Source: Escherichia coli O127:H6 str. E2348/69 (GTDB lineage: Bacteria > Pseudomonadota > Gammaproteobacteria > Enterobacterales > Enterobacteriaceae). From it: a DNA stretch of 64,000 nucleotides. Below the pieces are notes generated by a model. The model saw only the letters and a program-made list of their open reading frames with translations, did no database searches and was not told the DNA's origin. The DNA is taken from the NCBI RefSeq assembly GCF_000026545.1, contig NC_011601.1; one strand, 5' to 3'. Positions 1 to 64,000 of this stretch are shown one piece after another. Positions within the stretch are counted from its first letter, which is position 1. Each line of letters starts with the position of its first letter. The position numbers and the translations under genes are program-made.

Positions 1-1901
<1,901 letters not shown>

Positions 1902-2102
1902 TTATTTCGCATCCTCTTCGCAAACACAGTGCTGACAATTCAGCAGCCTGATATTAGGCACTCAACTAATACGCTGCTGACGCTGTCCTCAACACCAGAT
2001 ATTTTCCCTAACCCGATAGTGTATGAGAAAAGATTTAACGCTGATAAACTAATCCTTTATGGTTAGGAGAAAAAATAATGTGATTATTCTGGGCTCTTAA
2101 CA

Positions 2103-2116
2103 TTGATCGTTATCAA
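2103..2116. promoter_or_regulatory. FNR-type box TTGAT-N4-ATCAA upstream of ydhY operon
   Basis: Perfect ttgatcgttatcaa palindrome ~200 bp upstream of ydhY start in an AT-rich leader; ydhY operon is known to be FNR-dependent. Confidence 0.55.
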
Positions 2117-2356
2117 TTAAAATCACAAAGCAAGAAATTATAAGTGAACTGATATTTATTATCATTTGAAATAAATTTAACTTAACCGACAATTATTTGT
2201 GAAGTTCATCGCAGAAAATAAAAATAACTTTATCGCTATAAATTAAAATACACACCGAAATTCATATAATTTCAGCAGTTGTTATTTAGAATGATTAACT
2301 GGACCGCAACTGAACTAACAATATCAGGATGAAGCTTACCGCCTCATCCTGAATGG

Positions 2357-2566
2357 TCATTTTACCAGTGCGTTAATGACTGTCTCCATCGCCTGCTTTT
2401 CCAGCTCACTGCGCTGAATGCGTTTATTGGCTAATGCTGTACGTAATACGCCTGCGATAACAATATGCTTTGGTTCCTGCCCCAGATCGCGCATTTCCAG
2501 CACAACTTTACCGACAACTCTGCACATTTCTCGGTACAGTTCATCCTCTTTTGTCCGGTTTCCCAT
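2357..2566 (-). CDS. fumD: Small protein YdhZ/FumD (69 aa)
   Basis: 69-aa ORF at the K-12 position between ydhY and pykF. Confidence 0.65.
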   Translation of the reverse strand: MGNRTKEDELYREMCRVVGKVVLEMRDLGQEPKHIVIAGVLRTALANKRIQRSELEKQAMETVINALVK

Positions 2567-3122
2567 TCTTTATACCTATTTATCATGCCAACTATCAGCA
2601 TATATCAATCTAACCAATTAAACAAAAATCAAACAAAATCAGACAAATAACGTGATAAATTATTTTAACTGTAGCAATTGAGCGATGATGTATTTATACA
2701 CCGGATGAACTTTCACTTATCCTCACACTGACAACCCCGGCACCAGACGTTGCGCAAACAACGAAGTTTTTGCGTAACCTTTTCCCTGGAACGCTGAATC
2801 TTTGATAACAATTTATTGTCTTACAAGTTGTATATTTTTTGAAACGCTGTTTTTGTTTTCCTTTTGGATTAATTTCAGCGTATAATGCGCGCCAATTGAC
2901 TCTTGAATGGTTTCAGCACTTTGGACTGTAGAACTCAACGACTCAAAAACAGGCACTCACGTTGGGCTGAGACACAAGCACACATTCCTCTGCACGCTTT
3001 TTCGATGTCACCTATCCTTAGAGCGAGGCACAACCACTTTCGTAATACCGGATTCGCTTTCCGGCAGTGCGCCCAGAAAGCAAGTTTCTCCCATCCTTCT
3101 CAACTTAAAGACTAAGACTGTC

Positions 3123-4535
3123 ATGAAAAAGACCAAAATTGTTTGCACCATCGGACCGAAAACCGAATCTGAAGAGATGTTAGCTAAAATGCTGGACGCT
3201 GGCATGAACGTTATGCGTCTGAACTTCTCTCATGGTGACTATGCAGAACACGGTCAGCGCATTCAGAATCTGCGCAACGTGATGAGCAAAACTGGTAAAA
3301 CCGCCGCTATCCTGCTTGATACCAAAGGTCCCGAAATCCGCACCATGAAACTGGAAGGCGGTAACGACGTTTCTCTGAAAGCGGGTCAGACCTTTACTTT
3401 CACTACTGATAAATCTGTTATCGGCAACAGCGAAATGGTTGCGGTAACGTATGAAGGTTTCACTACTGACCTGTCTGTTGGCAACACCGTACTGGTTGAC
3501 GACGGTCTGATCGGTATGGAAGTTACCGCCATTGAAGGTAACAAAGTTATCTGTAAAGTGCTGAACAACGGCGACCTGGGCGAAAACAAAGGTGTGAACC
3601 TGCCTGGCGTTTCCATTGCCCTGCCAGCACTGGCTGAAAAAGACAAACAGGACCTGATCTTTGGTTGCGAACAAGGCGTAGACTTTGTTGCTGCTTCCTT
3701 TATTCGTAAGCGTTCTGACGTTATCGAAATCCGTGAGCACCTGAAAGCGCACGGCGGCGAAAACATCCACATCATCTCCAAAATCGAAAACCAGGAAGGC
3801 CTCAACAACTTCGACGAAATCCTCGAAGCCTCTGACGGCATCATGGTTGCGCGTGGCGACCTGGGTGTAGAAATCCCGGTAGAAGAAGTTATCTTCGCCC
3901 AGAAGATGATGATCGAAAAATGTATCCGTGCACGTAAAGTCGTTATCACTGCGACCCAGATGCTGGATTCCATGATCAAAAACCCACGCCCGACTCGCGC
4001 AGAAGCCGGTGACGTTGCAAACGCCATCCTCGACGGTACTGACGCAGTGATGCTGTCTGGTGAATCCGCAAAAGGTAAATACCCGCTGGAAGCGGTTTCT
4101 ATCATGGCGACCATCTGCGAACGTACCGACCGCGTGATGAACAGCCGTCTCGAGTTCAACAATGACAACCGTAAACTGCGTATTACCGAAGCGGTATGCC
4201 GTGGTGCCGTTGAAACTGCTGAAAAACTGGATGCTCCACTGATCGTGGTTGCTACTCAGGGCGGTAAATCTGCTCGCGCAGTACGTAAATACTTCCCGGA
4301 TGCCACCATCCTGGCACTGACCACCAACGAAAAAACGGCTCACCAGTTAGTACTGAGCAAAGGTGTTGTGCCGCAGCTGGTTAAAGAGATCACTTCTACT
4401 GATGACTTCTACCGTCTGGGTAAAGAACTGGCTCTGCAGAGCGGTCTGGCACACAAAGGTGATGTCGTAGTTATGGTTTCTGGTGCACTGGTACCGAGCG
4501 GCACTACTAACACCGCATCTGTTCACGTCCTGTAA
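3123..4535 (+). CDS. pykF: Pyruvate kinase I
   Basis: 470-aa product starting [20 protein letters not shown]; ORF-track ORF begins earlier but the in-frame ATG at 3123 gives canonical length. Confidence 0.95.
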
Positions 4536-4566
4536 TATTGCTTTTGTGAATTAATTTGTATATCGA

Positions 4567-4590
4567 AGCGCCTTGATGGGCGCTTTTTTT
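4567..4590 (+). terminator. Rho-independent terminator after pykF
   Basis: GC hairpin agcgcc-ttgatg-ggcgct followed by T7 run. Confidence 0.7.
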
Positions 4591-4833
4591 ATTTAATCGA
4601 TAACCAGAAGCAATAAAAAATCAAATCGGATTTCACTATATAATCTCACTTTATCTAAGATGAATCCGATGGAAGCATCCTGTTTTCTCTCAATTTTTTT
4701 ATCTAAAACCCAGCGTTCGATGCTTCTTTGAGCGAACGATCAAAAATAAGTGCCTTCCCATCAAAAAAATATTCTCAACATAAAAAACTTTGTGTAATAC
4801 TTGTAACGCTACATGGAGATTAACTCAATCTAG

Positions 4834-5082
<249 letters not shown>

Positions 5083-5100
5083 TAGTACCTGTGAAGTGAA

Positions 5101-5129
5101 AAATGGCGCACATTGTGCGCCATTTTTTT
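5101..5129. terminator. Bidirectional terminator between lpp and ldtE
   Basis: Hairpin aaatggcgcac-attg-tgcgccattt flanked by A-run and T-run. Confidence 0.7.
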
Positions 5130-5144
5130 GCCTGCTATTTACCG

Positions 5145-6149
5145 CTACTGCGTCGCGCGTAACATATTCCCTTGCTCTGGTTCCCCATTCTGCGCTGACT
5201 CTACTGAAGGCGCATTGCTGGCTGCGGGAGTTGCTCCACTGCTCACCGCAACCGGATACCCTGCCCGACGATACAACGCTTTATCGACTAACTTCTGATC
5301 TACAGCCTTATTGTCTTTAAATTGCGTAAAGCCTGCTGGCAGCGTGTACGGCATTGTCTGAACGTTCTGCTGTTCTTCTGCCGATAGTGGTCGATGTACT
5401 TCAACATAACGCATCCCGTTAGGTTCCACGGAATATTTCACCGGTTCGTTGATCACTTTCACCGGCGTTCCCGTCCGCACGCTGGAGAATAAAGCTTTAA
5501 TATCCGGTGCATTCATGCGAATACAGCCCGAACTGACGCGCAAACCGACGCTGTCCGGCGCACTGGTGCCATGAATGAGGTATTCGCCATTACCATGCGC
5601 GAGGCGCAGTGCGTAACGTCCTAGTGGGTTATTGGGCCCGGCAGGAACGACTGGTGGTAATTTAATGCCACGCTCCAGCGAACGTTGACGAATGCCCGCC
5701 GTAGGCGTCCAGGTTGGGTTAGGGATTTTCTGCCCCACACGCGTTTCCATCACCGGCGTTTCCAGCCCCTGCAAACCAATACCTATCGGATAAACCTGCA
5801 CGATATTTTCTCCCGGCGGATAATAATAAAGGCGCAGCTCTGCAAGGTTTACAATAATCCCCTGACGCGGCGCATCAGGTAATAATAGTTGTGAAGGAAT
5901 AGTTATCGTCGTACCGGGTTTTGGCAGCGGGGCGATAGTGTTATTGGCTTCAAGGATCAACATTGCCGCAGTATCAAAACGTCGGGCGATGGCCTGAAGG
6001 TTTTTATCCCCTTCTTGCACCGTATACGTTTGATTTTGCCCAACCAGTCGACTGCCGGTTGGTGGTAGCGGATAATCAACCGCCCAGGCAGCCTGGATGG
6101 CGCTAAAAGCGCCGATAAGCGTGAGTGTAAGCAAAGACGCGCGTTTCAT
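5145..6149 (-). CDS. ldtE: L,D-transpeptidase (LysM + YkuD domains)
   Basis: 334-aa ORF with signal peptide and catalytic SSGCIRM motif; synteny next to lpp/sufE. Confidence 0.85.
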
Positions 6150-6297
6150 TGTAAACCTCCTGTATTTGCCGGAGACTCACGCTGAAACGTCGGATGGCGC
6201 TTATGTTCACCTGAAACCAAAACACTCCTGTGCAGGCCAGTGTAAACATTGACCACCCGGCAATGTGAGCCAACCGGATGAAAGCTGTCCCTTTAGT

Positions 6298-6714
6298 TTA
6301 GCTAAGTGCAGCGGCTTTGGCGCGAATTGCGCGAATCATCGCTTCCAGACCTTGTGAGCGTGATGGGGTGAGATGTTGGGTGAGCGCCATTTTTTCAAAC
6401 CACGGGCGCACATCGAAATTGACAATATCCTGCGGCGTCATTTGATCGTAAAGAATAAAGACGACCGCAATAAGCCCTTTTACAATGGCCGCATCGCTGT
6501 CGCCCTGTAATTCAATAATTCCCTGCGCATTTTGACGCATCACAATCCACACCTGACTCTGGCAGCCCTGGATGCTATTTTGCGGGCTTTTGTCTTCGTC
6601 ACGTAATTCTGGCAGACGCTGACCCAACTCAATAATGTAGAGATATTTCTCTTCCCAGTTGGCGCAGCGTAAAAAATTACGCAGCAATTTTTCTTTATCC
6701 GGCAATAAAGCCAT
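6298..6714 (-). CDS. sufE: Cysteine desulfuration protein SufE
   Basis: 138-aa ORF; position downstream of sufS. Confidence 0.9.
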
Positions 6715-6726
6715 AGTGCCTCCCTG

Positions 6727-7947
6727 TTATCCCAGTAGACGGTGAATACGTTGCAGGCCGGTCACCAGACGATCCACTTCTTCATGGGTGTTATACATGG
6801 CCAGCGATGCCCGACACATCGCAGGGACGTTGTAATAGGCCATTAATGGCATTGCGCAGTGATGTCCGGTACGCACAGCAATGCCGTAATTATCGAGAAA
6901 ACTGCCAACATCATAGGCGTGGTGTTTACCGAGATTAAAAGCAATAACGCCAAGTCTGTCCGGCGGACCATAGAGCGTAAGATCCGGCACCGCTGCCAAC
7001 TGCGACAATGCGTAATGCATCAGATTTTGTTCATACTCGGCAATGTTGTTAAGCCCCAGCGCCGAAACATACTCCAGCGCCGCGCCAAGGCCAATAATAC
7101 CTCCGGTATTGGGCGTACCGGCTTCAAACCGCCACGGCGCTTTGGTCCAGGTAGTGCCTTCACTCAGGCTAACGGTGGCAATCATAGAACCGCCCCCTTC
7201 CCACGGCGGCATCTCCTGCAACAAGGCTTCTTTGACATAAAGAATGCCAATTCCGGTAGGGCCATACAGTTTATGCCCGGAGAACACGTAAAAATCGCAA
7301 TCCAGCGCCTGAACATCCACCGGATGATGCATCACCGCCTGAGCGCCATCCACCAGCACTTTTGCGCCATGTTGATGCGCAAGTGTGATCATCTCCGCCA
7401 GCGGATTTTCTGTCCCAAGCACGTTGGAGACATGAGTAATTGCCAGCAGGCGAGTTTTCTCATCAAACAGCGTAGGCAGCGTCTCCAGTTGCAGAGTACC
7501 GTCGGGGTTGAGCGGGATCACACGCAGCTCTGCGCCAACGCGTGCACAAAGCATCTGCCAGGGGACAATGTTAGCGTGGTGCTCCATCTGACTGATGATG
7601 ATGTTATCGCCCGCCCGCACATTGCTGTTGCCCCAGCTATTGGCGACCAGATTGATCCCTTCCGTCGTACCGCGGACGAACACCAGCTCTTCCGCCGAAC
7701 GGGCATTAATAAACAGCGATGCCCGCTTGCGCACGTTCTCCATTTTCTCGGTCGCCTGGGCGCTTAAGGTATGAATACCGCGATGCACCGCCGCGTAGCC
7801 GTGACGATAAAACTCAGCCTCGGCGTCAATCACCTGGCTTGGTTTCTGCGCACTGGCGGCACTGTCGAGATAAGCCAGCGGCAAACCGTTTACCTCACGA
7901 GAAAGCACCGGAAAGTCGGCCCGCACTTTGTCGACGGAAAAAGTCAT
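6727..7947 (-). CDS. sufS: Cysteine desulfurase SufS (PLP-dependent)
   Basis: 406-aa class-V aminotransferase-like ORF in the suf operon. Confidence 0.9.
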
Positions 7948-9215
7948 CTTGCACCTCCTGGCAGTCGTTGACCGATTCGGGCCAGCACCTGCTGTTTAAG
8001 CCCCTCATCACGCAGTGCTTCCGTCAGTTCGGCAGCAAAGGCGTAAATGATCATCTGCTGGGCATCTTGCTGATTGATCCCGCGCGAGCGCAGATAAAAC
8101 ATCTGTTCGTTATCAATACGCCCCACCGTCGCGCCGTGGCTGCATTTCACATCATCTGCATAGATTTCCAGCTGCGGTTTCGTATCCACTTCCGCCAGTT
8201 TGCCCATCAGCAGATTATTGTTGGTCATCTGACCATCCGTTTTGATGGCGTGCTGCGCGACGTTGATCAAACCGTTAAATACCGCGCGGCCTTTGTCGCT
8301 GACGATAGTTTTGTGCAACTGTCGGCTGTTACAAAAACCTTTATTGTGTTCCAACCAGGTACGAGTATCACACACCTCGTTTTTCACCGGCATCGCCAGG
8401 CTATTGATCCGCACCGTGCTGTTTTCGCCATTGAGTTGCGTACTGGTGTTGTGTCGTAACACTGCGCCACCCAGCAGGAAACTGTGGCTAAATGCGGTGG
8501 CATCGTCAGCCAGCAACAAATCGTTATGAGCAAAGTGGTGACTGAGCGGGTTTTCAAACGCCAGCTTGATATGCTGCAAATGGGCGTTCGCTGCGACGTT
8601 GATAGTGAACCGTGCGCCGGTGAAGTGACGAGCATCATTAAGGCTGACAAAATGTTCGATCACCGTTGCTTCGGCACCTTCCGCCAGATCCAGATGATGC
8701 CGGTAATGGGCAGTATTCACCTCTTCACCTGCCACGCCCTGGGTGATATGCATTAACAGCAATGGCTTTGCCGGCCGTTGACCGCGCTTCACGGCGATAT
8801 GCGTCACGCTTTGTGCCAGGCTTTCCGTCAAATGCAGAAACACTTCCGCCTGAATAGCGTCGGGTAACCCCTGACGGTCGTCGTTAATGCTCACTTCATA
8901 TCCGCTGCCTTCAGTTGCATCGCTCAGTGCGGGCACGTAACGTCCATCGACAAACACCAGCCGCACGGCGTCTAATGTTAACGCTAAGGCATCACGCTGC
9001 TGTGGGGATATCTCCCCCGCAATGCTGACAAACTGGCTATTGGTCAGCCCGTCCAGCGGCGTATATTTCCAGTTTTCATGTTTACGTGTCGGCAGTCCGG
9101 TACGCAGCAATTGTTGTAAATGCTGCTGTGCTTGCGGGGAGCGTTTCGCCCCTTCAGCTTCAAACAAATGATTCCACTGTTGCAGTGCGTTACTGCTGTT
9201 CGGTAAGCCAGCCAT
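7944..9215 (-). CDS. sufD: Fe-S cluster assembly protein SufD
   Basis: 423-aa ORF, 4-nt overlap with sufS. Confidence 0.9.
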
Positions 9216-9936
9216 AACCCTGCTCCTCCAGTTGTTTGACCAACGTGAAATCGCTGGATTTCACAATTCGTCCCTGATACAGCACATGGACGTAATCAGG
9301 CTTGATGTAGTCGAGAATGCGTTGGTAGTGCGTAACAATGATGAATGAACGCTTGCCGTCACGCAGCGAGTTCACGCCATCGGCAACCACTTTTAATGCG
9401 TCAATATCCAGCCCGGAGTCTGACTCATCAAGAATGCATAACTCCGGTTCCAGCACCGCCATTTGCAAAATATCGTTGCGCTTTTTCTCGCCGCCGGAAA
9501 AACCAACGTTTACCGAACGGGTTAATAAATCTTCCGGCATCTTCAGGAGAGCGATTTTCTCTTCCATCAAATCCTGAAAATCAAAGCGGTCGAGCGTTTC
9601 CTGGCCGCGATAGCTGCGCACCGCATTAAGTGCCGTTTGCAGGAAAAACTGGTTACTGACGCCGGGAATTTCCACCGGATACTGGAAGGCCATAAAGATG
9701 CCTTCACCTGCACGATCTTCCGGCGACAGCGCAAGCAAATCTTTGCCTTTAAACTCAACCGTGCCGCTCGTCACTTCATAATCTTCTCGCCCGGCAAGCG
9801 TTGCCGATAAGGTACTTTTGCCCGAACCATTGGGCCCCATAATGGCGTGAACTTCGCCGGGACGAACGTCGAGGCTTAATCCACGCAGGATAGCTTTATC
9901 TTCCACGCTGACGTGTAACTCTTTAATACTTAACAT
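9190..9936 (-). CDS. sufC: Fe-S cluster assembly ATPase SufC
   Basis: 248-aa ABC-type ATPase ORF (GPNGSGKST Walker A). Confidence 0.92.
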   Translation of the reverse strand: MLSIKELHVSVEDKAILRGLSLDVRPGEVHAIMGPNGSGKSTLSATLAGREDYEVTSGTVEFKGKDLLALSPEDRAGEGIFMAFQYPVEIPGVSNQFFLQTALNAVRSYRGQETLDRFDFQDLMEEKIALLKMPEDLLTRSVNVGFSGGEKKRNDILQMAVLEPELCILDESDSGLDIDALKVVADGVNSLRDGKRSFIIVTHYQRILDYIKPDYVHVLYQGRIVKSSDFTLVKQLEEQGYGWLTEQQ

Positions 9937-9945
9937 ATTTATTCC

Positions 9946-11433
9946 TTATCCGACGCTGTGTTCAAGACTGATGGCGAGGAGTTTTTGTGCTTCAACGGCA
10001 AATTCCAGCGGCAGTTCCGAGAACACGTCTTTGCAAAAACCGTTAACAATCATCGAGATGGCATCTTCTTCGCTGATCCCGCGTTGCAGGCAGTAAAACA
10101 GTTGATCTTCACCAATACGTGATGTCGTTGCCTCGTGCTCCAGCTGAGCGCTGTTATTGCGACATTCGACATACGGGAAGGTATGCGCCCCACAATTAGC
10201 GCCAATCAGCATTGAGTCGCACTGAGTGAAATTGCGCGCATTGGTTGCCGTCGGCATGATTTTCACTAAGCCGCGATAACTGTTCTGACTATGTCCGGCA
10301 GAGATCCCTTTCGAGATAATGGTCGATTTGGTGTTTTTACCGATGTGGATCATCTTGGTGCCGGTATCCGCTTGCTGATGACCGCTGGTCAGCGCCACTG
10401 AGTAAAACTCACCAATGGAGTTATCGCCGCGCAAAATGCAGCTGGGATATTTCCACGTAATCGCTGAGCCGGTTTCTGATTGCGTCCATGACATTTTGCT
10501 GTTTTCGCCTTCGCACAAAGCACGCTTAGTGACGAAGTTGAGAATACCGCCGGTGTTGTTATCGCCAGGGAACCAGTTTTGTACCGTGGAATATTTCACC
10601 TCGGCGTTTTTATGGATGATGACTTCCACCACCGCCGCGTGTAACTGATAGCTGTCACGCACCGGAGCGGAACAGCCTTCAATGTAGCTAACGTAGCTGT
10701 CTTCGTCGGCCACCAGAATGGTGCGCTCAAACTGCCCGGTTTTTTCCGCGTTAATACGAAAATAGGTGGAAAGTTCCATCGGGCAACGCACGCCTTTAGG
10801 CACATAAATAAACGTACCGTCAGAGGCTACCGCCGCATTAAGTGCGGCAAAGAAGTTGTCATTCCCCGGCACCACGGTGCCGAGATATTTACGCACCAGT
10901 TCCGGGTGATCGTGGATCGCCTCGCCAAAGGAACAAAAAATAATTCCCTGCTCCGCCAGTTTTTCGCGATAAGTAGTGGCAACCGAAACAGAGTCGAAAA
11001 TGGCATCCACTGCCACCTCTTTGCCTTCCCGCACGGGAACGCCCAACTGCTCAAACGCCGCCTCCACCTCTTTACTTAAAAAGGCGTTCGCGCCAGTTTG
11101 CTGCACCGCGCCGGGTTCAGACGCGCAGTTGTCGTCACAATGACCGCACGATGGTGCCGAGTAGTAGCTGTAATCCTGATAATTCAGCTTGTCGTAGTGC
11201 GCTTTCAACCAGTGTGGTTCTTCCATCTCCAGCCATGCGTGATAGGCATTGAGACGAAACTCCAGCATCCACTCCGGCTCATTACGCTTCGCCGAAATTG
11301 CGCGCACCACCTCTTCGTTTATCCCCTTTGCCAGCTCATCGGTGGCTAACTGGGTGAAGAATCCTTCTTTATAATTCAGCGGGCCGCCGGTCCAGGTTTT
11401 GACATCGTCAGTTGCTTCAGTATTACGAGACAT
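9946..11433 (-). CDS. sufB: Fe-S cluster assembly scaffold SufB
   Basis: ORF-track ORF is 508 aa; start set at internal Met ([10 protein letters not shown]...) giving 495 aa. Confidence 0.9.
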
Positions 11434-11441
11434 AGTACCGC

Positions 11442-11810
11442 CTATACCCCAAAGCTTTCGCCACAGCCACATTCATTCTGGGCTTTAGGGTTGTGAAATT
11501 TGAATATCTGATTAAGTCCTTCACGAACGAAATCGACTTCCGTGCCATCAATAAAAGGCATCGCTTGCAGCGGGACAAACAGCTTCGCGCCGTCGTGTTC
11601 AAACAGCAGATCGTCTTTGTCCGGCTCGCTAACACTGTCGAGCACATAGCCAAAGCCCGCGCAGCCCGTTTGCTTCACGCCTAAGCGCACGCCGATCATA
11701 CCAGGCTGCTTTGCCACCAGTTCGCGGATGTGTATCGCCGCTGCGGGTGTCAGCGTTAAGCCTTGCCAGGCGAAATCCTGTGGATTAAAGGTTCCTGAAT
11801 GCATGTCCAT
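11442..11810 (-). CDS. sufA: Fe-S cluster A-type carrier SufA
   Basis: 122-aa ORF ending ...CGCGESFGV. Confidence 0.92.
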
Positions 11811-11854
11811 CGATTTACCTCACTTCATCGCTTTCAGCGTATAACAGCATGTTA

Positions 11855-11871
11855 GTGATAATGATTATCAG
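11855..11871. promoter_or_regulatory. Fur-box-like site in suf promoter (gataatgattatc)
   Basis: Close match to the GATAATGATAATCATTATC Fur consensus ~50 bp upstream of sufA start; a second similar AT palindrome (tagataatgattattatcta) at ~11988-12007. Confidence 0.5.
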
Positions 11872-12089
11872 TTCAACCCAGCAAACGCAGGGGCTTTAGC
11901 GTAAAACATGCTTTTTACCTGCTTTTAATAAGCATAGACCCTGATTTGTGGGTTAACAGGCACGCTAAGAATTAGGTATCTCATTGTTAGATAATGATTA
12001 TTATCTAAGGAGCATTAAGGCTGTGATGAAAAAGAAAAAGTTGTATTGAAAATGACTATTTAAGGGATAGGTAAAAAAGTGCAGCGTTC

Positions 12090-12175
12090 AGAAATAAGAA
12101 AACCCTTAAGTCTGTGCGACACAGGCTTAAGGGTTTCTACCCCATCCGGCGCTTATCTCCGGCACTCACAGTGGC
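12090..12175 (-). ncRNA. Candidate small RNA (position expected for rydB): two stem-loops, the second followed by a U-rich tract on the minus strand
   Basis: Long perfect inverted repeat aacccttaag...cttaagggtt plus a second ccgg hairpin in the sufA–ydiH intergenic region; identity to RydB not confirmed. Confidence 0.35.
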
Positions 12176-12358
12176 TTAGCTCTTGAAGGGGCAATAAGGA
12201 TAATCTCATAAAGCTAACCCACTGTTTTAACACAAACTGCGATTTGTATTATTTTTGAACGTTATCAGTCGGGTAGATAGGCAGTATTAAGAAGGCCCTC
12301 GAACCTGGACGAAGATTAATCCAGGCCGATTTGGCGAACTCGCGACATTAAATCAGGA

Positions 12359-12547
12359 TCAATGCACGCCCAGACGCCAGGCGAAGTAGATTTCTTCTTT
12401 TAATTCAGCAGAAGAGAGAGTAAGCAGGTCAGCAAATTCAAGTTCTAATTGTTTCAGACGCTTGAGATATTGGGCAGGTGAAAGATTGCTTTGGTCACGG
12501 CGTAAAAATTCAATGGCCAGTTGGGTGGGATCAAGTTGAGTAGACAT
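12359..12547 (-). CDS. ydiH: Small protein YdiH
   Basis: 62-aa product from internal Met of the 72-aa ORF; synteny. Confidence 0.6.
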   Translation of the reverse strand: MSTQLDPTQLAIEFLRRDQSNLSPAQYLKRLKQLELEFADLLTLSSAELKEEIYFAWRLGVH

Positions 12548-12646
12548 AGCATCCTCGCTTTTAGACAAGACCTGCACAGTATACCACCGTTTACTGTGCA
12601 GATAACAACCAAAAGCAATATGCGTCTCACTTTTCTGGTTACAACG

Positions 12647-13057
12647 TCACAAAATGGCGGTCGTCAATCGTGAAGAACAGCACAAACGCCCTTTCTCATC
12701 GAAGATTTCAATCTGCCAGACCTGGTGACGCGAACCGAGATGCAACGGTTTGCATACGCCGCGCACCCGCCCTTCTCGTGCCGAGCGGACGTGGTTAGCA
12801 TTGATTTCCAGACCAACCACTTTTTGCTCACCTTCGGTACATAAATAACCGGCAACGGAACCGATACTTTCGGCCAGTACCACGGATGCACCTCCATGCA
12901 GCAACCCGAAAGGCTGCTTTGTCCGCGAGTCTACTGGCATTGTCGCTTCAAGGGTGTCATCACCAATATGTTCAAAGCGAATATCCAGCAACCCCACCAT
13001 GTTTCCTTCACCCATGGCATTCAGTGCTTCCAGGGTGATTTTTCGTTTCCATATCAT
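12647..13057 (-). CDS. menI: Hotdog-fold thioesterase (1,4-dihydroxy-2-naphthoyl-CoA hydrolase type)
   Basis: 136-aa ORF with LHGGAS motif; synteny (ydiI). Confidence 0.85.
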   Translation of the reverse strand: MIWKRKITLEALNAMGEGNMVGLLDIRFEHIGDDTLEATMPVDSRTKQPFGLLHGGASVVLAESIGSVAGYLCTEGEQKVVGLEINANHVRSAREGRVRGVCKPLHLGSRHQVWQIEIFDEKGRLCCSSRLTTAIL

Positions 13058-16000
13058 TTAATAATCTCCAGTAAAGCCTGCACAGGATGGCGTACCCCTG
13101 TGCCTTCAACCCGTTTTACCTGACTACGGCAGGAATATCCGGTCGCCAGACAGCGGTTACGCGGCAGTCGCTGCATAGCCTGATGCCAGGATAATTCATA
13201 GATCCCGAGCGAATTTTTATGGTTTTTCGCTTCATGTCCGTAAGTCCCTGCCATGCCGCAGCACCCCACGCTGACATTTTCCAGTTTCGCGCCAAAACGG
13301 GCAAATATTGCCGCCCATTGTGCTGGCGCGCCTGGCAAGGCGGTAACTTCGGTACAGTGACCAAAGAAATACCATGATTCACCGCTGACTGTAGCCACTG
13401 GCTGTGACTCAAGTGCGCTTGCCAGCCATTCATTTGCCAGTAAGACGTTAAACTCGCCACGCTCCTCGCCCAGAGCCAGTTTATATTCATCGCGATAACA
13501 AAGTACCAGCGCCGGGTCGACGCCTACCATTGGCATACCCAGCTTCGCCATACGGTTGAGGAAATCCGCCGTCTTTTTCGCCGTCTTCGCAAAACGATTA
13601 AGAAAACCTTTGATATGCTGGGCTTTTCCATTTGGCGAAAATGGCAGTAACACGGGCTGGAAACCTAATTTTTCGACCAGACGGACAAAATCCGCCACCA
13701 CTTGAGCATCGTAATAGCTGGTAAAGGGGTCCTGCACCACCAGCACCGTGCGCGCTTTCTGCTCTGCATTGAGAGCTTCAAGCTGTTCCAGCGTCATGTT
13801 TGCCGAGCGATGCCCCACCATTTGTTGTTGTAGCGAGGGGACCGACAGCAGCGGCAAATCAACCATGCCGATATGTTTTTCCGAGAGTTTGCGCACCAGC
13901 GGCTGGTTAATGAAGAAGTTAAAGGTTTTCGGCGCGCGTGCCATCAGCGGTGCGTAACTCTCAACCGTAGCGACGAGGTGGTCGCGCAGCGGGCGTAAAT
14001 AACGGGTGTGATAGAGTTGCAGGAAACGAGAGCGAAACTCCGGCACATCAATTTTGATGGGGCACTGAGTCGAACAAGCTTTACAGGCCAGACAGCCCGA
14101 CATCGCCTCTTTGACTTCGTGTGAGAAGTCATATTCGCCTTTATTCGCATGCCAACTATTGCGCGTGCGGGCAATTAACGTCCGCAAACTGACGCCGGAT
14201 TCAGGCAGTTCTTGTTCCAGTTTGAGTGGGTCAACGCCGCGATCCGCCAACAAACGCAGCCATTCACGTACCAGCGTTGCGCGCCCTTTCGGTGAATGAA
14301 TCCGGTTCTGGGTGATCTTCATCGACGGGCACATCGGACTACGAGCATCAAAGTTGAAGCATAAACCGTTGCCGTTACACTCCATTGCACCACGCCACTG
14401 CTGGCGTACCGCAATGGGGATCTGTCGATCGAATGTACCGCGCTTCACCGCGTCCACTTTCATCATCGGCGCATCGAGACATTCTGGCGGGCAAATCTTC
14501 CCAGGGTTGAGTCGGTTATGCGGGTCAAATACCGCTTTCACTTTACGCAGTTCTGCAAAAAGTTCCTCACCGAAAAACGCCGGGCTGTATTCGGCGCGAA
14601 AACCTTTGCCGTGTTCGCCCCACAACAAACCACCGTATTTCGCGGTAAGCGCCACTACATCATCAGAGATTTGCTTCATCAAAATCTCTTGTTGCGGATC
14701 GCACATATCCAGTGCAGGACGGACGTGCAAGACACCTGCGTCGACGTGACCGAACATACCGTAGCTTAAGCCGTGGCTGTCGAGCAGCGCGCGAAATTCA
14801 GCAATATAATCCGCCAGGTGTTCCGGCGGTACGCAGGTATCCTCAGCAAACGGAATTGGCTTAGCAGCACCTTTGGCATTGCCAAGCAGACCAACGGCTT
14901 TTTTGCGCATCGCATAGATACGTTCAACACCCGCCAGCTCGCGGCACACCTGCCAGCCGATCACTCCTGCCTGTTGGCTGGCAATCAGCTCATCAAGCCG
15001 CACACAGAGTGCATTAACTCGCTCGTCAATCAGTGCCTCATCATCACCAGCAAATTCCACAATGTTCAGCCCGAGCATCTCTTTATCAGGCACATCGGTA
15101 ATCAACTCGCTGACGGAATGCCAGACAATATCTTCCCGCGCCAGATTCAGCACTTTTGAGTCCACCGTCTCTACCGAAAGCGCCCGCGCCTCAACCATAA
15201 ACGGCGCGTTACGCAGCGCGGAGTCAAAAGAGTCATATTTGACGTTCACCAGACGGCGTACTTTAGGCAAGCGCGTAATATCCAGTCGCGCTTCGGTAAT
15301 AAAGGCCAGCGTCCCTTCTGAACCCGTCAGAATGCGCGTCAGATCGAACTCGGTCATCTCATCGTTAAAGACATGACGCAGATCGTAACCGGTAAGAAAG
15401 CGGTTAAGCTTGGGGAAGTTGTCGATGATTAACTGGCGTTGCTGACGGCAACGTTGATAAACCGTGTTATAAATTCGCCCGATTGTGGTATTGGATTTAC
15501 CCAGCGTTTCCGCCAGTTCGACGGGTAAAGGTTGCGTATCGAGAATATCGCCCCCCAACAACACCGCGCGTACGCCAAGTACGTGATCTGACGTTTTGCC
15601 ATAGACCAGCGATCCCTGACCGGATGCATCGGTATTGATCATCCCGCCGAGCGTTGCCCGGTTGCTGGTCGAAAGTTCTGGCGCAAAAAAGTAGCCAAAG
15701 GGTTTCAGGTACTGATTGAGTTGGTCTTTAATCACCCCGGCCTCAACGCGCACCCAGCCCTCTTCAGGGTTAATTTCGATGATGCGGTTCATATGGCGGG
15801 ACATATCAACAATAATCCCCTGGTTGAGCGCCTGACCGTTAGTGCCGGTGCCGCCGCCGCGGGGGGTAAAGATCAACGATGAATAGCGTTCCTGCGCGGC
15901 AAGACGGGCGATCAGCGCCACATCTGCGGTTGAACGCGGAAATACCACCGCATCGGGGAGAAGTTGATAAATACTGTTGTCAGTCGACATTGTCAGACGA

Positions 16001-16110
16001 TCGGCATAACTTGTCGCCGTATCGCCGGTAAAACCCTGTTGCTCCAGCTCTTGCAAAAAATTAAGCACCAGTTGAACGACGCCGGGTGCCTGGGAAATCT
16101 GTGGAATCAT
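13054..16110 (-). CDS. ydiJ: FAD-linked oxidoreductase with C-terminal Fe-S domain, YdiJ
   Basis: ORF-track ORF is 1042 aa; start at internal Met (MIPQISQAPG...) gives ~1018 aa. Confidence 0.85.
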   Translation of the reverse strand: MIPQISQAPGVVQLVLNFLQELEQQGFTGDTATSYADRLTMSTDNSIYQLLPDAVVFPRSTADVALIARLAAQERYSSLIFTPRGGGTGTNGQALNQGIIVDMSRHMNRIIEINPEEGWVRVEAGVIKDQLNQYLKPFGYFFAPELSTSNRATLGGMINTDASGQGSLVYGKTSDHVLGVRAVLLGGDILDTQPLPVELAETLGKSNTTIGRIYNTVYQRCRQQRQLIIDNFPKLNRFLTGYDLRHVFNDEMTEFDLTRILTGSEGTLAFITEARLDITRLPKVRRLVNVKYDSFDSALRNAPFMVEARALSVETVDSKVLNLAREDIVWHSVSELITDVPDKEMLGLNIVEFAGDDEALIDERVNALCVRLDELIASQQAGVIGWQVCRELAGVERIYAMRKKAVGLLGNAKGAAKPIPFAEDTCVPPEHLADYIAEFRALLDSHGLSYGMFGHVDAGVLHVRPALDMCDPQQEILMKQISDDVVALTAKYGGLLWGEHGKGFRAEYSPAFFGEELFAELRKVKAVFDPHNRLNPGKICPPECLDAPMMKVDAVKRGTFDRQIPIAVRQQWRGAMECNGNGLCFNFDARSPMCPSMKITQNRIHSPKGRATLVREWLRLLADRGVDPLKLEQELPESGVSLRTLIARTRNSWHANKGEYDFSHEVKEAMSGCLACKACSTQCPIKIDVPEFRSRFLQLYHTRYLRPLRDHLVATVESYAPLMARAPKTFNFFINQPLVRKLSEKHIGMVDLPLLSVPSLQQQMVGHRSANMTLEQLEALNAEQKARTVLVVQDPFTSYYDAQVVADFVRLVEKLGFQPVLLPFSPNGKAQHIKGFLNRFAKTAKKTADFLNRMAKLGMPMVGVDPALVLCYRDEYKLALGEERGEFNVLLANEWLASALESQPVATVSGESWYFFGHCTEVTALPGAPAQWAAIFARFGAKLENVSVGCCGMAGTYGHEAKNHKNSLGIYELSWHQAMQRLPRNRCLATGYSCRSQVKRVEGTGVRHPVQALLEIIK

Positions 16111-16194
16111 TATATTGACCCTTTCCTGCGGTCTGTGATGTAGGTCGATACATTGTTCTTTCAGGCTGCTGCAATAGCGCACTGAAAGGTGATG

Positions 16195-16330
16195 TTTGTT
16201 TACTCTATGGATTTCGAGTTGCAGGAAGGCGGCAAGCGAGTGAACTCCAGGAGCTTACAAAAGTAAGTGACTGGGGTGAGCGAACGTAGCCGCAGCATAT
16301 GCAACTTGAAATACAACGAGTAAATCGTTT
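16195..16330. repeat. ERIC / intergenic repeat unit element
   Basis: Contains aagtaagtgactggggtgagcg (ERIC2 primer sequence) and the partner arm gtgaactccaggagcttaca in imperfect-palindrome arrangement, between ydiJ and ydiK. Confidence 0.8.
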
Positions 16331-16498
16331 GCGTGTTGCCTGAGTTGTTGTACCACATTTTTTTCTTACACGCCCATCAGAATTAAGGGCAGAATCGACC
16401 TGTTAAAAACCGCTGAAATTGCTCATCATTATGCAGGTGAGTTTCGCGTGTTCACGTCGCGTCGACGATTTGACGCACAAAAAAGGTGAAAAGTAGTT

Positions 16499-17611
16499 AT
16501 GGTAAATGTTCGTCAGCCCAAGGATGTCGCACAAATTCTGCTTTCGGTGCTGTTTTTAGCCATCATGATTGTGGCATGTCTGTGGATTGTACAACCCTTT
16601 ATTCTCGGCTTTGCATGGGCCGGTACAGTGGTTATCGCCACCTGGCCGGTATTGTTACGTTTGCAAAAGATCATGTTTGGTCGCCGCTCTCTCGCCGTTC
16701 TGGTGATGACGCTGTTATTAGTGATGGTGTTTATCATCCCTATTGCTTTGCTGGTTAACAGTATCGTCGACGGCAGCGGCCCGCTAATTAAAGCCATTTC
16801 CAGTGGTGACATGACATTACCCGATCTGGCGTGGCTTAAAACCATTCCGGTGATTGGCACGAAGCTATATGCAGGCTGGCACAATTTGCTGGATATGGGG
16901 GGGACGGCGATCATGGCGAAAGTCCGTCCTTATATTGGCACCACCACCACCTGGTTCGTTGGGCAGGCGGCGCATATCGGGCGCTTTATGGTGCATTGTG
17001 CGCTGATGCTTCTCTTCAGCGCCCTGCTGTACTGGCGCGGTGAACAGGTGGCACAAGGCATTCGCCATTTTGCAACCCGTCTGGCAGGCGTTCGCGGAGA
17101 TGCCGCCGTGCTGCTGGCGGCACAGGCTATCCGCGCGGTGGCGCTGGGTGTGGTGGTGACGGCGTTAGTACAGGCAGTGCTTGGCGGTATCGGCCTCGCC
17201 GTATCCGGCGTACCTTATGCAACTTTGCTAACGGTGTTAATGATCCTCTCCTGCCTTGTCCAGCTTGGACCGTTGCCGGTACTGATTCCGGCGATTATCT
17301 GGCTCTACTGGACTGGCGATACCACCTGGGGAACGGTATTGTTAGTTTGGAGCGGTGTGGTTGGCACGCTCGATAACGTCATCCGCCCAATGTTAATTCG
17401 CATGGGTGCCGATTTACCGCTGATCCTGATCCTCTCTGGCGTTATTGGTGGTTTGATTGCTTTCGGGATGATCGGTCTGTTTATTGGTCCGGTTCTGTTA
17501 GCCGTTTCCTGGCGTCTGTTTGCCGCGTGGGTGGAAGAAGTCCCACCACCGACGGACCAACCGGAAGAAATTCTCGAAGAACTTGGCGAAATCGAGAAAC
17601 CGAATAAGTAA
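16499..17611 (+). CDS. ydiK: AI-2E family transporter YdiK
   Basis: 370-aa polytopic membrane ORF. Confidence 0.85.
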   Translation: MVNVRQPKDVAQILLSVLFLAIMIVACLWIVQPFILGFAWAGTVVIATWPVLLRLQKIMFGRRSLAVLVMTLLLVMVFIIPIALLVNSIVDGSGPLIKAISSGDMTLPDLAWLKTIPVIGTKLYAGWHNLLDMGGTAIMAKVRPYIGTTTTWFVGQAAHIGRFMVHCALMLLFSALLYWRGEQVAQGIRHFATRLAGVRGDAAVLLAAQAIRAVALGVVVTALVQAVLGGIGLAVSGVPYATLLTVLMILSCLVQLGPLPVLIPAIIWLYWTGDTTWGTVLLVWSGVVGTLDNVIRPMLIRMGADLPLILILSGVIGGLIAFGMIGLFIGPVLLAVSWRLFAAWVEEVPPPTDQPEEILEELGEIEKPNK

Positions 17612-17796
17612 TTTCTCATCAGGCGGCTCTGCCGCCTGATTGTTAACCCTGGCTAATTGATATTTGCTTGCTCTTCCCCATATTTTCCTGCTTACCGCTA
17701 TTCAGCTGGTAGTACCTGTCGCAAATTCTTTACAGTTTTTAAACTAATGAGACGAATCTGATCGACGCAAAAAGTCCGTATGCCTACTATTAGCTC

Positions 17797-17901
17797 ACGG
17801 TTATAAATCAACATATTGATTTATAAGCATGGAAATCCCCTGAGTGAAACAACGAATTGCTGTGTGTAGTCTTTGCCCATCTCCCACGATGGGCTTTTTT
17901 T
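17797..17901 (+). ncRNA. rprA: RprA small regulatory RNA
   Basis: Sequence acggttataaatcaacatattgatttataagcatggaaatcccctgagtgaaacaacgaattgctgtgtgtagtctttgcccatctcccacgatgggcttttttt matches remembered RprA, ending in hairpin + T-run. Confidence 0.85.
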
Positions 17902-18039
17902 TAACATTTTTCCGCTTCGCTACCTCGCCCCTCACTCTTTCCAATAATGTTGCACAAGATACTGTGACTCTCTTCAAGCCGTCAGCAGGCTGATAATGTT
18001 ATTTATATTTTATTGTTTATTTCATGCAGCCATTACACG

Positions 18040-18396
18040 ATGAACGCTTATGAACTCCAGGCACTTCGCCATATTTTTGCCATGACTATTGATGAATGCG
18101 CGACCTGGATTGCCCAGACCGGTGACAGTGAAAGCTGGCGTCAGTGGGAAAATGGCAAATGCGCCATTCCTGATTGTGTAGTAGAGCAACTGTTGGCTAT
18201 GCGTCAGCAACGAAAAAAACATCTTCATGCCATCATAGAGAAAATAAATAACCGCATCGGCAACAACACCATGCGTTTTTTCCCCGACTTAACCGCGTTT
18301 CAACAAGTCTACCCTGATGGCAATTTTATTGACTGGAAGATCTATCAATCGGTAGCCGCTGAATTATATGCACACGATCTGGAGCGGCTTTGTTAA
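18040..18396 (+). CDS. ydiL: Uncharacterized protein YdiL
   Basis: 118-aa product from internal Met (MNAYELQALRH...). Confidence 0.7.
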   Translation: MNAYELQALRHIFAMTIDECATWIAQTGDSESWRQWENGKCAIPDCVVEQLLAMRQQRKKHLHAIIEKINNRIGNNTMRFFPDLTAFQQVYPDGNFIDWKIYQSVAAELYAHDLERLC

Positions 18397-18495
18397 TTTC
18401 TCCACAGAAAGGAATTGTCGTTGTTACAACAATAATGAACGGATACTGACACAACATCGCTACACTTTTTAAAGCACCTTTGCTAAGTAGAACCT

Positions 18496-19710
18496 ATGAA
18501 AAATCCCTATTACCCTACCGCACTTGGGTTGTATTTTAATTACCTGGTGCATGGTATGGGCGTCATTTTGATGAGCCTGAATATGGCCTCGCTGGAGACG
18601 CTTTGGCAGACTAATGCCGCGGGCGTCTCGATAGTTATCTCATCACTGGGCATTGGTCGATTAAGTGTCTTGCTTTTTGCAGGATTATTATCCGATCGCT
18701 TTGGTCGCCGCCCTTTTATCATGCTCGGGATGTGCTGCTATATGGCCTTCTTTTTTGGCATCCTGCACACCAATAACATCATTATCGCTTATGTTTTTGG
18801 CTTTCTGGCGGGAATGGCAAACAGTTTTCTCGATGCAGGCACCTATCCCAGTTTGATGGAAGCTTTTCCACGCTCACCGGGTACAGCCAATATTTTAATT
18901 AAAGCATTTGTTTCCAGTGGACAATTTTTATTACCGCTAATCATCAGCCTGCTAGTGTGGGCTGAACTGTGGTTCGGTTGGTCCTTTATGATTGCCGCAG
19001 GCATTATGTTTATTAACGCTCTGTTTTTATACCGTTGTACGTTCCCACCCCATCCGGGTCGTCGCTTACCTGTCATAAAGAAAACCACCAGCTCTACGGA
19101 ACATCGCTGTTCAATTATCGATTTAGCCAGTTATACCTTATATGGCTATATCTCAATGGCAACGTTTTATCTGGTTAGCCAGTGGCTGGCACAGTACGGA
19201 CAATTTGTTGCAGGCATGTCATACACTATGTCGATCAAACTACTTAGTATCTACACCGTGGGTTCGCTGCTTTGTGTATTTATTACCGCTCCACTCATTC
19301 GTAATACCGTTCGCCCAACAACATTACTGATGCTGTACACCTTTATCTCATTTACTGCTCTGTTTACCGTCTGTCTGCATCCCACATTTTATGTGGTGAT
19401 AATATTTGCTTTCGTCATCGGTTTTACCTCCGCAGGCGGTGTTGTACAAATTGGCCTGACGTTAATGGCGGAACGTTTTCCCTACGCTAAAGGAAAAGCA
19501 ACGGGGATCTATTACAGTGCGGGCAGCATTGCAACATTTACCATTCCGTTGATTACGGCTCATCTTTCGCAAAGAAGTATTGCCGATATTATGTGGTTCG
19601 ATACCGCCATCGCTGCTATCGGCTTTATACTGGCACTGTTTATTGGCTTACGCAGTCGCAAAGAAACGCGGCATCACACGCTAAAGGAAAATATCGCTCC
19701 GGGTGGGTAA
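18496..19710 (+). CDS. ydiM: MFS transporter YdiM
   Basis: 404-aa 12-TM-like ORF. Confidence 0.8.
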   Translation: MKNPYYPTALGLYFNYLVHGMGVILMSLNMASLETLWQTNAAGVSIVISSLGIGRLSVLLFAGLLSDRFGRRPFIMLGMCCYMAFFFGILHTNNIIIAYVFGFLAGMANSFLDAGTYPSLMEAFPRSPGTANILIKAFVSSGQFLLPLIISLLVWAELWFGWSFMIAAGIMFINALFLYRCTFPPHPGRRLPVIKKTTSSTEHRCSIIDLASYTLYGYISMATFYLVSQWLAQYGQFVAGMSYTMSIKLLSIYTVGSLLCVFITAPLIRNTVRPTTLLMLYTFISFTALFTVCLHPTFYVVIIFAFVIGFTSAGGVVQIGLTLMAERFPYAKGKATGIYYSAGSIATFTIPLITAHLSQRSIADIMWFDTAIAAIGFILALFIGLRSRKETRHHTLKENIAPGG

Positions 19711-19936
19711 TGCAATATTCTTTTCAGGTTATGCAAGATCTTACGGATAAATAACTCTTTCTGCGCTAACTAAGGAAAATCGCGATCAAAAACAAACTAT
19801 GACATGCAATATTCCTGGAAACATAAACTTTATGCCATGTACCCAGGGAAAATCATCTTCAGTATAGTAATTATGTAAACCGTCGGAGAACAATACGTAC
19901 GGTAACGAAATTATCTTTCAGCAAGGAGCTGTGAAA

Positions 19937-21202
19937 ATGTCTCAAAATAAGGCTTTCAGCACGCCATTTATCCTGGCTGTTCTTTGTATTTACTTCAGCT
20001 ATTTCCTGCACGGCATTAGTGTTATTACGCTTGCCCAAAACATGACATCTTTGGCAGAAAAGTTTTCCACTGACAACGCGGGCATTGCCTATTTAATTTC
20101 CGGTATCGGATTGGGGCGATTGATCAGTATTTTATTCTTCGGAGTGATCTCCGATAAGTTTGGTCGTCGGGCGGTGATATTAATGGCAGTAATAATGTAT
20201 CTGCTATTCTTCTTTGGTATTCCTGCTTGCCCGAATTTAACTCTCGCCTACTGTCTGGCAGTGTGCGTAGGTATCGCTAACTCAGCGCTGGATACGGGTG
20301 GCTACCCCGCGCTCATGGAATGCTTTCCGAAAGCCTCTGGTTCGGCGGTCATACTGGTTAAAGCGATGGTGTCATTTGGGCAAATGTTCTACCCAATGCT
20401 GGTGAGCTATATGTTGCTCAATAACATCTGGTACGGCTATGGGCTGATTATTCCGGGTATTCTGTTTGTACTGATCACGCTGATGCTGTTGAAAAGCAAA
20501 TTCCCCAGCCAGTTGGTGGACGCCAGCGTAGCTAATGAATTACCGCAAATGAACAGCAAACCGTTAGTCTGGCTGGAAGGTGTTTCATCAGTACTGTTCG
20601 GTGTAGCCGCATTCTCGACCTTTTATGTGATTGTGGTGTGGATGCCCAAATATGCGATGGCTTTTGCTGGTATGTCAGAAGCTGAGGCATTAAAAACCAT
20701 CTCTTATTACAGTATGGGTTCGCTGGTCTGTGTCTTTATTTTTGCCGCACTGCTGAAAAAAATGGTCCGGCCCATCTGGGCTAATGTATTTAACTCTGCA
20801 CTGGCAACAATAACAGCTGCCATTATCTACCTGTACCCTTCTCCATTGGTGTGTAATGCCGGAGCCTTTGTTATCGGTTTCTCAGCAGCTGGCGGCATTT
20901 TACAGCTCGGCGTTTCGGTCATGTCAGAGTTTTTCCCAAAAAGCAAAGCCAAAGTCACCAGTATATATATGATGATGGGTGGACTGGCTAACTTTATTAT
21001 TCCGCTGATTACCGGTTATCTGTCGAACATCGGCCTGCAATATATCATTGTTCTCGATTTTACTTTCGCGCTGCTGGCCCTGATTACCGCAATTATTGTT
21101 TTTATCCGCTATTACCGCGTTTTCATTATTCCTGAAAATGATGTGCGGTTTGGCGAGCATAAATTTAGCACCCAGTTAAACACAATTAAGCATAGAGGTT
21201 AA
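19937..21202 (+). CDS. ydiN: MFS transporter YdiN
   Basis: ~421-aa membrane ORF, paralogous in sequence to ydiM. Confidence 0.8.
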
Positions 21203-21213
21203 AGGAGTTAATT

Positions 21214-22080
21214 ATGGATGTTACCGCAAAATACGAATTGATTGGGTTGATGGCCTATCCCATCCGCCACAGTTTATCGCCCGAAATGCAGAATAAAGCC
21301 TTAGAAAAAGCGGGATTGCCATTTACCTATATGGCCTTTGAAGTGGATAACGATAGTTTTCCCGCAGCAATTGAAGGATTAAAAGCCCTCAAAATGCGCG
21401 GAACTGGTGTATCAATGCCGAACAAACAACTGGCGTGTGAATATGTTGATGAATTAACGCCAGCAGCCAAACTGGTGGGTGCCATCAACACCATCGTAAA
21501 TGATGATGGCTATCTGCGTGGCTATAACACCGACGGCACGGGCCATATTCGCGCCATTAAAGAGAGCGGTTTTGATATCAAAGGCAAAACGATGGTGCTG
21601 TTAGGGGCCGGAGGTGCCTCAACGGCAATTGGCGCGCAGGGGGCAATTGAAGGTTTAAAAGAAATTAAACTCTTTAACCGTCGGGATGAGTTCTTCGATA
21701 AAGCCCTCGCCTTCGCGCAGCGGGTTAACGAAAACACCGATTGCGTCGTGACAGTCACCGATCTCGCCGATCAGCAAGCCTTTGCTGAAGCCCTGGCTTC
21801 CGCCGACATTTTAACCAATGGCACCAAAGTGGGTATGAAACCCCTTGAGAATGAATCATTGGTTAATGATATCAGTCTGTTACATCCGGGACTTCTGGTC
21901 ACTGAATGCGTGTATAACCCGCATATGACGAAGTTATTGCAGCAGGCGCAACAAGCGGGTTGCAAAACGATTGATGGATACGGCATGTTGTTGTGGCAAG
22001 GGGCTGAACAGTTCACGTTATGGACTGGCAAAGATTTCCCTCTGGAATATGTTAAACAGGTCATGGGGTTCGGTGCCTGA
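21214..22080 (+). CDS. ydiB: Quinate/shikimate dehydrogenase
   Basis: 288-aa ORF with GAGGAS NAD(P)-binding motif. Confidence 0.9.
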
Positions 22081-22110
22081 CAGGCTGACCGCGTGCAGAA
22101 AGGGTAAAAA

Positions 22111-22869
22111 ATGAAAACCGTAACTGTAAAAGATCTCGTCATTGGTACGGGCGCACCTAAAATCATCGTCTCGCTGATGGCGAAAGATATCGCCAGCGTG
22201 AAATCCGAAGCTCTCGCCTATCGTGAAGCGGACTTTGATATTCTGGAATGGCGTGTGGACCACTATGCCGATCTCTCCAATGTGGAGTCTGTCATAGCGG
22301 CAGCAAAAATTCTCCGTGAAACCATGCCAGAAAAACCGCTGCTGTTTACCTTCCGCAGTGCCAAAGAAGGCGGCGAGCAGGCGATTTCCACCGAGGCTTA
22401 TATTGCACTCAATCGTGCAGCCATCGACAGTGGCCTGGTTGATATGATCGATCTGGAGTTATTTACCGGCGATGATCAGGTTAAAGAAACCGTCGCCTAC
22501 GCCCACGCGCATGATGTGAAAGTTGTCATGTCCAACCATGACTTCCATAAAACGCCGGAAGCCGAAGAAATCATTGCCCGTCTGCGCAAAATGCAGTCCT
22601 TCGACGCCGATATTCCTAAGATTGCGCTGATGCCGCAAAGTACCAGCGATGTGCTGACGTTGCTTGCCGCGACCCTGGAGATGCAGGAGCAGTATGCCGA
22701 TCGTCCAATCATCACGATGTCGATGGCAAAAACTGGCGTAATTTCTCGTCTGGCTGGTGAAGTATTTGGGTCGGCGGCAACTTTTGGTGCGGTAAAAAAA
22801 GCCTCTGCGCCAGGGCAAATCTCGGTAAATGATTTGCGTACGGTATTAACTATTTTACATCAGGCATAA
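22111..22869 (+). CDS. aroD: 3-dehydroquinate dehydratase, type I
   Basis: 252-aa [29 protein letters not shown]... Confidence 0.95.
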
Positions 22870-23013
22870 GCAATAATATTTCGGCGGGAATACCCTCCCC
22901 CGCCGAACTAAAAAAGTATTTTTAACCGTATTTAATAAAAATATTTCGTGAGTCTCTGTGCGCTAATTCTCCATCTGGCGTAGGGAAAATCACACCTGAA
23001 TCAGGAATTAACA

Positions 23014-24609
23014 ATGAAACCTGTAAAACCACCTCGTATTAATGGACGAGTGCCGGTCCTGTCGGCACAGGAAGCGGTGAATTATATTCCCGACGAAGCA
23101 ACACTTTGTGTGTTAGGCGCTGGCGGCGGTATTCTGGAAGCCACCACGTTAATTACTGCTCTTGCTGATAAATATAAACAGACTCAAACGCCACGTAATT
23201 TATCGATTATAAGTCCAACAGGGCTTGGCGATCGCGCCGACCGTGGTATTAGTCCGCTGGCGCAAGAAGGTCTGGTGAAATGGGCATTATGCGGTCACTG
23301 GGGACAATCGCCGCGTATTTCTGATCTCGCAGAACAAAATAAAATTATTGCTTATAACTATCCACAAGGTGTACTTACACAAACCTTACGCGCCGCCGCA
23401 GCCCACCAGCCTGGTATTATTAGTGATATTGGCATCGGAACATTTGTCGATCCACGCCAGCAAGGCGGCAAACTGAATGAAGTCACTAAAGAAGACCTGA
23501 TTAAACTGGTCGAGTTTGATAACAAAGAATATCTCTATTACAAAGCGATTGCGCCAGATATCGCCTTCATTCGCGCTACCACCTGCGACAGCGAAGGCTA
23601 CGCCACTTTTGAAGATGAGGTGATGTATCTCGACGCATTGGTTATTGCCCAGGCGGTGCACAATAACGGCGGTATTGTGATGATGCAGGTGCAGAAAATG
23701 GTTAAGAAAGCCACGCTGCATCCTAAATCTGTCCGTATTCCGGGTTATCTGGTGGATATTGTGGTGGTCGATCCGGATCAAACCCAACTGTATGGCGGTG
23801 CGCCGGTTAACCGCTTTATTTCTGGTGACTTCACTCTTGATGACAGCACCAAACTTAGCCTGCCCCTAAACCAACGTAAATTAGTTGCACGGCGTGCATT
23901 ATTCGAAATGCGCAAAGGCGCAGTGGGGAATGTCGGCGTCGGTATTGCTGACGGCATTGGCCTGGTCGCCCGGGAAGAAGGTTGTGATGATGACTTTATT
24001 CTGACGGTAGAAACAGGTCCGATTGGCGGTATTACTTCACAGGGGATCGCCTTTGGCGCGAACGTGAATACCCGCGCCATTCTGGATATGACGTCCCAGT
24101 TTGATTTTTATCACGGCGGTGGTCTGGATGTTTGTTATTTGAGTTTTGCTGAAGTCGACCAGCACGGTAACGTCGGCGTGCATAAATTCAATGGTAAAAT
24201 CATGGGCACCGGTGGATTTATTGATATCAGTGCCACTTCGAAGAAAATCGTGTTCTGCGGCACATTAACTGCGGGCAGTTTAAAAACAGAAATTACCGAC
24301 GGCAAATTAAATATCGTCCAGGAAGGACGGGTGAAGAAATTTATTCGGGAACTACCGGAAATAACTTTCAGCGGAAAAATCGCTCTCGAGCGAGGGCTGG
24401 ATGTTCGTTATATCACTGAGCGCGCCGTATTCACGTTAAAAGAAGACGGCCTGCATTTAATCGAAATCGCTCCTGGCGTCGATTTACAAAAAGATATTCT
24501 CGACAAAATGGATTTCACCCCAGTGATTTCGCCAGAACTCAAACTGATGGACGAAAGATTATTTATCGATGCGGCGATGGGTTTTGTCCTGCCTGAAGCG
24601 GCTCATTAA
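23014..24609 (+). CDS. ydiF: Acyl-CoA:acetate CoA-transferase family protein YdiF
   Basis: 531-aa ORF; synteny. Confidence 0.85.
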   Translation: MKPVKPPRINGRVPVLSAQEAVNYIPDEATLCVLGAGGGILEATTLITALADKYKQTQTPRNLSIISPTGLGDRADRGISPLAQEGLVKWALCGHWGQSPRISDLAEQNKIIAYNYPQGVLTQTLRAAAAHQPGIISDIGIGTFVDPRQQGGKLNEVTKEDLIKLVEFDNKEYLYYKAIAPDIAFIRATTCDSEGYATFEDEVMYLDALVIAQAVHNNGGIVMMQVQKMVKKATLHPKSVRIPGYLVDIVVVDPDQTQLYGGAPVNRFISGDFTLDDSTKLSLPLNQRKLVARRALFEMRKGAVGNVGVGIADGIGLVAREEGCDDDFILTVETGPIGGITSQGIAFGANVNTRAILDMTSQFDFYHGGGLDVCYLSFAEVDQHGNVGVHKFNGKIMGTGGFIDISATSKKIVFCGTLTAGSLKTEITDGKLNIVQEGRVKKFIRELPEITFSGKIALERGLDVRYITERAVFTLKEDGLHLIEIAPGVDLQKDILDKMDFTPVISPELKLMDERLFIDAAMGFVLPEAAH

Positions 24610-24622
24610 CAGGAGTATAATG

Positions 24623-25774
24623 ATGGATTTTTCTTTAACTGAAGAACAAGAACTGCTGCTGGCCAGTATTCGCGAACTGATTACGACTAACTTTCCGGAA
24701 GAGTATTTCCGCACCTGCGATCAAAACGGGACATACCCGCGTGAGTTTATGCGGGCACTGGCGGATAACGGTATTTCCATGCTTGGCGTGCCGGAAGAAT
24801 TTGGTGGTATCCCTGCGGATTACGTCACCCAAATGCTGGCGCTGATGGAAGTGTCAAAATGCGGTGCTCCGGCATTTTTGATTACCAACGGTCAATGTAT
24901 TCACAGTATGCGCCGTTTCGGTTCTGCAGAGCAGCTACGTAAAACGGCAGAGAGCACCCTAGAAACGGGTGATCCCGCCTATGCCCTGGCATTGACGGAG
25001 CCAGGCGCAGGCTCAGACAACAACAGTGCCACTACCACTTACACGCGTAAAAACGGCAAGGTTTACATCAACGGACAGAAAACCTTTATTACCGGTGCGA
25101 AAGAGTATCCATATATGCTGGTGTTGGCGCGCGATCCGCAACCGAAAGATCCGAAAAAGGCCTTTACTCTGTGGTGGGTCGACTCCAGTAAGCCCGGCAT
25201 TAAAATCAATCCACTGCATAAAATCGGCTGGCATATGCTCAGCACCTGCGAAGTCTATCTCGACAACGTGGAAGTTGAAGAGAGCGACATGGTGGGCGAA
25301 GAAGGAATGGGTTTCCTCAATGTGATGTACAACTTTGAGATGGAGCGCCTGATCAACGCCGCGCGCAGCACCGGCTTTGCCGAATGCGCATTCGAAGATG
25401 CCGCCCGCTATGCCAACCAGCGTATCGCTTTTGGTAAGCCCATTGGTCATAACCAGATGATACAGGAAAAACTTGCGCTGATGGCGATTAAGATCGACAA
25501 CATGCGCAACATGGTGTTGAAAGTGGCATGGCAAGCCGATCAGCATCAGTCACTGCGCACCAGCGCGGCGCTGGCAAAACTGTACTGCGCACGTACCGCA
25601 ATGGAAGTCATTGATGATGCGATTCAAATCATGGGCGGTCTGGGCTATACCGATGAGGCGCGCGTCTCCCGCTTCTGGCGTGATGTCCGTTGTGAACGTA
25701 TCGGCGGCGGTACAGACGAAATTATGATTTACGTAGCAGGTCGGCAGATCCTGAAAGATTATCAGAACAAATAA
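24623..25774 (+). CDS. ydiO: Acyl-CoA dehydrogenase family protein YdiO
   Basis: 383-aa product from MDFSLTEEQELL; ORF-track ORF starts 18 codons earlier. Confidence 0.85.
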   Translation: MDFSLTEEQELLLASIRELITTNFPEEYFRTCDQNGTYPREFMRALADNGISMLGVPEEFGGIPADYVTQMLALMEVSKCGAPAFLITNGQCIHSMRRFGSAEQLRKTAESTLETGDPAYALALTEPGAGSDNNSATTTYTRKNGKVYINGQKTFITGAKEYPYMLVLARDPQPKDPKKAFTLWWVDSSKPGIKINPLHKIGWHMLSTCEVYLDNVEVEESDMVGEEGMGFLNVMYNFEMERLINAARSTGFAECAFEDAARYANQRIAFGKPIGHNQMIQEKLALMAIKIDNMRNMVLKVAWQADQHQSLRTSAALAKLYCARTAMEVIDDAIQIMGGLGYTDEARVSRFWRDVRCERIGGGTDEIMIYVAGRQILKDYQNK

Positions 25775-25816
25775 TCTGCAGGCGGCGCAGCTTCTTAACA
25801 AACTGCGCCGCCAGAT

Positions 25817-26728
25817 TTATCCGGCAAGACTTACCGGTTGAGGAAATTCAGATAGGATTTCTTGTTCCGCAAAACAGTTTTTAAATTGCCTGCGGTAATC
25901 GCTGGGCGAACAGCCGACATGGCGCAAAAACAGTTTGGCAAAGTGATCGACATTTTCATAACCCACACGCCAGGAGATCTCTGCCTGTGATAATTCAGTA
26001 TTAGTGAGTGACCATTTCGCTTCCGTCATACGCCGTTGAATAACATAGTTAATAGGGGAAATACGATACTCTTTGGTAAATTCATGGCAGATATAACTGA
26101 CGCTGGCACGAAATTTTTTCGATAACTGCTCTAAAGTGATTTTTTCGCGATAGTTATTATTCAGATAGAAAAGAATATCTTTTATCAGAACATCTTTTTT
26201 AATATACCCCTGCTCCGAACGATAAGCATTTTTAAAGTTTTCGTAGTAAAGAATTGCTAACGTATAGGCAAATGCGTCCCATAACGAAGATGTTTGGCTA
26301 TTTTTACTTTGCGGCAAAATCACACTTAGCTCATTAAATAAGGTTTTAATGACTTCTTTTCCCTGCCCTGCGGCAATTACCGGGCAAGAATGCGGTTGCA
26401 GTAGCTGATTTTCCTCAGCCCCCTGAAACTGAAAGCCGTACAGCGCACAGGTACACGTCGTTGCCGGATCGTTAACGTCAGAGGCCACCGCATGCAGCCT
26501 GCCACGTTCTATCACCACAATGTCATCGGCATGCGCGACATATAACGAAGAATCGATGGTAAACCTTGCTACCCCTTTCTTGACGTAAATCAGCTCGGTT
26601 TCATTGTCATGAACGTGATGTCCAGACTCCCATTTTGGATCATCGCTAAATGCGAAACGTGAAAGCCGTGGCGTTTTACCGGCGACAAACAGCGTTTCAC
26701 TGGCATTATCAAAACAGCGTTGATACAT
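25817..26728 (-). CDS. ydiP: AraC-family transcriptional regulator YdiP
   Basis: 303-aa ORF with cupin-like N-terminus and C-terminal AraC HTH. Confidence 0.8.
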   Translation of the reverse strand: MYQRCFDNASETLFVAGKTPRLSRFAFSDDPKWESGHHVHDNETELIYVKKGVARFTIDSSLYVAHADDIVVIERGRLHAVASDVNDPATTCTCALYGFQFQGAEENQLLQPHSCPVIAAGQGKEVIKTLFNELSVILPQSKNSQTSSLWDAFAYTLAILYYENFKNAYRSEQGYIKKDVLIKDILFYLNNNYREKITLEQLSKKFRASVSYICHEFTKEYRISPINYVIQRRMTEAKWSLTNTELSQAEISWRVGYENVDHFAKLFLRHVGCSPSDYRRQFKNCFAEQEILSEFPQPVSLAG

Positions 26729-27043
26729 GACAACCTCCCTATTCCATGAGCAAACAAAAACAATATATGCCGGATAAAATACGGCGTGTATTGCGGTTAT
26801 ACAACCGCGTTTAGCGAGAGCTAAACAAGATTATTTACACTGAATGCAAGATTGCACGGTCATGGAATAACTATATTGCCGCAAATTGCACTTTTGTTTT
26901 AGCGATCGCATTTTTTTTGCAAGATTGTTGGCAAGGAAAACAGCTTGCTCCGTCGAAAACCCCGCACCGCTATCGCACACTATTTTCAGGCCATTTTTAC
27001 CTTCCATCGGAGATGGTTCCGTATGCGACTCACAGGAGAAATC

Positions 27044-27808
27044 ATGAAAATAATAACCTGCTTTAAGCTGGTGCCTGAAGAACAGGACATTGTTGTCACT
27101 CCAGAATACACCCTGAATTTCGACAATGCCGACGCCAAAATCAGCCAGTTCGATCTCAATGCCATTGAAGCTGCAAGCCAGCTTGCAACAGATGACGATG
27201 AGATAGCCGCGTTGACCGTCGGCGGCTCTTTGTTGCAGAACTCGAAAGTGCGCAAAGACGTGCTATCCCGCGGGCCGCACAGCCTGTATATGGTGCAGAA
27301 TGCACAACTTGAGCATGCACTGCCTCTCGATACCGCAAAGGCGCTGGCGACAGCAGTTGAAAAGATCGGCTTCGATTTACTGATCTTTGGTGAAGGTTCC
27401 GGCGACCTTTATGCCCAGCAGGTTGGCTTGCTGGTCGGAGAAATTCTGCAACTTCCGGTGATTAATGCAGTGAGTGCCATTCAGCGTCAGGGCAATACAC
27501 TGGTGATTGAACGCACGCTTGAAGATGATGTTGAAGTTATTGAACTCTCTGTTCCAGCCGTGCTCTGCGTCACCTCCGATATTAACGTACCACGTATTCC
27601 TTCGATGAAAGCCATCCTCGGCGCGGGTAAAAAACCGGTAAATCAGTGGCAGGCAAGTGATATTGGCTGGAGCCAGAGCGCACCACTTGCTGAACTGACC
27701 GGTATTCGCGTACCGCCGCAAACAGAACGTAAGCACATCATTCTCGATAACGATTCGCCGGAGGCCATTGCCGAGCTGGCGGAACATCTGAAAAAAGCCC
27801 TGAACTGA
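27044..27808 (+). CDS. ydiQ: Electron-transfer flavoprotein beta-subunit-like YdiQ
   Basis: 254-aa product from MKIITCFKLVPEEQD. Confidence 0.85.
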   Translation: MKIITCFKLVPEEQDIVVTPEYTLNFDNADAKISQFDLNAIEAASQLATDDDEIAALTVGGSLLQNSKVRKDVLSRGPHSLYMVQNAQLEHALPLDTAKALATAVEKIGFDLLIFGEGSGDLYAQQVGLLVGEILQLPVINAVSAIQRQGNTLVIERTLEDDVEVIELSVPAVLCVTSDINVPRIPSMKAILGAGKKPVNQWQASDIGWSQSAPLAELTGIRVPPQTERKHIILDNDSPEAIAELAEHLKKALN

Positions 27809-27827
27809 AGCCTACGGAGAAGAAACG

Positions 27828-28766
27828 ATGAGTCAATTAAACAGCGTCTGGGTCTTTAGCGATAATCCTGAACGTTATGCTGAACTGTTTGGCGGCGCTC
27901 AGCAATGGGGCCAACAGGTGTATGCCATTGTACAAAATACCGACCAGGCGCAGACAGTTATGCCTTATGGGCCAAAATGCATTTATGTTCTTGAGCAAAA
28001 CGACGCGCTGCAACGTACTGAAAATTACGCCGAAAGCATTGCTGCCCTGCTGAAAGATAAACACCCCGCTATGTTGCTATTGGCCGCGACGAAACGTGGT
28101 AAAGCTCTGGCAGCACGGTTAAGTGTGCAACTGAATGCGGCGCTGGTGAACGATGCCACGGCGGTGGATATTGTCGATGGTCACATTTGCGCCGAACACC
28201 GGATGTATGGCGGGTTAGCGTTCGCTCAGGAAAAGATCAACAGCCCGCTGGCGATCATTGCCCTTGCGCCCGGTGTTCAGGAACCGTGCACCCGTGATAT
28301 CTCTCATCAGTGCCCGACAGAAACGGTACCTTATGTTGCCCCGCGTCATGAAATTCTCTGTCGCGAACGCCGTGCGAAAGCGGCAAGCAGCGTGGACCTG
28401 AGCAAAGCAAAACGTGTGGTTGGCGTCGGTCGTGGTCTGGCGGCGCAGGATGACCTGAAAATGGTCCACGAACTGGCGGCAGTGCTGAATGCTGAAGTTG
28501 GCTGTTCACGTCCAATTGCCGAAGGCGAGAACTGGATGGAGCGTGAACGTTATATCGGTGTCTCCGGTGTGTTGCTGAAATCCGATCTCTACCTGACGCT
28601 GGGGATCTCCGGGCAGATCCAGCATATGGTTGGCGGCAACGGCGCAAAAGTGATTGTCGCCATTAATAAAGATAAAAATGCGCCAATCTTCAACTATGCC
28701 GACTACGGTCTGGTGGGCGATATCTACAAAGTCGTCCCTGCCCTGATTAGCCAGTTGAGTCGCTAA
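27828..28766 (+). CDS. ydiR: Electron-transfer flavoprotein alpha-subunit-like YdiR
   Basis: 312-aa ORF. Confidence 0.85.
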   Translation: MSQLNSVWVFSDNPERYAELFGGAQQWGQQVYAIVQNTDQAQTVMPYGPKCIYVLEQNDALQRTENYAESIAALLKDKHPAMLLLAATKRGKALAARLSVQLNAALVNDATAVDIVDGHICAEHRMYGGLAFAQEKINSPLAIIALAPGVQEPCTRDISHQCPTETVPYVAPRHEILCRERRAKAASSVDLSKAKRVVGVGRGLAAQDDLKMVHELAAVLNAEVGCSRPIAEGENWMERERYIGVSGVLLKSDLYLTLGISGQIQHMVGGNGAKVIVAINKDKNAPIFNYADYGLVGDIYKVVPALISQLSR

Positions 28767-28820
28767 TTCCCTTTCAACCACATCTCCCGCTGTAAACGCA
28801 GCGGGAAGGGAGCATAACGC

Positions 28821-30110
28821 ATGTCGGATGACAAATTTGATGCCATTGTGGTCGGTGCGGGCGTTGCCGGTAGCGTTGCCGCACTGGTCATGGCGCGAGC
28901 CGGGCTGGATGTCCTGGTGATAGAACGCGGCGACAGTGCCGGATGTAAAAACATGACCGGCGGGCGTCTTTATGCCCACACACTCGAAGCAATTATTCCA
29001 GGCTTTGCAGCATCAGCGCCGATAGAACGCAAGGTCACACGCGAGAAAATCTCCTTCTTAACCGAAGAAAGCGCCGTTACCCTCGATTTTCACCGCGAGC
29101 AACCAGATGTTCCGCAACACGCGTCTTATACCGTATTGCGTAATCGTCTGGACCCGTGGTTGATGGAACAAGCCGAGCAGGCGGGCGCGCAGTTTATCCC
29201 GGGCGTACGCGTCGATGCACTGGTTCGTGAAGGAAACAAGGTCACTGGCGTCCAGGCCGGGGATGATATTCTCGAAGCGAATGTGGTGATTCTGGCTGAT
29301 GGCGTTAACTCGATGCTTGGCCGCTCGCTGGGAATGGTTTCCGCTTCCGATCCGCATCATTACGCTGTTGGTGTTAAAGAGGTTATAGGCCTGACACCAG
29401 AACAGATCAACGATCGCTTTAATGTTACGGGCGAGGAAGGTGCCGCCTGGCTGTTTGCCGGTTCCCCTTCTGACGGCCTGATGGGCGGCGGATTCCTCTA
29501 TACCAACAAGGATTCCGTATCGTTGGGGCTGGTTTGTGGATTGGGTGATATCGCCCATGCGCAAAAAAGCGTGCCGCAAATGCTGGAAGATTTTAAACAA
29601 CACCCCGCCATTCGCCCGCTGATTAGCGGCGGCAAACTGCTTGAATATTCCGCGCATATGGTGCCGGAGGGCGGTCTGGCAATGGTGCCGCAGCTGGTTA
29701 ACGATGGCGTGATGATCGTTGGTGACGCCGCAGGCTTCTGCCTGAATTTGGGTTTTACAGTTCGCGGCATGGATTTAGCCATTGCATCAGCTCAGGCTGC
29801 CGCCACAACGGTGATCGCCGCCAAAGAACGCGCGGATTTCTCCGCCAGCAGTCTGGCGCAATACAAACGTGAGCTGGAACAAAGTTGTGTTATGCGCGAT
29901 ATGCAGCATTTCCGCAAGATCCCGGCGCTGATGGAAAACCCGCGCCTGTTTAGCCAATACCCACGAATGGTCGCCGACATCATGAACGATATGTTCACCA
30001 TTGACGGCAAACCAAACCAGCCGGTACGCAAAATGATCATGGGACACGCGAAGAAAATTGGGCTGATCAACTTGCTGAAAGATGGCATTAAGGGAGCAAC
30101 CGCGCTATGA
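28821..30110 (+). CDS. ydiS: FAD-dependent oxidoreductase (FixC/ETF-QO-like) YdiS
   Basis: 429-aa ORF with N-terminal GAGVAG dinucleotide-binding motif. Confidence 0.85.
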   Translation: MSDDKFDAIVVGAGVAGSVAALVMARAGLDVLVIERGDSAGCKNMTGGRLYAHTLEAIIPGFAASAPIERKVTREKISFLTEESAVTLDFHREQPDVPQHASYTVLRNRLDPWLMEQAEQAGAQFIPGVRVDALVREGNKVTGVQAGDDILEANVVILADGVNSMLGRSLGMVSASDPHHYAVGVKEVIGLTPEQINDRFNVTGEEGAAWLFAGSPSDGLMGGGFLYTNKDSVSLGLVCGLGDIAHAQKSVPQMLEDFKQHPAIRPLISGGKLLEYSAHMVPEGGLAMVPQLVNDGVMIVGDAAGFCLNLGFTVRGMDLAIASAQAAATTVIAAKERADFSASSLAQYKRELEQSCVMRDMQHFRKIPALMENPRLFSQYPRMVADIMNDMFTIDGKPNQPVRKMIMGHAKKIGLINLLKDGIKGATAL

Positions 30111-30400
30111 GCCAGAACGCTACGGTTAACGTCGACATCAAATTAGGCGTCAATAAATTCCATGTTGATGAGGGCCACCCGCATATCATTTTGGCGGCAA
30201 ATCCCGATATCAATGAATTCCGTAAATTAATGAAAGCTTGCCCTGCCGGACTTTATAAGCAGGATGACGCAGGAAACATTCATTTCGATTCCGCCGGTTG
30301 TCTGGAGTGCGGCACCTGTCGGGTGCTGTGCGGCAACACTATTCTCGAACAGTGGCAATATCCCGCAGGCACCTTCGGTATTGAATTTCGCTACGGCTAA
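30107..30400 (+). CDS. ydiT: Ferredoxin-like protein (FixX-like) YdiT
   Basis: 97-aa ORF with CxxCxxC motif, overlaps ydiS stop. Confidence 0.85.
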   Translation: MSQNATVNVDIKLGVNKFHVDEGHPHIILAANPDINEFRKLMKACPAGLYKQDDAGNIHFDSAGCLECGTCRVLCGNTILEQWQYPAGTFGIEFRYG

Positions 30401-30456
30401 TCATGCATCCCACAGGCCCGCATCTCGGGCCTGATGTTCTGTTTCGAGAGTCCAAA

Positions 30457-32103
30457 ATGAAAGTGACATTAACGTTCAACGAACAACGTCGTGCGGCGTA
30501 TCGTCAGCAAGGGTTATGGGGCGATGCTTCGCTGGCCGATTACTGGCAGCAGACCGCTCGTGCGATGCCAGACAAAATTGCCGTGGTCGATAATCATGGT
30601 GCAACGTACACCTATAGCGCGCTCGATCACGCCGCGAGCTGTCTGGCAAACTGGATGTTAGCGAAGGGTATTGAATCAGGCGATCGCATCGCATTTCAAC
30701 TGCCAGGCTGGTGTGAATTTACCGTTATCTATCTTGCCTGCCTGAAAACCGGTGCGGTTTCCGTGCCGCTGTTACCTTCCTGGCGGGAAGCAGAACTGGT
30801 GTGGGTGCTCAATAAGTGTCAGGCAAAAATGTTCTTTGCACCGACGTTGTTTAAACAAACGCGTCCAGTAGATTTAATCCTGCCGCTGCAAAATCAGCTT
30901 CCACAACTACAACAAATTGTCGGCGTGGACAAACTGTCTCCCGCCACCTCTTCCCTCTCATTAAGTCAGATTCTCGCCGACAATACCCCTCTGACCACGG
31001 CGATAACGACCCACGGCGATGAATTAGCCGCTGTGCTATTTACCTCCGGAACCGAGGGTCTGCCAAAGGGCGTGATGCTAACGCATAACAATATTCTCGC
31101 CAGTGAGCGGGCTTATTGCGCGCGGCTAAATCTGACCTGGCAGGATGTCTTTATGATGCCTGCGCCACTTGGTCACGCAACGGGCTTTCTGCATGGCGTA
31201 ACAGCACCTTTTTTGATTGGTGCTCGCAGCGTGTTGTTAGATATTTTCACTCCTGATGCGTGTCTCGCGCTGCTTGAGCAGCAGCGTTGCACCTGTATGC
31301 TCGGCGCAACGCCGTTTGTCTATGATCTTTTGAATTTACTAGAGAAACAACCCGCAGACCTTTCAGCGCTGCGCTTCTTTCTTTGCGGAGGTACCACAAT
31401 CCCCAAAAAAGTGGCGCGAGAATGCCAGCAGCGCGGCATTAAATTATTAAGTGTTTATGGTTCCACAGAAAGTTCGCCGCATGCGGTGGTGAATCTCGAC
31501 GATCCTTTGCCGCGCTTTATGCACACCGACGGTTACGCTGCCGCAGGTGTAGAGATTAAAGTGGTCGATGACGCACGCAAGACTTTACCGCCAGGTTGCG
31601 AAGGTGAAGAAGCCTCGCGTGGCCCCAATGTGTTTATGGGGTATTTTGATGAACCTGAATTAACCGCCCGTGCGCTGGATGAAGAAGGCTGGTATTACAG
31701 CGGCGATCTCTGCCGCATGGATGAGGCTGGCTATATAAAAATAACCGGGCGCAAGAAAGATATTATTGTCCGCGGCGGCGAAAATATTAGCAGCCGTGAA
31801 GTAGAAGATATTTTATTGCAGCATCCTAAAATTCACGATGCCTGTGTGGTTGCGATGCCCGATGAACGTTTAGGTGAACGTTCATGCGCTTATGTCGTGC
31901 TGAAAGCGCCGCATCATTCATTATCGCTGGAAGAGGTGGTGGCTTTTTTTAGCCGTAAACGGGTCGCAAAATATAAATATCCTGAACATATCGTGGTAAT
32001 CGAAAAACTACCGCGCACTGTCTCAGGTAAAATACAAAAGTTTTTGTTAAGGAAAGATATTATGCGGCGATTAACTCAGGATGTCTGTGAAGAGATTGAA
32101 TAA
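30457..32103 (+). CDS. fadK: Short-chain acyl-CoA synthetase
   Basis: 548-aa AMP-binding enzyme from MKVTLTFNEQRR; ORF-track ORF starts upstream. Confidence 0.85.
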   Translation: MKVTLTFNEQRRAAYRQQGLWGDASLADYWQQTARAMPDKIAVVDNHGATYTYSALDHAASCLANWMLAKGIESGDRIAFQLPGWCEFTVIYLACLKTGAVSVPLLPSWREAELVWVLNKCQAKMFFAPTLFKQTRPVDLILPLQNQLPQLQQIVGVDKLSPATSSLSLSQILADNTPLTTAITTHGDELAAVLFTSGTEGLPKGVMLTHNNILASERAYCARLNLTWQDVFMMPAPLGHATGFLHGVTAPFLIGARSVLLDIFTPDACLALLEQQRCTCMLGATPFVYDLLNLLEKQPADLSALRFFLCGGTTIPKKVARECQQRGIKLLSVYGSTESSPHAVVNLDDPLPRFMHTDGYAAAGVEIKVVDDARKTLPPGCEGEEASRGPNVFMGYFDEPELTARALDEEGWYYSGDLCRMDEAGYIKITGRKKDIIVRGGENISSREVEDILLQHPKIHDACVVAMPDERLGERSCAYVVLKAPHHSLSLEEVVAFFSRKRVAKYKYPEHIVVIEKLPRTVSGKIQKFLLRKDIMRRLTQDVCEEIE

Positions 32104-32127
32104 GTTTCATCTTCGGGGATCACATAA

Positions 32128-32165
32128 ACCCGGCGACAAAACGCCGCCGGGTATTTATTTTATTT
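32128..32165. terminator. Terminator hairpin between convergent fadK and ppsA
   Basis: acccggcg-N8-cgccgggt stem followed by T-rich tract. Confidence 0.6.
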
Positions 32166-34538
32166 CTTCAGTTCAGCCAGGCTTAACCAGGTTTGCACCA
32201 CGGTGTCCGGGTTCAGAGACAGGCTATCGATCCCCTCTTCCATCAACCATGCAGCAAAGTCTTCGTGGTCGGATGGACCCTGACCGCAAATCCCGACATA
32301 TTTGCCCTGTTTCTTCGCGGCACGAATCGCCATCGACAGCAGTGCTTTCACCGCATCGTTGCGCTCATCGAACAGTTCAGACACCACGCCGGAGTCACGA
32401 TCCAGACCGAGCGCCAGCTGCGTCATGTCGTTTGAGCCAATTGAGAAGCCGTCGAAATATTCCAGGAACTGCTCTGCCAGCAAGGCGTTGGACGGAATTT
32501 CACACATCATGATGATTTTCAGCCCGTTCTCGCCACGTTTCAGCCCCTGACGCGCCAGTTCCTCAACCACCGCTTTCGCCTGATCAACGGTACGCACGAA
32601 CGGGATCATGATCTCAACGTTAGTCAGCCCCATGTCGTTGCGCACACGTTTCACTGCTTCACACTCCAGCGCGAAGCAGTCGCGGAAGCTGTCGGAAACA
32701 TAGCGGCCCGCGCCACGGAAGCCGAGCATCGGGTTCTCTTCATCTGGCTCGTAACGCTCACCACCGACCAGATTGGCATATTCGTTCGATTTAAAATCAG
32801 AGAGACGGACAATGACGCGCTTCGGATAAAACGCGGCACCCAGCGTCGCGATCCCTTCAGTCAAACGCCCAACGTAAAATTCACGCGGAGAATCAAAACC
32901 TTTCATCATCTCGCGGATTTCGTTTTGCAACTGCGGTTCCTGATCGTCAAACTCAAGCAGTGCGCGTGGGTGGACGCCAATCATACGGTTGATGATAAAT
33001 TCCAGACGCGCAAGGCCCACGCCTTCGTTCGGCAGGCAGGCGAAGTCGAAAGCACGGTCCGGATTACCGACGTTCATCATCACCTTCAACGGCAGGTCCG
33101 GCATCGTTTCTACGCTGGAGCTTTTCACGCTAAATTCCAGCAACTCCGCATAGACGTAACCGGTATCACCTTCGGCACAAGAAACAGTGACGTTCTCGCC
33201 GTCTTTCATCCGTTCTGTTGCATCACCACAGCCCACTACCGCCGGAATGCCGAGTTCACGAGCGATGATCGCCGCGTGACAGGTACGACCGCCACGATTG
33301 GTGACGATGGCAGATGCTTTCTTCATGATCGGTTCCCAGTCCGGGTCGGTCATGTCAGTAACCAGCACGTCGCCAGGTTCGATGCGGTTCATTTCGCTGA
33401 TGTCATGGATGACTTTCACCGGACCCGCGCCGATGCGATGACCGATAGCACGGCCTTCGGCGATAATCTTACCCTGTGAATGCAGCGTATAACGCTCCAT
33501 GACCTGACCGCGTGAGCGCACGGTTTCCGGACGCGCCTGCACAATGAACAGTTTGCCGGTGTGGCCATCTTTCGCCCACTCAATATCCATCGGGCGACCG
33601 TAGTGTTTCTCAATTTGTACGGCCTGTTTTGCCAGTTCCTGCACTTCTTCGTTGGTCAGCGAGAAGATGTCACGCTGTTCCTGCGGTACGTCTTCGATTT
33701 TAACCTGCTTGCCGTGCTCCTGGGTCGGCGCGTAAACCATGCGGATTTTTTTCGACCCCATGGTGCGGCGCACGATAGCCGGGCGATTCGCCGCAAGTGT
33801 CGGTTTATGCACATAAAACTCATCCGGGTTAACCGCACCCTGCACGACCATTTCACCAAGGCCCCATGCGGAAGTGATAAACACCACCTGGTCAAAGCCG
33901 GATTCGGTATCAATGGAGAACATCACGCCAGAAGATGCGAGGTCGGAGCGCACCATCCGCTGAACACCGGCGGAGAGCGCTACGCCACGATGGTCGTAAC
34001 CCTGGTGCACACGATAAGAGATGGCGCGATCGTTAAACAGAGAAGCAAATACATGCTTCACTGCCACGAGAACGGCGTCAAAACCCTGAACGTTGAGGAA
34101 AGTTTCCTGCTGACCGGCAAAAGAAGCGTCCGGCATATCTTCTGCAGTAGCGGAGGAACGCACCGCAAACGAAGCGTTTTCGTCATCGGCGGAAAGCTGT
34201 GCATAGGCTTCGCGGATGGCGTTTTCCAGCTCAGGCTGGAAGGGAGTGTCGATAATCCACTGGCGGATTTGCGCGCCCGCTTTCGCAAGCTGGGTAACAT
34301 CGTCAATATCCGTTTTATCCAGCAGTTCATAAATGCGCTGGTTTACGCCGCTTTGGTCCAGAAACTGGTTAAACGCGTCGGCGGTTGTGGCGAAACCATT
34401 CGGAACGGAAACACCCATTCCGGAAAGGTTAGTAATCATTTCACCCAGGGAGGCATTTTTGCCCCCAACCCTGTCTACATCATTCATGCCGAGTTGGTTA
34501 TACCAAAGCACCAGCGGTGACGAGCCATTGTTGGACAT
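32160..34538 (-). CDS. ppsA: Phosphoenolpyruvate synthase
   Basis: 792-aa ORF with PEP-utilizing and pyruvate phosphate dikinase-like domains. Confidence 0.95.
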
Positions 34539-34624
34539 CGAACAATCCTTTTGTGATAAATGAACGGTTTGAGAAACACATTTCTGCGCATTTATCTTTG
34601 CATATTTAACCGGATGAAAAAAAC

Positions 34625-34640
34625 GGTGAATCGTTCAAGC
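34625..34640. promoter_or_regulatory. Cra (FruR)-like site in ppsA promoter
   Basis: ggtgaatcgttcaagc resembles Cra consensus, ~90 bp upstream of ppsA start; ppsA is a known Cra-activated gene. Confidence 0.45.
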
Positions 34641-34870
34641 AAATATATTTTTTTACTTTTTAAGACTGATCCCAGCGTTGCGCAAATCTGCTCTCTTCGA
34701 CAATTTCCACATAAACCATCGGTATAAACGAAACCATAAAAATGAAATACTGTTTTCATAAAAAATAAAATTTAAGTTTCATTTTATAAACCAGACATAA
34801 CGTTCTACGCTTCTGTGCGTTTTTAATTTATGCTTTCATAGAATTATGTCTGCATCACGGGAAGAACAAA

Positions 34871-35704
34871 ATGGATAATGCTGTTGATCGCCACGTTTTT
34901 TATATTTCTGATGGTACGGCAATAACTGCGGAGGTATTAGGACACGCAGTAATGTCACAATTTCCCGTCACTATCAGCAGCATTACGCTGCCGTTTGTCG
35001 AAAATGAGAGCCGTGCACGGGCAGTGAAGGATCAGATTGACGCAATTTATCACCAGACAGGTGTGCGCCCGCTGGTCTTCTACTCCATCGTGTTGCCGGA
35101 GATTCGCGCTATCATCTTGCAAAGTGAAGGCTTTTGCCAGGATATCGTTCAGGCGCTGGTTGCCCCGCTACAACAAGAGATGAAACTGGATCCAACGCCG
35201 ATTGCTCATCGTACCCATGGCCTTAACCCTAATAATCTCAATAAATATGATGCGCGCATTGCGGCGATTGATTACACCCTTGCCCACGATGACGGTATTT
35301 CGTTGCGCAATCTGGACCAGGCTCAGGTGATCCTGCTCGGTGTTTCTCGCTGTGGTAAAACCCCCACCAGTCTGTATCTGGCAATGCAATTTGGTATCCG
35401 CGCGGCAAATTACCCCTTTATTGCCGACGATATGGATAATCTGGTGCTACCCGCGTCGCTCAAACCGCTTCAGCACAAATTGTTCGGCCTGACTATCGAC
35501 CCGGAACGTCTGGCGGCGATTCGCGAGGAACGTCGGGAGAACAGTCGCTATGCCTCGCTTCGTCAGTGCAGGATGGAAGTCGCGGAAGTGGAAGCGTTGT
35601 ACCGTAAAAATCAGATCCCGTGGATTAACAGTACCAATTATTCGGTAGAAGAGATTGCCACCAAGATCCTCGATATCATGGGCCTTAGCCGCCGAATGTA
35701 CTAG
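34871..35704 (+). CDS. ppsR: PEP synthase regulatory protein (kinase/pyrophosphorylase)
   Basis: 277-aa ORF with GVSRCGKT P-loop; divergent from ppsA. Confidence 0.9.
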
Positions 35705-35717
35705 AGAACTAGTGCAT
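35698..35717. promoter_or_regulatory. TrpR operator of aroH
   Basis: gtactagagaactagtgcat matches Trp-repressor operator half-sites (GTACTAG..CTAGT) immediately upstream of aroH promoter. Confidence 0.6.
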
Positions 35718-35860
35718 TGGCTTGTTTTTTTGTTATCATGCTAACCACCCGGCGAGGTGTGACACACCTCGCACTTGAAATCAGCTGCGATTGGTTTATC
35801 GTGATGCGCATCACTTCCCGGTAGTCCTGCCGTAGAAGCAACAAATTTCTGAGACTTGTA

Positions 35861-36907
35861 ATGAACAGAACTGACGAACTCCGTACTGCGCGTATTGAGA
35901 GCCTGGTAACGCCCGCCGAACTCGCGCTACGGTATCCCGTAACGCCTGGCGTCGCCCCCCATGTCACCGACTCCCGCCGTAGAATTGAAAAAATACTGAA
36001 TGGTGAAGATAAGCGACTGTTGGTCATTATTGGCCCCTGCTCGATCCACGATCTCACCGCTGCGATGGAGTACGCCACCCGTCTGCAGTCGCTACGCAAC
36101 CAGTACCAGCCACGGCTGGAAATCGTAATGCGCACCTATTTTGAAAAACCACGAACGGTTGTCGGCTGGAAAGGACTCATCTCCGATCCAGATTTAAACG
36201 GTAGCTATCGGGTAAATCACGGTCTGGAGCTGGCGCGCAAATTACTTTTACAGGTAAATGAGCTGGGCGTCCCTACCGCGACTGAGTTCCTCGATATGGT
36301 GACCGGTCAGTTTATTGCTGATTTAATCAGTTGGGGCGCGATTGGCGCACGTACTACCGAAAGTCAGATCCACCGCGAAATGGCTTCGGCACTCTCCTGT
36401 CCGGTGGGTTTTAAAAATGGTACCGATGGCAACACGCGGATTGCCGTGGATGCTATCCGCGCAGCCCGCGCCAGCCATATGTTCCTCTCGCCAGACAAAA
36501 ATGGTCAGATGACCATCTATCAGACCAGCGGCAACCCGTATGGCCACATTATTATGCGTGGTGGCAAAAAACCGAATTATCATGCCGATGATATCGCCGC
36601 AGCCTGCGATACGCTGCACGAGTTTGATTTACCTGAACATCTGGTGGTGGATTTCAGCCACGGTAACTGCCAGAAGCAGCACCGTCGCCAGTTAGAAGTT
36701 TGTGAGGATATTTGTCAGCAAATCCGCAATGGTTCTACGGCGATTGCTGGAATTATGGCGGAAAGTTTCCTGCGCGAAGGAACGCAAAAAATCGTCGGCG
36801 GTCAGCCGCTCACTTACGGTCAATCCATTACCGACCCGTGTCTGGGCTGGGAAGATACCGAACGCCTGGTCGAAAAACTCGCCTCTGCGGTAGATACTCG
36901 CTTCTGA
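35861..36907 (+). CDS. aroH: DAHP synthase, Trp-sensitive
   Basis: 348-aa ORF MNRTDELRTARIESLVTPAEL... Confidence 0.95.
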   Translation: MNRTDELRTARIESLVTPAELALRYPVTPGVAPHVTDSRRRIEKILNGEDKRLLVIIGPCSIHDLTAAMEYATRLQSLRNQYQPRLEIVMRTYFEKPRTVVGWKGLISDPDLNGSYRVNHGLELARKLLLQVNELGVPTATEFLDMVTGQFIADLISWGAIGARTTESQIHREMASALSCPVGFKNGTDGNTRIAVDAIRAARASHMFLSPDKNGQMTIYQTSGNPYGHIIMRGGKKPNYHADDIAAACDTLHEFDLPEHLVVDFSHGNCQKQHRRQLEVCEDICQQIRNGSTAIAGIMAESFLREGTQKIVGGQPLTYGQSITDPCLGWEDTERLVEKLASAVDTRF

Positions 36908-37038
36908 ATGCGTGCCCATTCCTGACGGGATGGGCATTTCTGCGCAACTTGTTGTCTTCTCAACAAATTACTACTTGCTCTGGCTCGCCATAATATTGAT
37001 AATAAGAATCATTGTTATATAAATTATTATTAATTTTT

Positions 37039-37230
37039 ATGCGTTATACGGATAGCAGAAAACTCACGCCTGAAACGGATGCCAATCACAAGACCGCTTC
37101 CCCGCAGCCCATCCGGCGAATTACCAGCCAGACACTGTTAGGTCCGGATGGCAAACTGATTATCGATCATGACGGGCAAGAATATCTGCTCCGTAAAACT
37201 CAGGCTGGCAAGCTGCTGTTGACCAAGTAG
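37039..37230 (+). CDS. ydiE: HemP-like small protein YdiE
   Basis: 63-aa product from internal Met of 72-aa ORF. Confidence 0.65.
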
Positions 37231-37233
37231 CCT

Positions 37234-38709
<1,476 letters not shown>

Positions 38710-38732
38710 CTAAACACCAGCAAACAGGAGGG

Positions 38733-39446
38733 TTATCGCTGAACTAACGTCGTTATCTGATTTATAGGAACCGCAGGCCACAGGCATCCCTGGAGAGCAT
38801 GGAAATCAAAGGGGATAATCTGTGCCAATATTTCTGGCGTATCAATGCCCCCCGCGATGATGCAATTGCAACAAGGGGAAATTTGCGCCTGGATCGCACG
38901 AATAAACGGTTCGAAGGAACGATGCGTGATTTGTTGCTGAATAAAACTTTTATCCAGCATGACGCGGGTGAAAAGACCATCAAAAACCGCTTTCATTGTG
39001 CTATTACCTGCTCCCAAATTACCTAACACAAGGGGATACATTTGCGATAAGGATAAAAGATCGCGATTATCTTTTCCTTCATTGAAATGCGGGTAATTCT
39101 CATTAATCAACAGTTCAATAAACGGATATTTTAATAGTTCGCCTGCGAAATTATCCCTGTCTAATAATAATGTAGCCACGTGTGGCGTTAAATTAAGCCA
39201 GGCAAAGAGTTTATGTTGAATAAAAAAGTGTTGGCATGATTTTAGTAATTCCAACTGCTCTGAAAATAATTGCCAATGTTGCTCCTCGGTAAGTTGCGCT
39301 ATAACCCGACTCGTCGGGATACGAACCGTACCATCTTCACTGGAGAAATGGGTAATTAACTCAACGCCGACAAGGTCTTGCTGGTTATCTCTTATCGGCA
39401 GGAAATAGCAATCAGAATGATAAAGATTCTCCAAAAAAATCTTCAT
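38733..39446 (-). CDS. ydiV: EAL-like anti-FlhDC factor YdiV
   Basis: 237-aa ORF. Confidence 0.85.
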   Translation of the reverse strand: MKIFLENLYHSDCYFLPIRDNQQDLVGVELITHFSSEDGTVRIPTSRVIAQLTEEQHWQLFSEQLELLKSCQHFFIQHKLFAWLNLTPHVATLLLDRDNFAGELLKYPFIELLINENYPHFNEGKDNRDLLSLSQMYPLVLGNLGAGNSTMKAVFDGLFTRVMLDKSFIQQQITHRSFEPFIRAIQAQISPCCNCIIAGGIDTPEILAQIIPFDFHALQGCLWPAVPINQITTLVQR

Positions 39447-39692
39447 GGTAACCGTCCCTCTCGAAGGATGTTTTTCAGTATCCGGCTAAAAGGGATGAGG
39501 CCATAAGACATAACAATTACAGAAGGAGTAACTTTCATTTGTTCCATGTTAACCACTTTTTCAGGGGTCCTTTTTTTAGATTATCCTGATTATAAACGAA
39601 GAATCCATTTACGGAATTTTTGTCTGCAAAATACTACTGTATTCAGGAGTAAATGGACGGCGATGTATCATCGCCGTCCATTTTTCGACATA

Positions 39693-40157
39693 CTAGATTC
39701 GTCTCGCCTGCCAGAAATTTTTCTGCCAATAGACATTATCAAGTGAGGAACGCATCACTCCCTTGCTGGTAGAGGCGTGGATAAATTGGTTGTTGGTATC
39801 GTAAATACCTACATGCAAACCATTTTGTCCGGAACCCGTTTTGAAAAAGACCAGGTCACCTGGCAGCAACTCGTCTTTATCAATTTGCGTGCCAATAGCG
39901 GCTTGTTGTTTGGTTTCACGGGGCAGCTGCAAATCGAAACGATCACGCATCGTCACAACCACAAATCCCGAACAGTCCACACCGCGCCGCGTCATGCCAC
40001 CATAACGATACGGCGTGCCATGCCAGCTTTGTAGCTGGTCGTTCAAACCGGCAATAACGGTGATCGAATCAGAAAGTCTGGCATTTGGCGGCGGTGCTTT
40101 ATGGTGGCTACACCCGGCCAGAAACAGTGCTGTGATCAAAATAAGGCAGAAACGCAT
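39693..40157 (-). CDS. nlpC: NlpC/P60 lipoprotein endopeptidase
   Basis: 154-aa ORF with lipobox LAGCS and Cys-His NlpC/P60 core. Confidence 0.85.
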   Translation of the reverse strand: MRFCLILITALFLAGCSHHKAPPPNARLSDSITVIAGLNDQLQSWHGTPYRYGGMTRRGVDCSGFVVVTMRDRFDLQLPRETKQQAAIGTQIDKDELLPGDLVFFKTGSGQNGLHVGIYDTNNQFIHASTSKGVMRSSLDNVYWQKNFWQARRI

Positions 40158-40234
40158 TCCGTACGGTTCCTCTGTTTTTTATTCTTGCATTAATTTAGCG
40201 TCGTAATTACCCGATTTTCAAGATACTAATGAAA

Positions 40235-40984
40235 TCAGATGGTCGAAATCAGCATTCTGTGACCTTCGATATCCAGACGGCGAAAATTCATCCCATAGGC
40301 CTGCGCCAGATTTGCCGGCGTGAGCACCTCTTCTCTGCGTCCACTGGCCAGCATTTTTCCACCTTTTAGCAACCACGCCCGATGCGCATGACGCAATGTG
40401 TGGTTGAGATCGTGACTGCTCATCACAATCGCCAGTCCTTGCTGACACAGCGCGCTCAGAATTTTGTCTAAGGCGCTTTGTTGCGCAACATCAAGACTGT
40501 TCATCGGCTCATCAAGAAGCAGCAATTGGCCTGCGGGATTGGCTTGTGGTGTGATTTGCAGCACCACCGCAGCAAGACGTACGCGTTGCCATTCACCGCC
40601 GGAAAGTTGATTGGTGCTACGTCCGAGTTTGTCATCAAGAGCCAGCGCCCCTGCGACATCATTCAGTAGTTCGGTACGCGTTTTATCGTGCTGATGCAGT
40701 GTCAGGTAGTGCCAGACCGGCATTGCAAACGGCGGCGTCTGCTGTTGTGAAAGATAGGCGCGATGCAGCGCGAGCTTTGTTGCAGACCATGCTTCCAGTG
40801 GTTGCCCCGCGAACTGAATGCTTCCCTTACCGCTGGTCATTCCGGCCATTCGCGCCAGTAAGGTACTCTTACCCGCGCCATTCGGCCCCACCAGGTGCAG
40901 GATCTCCCCAGCCCGAACCTCGCCAGAAAGCGGCCCCAGGCGGGTAGATTCCGCAACATCCTGTAACTGCATCACAATAGACAT
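40235..40984 (-). CDS. btuD: Vitamin B12 ABC transporter ATPase
   Basis: 249-aa ABC ATPase (GPNGAGKST). Confidence 0.9.
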
Positions 40985-41535
40985 TATTTTGCCAACGCCA
41001 GTTTAATGCTTTCCATCACAATGGGATCTTCCGGCGTCATATCCGGGGAAAAACGCTGGATGACCTTTCCGTCCCTGCCAACTAAAAATTTCTCAAAATT
41101 CCATAAAATATCATCAGGGTACAGCGGTGCACGACCTTTGCTGACCATTCGGGCATAGAATCCGCTCTCTTCCGGCGCGACTGCAGTCGGCGCTGCGGCA
41201 ATCAATTTTTGATACAGCGGATGACGTCCTTCGCCATTAACTTCAATCTTACTGAACATCGGGAACGTCACCCCCCATGTGGTGGTGCAATAAGTTTTAA
41301 TCTCTTCATCGCTACCCGGTTCTTGCTCCAGAAACTGGTTACACGGGAATCCCAGCACCACAAAACCACGATCAGCCCAAGCTTTCTGAATATTCTCCAA
41401 CTGCTCATATTGCGGCGTTAAGCCACACTTTGAGGCGACATTGACAATCAACAGCACATTACCGGCGTACTTCTCTAGCGTGGTCACTTCACCGTCGATA
41501 TCTTTCACTACGGTCGTCAGAATGGAATCTTGCAT
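40984..41535 (-). CDS. btuE: Glutathione peroxidase-family protein BtuE
   Basis: 183-aa ORF. Confidence 0.9.
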
Positions 41536-41596
41536 CGTTTCTCCTGGGTGTGGTCAGTAAAAATCTTAGCTTTTAATCATAGACCGTCTTTTGCGG

Positions 41597-42577
41597 CTAA
41601 CGTCCTGCTTTTAACAATAACCAGATAAACACCGGCGCACCCAACGTTGCGGTGACCACGCCAATTGGCAGCTCTGCGGCAGCTAATGCCAGGCGCGCTA
41701 CAATATCGGCCAGCAGCAATGCGCTCGCCCCTGCCAGCGCGCAGCCGGGAAGTAATACGCGATGATCGGTTAAACCACACAGCCGGAGAATATGTGGGAT
41801 CACCAGACCAATAAAGCCGATAGCACCCGCCAGCGCCACACTGACGCCAACCATCCAGCCGGTCGCTGCCACCAGCACATTGCGCCAGAACCACAGGGGT
41901 AAACCCAGTTGCCGCGCCGAGATCTCGCCAAGTGCTAATATATTCATCGGCCTGGACTGACAACAGATCCACAACAACACGGGGATCAATGCCAGCATCA
42001 GCCAGCTTTGCCGCCAGTCTACGCCGCCAAAACCGCCCATCATCCAGTACATCAGCTGACGTAAATCAACAGAGGTGGAAAAGTAGATAGCCCACGTCAT
42101 TAGTGCGCTACAGATAATCCCTAATGCAACGCCAGCCAGCAATAACCGACTGGTCGAAAGATGACGACGGGCGAAACGTAAGAGTATTAAAGTGATGATA
42201 AGTGCGCCTGCAATCGCACACAGCCCTAGCGCCCAGTTGGGGAGTTGCCCTTGCCCAAGCAATACCGCGGCGATAAGCCCCACGCCTGCGCCGTTAGAGA
42301 CGCCAAGTAGTCCAGGTTCTGCCAGAGGATTTTCAAACAACGCCTGCATTACAGCGCCGGATATAGCCAGCGCCGCACCAACCAGCAATACAGCCAGCGT
42401 ACGTGGCAGGCGAATTTGCCAGACGAACAGTTCGCCACGAGGAGAAAACCAGTCACCTGGCAAAATCCATAGTTCACCGGCGCAAAGGCTTAAGAGAAGC
42501 GCCAGTAGCATCAAAACTGACAAGCATAATAACCAGCGAATATTTTGTCGCTGTTGTTGGCGGGCAAGTGTCAGCAT
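41597..42577 (-). CDS. btuC: Vitamin B12 ABC transporter permease
   Basis: 326-aa polytopic membrane ORF. Confidence 0.9.
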
Positions 42578-42766
42578 GGTATCCGTTCTGCTGAAGTGTC
42601 ATGGCGTTGATTTTACGGTGACTCTTCGACAGTGAAAAGAAAAAAGGCCGCAGAGCGGCCATAAACACAAACAAAAATCAATAAGTTAGATAATTATCAA
42701 AGACTTACAGACACACAAAAACACAGCCAACCACAACAAATAACAGGGATGTGGTCACTTTGTGGA

Positions 42767-43183
42767 TCATTCGCTCCCCTCTTTTTCCTTATTTCGTTGA
42801 ACGCCAATTGCGACACACGTACTAAGCAAATCTTTACATTTCTCTACATCTTCAGACTTACGCAATTTGATGCTTTTTACAGACTGCGGGCTACTGTCCG
42901 TAGCACGATACATCGTTATTTCAATATCATTTCGGTCTAAGAGTCCCATAATGGCTTTTGCAACCTCCACACCCTTCTTCGCGAAATCAAAGAACAGAGC
43001 AAGTTTATATGGATTTTCGACGGAAAAAACTTCAATTTTGCTAAAACCAACATCGTGTAGAGAAAAATATTGCTCAACCTCATCTCGAAGTTCTGGATCG
43101 CATACAATGTCTATTCTCCAGTACTGACCTAAATGCAAATCGCTATTAACTGTTTTTTCCACAACATCCTCCTTACCCAGCAA
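42767..43183 (-). CDS. Hypothetical protein (138 aa), AT-rich, immediately downstream of and overlapping the int stop
   Basis: Complete ORF with acidic/lysine-rich composition; no family recognised. Confidence 0.45.
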   Translation of the reverse strand: MLGKEDVVEKTVNSDLHLGQYWRIDIVCDPELRDEVEQYFSLHDVGFSKIEVFSVENPYKLALFFDFAKKGVEVAKAIMGLLDRNDIEITMYRATDSSPQSVKSIKLRKSEDVEKCKDLLSTCVAIGVQRNKEKEGSE

Positions 43184-44147
43184 TAGGATTAAATCTCACC
43201 GCATCCTGCAAGTAATCCGGCGCAAGATGGGCATAAATCATCGTTGTCTGAATCTTTGCGTGCCCCAGAATTTTCTGGAGCGTCAGAATATTGCCGCCGT
43301 TCATCATGAAATGACTGGCGAAGGTGTGGCGCAGCGCATGAACAGCCTGGCCGTCAGGAACATCAGGTGCGACCGTTTTGATGACATCGCGAACCAATGG
43401 ATAATCCAGCGTCGGAAACACCAGTTTCCCGCCCCGTTTTTTGATCTTTTCAAACAGGCTTTCAGAAATAGGAACGGTACGGTTTTTGCTGTTCTTCGTT
43501 TTTGAAAAAGTGATTCGACAATGAAGAACACGGCGCTGCTCCAGTGCCGCTACCTCGCCCCATCGCGCCCCGGTCGACAGAAGGATTTCGACAGCCAGCC
43601 GTTCATCGGGATTTTCAGCCAGTGCATCCAGCAACTGAACACATTCAGACTTACTCAGATATCCCATTTCGCGCTCGTTAACCTTCATTCCTTTAAGGCC
43701 TTGAACGGGGTTATCGTTAAGAAAATGGCCGGATGAGATGAGTGCGGTAAACATCGCGCTTAACGCCCCAATCTCTCGATTAATGGTGCTGGGCTGTATC
43801 CCCTGCTCTATCCTGGACACACGTAGCTCGGTGAGCATCGTTGTATTAAGTTTATGCACACACGGGTCATCCATTGCCTCACTCAAGCGCAGCAATTTAA
43901 GGCGCGTGTTATGCCCTGACTTCATTAGCTGGCCGTGGTATTTCCACCACAAGTCAATAAGCACCGACAGCGGACGGCGATCAATGGAGTTTCCTTTCCA
44001 CTCATTGTTATGCTGTTGCGCCAGCACCCACCGCTCATATAAAACTGCATCCGATTTCGTTTTAAATTTTTTGCGAATGCGTTTGCCTTTACGCCCCTCA
44101 GGGCGCATGTCAAGAAGATACCCTCCCGGAATTGATTTTATGCTCAT
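43173..44147 (-). CDS. int: Tyrosine integrase (P2 Int-like)
   Basis: Strong similarity to P2 integrase (…EGRKGKRIRKKF…, …LSTGARWGE…, …HALRHTFASHFMMNGGNILTLQKILGH…MIYAH…); start taken at internal Met (MSIKSIPGGY) of the 374-aa ORF. Confidence 0.9.
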   Translation of the reverse strand: MSIKSIPGGYLLDMRPEGRKGKRIRKKFKTKSDAVLYERWVLAQQHNNEWKGNSIDRRPLSVLIDLWWKYHGQLMKSGHNTRLKLLRLSEAMDDPCVHKLNTTMLTELRVSRIEQGIQPSTINREIGALSAMFTALISSGHFLNDNPVQGLKGMKVNEREMGYLSKSECVQLLDALAENPDERLAVEILLSTGARWGEVAALEQRRVLHCRITFSKTKNSKNRTVPISESLFEKIKKRGGKLVFPTLDYPLVRDVIKTVAPDVPDGQAVHALRHTFASHFMMNGGNILTLQKILGHAKIQTTMIYAHLAPDYLQDAVRFNPIAG

Positions 44148-44196
44148 TCGTGAAACCCCAGCGTTACAAGACCACCATGCCCCCAGCGTTCCATGA

Positions 44197-44505
44197 TTAA
44201 CCGGGCTGTGTACCAGTCTTGCGGGATTTTTGAGAAGACGATGTGTTTTCTGGCCCATCAGGGGAGAGAGAGGGACTGATCTGCCCAGCAGCCTCATTTG
44301 TTTTTCCCGTCATAAGCCAATTCATGTACTTAAAAAAGCGAGGGTGATTAACAATCTTGATAAGCACTTCGCCCCCTATGTTTTCAATCCGCCCCGTTTC
44401 ATAACGACGCAAAGTGCCGATAGGCACATCAATCAGGCCGCAAAATTCTTCGCGCGTTAAATCCTCTGATTCACGAATCACTCTAATTTTTTCACCGATA
44501 AGCAT
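44197..44505 (-). CDS. C: Immunity repressor (P2 C-like, HTH)
   Basis: 102-aa ORF divergent from cox, HTH at N-terminus, resembles P2-family C repressors. Confidence 0.75.
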   Translation of the reverse strand: MLIGEKIRVIRESEDLTREEFCGLIDVPIGTLRRYETGRIENIGGEVLIKIVNHPRFFKYMNWLMTGKTNEAAGQISPSLSPDGPENTSSSQKSRKTGTQPG

Positions 44506-44515
44506 TGACAGTGTT

Positions 44516-44563
44516 CCTATAAGTACACTAAGCTTGCGCGCAAGGTGTACTTATAAGTACACC
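44516..44563. promoter_or_regulatory. Candidate operator in the C/cox divergent promoter region
   Basis: tataagtacac half-site followed 16 nt later by the 18-bp perfect palindrome gtgtacttataagtacac. Confidence 0.5.
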
Positions 44564-44601
44564 AAGTCACAAACAACCACAGATAGCGCAGGTTATCACA
44601 C

Positions 44602-44880
44602 ATGGCAAAAGTCCTGAACACACACGAACAGGCAGACTTTGAGCGTTTAGCAGCGTTCTATCCCTACCGCGATGAGCATGGGTTACCAGTACTTGAAGAA
44701 AGCCTGAAAGATTACGCAAAGCGTACCAACCAAGCTGTTAACACAGTGAAAAGACAGGCTGACAGAGGTTCAATTCCCATCAACCAGGATGAAAAGAACT
44801 CAAGACGCACAGTAAATCTCTTCGCTCTTTTCCTGAAAACAATCAGGAGCGCAGAAAAATACGTGCAGATGACAAAATAA
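44602..44880 (+). CDS. cox: Cox/Apl-like excision-directionality and early-promoter regulator (positional call)
   Basis: 92-aa first gene of rightward early operon; weak sequence support. Confidence 0.45.
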   Translation: MAKVLNTHEQADFERLAAFYPYRDEHGLPVLEESLKDYAKRTNQAVNTVKRQADRGSIPINQDEKNSRRTVNLFALFLKTIRSAEKYVQMTK

Positions 44881-44894
44881 CGAGGTGTCATTTT

Positions 44895-45233
44895 ATGCTG
44901 AAGCAACGCCGTAATTTTCGTACCGGAACAGAACGCCACGCTAACCGTTTCACTACTAGTGCATCACGCAGCAACATCCGCTACAGCCTGAGTGATACAC
45001 ACGCAACGCCGGATGGCTACCCAGTAAAACAAATCGGCGAGCACGCCTGGCTGATTGAGAAAGCTGGAATCGTGATCCACAAATGCCCACGCAATCCGTT
45101 TACCGGAAACCGCATTTTTGCATTGAGCTGTGGTGACAATCAGTTCGGGCAGGATTTCACATTATACGAAGCACTTCGCACGGTTGATCGTCTGCTTCGC
45201 GGGCAAAGTTTTATTAAACAGGCTGATTTATAA
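44895..45233 (+). CDS. Hypothetical early protein (112 aa)
   Basis: ORF with upstream GAGG RBS. Confidence 0.4.
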   Translation: MLKQRRNFRTGTERHANRFTTSASRSNIRYSLSDTHATPDGYPVKQIGEHAWLIEKAGIVIHKCPRNPFTGNRIFALSCGDNQFGQDFTLYEALRTVDRLLRGQSFIKQADL

Positions 45234-45243
45234 CAGGTGCTTT

Positions 45244-45531
45244 ATGACCAAAGACCATGCACAAGGTGTATTTATCCGTTTTATTGATTTTCGCGGTGAA
45301 CTGTTATTACGTGCATCCGCTATTGACGGAGTGACTCCGGCGGGTAAAAACGGAGCCGACGAAGCCACTTACGTTTATCTGAACGGCACGCGACTGCTTG
45401 CGGAACTTCCGTACCAGACCGTACGAGAAATCATTAGCGAAGCTGAAAAGGCACGCCAGGTTAATGGCGATGAACCCTATATCGAAATTATTTGTATGGA
45501 TTCAGAAGCTGAAATACAGAAAGCAGATTAA
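45244..45531 (+). CDS. Hypothetical early protein (95 aa)
   Basis: Internal-Met start of ORF 45130..45531. Confidence 0.4.
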   Translation: MTKDHAQGVFIRFIDFRGELLLRASAIDGVTPAGKNGADEATYVYLNGTRLLAELPYQTVREIISEAEKARQVNGDEPYIEIICMDSEAEIQKAD

Positions 45532-45539
45532 AGGGCGTT

Positions 45540-45785
45540 GTGATGGGCAAAGAATATAAAACTCTCATTAACAAAGCACTTGAGCGTTTTTATTTTCGCT
45601 TAAGTGCATCTGGCGCTCATGCTGAACGTGCGGCCCGTGACTCATTGACCAGAGCAATCCGAAGTCTGTATGACGTGGCTTTTTACGCTGATGATCTGGA
45701 TGCACTTAACGAACTTTCCGAGCTGATCTGTGCCGCAGAATGCGGGGAACATATTGAACCGTATAAGCTGGGAAATATCGCATGA
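45540..45785 (+). CDS. Hypothetical early protein (81 aa)
   Basis: Complete ORF, overlaps next gene by ATGA. Confidence 0.4.
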   Translation: MMGKEYKTLINKALERFYFRLSASGAHAERAARDSLTRAIRSLYDVAFYADDLDALNELSELICAAECGEHIEPYKLGNIA

Positions 45786-45895
45786 GTATATTTATCTCAT
45801 GGCTTGTTCTGATTATTTCGGTGGTCTGCGCCATTGGGATTATGCGAATTATTAATTCAGTAAAAAAGATTGAACGCTTTTTCACTGAAGAATAA
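45782..45895 (+). CDS. Small hydrophobic peptide (37 aa, single predicted TM helix)
   Basis: MSIFISWLVLIISVVCAIGIMRIINSVKKIERFFTEE; below ORF-track size cutoff. Confidence 0.35.
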   Translation: MSIFISWLVLIISVVCAIGIMRIINSVKKIERFFTEE

Positions 45896-45981
45896 CCGCG
45901 CAAATAAGCCCCCAGGTTAAATAAGAAAATGTGAAAACAATCCGCATTCGCGGAGGTATTCGCACACGCCAAGGAGGCGTA

Positions 45982-46185
45982 ATGGCAATTAAGCATTTTC
46001 CTGTCGTTCGTTTCACCTCCAGAGGACGTGAATACGAAGTTGACGAACGCCTGATTACCACAATCGACAAACACCGTTCAGAAAAGGATGCACATCACAT
46101 CTATCTCACTGACGGCACTTACTTCTGCGCCACCAACGTGGTGCAGGTGAATCTTATCAGACAGGTACAGGAGTCACGCAGATGA
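45982..46185 (+). CDS. Hypothetical early protein (67 aa)
   Basis: AGGAGG RBS 7 nt upstream of ATG. Confidence 0.45.
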   Translation: MAIKHFPVVRFTSRGREYEVDERLITTIDKHRSEKDAHHIYLTDGTYFCATNVVQVNLIRQVQESRR

Positions 46186-46427
46186 CCATTCTGGACTACA
46201 TCGCTGCCAATCCGGGTTGTAGCGGTGGAGAAATCGCCGCAGCACTGAATACACCAACCACAACCATTAATGCGGAGCTACGCCGTCTCTGGCGCAGCGG
46301 TTCAGTCATAAGAAAAGAGCGCAAAACAGGCGGTCGCTTTTCTTATCAGGTAAACCCGATGCCGTTTGGGTGTAGCAACCCACTAACCCAGATGTTCAAC
46401 CAGCTACTGAGGGAAATCAGAGCATGA
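46182..46427 (+). CDS. Small winged-helix-like DNA-binding protein (81 aa)
   Basis: Pattern GEIAAALNTPTTTINAELRRLWRSGSV resembles MarR/wHTH recognition helix; inference only. Confidence 0.4.
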   Translation: MTILDYIAANPGCSGGEIAAALNTPTTTINAELRRLWRSGSVIRKERKTGGRFSYQVNPMPFGCSNPLTQMFNQLLREIRA

Positions 46428-46568
46428 GCACCTCCAACTGCCGGAAACCACGTCGGGCTTCAGCAGCTCATCCGGCAGCAAAACAAACTCCATTAATTCC
46501 TGTTCCGGGCCTTTCCTGCACCTTGTGGCGGGAGGCCTTCGCACATCTGTAACAAGAGGATTGCCGCA

Positions 46569-46934
46569 ATGATTCTCGCCAACGACTTTCTTGAATACCT
46601 GCTCAACACAGAGCGTGATCTTGCCGTTCGCGTGCGTGAACGTTATGACATGTACCTGAAATCCCTGCCTGTACCGCAGCTCGCTGACGGAAAGATTGTT
46701 ATTGATGGTCGCTACATGATTGACAGCCACGAGGGAAATTACAGGCTTTACCGCATTGAAGGTGGCACCCCGTCCGTTATTGGCATTTACCAGCGCCCAT
46801 CCTCTGCAATCGTCGATGTGATTGCCGACAGCATCCGCATCACACATCGCCATGCCGACACAGAAGACACCGTGCTGGAAATTCAGCGGCTGGCTACAGT
46901 CTGCCGCGACACCCTGAATGGCATGACGAAGTAA
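46569..46934 (+). CDS. Hypothetical early protein (121 aa)
   Basis: Complete ORF directly upstream of gene A. Confidence 0.4.
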   Translation: MILANDFLEYLLNTERDLAVRVRERYDMYLKSLPVPQLADGKIVIDGRYMIDSHEGNYRLYRIEGGTPSVIGIYQRPSSAIVDVIADSIRITHRHADTEDTVLEIQRLATVCRDTLNGMTK

Positions 46935-46940
46935 ATCACT

Positions 46941-49763
46941 ATGACGGCAGAGTACATCAGGGACTGGCAACAACCGCGCCACGCAGTGGGGCGTGAAGGA
47001 ACGGGGATCCCCGCTCCTGAATCCGCGCTTTCCTCCTGGCTGGATGCCTACCGGGCAGAGAACGAGCACCGCCAGGAAATGGCTGATGCGGCGTTCTCCG
47101 CCACGCCGCTGGGCAACCTGATTAATAAAAGCCTGGACGCACAGGAAAAACAGGACAAAACCATCACACTGGCAGGAGACGCCAGAAAACAGGCACGCGG
47201 CGCGGTGGATGAAGCCATGGCCTCGCTGCGCCTGCTGCCGTCCTATCTGCGCGATCCGCTTATTCGCCACCTCTCCTTCCTGCGCAAAAAACAGGAAGCC
47301 GATCGTCAGAAAGGAAAAAACGCCAGGCAGGCAGAACGCTATGCGCGTGGGACCCTGCGCAAAATATTCGAACGTCTGGAGCGCACCGATCACCGCTGGC
47401 TGACACCGGGTTATCGCTCCCTTGCCGGACGCGAACGCCTGGACGATTTGCTTTACCTGCCGCAGCTCAACAAACACCAGATAAAGACGCTGGCAACCAT
47501 GACGGCGGCGATGTTCAGCAGCACCTTCGAAAAACTCTGCGATGGCTTTGGCGCGACCGATGGCGAGCTGACCATGGATGTAACCCTGAAGGCGTATCAG
47601 ATGCTGGCCCGCATGGCGTTACACCTGCACGCCATGCCTCCACATTATGACGCACTGACAACAGACAAAGACCGGAGGAACGAACCGGACACGGAGCTGC
47701 TGCCGGGCGCAATCCTTCGCCTGACCTGTGCGGAATGGTGGAAACGCAAACTGTGGCTGTTACGTTGCGAGTGGAGAGAAGAACAACTCCGCGCCGCCTG
47801 TCTGGTTTCCAGAAAAACATCGCCCTATCTGAGCCAGGACGCGTTAAGCGAGTTTCGCGCACAGCGCGAGAAAACACGCGATTTCCTGAAAAGTTTCATG
47901 CTGGAAAACGAAGACGGGTTCACGATTGATCTCGAGACAGTGTATTACGCGGGAGTAAGTAACCCGGTTCACCGTAAGGCAGAAATGATGGCCACCATGA
48001 AGGGACTGGAACTTCTGGCCGAAGCCCGTGGCGACAGAGCGGTGTTTCTGACTGTCACCTGCCCGTCAAAATACCACGCAACAACGGAGAACGGTCATCC
48101 GAACCCCAAATGGAACGGGGCCACCATGCGCGACTCCAGCGATTACCTGGTTAACACGTTTTTTGCGGCGGTCCGCAAAAAACTGAACCGCGACGGCCTG
48201 CGCTGGTATGGCATCCGCACGGTGGAGCCTCACCATGACGGCACCGTGCACTGGCATATGATGGTCTTTGCTCATCCGGAAGAAATCGACAGCATCGTGA
48301 CCATCACCCGCGATATTGCCATTCAGGAAGACCGCCACGAGCTGGGCAATGATATTACTCCGCGCTTTAAGGTGGAGTACGTCGACGGCACCAAAGGCAC
48401 GCCAACCAGCTACATCGCCACCTACATCGGAAAAAACCTGGACAGCCGCGCCGTGGATGGCATCGACCCGAAAACGGGCAAACCACGCGTTGACCACGAA
48501 ACCGGAAAATCAATGGCCGAGAGCGTGGAGCGCGCCATCGGTTGGGCACGCCTTCACCGGGTCCGCCAGTTCCAGTTCTTTGGCATCCCCTCCCGTCAGG
48601 TGTGGCGTGAACTCCGCCGCCTTGCCAGCCAGATGGCACGCAACCCGGAAGGCCCGCAACGGCTGAAGGATGACGCAATGGATGCGGTACTCGCTGCCGC
48701 TGATGCCGGATGTTTTGCCACCTACATAGAGAAACAGGGCGGTGTACTTGTTCCACGCAAAGACTACCTGATTCGCACCGCCTACGACCTCGCCGATGAG
48801 CTGAACGATTACGGCGAACAGAGTGTACAGATTTACGGGATCTGGTCACCACTCATCGGGGAATCCTCCCGTGTGTGCACGCACCCGGATAACTGGAAGC
48901 TGGTAAGACGTAAACCGGAACAGGAAGGCAGCGCCCACGAAAATGGTTTTGACCTTCAGGGCGGCCCTGCCGCCCCTTGGACTCGTGGCAATAACTGTCC
49001 CCGTGTACAGGAAACGGACAACAACGGGACAGAACAGCCGGAAGAACGGCCAGCACCGTGGCCGCAGCTCCCTGACGGCGTTGAAGTGAACGAATGGGTG
49101 CGCTCACTGAAACGGCACGAACGCCGGGCGCTGATGCGTTCGCTTCGTGACAAACAGGCAAAAAACAGCAGTGATGAAATGCAGAGCTGGACACAGAGCC
49201 GCAAACAGCAGCGGCCTTTGCCTGATAACCACGAATTACTCGCTAAAGAATGGCGGGAGTCTGCTGAATCTCTCGGCCTGCATATCGGTGAACAGCAGAT
49301 GCAGCACCTGTTACGGGGCGGCAGCCTGTACGTTGACGGCAGCATCATTGCACCGCAGGGATATGAAATTGTACGTAAACCGGATACCCGCCCGGACAGC
49401 CGAATCACGCAGCTCTGGCAACGCCTGAGCCGTAACCACGGCGTAAGCAGCACGGAGATCCGCCATAACCCGGTCGCCAGCTATCTGGAACAACTAGGGG
49501 CATCAGACCCTGAAGCCGCCGCACGCCTGGCATCCACACTTCAGCAAGACCAGAACACCATGAAAACACCCGTTACCGTACTTTCTGACATGCTGCGCGC
49601 CATCCGCGACGCAGAGCACGAACAGAGAATCAGTGAAACAACTGAACGCGCCCGCCGCAAAGCAGACCTGCTGCGGGGTGGCCTGACCAGTGGAAACAAA
49701 AAACAGACAAAAACGGGATTCACAAATCCCGTAAATGAGCAAAAAACGCGCCGCGATATATGA
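46941..49763 (+). CDS. A: Rolling-circle replication initiator (P2 gpA-like HUH endonuclease), 940 aa
   Basis: HUH motif (GTVHWHMMVF) and Y-x3-Y active-site pair (YIATYIGKN) as in P2 A. Confidence 0.85.
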   Translation: MTAEYIRDWQQPRHAVGREGTGIPAPESALSSWLDAYRAENEHRQEMADAAFSATPLGNLINKSLDAQEKQDKTITLAGDARKQARGAVDEAMASLRLLPSYLRDPLIRHLSFLRKKQEADRQKGKNARQAERYARGTLRKIFERLERTDHRWLTPGYRSLAGRERLDDLLYLPQLNKHQIKTLATMTAAMFSSTFEKLCDGFGATDGELTMDVTLKAYQMLARMALHLHAMPPHYDALTTDKDRRNEPDTELLPGAILRLTCAEWWKRKLWLLRCEWREEQLRAACLVSRKTSPYLSQDALSEFRAQREKTRDFLKSFMLENEDGFTIDLETVYYAGVSNPVHRKAEMMATMKGLELLAEARGDRAVFLTVTCPSKYHATTENGHPNPKWNGATMRDSSDYLVNTFFAAVRKKLNRDGLRWYGIRTVEPHHDGTVHWHMMVFAHPEEIDSIVTITRDIAIQEDRHELGNDITPRFKVEYVDGTKGTPTSYIATYIGKNLDSRAVDGIDPKTGKPRVDHETGKSMAESVERAIGWARLHRVRQFQFFGIPSRQVWRELRRLASQMARNPEGPQRLKDDAMDAVLAAADAGCFATYIEKQGGVLVPRKDYLIRTAYDLADELNDYGEQSVQIYGIWSPLIGESSRVCTHPDNWKLVRRKPEQEGSAHENGFDLQGGPAAPWTRGNNCPRVQETDNNGTEQPEERPAPWPQLPDGVEVNEWVRSLKRHERRALMRSLRDKQAKNSSDEMQSWTQSRKQQRPLPDNHELLAKEWRESAESLGLHIGEQQMQHLLRGGSLYVDGSIIAPQGYEIVRKPDTRPDSRITQLWQRLSRNHGVSSTEIRHNPVASYLEQLGASDPEAAARLASTLQQDQNTMKTPVTVLSDMLRAIRDAEHEQRISETTERARRKADLLRGGLTSGNKKQTKTGFTNPVNEQKTRRDI

Positions 49764-49808
49764 AGCGCGCACAAAACAGGCGAAAACGGGATTTAAAAAT
49801 CCTGTAAC
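49710..49808. repeat. Two ~27-bp near-identical interrupted palindromes (aaaacgggattNANAAATCCNGTAA), candidate parC-like centromere or ori element
   Basis: Copy 1 at ~49710-49736 (inside the 3' end of A), copy 2 at ~49782-49808 (32 bp upstream of parM start). Confidence 0.45.
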
Positions 49809-49839
49809 CGATTAATTAATCAACATAAGGAAAAGCGAC

Positions 49840-50799
49840 ATGAAAATTTGTATCGACGACGGCTCCACCAACATCAAGCTGGCATGGACTGAGAACGGCG
49901 AACACCGCAACGCCATCAGCCCGAACAGCTTCAAGTCGGAATGGTCTGCGCCGTTCGGTGGCACGCAGCCCGCGAACTACATGCTTGATGGCGTGCGCTA
50001 TGGTTTTGATCCGGTCAGCGATCGCTTTGTCCAGACGACCGACACGCAATACCAGTACAGCGATGTGAATGTCATTGCCATTCATCATGCGCTGGTCAAA
50101 TCAGGCATCACGCCACAGGAGGTGGATGTGGTTGTCACCCTGCCACTGAGCGAGTATTTCGACACAAACGCACAGCCGGACATGGCCAACATCAACCGCA
50201 AAAAAGCGAACGTTATGCGCCCGGTGGAGTACCAAAACGGCGAGGCATTCACTATCCGTAACGTGCGGGTTATGCCTGAATCCATTCCGGCTGGCTTTAA
50301 AGCACTGGCTGACATGAGTCCGTTTGAATCCCTGCTGATTGTGGATTTGGGCGGAACCACGCTGGATGTGGCAAAGGTTCAGGGGCAACTGGCAGGTATC
50401 AGCCAGGTGTTTTGCGATCCACACGTAGGCGTTTCTCTGATGGCCGATGCCGTGCTGTCGGTGATGGCCACCAACGGTATGCGCACCAGTCACCACATCG
50501 CCAATACCATTATCGAACATCGCCACGATGAAGCCTGGCTGCGCCAGCACATCCACAATGACGCGCATTACGCCAGCCTGATGGCAGTTATTCGTGAAAA
50601 GGAGGAAACACTGAAACAACGCGTGATCCGCGCGCTGGCGGTTTTTTCGGGTTACGGGCGGGTGATGGTTGTCGGTGGAGGGGCGGAGATTGTGGCACCC
50701 GCTATCCGCGAAGCCTGCGGAGTTAATGCGACTTTCATCGCGGACGGGGTGCCACAGTTTGCTCTGGTTAATGGGCTGTACGCAATGGACAAGGAGTAA
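49840..50799 (+). CDS. parM: ParM/StbA-like actin-type partition ATPase
   Basis: IDDGSTNIKL...ISPNSFK...YSDVNVIAIHHAL...RKKANV...VMPESIPAG...DLGGTTLD...VVGGGAE closely parallels plasmid R1 ParM. Confidence 0.85.
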   Translation: MKICIDDGSTNIKLAWTENGEHRNAISPNSFKSEWSAPFGGTQPANYMLDGVRYGFDPVSDRFVQTTDTQYQYSDVNVIAIHHALVKSGITPQEVDVVVTLPLSEYFDTNAQPDMANINRKKANVMRPVEYQNGEAFTIRNVRVMPESIPAGFKALADMSPFESLLIVDLGGTTLDVAKVQGQLAGISQVFCDPHVGVSLMADAVLSVMATNGMRTSHHIANTIIEHRHDEAWLRQHIHNDAHYASLMAVIREKEETLKQRVIRALAVFSGYGRVMVVGGGAEIVAPAIREACGVNATFIADGVPQFALVNGLYAMDKE

Positions 50800-50803
50800 A
50801 CCA

Positions 50804-51115
50804 ATGACGACTCCAACCAGACGGATAAGTTTCTATCTGAAGCCCACCGCCGTCAAGAACGAAGGAGAAGCATGCGCCTGGCTGGACAGCCTTACACCAG
50901 AAGCCCGCAAAAGCGGCCAACGCGTGGCTTTTCTGGCCGGGCTGGCACTTCTGAAAATGAATCCGGCAGAGGCTTACCGACTGGCTGCATGGGCTGATGA
51001 TGAGGTGTTATCAGTGACACAAACCAAGACAGAACGCCCCGCGTCACAGCCAGTATCAACCGCACAGATAACCAGTCAGATGGCCGGAAATATCCGGGCG
51101 TTATTTCCTGAATAA
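50804..51115 (+). CDS. parR: ParR-like centromere-binding adaptor
   Basis: RRISFYLKP...WLDSLTPEARKSGQRVAFLAGLAL...RALFPE parallels R1 ParR (RTIAFKLNP...TLDSIP..RS..RAALTAGLAL...SLFPKE); internal-Met start. Confidence 0.7.
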   Translation: MTTPTRRISFYLKPTAVKNEGEACAWLDSLTPEARKSGQRVAFLAGLALLKMNPAEAYRLAAWADDEVLSVTQTKTERPASQPVSTAQITSQMAGNIRALFPE

Positions 51116-51493
51116 CATCAGGGCGTATTCGCCCTGCCACCAATCCCATAACATAAAGAACGGGGTGCAAATCACTATACACCCCGTTCCAATACAAACC
51201 ATCAGAAGATCTACACATCTTTCTCAAATGGCCAAGTAATCGAGCTGGTTCAGGAATAAGCATGCTGCCAACACAAGTGAAGGAGATAAAACTGTAGAAC
51301 TGATCAATCGTTGGAAACAAGTATTGACAGTATGTTCGAGTAACCCAACTGGATAGATTTTATGCTGATTATCCATACAGTAAAAAAGTAAGGATACTCT
51401 TTGAATTACGCCAGCAAGAGTGGTAACATTAGTCAATGATTTTCATTAATGTAGTTACCAGCTTACACAAGCTGATGTTTTATTGGGGGTTTT

Positions 51494-52576
51494 ATGGTAA
51501 ACGTGAGGGAGGATGAACTTTTCAAACTCATCGAGCAAGGCATCAAAGGCAACGCAAATGCATTTACACTCCTATGCAGAAAGATGATTAACAACATCCG
51601 TAAAAATGATGAGGCTTTAGCTTCTAAGCTGGCTTCGTTAGTTGCTGAGGGAACAGTATTACGTGGGGCATCTAGTAAGGCTCCTATGCCTGTGGATGGA
51701 GACTCCAGACGAAACCTTTTGCAGGAAACATCTGTCAACGCAATTGTTGAAGAACCTGTATGGAATACGGATATCTCAAAGAAGCTGGAGTCAATTGTTA
51801 ACGAAAGAGAGAATGCGGTTTCTTTGTTCAAAGCTGGTCTTGAACCTGTGAAGACGGTTTTACTTTCTGGCCCGCCAGGCGTAGGCAAAACAATGTCCGC
51901 ACATTGGCTTGCTGCAAAGTTAAATTTACCTCTTTTAACATTGGATCTCTCATCTGTAATGAGTTCTCTTTTGGGAAAAACAGGTAATAATATTAAATCC
52001 GTTATGGATTATGCCAAAGAGAAACCATGTGTCCTTTTGCTTGATGAATTTGATGCTGTTGCAAAAAGACGTGATGATGACAGGGACGTTGGAGAATTAA
52101 AACGTTTAGTTACTGTACTCCTACAGACCATAGATGAGTGGCCAGCGACCTCGCTTCTTGTTGCTGCGACTAATCACCCTGATATCTTAGATCCGGCTGT
52201 TTGGCGTCGATTTGAGCACATCCTTAAATTTAATATGCCATCAGTAGAACTGATAGATAGATATTTAGTCAATCATAATATTGAACCTGAACTATCTAAA
52301 AAACTTGCACCATTATTAGATGGCATGTCCTTTGCCATCATTAACCGTATTTTGAATTTCTCCAAAAAGAATGAGGTACTTAGAAATATTCCATTTGAAA
52401 GCTCATTAATAGAAGCCGTAATTACGGAGAGGGTTTCATTGGATGAGTTTAGCGATAATGATCTCAATATAATTAAATATCATTTTGACGGTTTTTCAAA
52501 TAGGAAGATAGCTGAATTAGTTGGTGTTTCACATCCAACAATCGCGAATAAATTACAAAAGTGGGGGATTAAATGA
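51494..52576 (+). CDS. Classic-clade AAA+ ATPase with C-terminal LuxR/GerE-like HTH (360 aa); candidate defence component
   Basis: Walker A GPPGVGKT (aa 126-133), Walker B LLLDEFD (aa 181-187), sensor-1 ATN, second-region-of-homology-like DILDPAVWRRFEH; C-terminal NRKIAELVGVSHPTIANKLQKWGI HTH. Confidence 0.85.
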   Translation: MVNVREDELFKLIEQGIKGNANAFTLLCRKMINNIRKNDEALASKLASLVAEGTVLRGASSKAPMPVDGDSRRNLLQETSVNAIVEEPVWNTDISKKLESIVNERENAVSLFKAGLEPVKTVLLSGPPGVGKTMSAHWLAAKLNLPLLTLDLSSVMSSLLGKTGNNIKSVMDYAKEKPCVLLLDEFDAVAKRRDDDRDVGELKRLVTVLLQTIDEWPATSLLVAATNHPDILDPAVWRRFEHILKFNMPSVELIDRYLVNHNIEPELSKKLAPLLDGMSFAIINRILNFSKKNEVLRNIPFESSLIEAVITERVSLDEFSDNDLNIIKYHFDGFSNRKIAELVGVSHPTIANKLQKWGIK

Positions 52577-54777
52577 TGGAAAGGAACTTACTTTTAGGTA
52601 ACGGTCATGTTCTGACAAAAAAGGAACCTTTGCCTAAAGGAAGGGATGGTAAGCGCTATCCCTATACTCTTGAAGAAGTAAGGGAGCATTTAAACCCAGA
52701 GATTGATACTTTACTCTCACGCTTTCGCAGTTTGGATGATGCGGCTAAGCCAAGGGGGGAGAGTGTATTCAATTTAACTTTACACCCAGCGTTTTTGGGT
52801 AAAAGCTACTTTCCGGAAGGATTGCTTAGAGCGACAGGTTTACGGGATGTCGGCAGCCGTCAGGTAATCATTCGCCCACGGAAAGCGGCACGTCAGTGCG
52901 ATCAGAATAAGGACTTAGTAACGGCGCAACTGTTTGTTAGCGGTGATGATGATGCCGTTATAAGATTTAAGGAAATTTTAAATTCCCCTACAGCTCCGAA
53001 GGGCGTACAAAAGGATTTGATCGAAATTGAAAGTGTTAGCTTTTTTGAAGGAAAAGAGAGAGCACGCAATTTTGAGCATGCGAAAAGTGATTTGATAAAA
53101 TTTGAAGTGGTTCTTCATGCTGGGGTTGAAGACGATGATATCGTTAAAGCCTATATTAGCTATGCGGCACAATATGATGTCTCTGTTGATTACAAAAGTA
53201 GAATCCAAGTTGGTGGGCTGACTTTCATCGTTGCACACGCGCGACCTGAAGATATGAAAAAAACACTCGATTTTTCATTAATCCGCGTTGTGCGGCCGAT
53301 GCCGTCTCTCAGGTGTACTCAGCCGAACATTGTCAGAAAGTTATCTAATATAGTTACACCGGAGCTCCCTAATTCTAAAGCTGTTCTTGAATCCGAACGT
53401 ATTGCCATTTTTGATGGTGGCTTGGGGACAGCTGACTTGAGTAATTGGGTTACGGAATACGTGTATCCAGACACCAAAGAAACAAGCGGATTATTATTGC
53501 AGCACGGTAATGAAGTGACATCCACTTTCTTATTCGGACGTGTCGAGGAAAATGCACCTTCTTTTAAAAGACCGTTTATGAATGTAGATCATTATAGAGT
53601 TCTTTCACCGACATCAGGTGACAATGGCAATTGGGATTTATTTGATGTCCTTAAGAAAATACAGTCCGTTCTTGATAGTGGTGACTATAAGTTCGCTAAT
53701 CTAAGTATTGGTCCTCATCTTCCAATTGGTGATGATGAGGTTCATGTATGGACTGCTGTTTTAGACCAAATCTGTGCTAAGCATGGGATATTACTTACTG
53801 TTGCTGTTGGGAATGATGGCAATGAGGACGGTGATGCAGCGAGAATACAACCTCCTTCCGATATGGTAAACGCGCTAGCGATTGGTGCTGCTGATCGTAG
53901 CGGTGAAAAATGGGGGCGGGCACCATATAGCTGTATTGGGCCAGGCAGAAGCCCCGGATTCGTTAAACCTGATGGTGTTATTTTTGGTGGAAGCGACGAC
54001 GAGCCTTTTTACACTTACAACCCTCTGCTTGGTTCTATAGTTGGAGTTCAAGGAACCAGTTATGCCTCTCCATTAGCATTGAGAACGGCCGCTGGAGTTG
54101 CGGCTCTATCAGGAACTCCATTGAACACCATTGCATTGAAAGCGTTGCTTGTTCATCATGCTGAAACATCAAGAAAATATTCGCGTGAACATATCGGTTG
54201 GGGACGGTTTAGTGAGGATCCTAACGTTTTAATCGATTGTCCAAATGATACTGCTACAGTAATTTACTATGGTTCATTAGCAAAAAATAAATATTTAAGG
54301 GCACCGATCCCATTCCCTGATGTTCCCTTTGACGAAGCATTTGAGCTTACCGCTACTTTATGCATTCAAACCCCAGTAGATCCTGAACATTCAGTAAACT
54401 ATACAAGGGCCGGTATGCAGGTAACTTTCCGCCCAAGATTCGGCCTTGACGATACCGATACAGATGATTTCTTTGGTCAAAAAAGCCAGTATAAGACTGA
54501 AAGGGAGTGTAGGAGTGAAGGTCATAAGTGGGAAACTTGTTTGCACAGAAGCAAAAAGTTCAGTGCTGATACATTATTAAGCGATCCAGTTTTTGATATA
54601 CGGTATCATGCCCGAGATTCTTCGCGCCATGTTAAGGGAGTTTCAGCCCCTGATATGCAATATGCGATGGTAATAAGCGTAAGGGTAAAAGACTTTGATT
54701 TATATAATGTTATTCGCCAGCGATATACAATTCTGAATCCTATTCAACTGCGCACACAAATTTCTCTCGACACGTAA
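52573..54777 (+). CDS. Subtilisin-like (S8) serine peptidase, 734 aa, no signal peptide; candidate defence effector
   Basis: Catalytic order D-H-N-S: IAIFDGG (D281), HGNEVTS (H311), VAVGNDG (N414), GTSYASPLA (S496); ~270-aa N-terminal and ~230-aa C-terminal regions unassigned; start overlaps ATPase stop (ATGA). Confidence 0.85.
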   Translation: MMERNLLLGNGHVLTKKEPLPKGRDGKRYPYTLEEVREHLNPEIDTLLSRFRSLDDAAKPRGESVFNLTLHPAFLGKSYFPEGLLRATGLRDVGSRQVIIRPRKAARQCDQNKDLVTAQLFVSGDDDAVIRFKEILNSPTAPKGVQKDLIEIESVSFFEGKERARNFEHAKSDLIKFEVVLHAGVEDDDIVKAYISYAAQYDVSVDYKSRIQVGGLTFIVAHARPEDMKKTLDFSLIRVVRPMPSLRCTQPNIVRKLSNIVTPELPNSKAVLESERIAIFDGGLGTADLSNWVTEYVYPDTKETSGLLLQHGNEVTSTFLFGRVEENAPSFKRPFMNVDHYRVLSPTSGDNGNWDLFDVLKKIQSVLDSGDYKFANLSIGPHLPIGDDEVHVWTAVLDQICAKHGILLTVAVGNDGNEDGDAARIQPPSDMVNALAIGAADRSGEKWGRAPYSCIGPGRSPGFVKPDGVIFGGSDDEPFYTYNPLLGSIVGVQGTSYASPLALRTAAGVAALSGTPLNTIALKALLVHHAETSRKYSREHIGWGRFSEDPNVLIDCPNDTATVIYYGSLAKNKYLRAPIPFPDVPFDEAFELTATLCIQTPVDPEHSVNYTRAGMQVTFRPRFGLDDTDTDDFFGQKSQYKTERECRSEGHKWETCLHRSKKFSADTLLSDPVFDIRYHARDSSRHVKGVSAPDMQYAMVISVRVKDFDLYNVIRQRYTILNPIQLRTQISLDT

Positions 54778-54784
54778 TTTTTAT

Positions 54785-54806
54785 GGCCGCGAAAGCGGCC
54801 TTTTTT
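54785..54806 (+). terminator. Rho-independent terminator after the peptidase gene
   Basis: ggccgc-gaaa-gcggcc hairpin followed by T6. Confidence 0.65.
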
Positions 54807-54953
54807 CTGTAATTTTTTTATGAATTTACATGCACGATAGTGCACAAATTTGCACAATTTTTTTGAACGAATTTTTGCCCTTCTGGCCCGCGTGGCGGCT
54901 GGATCCGTCAGGGATCCGTGCGTGCACAAAAAAACGCGCTTTTTCTGCGCGCA

Positions 54954-54972
54954 GGTGACGGGGGAACAGCCC
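54954..54972. other. Candidate cos (cohesive-end) site
   Basis: ggtgacgggggaacagc resembles the P2/186 cos core GGCG(A/T)GGCGGGGAAAGCA(C/T) and lies at the expected place upstream of the Q 3' end. Confidence 0.3.
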
Positions 54973-55281
54973 GCGTTTCAGGGGGTAAATAGCATCCCCT
55001 GAACGATGTCGCAGCGACACAACAGAATGGCTGTATTTCTCACGCTGAGCGTGAAAAAGACGTGAGGGCTTTTGATTTGATGGGGTGACAGATAAGGCCG
55101 TCAAAATCGCACTGAGGCGGCGAGAACATGCAGTCAACGCGGTGGGATTGCGTAAGAGCCTGACCGTCGATGATGGCGATAAGCTGGAAGACGTCGTGAA
55201 ATTATCTGATTGATACAGGAGCTGGAGAGTCGGGGCATAAATTTTTTATGCCCCGACGAAGCAGCAGACAAGCGAAGCGCG

Positions 55282-56328
55282 TCAGGATGTGGGCTGGGTG
55301 TCTAACAGTGCGTAAGGGTTAAAGCGGATCACCTCTTCGCCAAGCCAGTCATTGATGTGCTTCATAGCCTCCATAACGGGCATCAGCTCGTTAATTGCAT
55401 AAACCCGCGCGGCCTTCTCCACATCACCAAACGCACTTTTTTCGCCCGGCATCGCCCCCATCAGTTGCGGCGGAACGCGGTGCGCAGCCAGTACATCATC
55501 ACGGGATGCCGCCTTAACATTCATGAACTCATCCTTTGCGGTGATCTGCTGGAACGGCAAAATTTGCACCCCCTCTTTGCCCCCGTTGGGCGCATGAATG
55601 AGCACGTTTTTAAATGCACCACCACCACGCGCACCCTGTAACGTTTCTTTCAGGGAGTCCATGCTTTCGCGGTTTACCTGCGCTGCACCGATGTAGATGA
55701 TGCACCCGGCGTGGGATCCGTTGTCGTAGTACAGTTTTCTGAACATGTCCGCCGAATGAGAAAGGCTGGCCGAGAGTAATGCGCCAAGATATTCCGGCAT
55801 GCCGTAGATTTCCTGGTTAATATCCGGATTCATCAGGTGGCATACTTTGCCAGGGCGAAACTGAAACGCGTCCTTACCATCCTGCACATACCACCATGAT
55901 TCAAGATCGCTTCCGCGTCGCATGTATTTCGCCAGGGCGTGCCGTAATTTAAGCGGTTCGCCGAGCATATTGCTTCGAAGCTCAAGGAATGCATTACCGA
56001 ACACAAACCAGTCCAGCGCCAGCGCCGAGAAATCCTGCCGGGAAAGCAGCGGGTGCGGGATGTAGCAACCGAGTAATACATTGCGCTTAAAGTAAAGCGC
56101 AGACTGATGCCAGGACGTTTGCCGGGCTGCTCTTGCCAGACCGTACCAGTCCACCGGGGTTTCATACCACCGCCCGTTATCAGCACAGTACATATTGTCC
56201 AGCAGGTCATGCCCGGTCAGGCGATAAGGACCATCAAATGTGAATGCACTGAGCGATGATTCTTTCCTGAGCGCATCAGCGAGATCAATGCGTGAACTCA
56301 TGCGCACTTTTTTGTTTTTTCTGCTCAT
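55282..56328 (-). CDS. Q: Portal protein (P2 gpQ-like)
   Basis: 348-aa ORF, size and position as P2 Q, paired with P on minus strand. Confidence 0.88.
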   Translation of the reverse strand: MSRKNKKVRMSSRIDLADALRKESSLSAFTFDGPYRLTGHDLLDNMYCADNGRWYETPVDWYGLARAARQTSWHQSALYFKRNVLLGCYIPHPLLSRQDFSALALDWFVFGNAFLELRSNMLGEPLKLRHALAKYMRRGSDLESWWYVQDGKDAFQFRPGKVCHLMNPDINQEIYGMPEYLGALLSASLSHSADMFRKLYYDNGSHAGCIIYIGAAQVNRESMDSLKETLQGARGGGAFKNVLIHAPNGGKEGVQILPFQQITAKDEFMNVKAASRDDVLAAHRVPPQLMGAMPGEKSAFGDVEKAARVYAINELMPVMEAMKHINDWLGEEVIRFNPYALLDTQPTS

Positions 56329-58079
56329 CAGAACTCCATAACCGTGAAACGCTCGTTTTCTCCTTCGCCGCCAATCGGTTCGTTAATGACAGCAAGCATG
56401 GTTGCCCACGCAAGGTCGCCGTGGCTGATCCCCCTCGCGCGGTCCGTTTCGTAAGTGATAAAGCCGCCCGGTGTTTTCACCTTACGCACGGCGTTAAAGG
56501 CCGCGACCAGCTCGCGTTCGGCGCGATCGTATTCCCACCGCCCGGCACGCATTATGTGCAGCATTTTCAGTACCAGCGACCGTTTTGATGACAGCGTGAA
56601 GGTGTACGGAATAGCAGCAGGGAAAAACCGTTTCACTATCTGATAAACAGCCTCCCCGTTCCCGCCCGTCACATCAATGCCGATGTGTTCCACGTTGTAG
56701 CGATACGTGAACTCTTCAATGACTCTGGCCTGTTCTTCAAACTCCAGCCCTTGAACGCGTCGCGTCTCCACCGTTCGAAAACGGCCACCAGGAACAGCCG
56801 GAGGAACCACCACGGACACAGCGCCGCTGTCGCCGTTGCCACTACTGCCGTTTGCGTCATACCCAATCCATACCGGACGATTCCCCATCGGGCGGGGAGC
56901 AAAAGGTTTCCAGTCTTTCCAGTCGTCGTATCCGTCAACACCGCAGCCAATCAGGATATTCAGGTTAAATGCCGATTCCCCTTCGCGGACAAACTCACAC
57001 ATATAGAGATTGAGGAACTCGTCTTCGGTGTTTTCATCACGAATTTCGTCGATATCAGTGTGTTTCCAGCCGTGATTAACCACATCTTCCAGCGTGACAA
57101 TTTGCCGCCACGTCCGGTCAGGGCAGATAAGCCCGTTATGCAGCGTTTTCCAGTCCACAGAAAAACGCTGGCGTTTATGCGAGGCCTTTTTCTCATTCCA
57201 GCGGTCGCCGTTCCAGTAGGCGTATGCCTCGTGCGTTTCGGTGGATGGCGTGGAGAAGTAGGTGCGCCGCAGTCCGCTGAGGGTTGCCATAGCGCCAGCC
57301 ACCTTGCGCAGTTCAGCAAAGCGACTGACCCAGAAAAATTCATCAAAATAAAAATTGCCCGTATAGGACTGTGCCGACGCAGCAGAAGTGCCGAGAAAAT
57401 GCAGCTCTGCGCCGTTGGAGAGGATGATTTTATCGCCCCCTTTCAGCTCCACATCAACTTCAGCCGCGGCCTTCTGAATAATGCTTTTAAACTGGAACGC
57501 CTGACGACGCGACGCAGACAAAAAAATCTGGTTACGCTGGTAAGGTTGCGCCACATCGTCACGCAGCGCCATCAGCAGTGCTTCCTGTGCAAAATACCAG
57601 GTCGCCCCAATCTGTCGGGATTTCAGGATCATCCTGTTACGTATCCCGGCTTCCCTGCAAAGGGTCAGGGAGTCAAACCAGCCCCGCTGATGCCACTCCA
57701 GCCTGCTGATGATTTTTTCCCGCAGTGCGGCAATCTGTTCCGGCGTGAAATGATTTTTGAGTTTTTTCGCCCGGCCTTTCTTTCCTGCGGCCGTCGCATC
57801 CGGCTGGCCATCATGCAGCTTTTTAAGCTGCCGGGTCAGCAGGTCTATTTCCTTAAAGTCACCGCCTGTTTTATTCTGTTTTTCAGTAAGCTGGATGAGA
57901 CGCGCATCGATGGACTGCGTGACACGCTGCACGGGTGGCGTTTCATCCCACTGGTCACGTTTTTTCCACGCATAAATCGTGTTCGGGTTTATTCCCATCA
58001 GACGTGATATTTCTGCGGGCGGATAACCCTGCCAGTAAAGTTGCCGCGCACGCTGGCGCACAAAAGCGTCCTGAATCAT
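56328..58079 (-). CDS. P: Terminase large (ATPase) subunit (P2 gpP-like)
   Basis: 583-aa ORF; Q/P divergent from O N M L as in P2. Confidence 0.88.
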   Translation of the reverse strand: MIQDAFVRQRARQLYWQGYPPAEISRLMGINPNTIYAWKKRDQWDETPPVQRVTQSIDARLIQLTEKQNKTGGDFKEIDLLTRQLKKLHDGQPDATAAGKKGRAKKLKNHFTPEQIAALREKIISRLEWHQRGWFDSLTLCREAGIRNRMILKSRQIGATWYFAQEALLMALRDDVAQPYQRNQIFLSASRRQAFQFKSIIQKAAAEVDVELKGGDKIILSNGAELHFLGTSAASAQSYTGNFYFDEFFWVSRFAELRKVAGAMATLSGLRRTYFSTPSTETHEAYAYWNGDRWNEKKASHKRQRFSVDWKTLHNGLICPDRTWRQIVTLEDVVNHGWKHTDIDEIRDENTEDEFLNLYMCEFVREGESAFNLNILIGCGVDGYDDWKDWKPFAPRPMGNRPVWIGYDANGSSGNGDSGAVSVVVPPAVPGGRFRTVETRRVQGLEFEEQARVIEEFTYRYNVEHIGIDVTGGNGEAVYQIVKRFFPAAIPYTFTLSSKRSLVLKMLHIMRAGRWEYDRAERELVAAFNAVRKVKTPGGFITYETDRARGISHGDLAWATMLAVINEPIGGEGENERFTVMEF

Positions 58080-58233
58080 TGCTCCCCCTGAGTAATTACA
58101 GGAAGATTACCCGCGCGCGAAACTGTTCTCCTTAACCCCCTGTTCTGGCCGTTTTCTTACAACAAAAGCCCTTTGTATCAGCCTGTTACGCTTTGCCATC
58201 ATGACTGAAGAACCAGTCAGAGGGGCAAAAACT

Positions 58234-59070
58234 ATGGCTAATGAAAAAAAGACATCCCGCAAAAAGTTTCGCGTGGCTGTCTCCGGATCAACTGTTGATG
58301 GCCGTGAAATCAGTCCGGTGCATCTGCGTGAAGCCGCCGAGAACTTCAACCCGGATGTTTACGCTGCCCGCGTGAACGTTGAGCACTATCTCTCGCCATG
58401 CCCGTCAAGCGAATTTTCCGCAATGGGCGATGTCACCGCACTGAGTACGGAAGACATTACGGAAGGTCCGCTGGCCGGACGTACTGCGCTGTATGCAGAA
58501 ATCGAACCGACCGAGCGCATGAAGCAGCTTGTCGCGGACGGCAAGAAAATCTATTCCAGTATCGAACTGCACCCGCAGTTCTCCGTTAACGGGCGCGCCT
58601 ATCTGGTCGGGCTGGCGATGACCGACACCCCGGCAAGCCTGGGCACTGAGCGCCTGAAATTCACGGCACAGCAACGTCAGGCGGTGATGACGTTCAACAG
58701 TATCCAGGGTGAAGCGCCGCTTATCTCCGAAGCCATCGAGTCTGAAATCATCGAAATGGCAGAACAACGCCAGGAAGAAGGCACCCAGTGGTTTAACCGC
58801 GTAATGGGGATTATTGGCCGTGGCCGCAAAGCGGATGACGCCAGTTTTTCCCGTATTCAGGAAGCGGTGGAAGGCGTCGCAACGTCACAGGCCGACATTA
58901 TCGACCGTTTTAATGTGCTGGAAACCCGCCATCAGCAGGACCGCCAGAAAATTACGTCACTGACCACAGAGCTGGCAGCACTGAAGGAAAAACTGCGCAC
59001 GCAGGACGGCGATCCGCAGAACCGGTTCACCGCAACAGGTGCAGCCTCCGACCAGCTGGCTGACTTCTGA
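58234..59070 (+). CDS. O: Capsid scaffolding protein (P2 gpO-like)
   Basis: Similarity to P2 O (…YLVGLAMTDTPASLGTE…); start at internal Met MANEKK. Confidence 0.85.
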   Translation: MANEKKTSRKKFRVAVSGSTVDGREISPVHLREAAENFNPDVYAARVNVEHYLSPCPSSEFSAMGDVTALSTEDITEGPLAGRTALYAEIEPTERMKQLVADGKKIYSSIELHPQFSVNGRAYLVGLAMTDTPASLGTERLKFTAQQRQAVMTFNSIQGEAPLISEAIESEIIEMAEQRQEEGTQWFNRVMGIIGRGRKADDASFSRIQEAVEGVATSQADIIDRFNVLETRHQQDRQKITSLTTELAALKEKLRTQDGDPQNRFTATGAASDQLADF

Positions 59071-59093
59071 TAAGACAAAGGAGCAAATTTTTT

Positions 59094-60146
59094 ATGAATC
59101 TGGTGATGTCAGATATTACCCGCAACAAGCTGGGTTGCTATATGGCGCAGCAGGCGTCGCTTAATAATATTCCGGTTTCCGCACTGGTATCGCGATTTAC
59201 CGTGGAACCCTCGGTGCAGCAGCGTTTTGAAAACGCCTCAAAGGAAAGCACCGAATTTACAAAAAGAATTAACGTGATCGGCGTGACCGACCAGAAAGGC
59301 GAAAAAATCCTCCTGGACACCACCGGGCCAATTGCACGCACGAATACCGGTTATGACGGCACAAAACGCCGTAACCCGAATAACGTGGTTGATCTGAAAA
59401 ACCGCAAATACCAGTGCGAACAGGTGAACTACGACACGTTTATTTCATATCCGCAGCTTGATGCCTGGGCGGCACATCCTGATTTTCAGTCCCGCATCAG
59501 CGCACAGATTGCCCGGCAGGTGGCGCTTGACCGCATCATGATCGGTTTCAACGGCACGTCTCACGCGGATGAGTCCAACTTCAGCACCAACAAGCTGCTT
59601 CAGGACGTTAACGTGGGATGGCTGGAGCACATCAGAACCGACGCCAGCGAACGCGTTATGAATGACGTGACGCTGACCTCCCGCAACATGGACAACACCG
59701 TGGCGCACGCGGGTAAGTATGCGAACGCTGATGCACTGGTACAGGACGCGCGTTCATCCCTGCTGGATGAATGGCACAAGGAAGCTGACGACCTTGTGGT
59801 GATTATGGGGCGCAACCTGTTTAACTCGCTGCGTCTGCCCGTGCTGAACAGCATCAGCGGCCAGAATCCCAATGCGGAATTACTTGCCGGGCAGCTCATC
59901 CTGTCATCGCGCACCATTGGCGGGCTGGGCGTGTTCCTTGCACCGTTCTTCCCGGATGCAACGATGCTGATCACCTCGTTCAACAACCTGTCGATTTACT
60001 GGCAGAAAGGTTCAATGCGTCGCCTGATGAAAGACGAGCCGGAATACAACCGCATCGCCACCTACCAGTCCATCAATGACGCTTATGTCGTTGAAGACTA
60101 TGGCAAGTGCGCGATGGTTACTGGCCTGAAGTTCGCCGACAGCTAA
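59094..60146 (+). CDS. N: Major capsid protein (P2 gpN-like)
   Basis: 350-aa ORF after scaffold gene. Confidence 0.88.
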   Translation: MNLVMSDITRNKLGCYMAQQASLNNIPVSALVSRFTVEPSVQQRFENASKESTEFTKRINVIGVTDQKGEKILLDTTGPIARTNTGYDGTKRRNPNNVVDLKNRKYQCEQVNYDTFISYPQLDAWAAHPDFQSRISAQIARQVALDRIMIGFNGTSHADESNFSTNKLLQDVNVGWLEHIRTDASERVMNDVTLTSRNMDNTVAHAGKYANADALVQDARSSLLDEWHKEADDLVVIMGRNLFNSLRLPVLNSISGQNPNAELLAGQLILSSRTIGGLGVFLAPFFPDATMLITSFNNLSIYWQKGSMRRLMKDEPEYNRIATYQSINDAYVVEDYGKCAMVTGLKFADS

Positions 60147-60191
60147 TCAACTCACGGCGGGCATCATGCCCGCCTGTAACGGAGAGAAAAA

Positions 60192-60992
60192 ATGATTACT
60201 CCTGCACAGCAACACTGGCAGAACGTGATGGCACAGCGCGCAGGCCGGGCGAATGAAGGCGTGGACCACGCCGCGCGTACCGCGCATGAAGAGGTGCTGT
60301 ATCGTCTGCGTCTGGCACAGGCCCGGCTTAAGGGCGTACAGGCCAGAAGCGCGAAAGCCGCCATCAAAAAAGAGTTGTTGCCGGATTTTTCCGGCTGGAT
60401 TGAGGGAACGCTGGAGGCTGACGGCGGGCAGCAGGATGAAGTGATTGCCACGCTGATGGTGTGGGCGATTGACTGTGGCGATCTTCCGCTGGCGTTGCGT
60501 ATTGGTGCGTATGTGGTCCGTCACAACCTCATCATGCCGGATAACTTTGGCCGTACTGCTGCCACGGTACTGACCGAAGAAATCTGTAATCCGGTACTGA
60601 CGCAGGCCGGGACGGATGCCGACGCGGATTTGTCCGCCTTTATCGAACCACTGGACACCCTCCGGGAGATTGTCACCGACCAGGACATGCCGGACGAAGT
60701 GCGCGCCAAATTATGCAAAGCGTGCGCCTTTGCCCGCCGTGGCCTGAGTGATGCGGACAGCATGGCCCTGTCACTGAAGCTGCTGCGCGAAGCAATGCAC
60801 CTGAACCCGAACGCAGGTGTGAAACGCGAGATTGCAACCCTTTCCCGCGCCCTGAAAAAAGCCGATTCCGCAGCCGCACCAGAAGATGCCAGCACACCGC
60901 AGGCGCAGGACGAAAGCAGCAAAAGTAAAAAGACAACGCGGAAGCCTGCAACACGAAAAACCACCGCGACGCAGAAGGCGAAGCGCGGTTAA
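60192..60992 (+). CDS. M: Terminase small/endonuclease subunit (P2 gpM-like)
   Basis: Contains MPDEVRAKL motif shared with P2 M. Confidence 0.85.
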   Translation: MITPAQQHWQNVMAQRAGRANEGVDHAARTAHEEVLYRLRLAQARLKGVQARSAKAAIKKELLPDFSGWIEGTLEADGGQQDEVIATLMVWAIDCGDLPLALRIGAYVVRHNLIMPDNFGRTAATVLTEEICNPVLTQAGTDADADLSAFIEPLDTLREIVTDQDMPDEVRAKLCKACAFARRGLSDADSMALSLKLLREAMHLNPNAGVKREIATLSRALKKADSAAAPEDASTPQAQDESSKSKKTTRKPATRKTTATQKAKRG

Positions 60993-61084
60993 CGACTGAC
61001 CCCGTCAGCGGGCGGCGTGCGCGGTGTTCCGGTTTGACTCCGTGACCGCTTACACCGCGCACCCACCGCCCGATTTTTTCAGGA

Positions 61085-61588
61085 GTGAACCCCATGAGTA
61101 TGGTTGCCAGAACCAACCCCGGACCCGCAGAGGACGACATCACCGATACCGATGATGGCGATACCCGCATTTCAGCGGGTGCATTCTGGCCGGATATTGT
61201 GCTGCGCGAGCTGCGTCTGGCGGTACGACTGCCGGGGCGCGTGACCACCTCCCGCCTGCTGCATACTGCCACCGGGGCTGTGGCACACGTTACCCGCGAG
61301 CTGGAAGCATGGCAGCAGGAACAGCAGGCAGCTGGCCATCAGACGCTGGCCGATGTTCCGGCACCCGTAATTAACGGAGAAAGCGTCAATCTCTGGCACT
61401 GGCGCAATGCTGTTTATACCGCCACGCGCGCCCTGATTCTGGAGCGTTATCGTGATGCAGACACTACGGACAAGGGCGACCGCCGGGCGGACGCTCTGGA
61501 TATACAGACATCGGATTTGTGGCGTGATGTGAGCTGGGCCATCTCTGACATTCTGTGCCGCCCGCGAATCTTTGCGGAGTTGTGCTGA
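61085..61588 (+). CDS. L: Head completion/stabilisation protein (P2 gpL-like)
   Basis: 167-aa ORF, position. Confidence 0.8.
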   Translation: MNPMSMVARTNPGPAEDDITDTDDGDTRISAGAFWPDIVLRELRLAVRLPGRVTTSRLLHTATGAVAHVTRELEAWQQEQQAAGHQTLADVPAPVINGESVNLWHWRNAVYTATRALILERYRDADTTDKGDRRADALDIQTSDLWRDVSWAISDILCRPRIFAELC

Positions 61589-61788
61589 TGAAAGTGAAGG
61601 CACTGGAAGGCGACACCGTGGATTCGCTCTGTTTCCGGTACTACGGCACGACGCAGGGCGTCACCGAAAAGGTGCTGGATGCCAACCCCGGACTCTGTCA
61701 GCAGGTATTTCTGGACGCCGGGCAGGAAGTGGAGATGCCGGAGCCGGAGAAGAAGAAACGAGAAATGATTCAGTTGTGGGGGGAGTAG
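61588..61788 (+). CDS. X: Tail protein X (LysM-like)
   Basis: MKVKALEGDTVDSLCFRYYGTTQGV...LWGE parallels P2 gpX; TGATG overlap with L. Confidence 0.75.
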   Translation: MKVKALEGDTVDSLCFRYYGTTQGVTEKVLDANPGLCQQVFLDAGQEVEMPEPEKKKREMIQLWGE

Positions 61789-61790
61789 CA

Positions 61791-62114
61791 GTGAGCACCA
61801 TTCAAACAGGGATCACAGAGCAGGTTATTGCGTGGCTCTTTGACCACCTGCCAACGGTGTATGCAGTAGGCGCGGCGGTCAGCATTTCCGCGCTGATGAG
61901 CCTTTATGACGGACGAACACTGGTTCAGACCGTAACGGGATCGCTGGCGTGCGGCGTTCTTGCCATGGCCGTGGCCGGGTCGTTGCGCTTCTTCGGGTTT
62001 CCTGAAGATGCCGTGACGTTTATCGGCGCATCAATCGGTTTTATGGGTGCAGAGAAAGCACGCGACAAGGTTATTGCGGCCTTTAATCGCAGGGTGAAGG
62101 AGAAGGACGAATGA
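61791..62114 (+). CDS. Y: Holin (P2 gpY-like), GTG start assumed
   Basis: Hydrophobic ~107-aa product with two or three predicted TM segments directly upstream of endolysin. Confidence 0.55.
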   Translation: MSTIQTGITEQVIAWLFDHLPTVYAVGAAVSISALMSLYDGRTLVQTVTGSLACGVLAMAVAGSLRFFGFPEDAVTFIGASIGFMGAEKARDKVIAAFNRRVKEKDE

Positions 62115-62503
62115 GCAACACATTTAAATTCAGCAGCCGGAGCGAAAAGAATTTGCAGGGCGTAAATCCTGATCTGGTGAAAGTGACCCGACGGGCACTG
62201 GAAATCTCGGAAGTGGATTTTGGTATCACCGAAGGGTTGCGCAGCCGTTACCGCCAGAAGCAACTGGTGGCCACGGGTAAGAGCCAGACCATGAACAGCC
62301 GCCACCTTACGGGGCATGCCGTGGATGTTGTGGCTTATATCGGCAGCCAGGTGTCATGGGAATGGCCGCTGTACGAAAAAATCGCAGCAGCATTCAGACA
62401 GGCCAGCCGGGAACTGAATATTCCGGTGGAATGGGGCGGCGACTGGAAGACCCTGAAAGACGGACCGCATTTTCAGTTACCACACGGAGCCTATCCGGCA
62501 TGA
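62111..62503 (+). CDS. Endolysin, peptidase M15 family (L-alanyl-D-glutamate endopeptidase type)
   Basis: 130-aa ORF resembling T5-type endolysin (MS..FKF...SEKNL..V.P.L..V.RRALE....DF.I.EG.R....Q......G.S....SRH.TG.A.D...Y). Confidence 0.8.
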   Translation: MSNTFKFSSRSEKNLQGVNPDLVKVTRRALEISEVDFGITEGLRSRYRQKQLVATGKSQTMNSRHLTGHAVDVVAYIGSQVSWEWPLYEKIAAAFRQASRELNIPVEWGGDWKTLKDGPHFQLPHGAYPA

Positions 62504-62907
62504 AGCTCTGGCCCACGCTTGGCGTCGCTTTCCTTCTGACTGCCGGATGGGGAACATCCATGCGTCTGTCGTGGTCGCTGGGCCGGGAGAACGCCAGAAA
62601 CGAAGCGCAGGCCAGCACCCTGAAAAGTACCGCCGACACCCTGAATATCATCAGCGCCGGGGTACAGGATATGCAGCAGGTGCTGGCGCAACTCCGCGTG
62701 GAAAATCAGCAACGCAATCAGGACGGAGAGGTAAGACGTGAACAGCTACGCAACGATATTGCAAAAGATGAATGCGCCCACGCTTTGCCTGACGCTCGTT
62801 TTACTGACAGGCTGCGCAGGCACGCAGAACGCGCCACTGCCAGCGCCGTCAGTCCGGCTTATACCGCAGACGCTGACCATACCGGTAACGCCTCCCCCCT
62901 TCCCTGA
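62500..62907 (+). CDS. lysB: i-spanin (LysB/Rz-like)
   Basis: N-terminal TM segment MKLWPTLGVAFLLTAGWG then coiled-coil-like periplasmic part; start overlaps endolysin stop. Confidence 0.6.
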   Translation: MKLWPTLGVAFLLTAGWGTSMRLSWSLGRENARNEAQASTLKSTADTLNIISAGVQDMQQVLAQLRVENQQRNQDGEVRREQLRNDIAKDECAHALPDARFTDRLRRHAERATASAVSPAYTADADHTGNASPLP

Positions 62908-63058
62908 CACTCCCACATGGGGAAAACTCGGTATATGGGGCGACCACCTTCTGGATGCACTGGAAACCTGTAACGCGGATAAACGGGCCATTGAATTACT
63001 GGAACAGCGCAGGCTGCAACGACTGAACAACGAGGATAACAACCATGCTGAAAACTGA
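62768..63058 (+). CDS. lysC: o-spanin lipoprotein (LysC/Rz1-like), starts inside lysB in another frame
   Basis: Signal peptide with lipobox LTGC and Pro-rich mature region. Confidence 0.55.
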   Translation: MNAPTLCLTLVLLTGCAGTQNAPLPAPSVRLIPQTLTIPVTPPPFPDTPTWGKLGIWGDHLLDALETCNADKRAIELLEQRRLQRLNNEDNNHAEN

Positions 63059-63512
63059 TTCCCTGCGTGAAGCCATGACCCGTTCATGCCGATGGTGTCA
63101 GGCCAACCCGGAAAAATTCACCATTTTCGTGGAGAGCGGCAACATTGAAACGACCGGAGAAACTCCCTCGTTTGTTTACCGCTATCAGATGGTGATGTTT
63201 GTCATGGATTACGCCGGAGAGCTGGACGACCTCACGCTGCCGCTGCTGGCCTGGTTATCCGAAAATCAGCCACAGTTGTTGCTCAATCCGGAGCGTAATC
63301 AGGACATCAAATTTTCTGCCGTTATCAATGACGATGACAGCGCCGATCTCCTGTTTACGCTCCCCCTGCGGGAACGCGTTCGCATCACGCGCAGCAGTCA
63401 GGGTACACCGCAGGCAGAACACCTGCCGGAGCCAAAACCCCGCCTGCCCTCTTCCGAAGGCGAATGGTCGCATGTATTCCAGGATGTGACGTGGGGTGAA
63501 AGCGATGGATAA
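63045..63512 (+). CDS. R: Tail completion protein (P2 gpR-like)
   Basis: 155-aa ORF, size/position as P2 R. Confidence 0.7.
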   Translation: MLKTDSLREAMTRSCRWCQANPEKFTIFVESGNIETTGETPSFVYRYQMVMFVMDYAGELDDLTLPLLAWLSENQPQLLLNPERNQDIKFSAVINDDDSADLLFTLPLRERVRITRSSQGTPQAEHLPEPKPRLPSSEGEWSHVFQDVTWGESDG

Positions 63513-64000
63513 GGCATTCATCCGCGTGGATGAAACCCTTGAGGCCATCCGCGACAGCCTGAATCAGCAGGCCATCAATAACATCGCCAGAAAGCTGGCA
63601 CAGGATTTACGCCGCGCCCAGCAGGCGCGCATCCGGTCACAGAAAGCGCCGGACGGGACCGCGTGGACACCACGCAGACGCCGCGTAACCCGGATACAGG
63701 AGCGCATTCGCTTTATCTGGAATAACGAAGCACGCACGCTGAAAAACTGGCATCACGACACGGGGAAATACGGGCGAACCATTACCGGGTGGGATGAGGA
63801 TAAAAACAATATCCGCACGTTTTACCGGGATGACATCGACCGTTTTCTGGAAATACGCACCCGGCGCATCAACCAGGACAGTACAAAGCGCGTCCCCATG
63901 TTCGTAAAACTGCGCACCGCCCGCTACCTGAAAGCCCGTGCAGATGCTTCCGGTGTGACGGTGGGTTACAGCGGCGTGGCCGCACGTATTGCACGCGTTC
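63505..64000 (+). CDS. S: Tail completion protein (P2 gpS-like), 3' end beyond window
   Basis: Open frame from ATG ~63505 (MDKAFIRVDETLEAIRDSLN...) to window end. Confidence 0.7.
   Translation, partial: MDKAFIRVDETLEAIRDSLNQQAINNIARKLAQDLRRAQQARIRSQKAPDGTAWTPRRRRVTRIQERIRFIWNNEARTLKNWHHDTGKYGRTITGWDEDKNNIRTFYRDDIDRFLEIRTRRINQDSTKRVPMFVKLRTARYLKARADASGVTVGYSGVAARIARV

Follow-up and report, generated by a model that had tools for sequence, protein, structure and literature searches.

Gene organization of the predicted host-lysis cassette of a P88-like prophage in Escherichia coli O127:H6 E2348/69 and its exchangeable M15 endolysin gene

Several known phages and one bacterial export locus provide a framework for the lysis genes analyzed here. 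P88 (Xuanwuvirus P88; KP063541 / NC_026014) is mitomycin-inducible and forms plaques (PMC5285337), and its GenBank record carries the label 'endolysin, Peptidase M15' and leaves the o-spanin gene unannotated. The Citrobacter phage ΦSM (Shae_phiSM), another Xuanwuvirus, is an active temperate phage (PMC6456863). In phage P2 the lysis genes Y-K-lysA-lysB-lysC are found in the late operon between the tail genes X and R, and the spanins encoded by lysB and lysC belong to the overlapped class (PMC6139136). Among peptidoglycan peptidases, ChiX of Serratia marcescens (PDB 5OPZ) is an M15/LAS L-Ala-D-Glu endopeptidase for which the zinc ligands, the catalytic Asp and the substrate Arg are known, and whose activity is abolished by the exchange D120A (PMC5778951). 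The catalytic residues of the phage enzymes EndoT5 and EndoRB49 and the role of a conserved Trp have likewise been described; EndoT5 possesses a mobile Ca2+-binding loop (residues 115-129, including G118 and H121) and EndoRB49 has been described without Ca2+ regulation (PMC10487532).

The window analyzed in this study is a stretch of 64,000 nucleotides from E. coli O127:H6 str. E2348/69 (NC_011601.1). At positions 61791-63058 it contains, on the + strand, four genes coding for a holin, a 130-aa M15C zinc peptidase, an i-spanin and an o-spanin, which are located between the genes for tail protein X and tail completion protein R (Table 1); the open reading frames on which the original prediction was based are all present. 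As a whole, this region is, with high confidence, best explained as the host-lysis cassette of a P88-like prophage (Xuanwuvirus, Peduoviridae). The cassette is an already known and ordinary one of textbook style, with annotations both in the GenBank record of P88 and in RefSeq, where the four genes are labeled holin, M15 metallopeptidase, DUF2570 domain-containing protein and LysC. Cassettes with the M15 gene are carried by approximately 1007 E. coli genomes, that is by about a fifth of the complete E. coli genomes.

Table 1. Coordinates of the lysis genes, their flanking genes and the exchangeable segment (positions refer to the window)
Feature	Position	Strand	Evidence
Tail protein X (gpX homologue)	61588..61788	+	PF05489 Phage_tail_X 8.3e-21; RefSeq 'tail protein X'
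Holin, 107 aa	61791..62114	+	PF05106, phrog_126
Endolysin, 130 aa	62111..62503	+	PF13539, phrog_465, PDB matches
i-spanin, 135 aa (LysB/Rz analogue)	62500..62907	+	phrog_214
o-spanin lipoprotein, 106 aa from GTG (LysC/Rz1 analogue)	62738..63058	+	PF23793, phrog_3001
Tail completion protein R (gpR homologue)	63045..63512	+	PF06891 P2_Phage_GpR 4.6e-40
Exchangeable segment	62093..62520	+	Pairwise DNA alignment with ΦSM

The gene for tail protein X forms the upstream flank and places the cassette within a P2-type late operon. At the downstream flank the start of the R gene overlaps the 3' end of the o-spanin gene by 14 nt. Within the cassette, the holin stop codon and the endolysin start codon share an ATGA overlap, as do the endolysin stop codon and the i-spanin start codon, which suggests that translation may be coupled across both junctions. 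No promoter-like, terminator-like or P2-like attenuator site was found on the + strand between positions 57800 and 64000, and the M15 gene shows no compositional anomaly (GC content of 0.547 vs. 0.55-0.60 in its neighbours).

Gene order and junctions are the same in P88, and the DNA of the two loci is 98.9% identical over 1701 bp. The endolysins are 100% identical, and the holin, i-spanin and o-spanin differ by one, two and four residues, respectively. This bears on the question whether the E2348/69 prophage might be defective and its cassette, although intact in sequence, a silent relic. Such a reading draws on the fact that the prophage is only partly contained in the window, which ends inside the tail genes. 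It is nevertheless rather unlikely, as all genes examined from the integrase to the baseplate are intact open reading frames with the exception of one small 'ash family' pseudogene, and the lysis proteins are only 0-4 residues away from those of an active phage.

The first gene of the cassette encodes a holin that by its Phage_holin_3_1 profile (PF05106; 1.1e-19, 71.1 bits at a cut-off of 23.8) is assigned to the lambda S family, i.e. to the class I holins; it also matches phrog_126 (1.7e-35). With the NCBIfam equivalog TIGR01594 (holin_lambda) it scores 54.5 bits, about 0.5 below the cut-off of 55.05. Two clear hydrophobic stretches span residues 19-41 and 43-72; a third at ~74-87 is short (about 14 residues) and is followed by a charged C-terminal tail with seven K/R and five D/E. 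The third stretch aligns with the TMD3 region of a lambda S sequence. Both the shortfall in the TIGR01594 score and the shortness of the third segment were counted against the reading as a lysis cassette. Translation is predicted to start at a single GTG (61791), 5 nt downstream of the Shine-Dalgarno sequence GGGGGAG. The dual-start Met-Lys-Met motif by which some genes encode both holin and antiholin is absent, and the only in-frame GTG upstream (61776) is not preceded by a Shine-Dalgarno sequence; a start there would not bring in any charged residue.

For the second gene, the original prediction had proposed that the endolysin position is occupied by a peptidase resembling the T5-type L-Ala-D-Glu enzyme. 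A profile search indeed placed the 130-aa protein in a peptidase family (Peptidase_M15_4, PF13539; 8.1e-12, 46 bits at a cut-off of 25), and matches were obtained with the endolysin family phrog_465 (5e-77) and with the PDB entries 23ri (2.1e-48), 5opz (ChiX; 2.5e-48), 8q2g (2.7e-46) and 2mxz (T5 endolysin; 8.8e-23). It is thus predicted to be a single-domain M15C (LAS-fold) zinc peptidase acting as L-alanyl-D-glutamate endopeptidase, the presumed bond specificity following from 62-63% identity to the characterized ChiX and to the structures of Krischvirus-type endolysins. Residues H65, D72, H120 and D117 align with H68, D75, H123 and D120 of ChiX at a constant offset, and R44 aligns with ChiX R47. 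Judged by the alignment to ChiX and EndoRB49, H65, D72 and H120 occupy the positions of the zinc ligands, D117 that of the catalytic Asp and R44 that of the substrate Arg, all of them in invariant columns. W112 is also invariant and corresponds to the conserved Trp beside the active site (W114 in EndoT5, W109 in EndoRB49). No signal or SAR sequence and no hydrophobic stretch was found in the protein.

EndoT5 (PDB 2MXZ/8P3A), the Krischvirus-type enzymes and the E2348/69 endolysin have in common that they are single-domain M15C proteins of ~130 aa with the motifs SxHxxGxAxD and DxxH and the conserved Trp. The assignment to the M15 L-Ala-D-Glu-type family stands, but the label 'T5-type' is imprecise. 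The T5-like endolysin is only 39% identical to the E2348/69 protein, and the feature of the Ca2+-activated T5-type subgroup is absent from the latter: where the T5-like sequence has the 15 residues of the Ca2+-binding loop between W114 and D130, only K-T-L-K is found between W112 and D117. This short loop is shared with the Krischvirus-type (RB49-like) endolysins, the family which PDB entries 8Q2G and 23RI appear to represent. A pairing of the motif D-G-P-H with the Ca2+ loop of T5, as produced by HMMER and MAFFT, was rejected as a misalignment because the corresponding D-G-G-H of T5 comes after the loop, at the C-terminus.

The third protein is a putative i-spanin, an assignment that is based on topology, position and the match to the Rz-like spanins of phrog_214 (2.1e-41). 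Residues 3-23 form a hydrophobic stretch, the predicted N-terminal membrane anchor, and are followed by a helical periplasmic domain with a single periplasmic Cys (C92). The matches to DUF2570 and to TIGR03495 (LysB; 16 bits vs. 92.75) remained below their cut-offs, and these scores too were counted against the reading as a lysis cassette. The o-spanin matches the LysC family PF23793 (3.8e-12, 46.4 bits at a cut-off of 27) and phrog_3001 (1.1e-24). Counted from the GTG start, it contains the lipobox LTGC at residues 23-26, with residue 26 as the lipidated Cys and Ala at +2; the mature protein has one further Cys (C78), and 11 prolines are present in the whole protein. The presence of at least one periplasmic Cys per spanin subunit, for intermolecular disulfides, has been discussed previously (PMC6139136); here each partner has such a Cys, C92 in the i-spanin and C78 in the o-spanin.

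Relative to the i-spanin gene, the o-spanin gene is read in the +1 frame; it covers the last 170 nt of the former and extends 151 nt past its stop codon. The architecture is thus overlapped as defined previously (PMC6139136) and not embedded as in lambda Rz/Rz1; the original prediction was right in that the o-spanin gene begins, in another frame, within the i-spanin gene, but wrong in calling the pair embedded. Both frames are open in all 44 distinct sequence variants from relatives. Candidate start codons of the o-spanin are GTG 62738 and ATG 62768. The former, together with an upstream GGAG, is kept in 77 of 77 relatives, and the latter is lost in two. For lysC, RefSeq gives the start CTG 62789, which probably lies downstream of the actual one.

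From the gene families involved, we infer a course of lysis that would begin with transcription of the cassette within the late morphogenetic operon, of which it forms an internal section between tail gene X and tail-completion gene R. The holin would build up in the inner membrane, trigger and produce large holes, through which the soluble, signal-less peptidase could cross. The inner-membrane i-spanin and the outer-membrane lipoprotein o-spanin are expected to assemble into a complex reaching across the periplasm, which would disrupt the outer membrane after removal of the wall.

In the late operon of P2 the lysis genes take the same position, flanked by X and R, and both phages encode a two-component spanin of the overlapped type, in which the o-spanin gene is read in the +1 frame and overlaps R with its 3' end. 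Because the overlapped class is common to both, spanin architecture does not distinguish E2348/69 from P2. The individual proteins, in contrast, differ. The P2 holin Y belongs to PF04550 and not to PF05106, without BLASTP similarity to its E2348/69 counterpart. P2 K, for which no Pfam match was obtained at E<0.01, matches lambda lysozyme 1AM7 at 4.6e-44 in a PDB sequence search and is thus a lambda R-like lysozyme that shows no BLASTP similarity to the M15 peptidase; the original prediction that an M15-family protein is found here in place of a K-type lysozyme is therefore borne out. A lysA gene is absent, as there is no open reading frame between endolysin and i-spanin, and no BLASTP match to P2 Y, K, LysA or LysB was found for any of the E2348/69 cassette proteins. 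Only LysC, which also belongs to PF23793, keeps family-level similarity, with the o-spanin being 28% identical to it (E 0.004). X and R are 48% and 40% identical to their P2 counterparts, and the flanking structural genes overall 38-48%. With flanks of such low identity P2 is a distant comparator, and the clean one-gene swap is seen within the P88/ΦSM lineage. The proposal of a modular replacement, which had been made with respect to P2, holds for the endolysin in that lineage; relative to P2 itself it is too narrow, since the holin family, lysA and LysB differ as well.

The similarity to ChiX raises the question whether the cassette might be a domesticated module resembling a type 10 secretion system (T10SS) of the Serratia ChiWXYZ type, serving the release of host proteins and not of phage. 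The set of components is the same as in chiWXYZ, namely a single-start holin of the holin-3 family, an M15 peptidase (62% identical to ChiX, with the same zinc ligands, catalytic Asp and substrate Arg) and two spanins, and phage lysis cassettes have been described as the origin of T10SSs (PMC13284979). ChiWXYZ, of which ChiX alone was compared by sequence, is however part of a chitin-utilisation locus, serves the export of chitinases and has no adjacent phage genes (PMC4259817), whereas the E2348/69 genes lie between gpX and gpR in a P2-type late operon whose capsid, terminase and tail genes are intact. In addition, no cargo gene adjoins the cassette, which is near-identical to that of the plaque-forming P88. 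A role in host protein release in place of phage release is thus very improbable. Little credence can likewise be given to a broader version, in which cassettes of the E2348/69 type represent the phage stock of ChiWXYZ-type T10SSs and some hosts, including enteropathogenic E. coli, release proteins with them from a subpopulation. The first part of this notion builds on the combination of a single-start lambda-type holin, a ChiX-like M15C peptidase and spanins without a LysA-type antiholin, the second on the presence of the cassette in such a large share of complete E. coli genomes.

In ΦSM, the DNA coding for gpX, holin, i-spanin and o-spanin is 97.0% identical to that of E2348/69 across the aligned pieces, but the endolysin slot contains, instead of the M15 gene, a gene for a 181-aa protein with GH108 and PG_binding_3 domains (PF05838 and PF09374). 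The two sequences are near-identical outside the exchangeable segment and unalignable inside it. The segment comprises the endolysin gene in full together with the last ~7 codons of the holin gene and the first ~7 of the i-spanin gene, so that the breakpoints fall within the neighbouring genes by a few codons. The GH108 gene is preceded by a 54-nt spacer, in contrast to the ATGA overlap by which the M15 gene is joined. The presence of a GH108 muramidase in the slot of a sister lineage indicates that degradation of the wall is what defines this position. The description of PF13539 ('D-alanyl-D-alanine carboxypeptidase') might imply that the 130-aa protein does not serve as the phage endolysin but as a carboxypeptidase of D-Ala-D-Ala specificity or as an enzyme of VanY-like wall remodelling. 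This is hardly credible in view of the GH108 muramidase in the slot, the phrog_465 'endolysin' assignment, the lack of any other peptidoglycan-hydrolase family match within 61588-63512 and the fact that ChiX, EndoT5 and the EndoRB49-type enzymes, its closest characterized homologues, all cleave sacculi as L-Ala-D-Glu endopeptidases.

The endolysin gene is thus a single-gene exchangeable module in the P88/ΦSM lineage, filled either by the M15 allele, which is in the majority, or by a GH108 muramidase. The swap is observed directly in ΦSM and in 32 E. coli genomes with the GH108 allele (vs. ~1007 with M15). These examples were found in collections of phages and of E. coli genomes; among the 80 IMG/VR loci retained for an E2348/69-type holin no alternative endolysin was found, and all 80 carry the M15 gene in the same arrangement. 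The value of the observation is modest: two alleles in an otherwise near-identical frame provide a clean example of how phage lysis cassettes can be mosaic at a single gene. We also considered that holin and endolysin might travel as one module. This was rejected because the endolysins of 9NA, phiP27, PY100 and a T5-like phage are 39-80% identical to the E2348/69 enzyme and their neighbouring holins and spanins show no BLASTP similarity. In the unrelated phages 9NA, phiP27 and PY100, the endolysin homologues are 64-80% identical, each next to lysis genes dissimilar to those of E2348/69.

The cassette consists of four tightly packed genes on the + strand, which were assigned by profile searches and whose limits, as read from the raw sequence and the list of ORFs, are exactly those of the original prediction. 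Most of that interpretation stands, but three points need correcting: the spanin pair is overlapped, the peptidase is ChiX/RB49-like, and the difference from P2 concerns the whole cassette. The holin/endolysin and endolysin/i-spanin junctions are ATGA stop/start overlaps, and the o-spanin ORF shares 14 nt with the next gene. Features detected by simple sequence analysis agree with the profile-assigned roles: the holin shows two clear hydrophobic segments, a short third one and a charged tail, the i-spanin a hydrophobic N-terminal anchor and a single periplasmic Cys, and the o-spanin an LTGC lipobox with Ala at +2, one more Cys and 11 Pro. No hydrophobic stretch was found by this analysis in the peptidase, which thus lacks a signal or SAR sequence.

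Lysis genes, flanking genes and endolysins used for comparison (window coordinates unless stated otherwise; identities refer to the window endolysin)
Feature	Position	Strand	Remarks
Holin, 107 aa	61791-62114	+	GTG start, 5 nt 3' of GGGGGAG; lambda-S holin family (PF05106, 1.1e-19; phrog_126, 1.7e-35)
Endolysin, 130 aa	62111-62503	+	Peptidase_M15_4 (PF13539, 8.1e-12, above threshold); phrog_465 'endolysin', 5e-77
i-spanin, 135 aa	62500-62907	+	Rz-like i-spanins (phrog_214, 2e-41)
o-spanin	candidate starts GTG 62738 / ATG 62768, end 63058	+, +1 frame	LysC family (PF23793, 3.8e-12; phrog_3001, 1e-24)
Head completion protein L	before X		
Tail protein X	upstream flank		PF05489
Tail completion protein R	downstream flank		PF06891
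ΦSM GH108 + PG_binding_3 endolysin allele	2594-3232 of L002 (ΦSM locus)		between near-identical holin and spanins
Stx phage phiP27 M15 endolysin			80% identity
Salmonella siphophage 9NA M15 endolysin			77% identity
Yersinia phage PY100 M15 endolysin			64% identity
Krischvirus (RB49-like) myophage M15 endolysins			63% identity
T5-like phage M15 endolysins			38-39% identity

The cassette is carried by a P2-family prophage integrated next to btuC, with standard head, terminase and tail genes. The query region, 1701 bp of DNA spanning the cassette, is 100% identical to the E. coli E2348/69 chromosome, which positions 32719-64000 match base for base. The cassette is already annotated and widespread: RefSeq labels its genes 'phage holin family protein', 'M15 family metallopeptidase', 'DUF2570 domain-containing protein' and 'Rz1-like lysis system protein LysC', about 1007 complete E. 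coli genomes out of 5426 carry 80% or more of the query region, and all 80 IMG/VR loci retrieved via the holin contain the M15 gene in the same gene order. Escherichia phage P88, of the genus Xuanwuvirus, shows 98.9% DNA identity to the query region, and the homologous gene is named 'endolysin, Peptidase M15' in its record; the P88 endolysin is identical and the remaining three lysis proteins are 1-4 residues apart. Because P88 is mitomycin-inducible and plaque-forming (PMC5285337), the cassette works in a live phage. This identity to P88 and the position within the late operon of a phage argue against a ChiWXYZ-like secretion module, a role suggested only by the set of components common to both systems.

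Modular replacement within the cassette, as originally predicted, is shown directly by Citrobacter phage ΦSM (Shae_phiSM, Xuanwuvirus), an active phage (PMC6456863) with 97.0% DNA identity to the window over the aligned pieces. In the pairwise alignment, near-identity spans gpX, all but roughly the final seven codons of the holin gene, the i-spanin gene from around codon 8 onwards, and the o-spanin; at window positions ~62093-62520, ΦSM instead contains an unrelated 181-aa GH108 + PG_binding_3 gene behind a 54-nt spacer. The GH108 allele occupies the same frame in 32 complete E. coli genomes, compared with about 1007 with M15, and several of its carriers are O111:H8 or STEC strains. Conversely, the holins and spanins adjoining the M15 gene in phiP27, 9NA, PY100 and a T5-like phage show no similarity to those of the window. 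Because GH108 and M15 are exchanged in the same frame and M15 lies beside unrelated holins and spanins, the endolysin gene moves as a single-gene module. No compositional anomaly was found in the M15 gene, and there is thus no sign of a recent arrival in this lineage.

The closest solved structure to the endolysin is 23ri ('Peptidase M15C domain-containing protein', 2.1e-48); further matches are Serratia ChiX (5opz, 2.5e-48), 8q2g ('Peptidoglycan L-alanyl-D-glutamate endopeptidase', 2.7e-46) and the T5 endolysin (2mxz, 8.8e-23). Sequence identity is 62-64% to ChiX, two Krischvirus-type chains and the PY100 endolysin. The Zn ligands of ChiX (His68, Asp75, His123), its catalytic residue Asp120 (D120A is inactive) and Arg47, which aids substrate binding (PMC5778951), correspond in the alignment, at a constant offset, to H65, D72, H120, D117 and R44. 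A Trp by the active site is critical in EndoT5 (W114) and EndoRB49 (W109; PMC10487532), and its counterpart W112 is invariant in the alignment. EndoT5 is activated by Ca2+ via a loop containing G118 and H121, and EndoRB49 is described as being without Ca2+ regulation (PMC10487532). In the T5-like sequence 15 residues lie between W114 and the D-G-G-H motif, whereas W112 and D117 are separated by only 4 (KTLK), which is why the enzyme belongs to the short-loop ChiX/Krischvirus (RB49-like) subgroup. The predicted 'T5-type' peptidase thus holds at the family level only, given this short loop and 38-39% identity to T5-like endolysins. By analogy, the enzyme would cut specifically between L-Ala and D-Glu; a DD-carboxypeptidase, suggested only by the Pfam family title, is at odds with the characterised homologues and with a slot functionally equivalent to that of the GH108 enzyme.

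P2 is a distant relative overall, with 38-48% identity between the flanking L, X and R proteins. As predicted, an M15 peptidase takes the place of the lysozyme-type P2 K, which resembles lambda lysozyme (1AM7, 4.6e-44) and shows no BLASTP similarity to the window endolysin. The change reaches beyond the endolysin, however: the holin and P2 Y belong to different Pfam families (PF05106 and PF04550) and show no BLASTP similarity, the ORF list contains no lysA counterpart, the i-spanin start overlapping the endolysin stop, and the i-spanin shows no BLASTP similarity to LysB and scores 16 bits on the LysB equivalog model (cut-off 92.75). The o-spanin shares 28% identity and a Pfam family with LysC. 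Compared with P2, the entire cassette thus differs except for its position, the overlapped spanin layout and LysC.

The o-spanin gene starts, as the original text had it, in the +1 frame within the i-spanin gene, which it overlaps by 170 nt if GTG 62738 is the start, and continues for 151 nt after the stop codon of the latter. As these classes are defined by Kongari et al. (PMC6139136), the pair is therefore 'overlapped', the class exemplified by P2, and not 'embedded', the lambda class named in the original title. Although 94 sites vary, both frames are open in each of the 44 distinct variants. GTG 62738, which lies 6 nt 3' of a Shine-Dalgarno sequence (GGAGAGG), is kept in 77 of 77 relatives and gives a normal lipoprotein signal of 25 residues; ATG 62768 is missing from two of them. 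The RefSeq lysC start, CTG 62789, lies only 8 residues ahead of the lipobox Cys and is probably too far downstream. The o-spanin is without annotation in the P88 and ΦSM GenBank records. In about 22 IMG/VR relatives (among L006-L085), gpR and the final ~45 nt of the o-spanin gene differ from the window and the alignments end early; phages vB_EcoM-569R5 and 705R2, whose matches span 88% of the query, show the same divergence, which suggests that the cassette has a second recombination boundary at its 3' end.

With gene content, order, junctions and residue conservation established, and a near-identical cassette functional in a plaque-forming phage, we infer the course of lysis from the known holin-endolysin-spanin pathway. 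The cassette would be expressed late, within the part of the late operon that runs from X to S; the + strand of 57800-64000 showed no promoter-like or terminator-like signal. A class I type holin would form large holes that let out the cytoplasmic peptidase, which would cleave peptidoglycan stem peptides at L-Ala-D-Glu, and the spanin complex would then clear the outer-membrane barrier. The cassette sequence contains neither a dual-start motif nor LysA, and a mechanism modulating lysis timing, if it exists at all, is not apparent from it.

The left end of the prophage (42767-44147) comprises an integrase gene (43173-44147, - strand) and a small hypothetical gene (42767-43162) adjoining btuC. 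Beside the replication endonuclease, genes for a ParM-type 'plasmid segregation protein' and 'plasmid partitioning/stability' (49840-51115, +) are cargo of a kind unusual in P2-like phages that are integrated. At 51494-54777 (+), flanked by the portal gene on one side and the replication/partition genes on the other, lie genes for an AAA ATPase of 360 aa and, after it, an S8 peptidase of 734 aa. The two match the anti-phage defence pair IetA (3.6e-89) and IetS (6.6e-41) in PADLOC and appear to be a defence system that the prophage carries as cargo.
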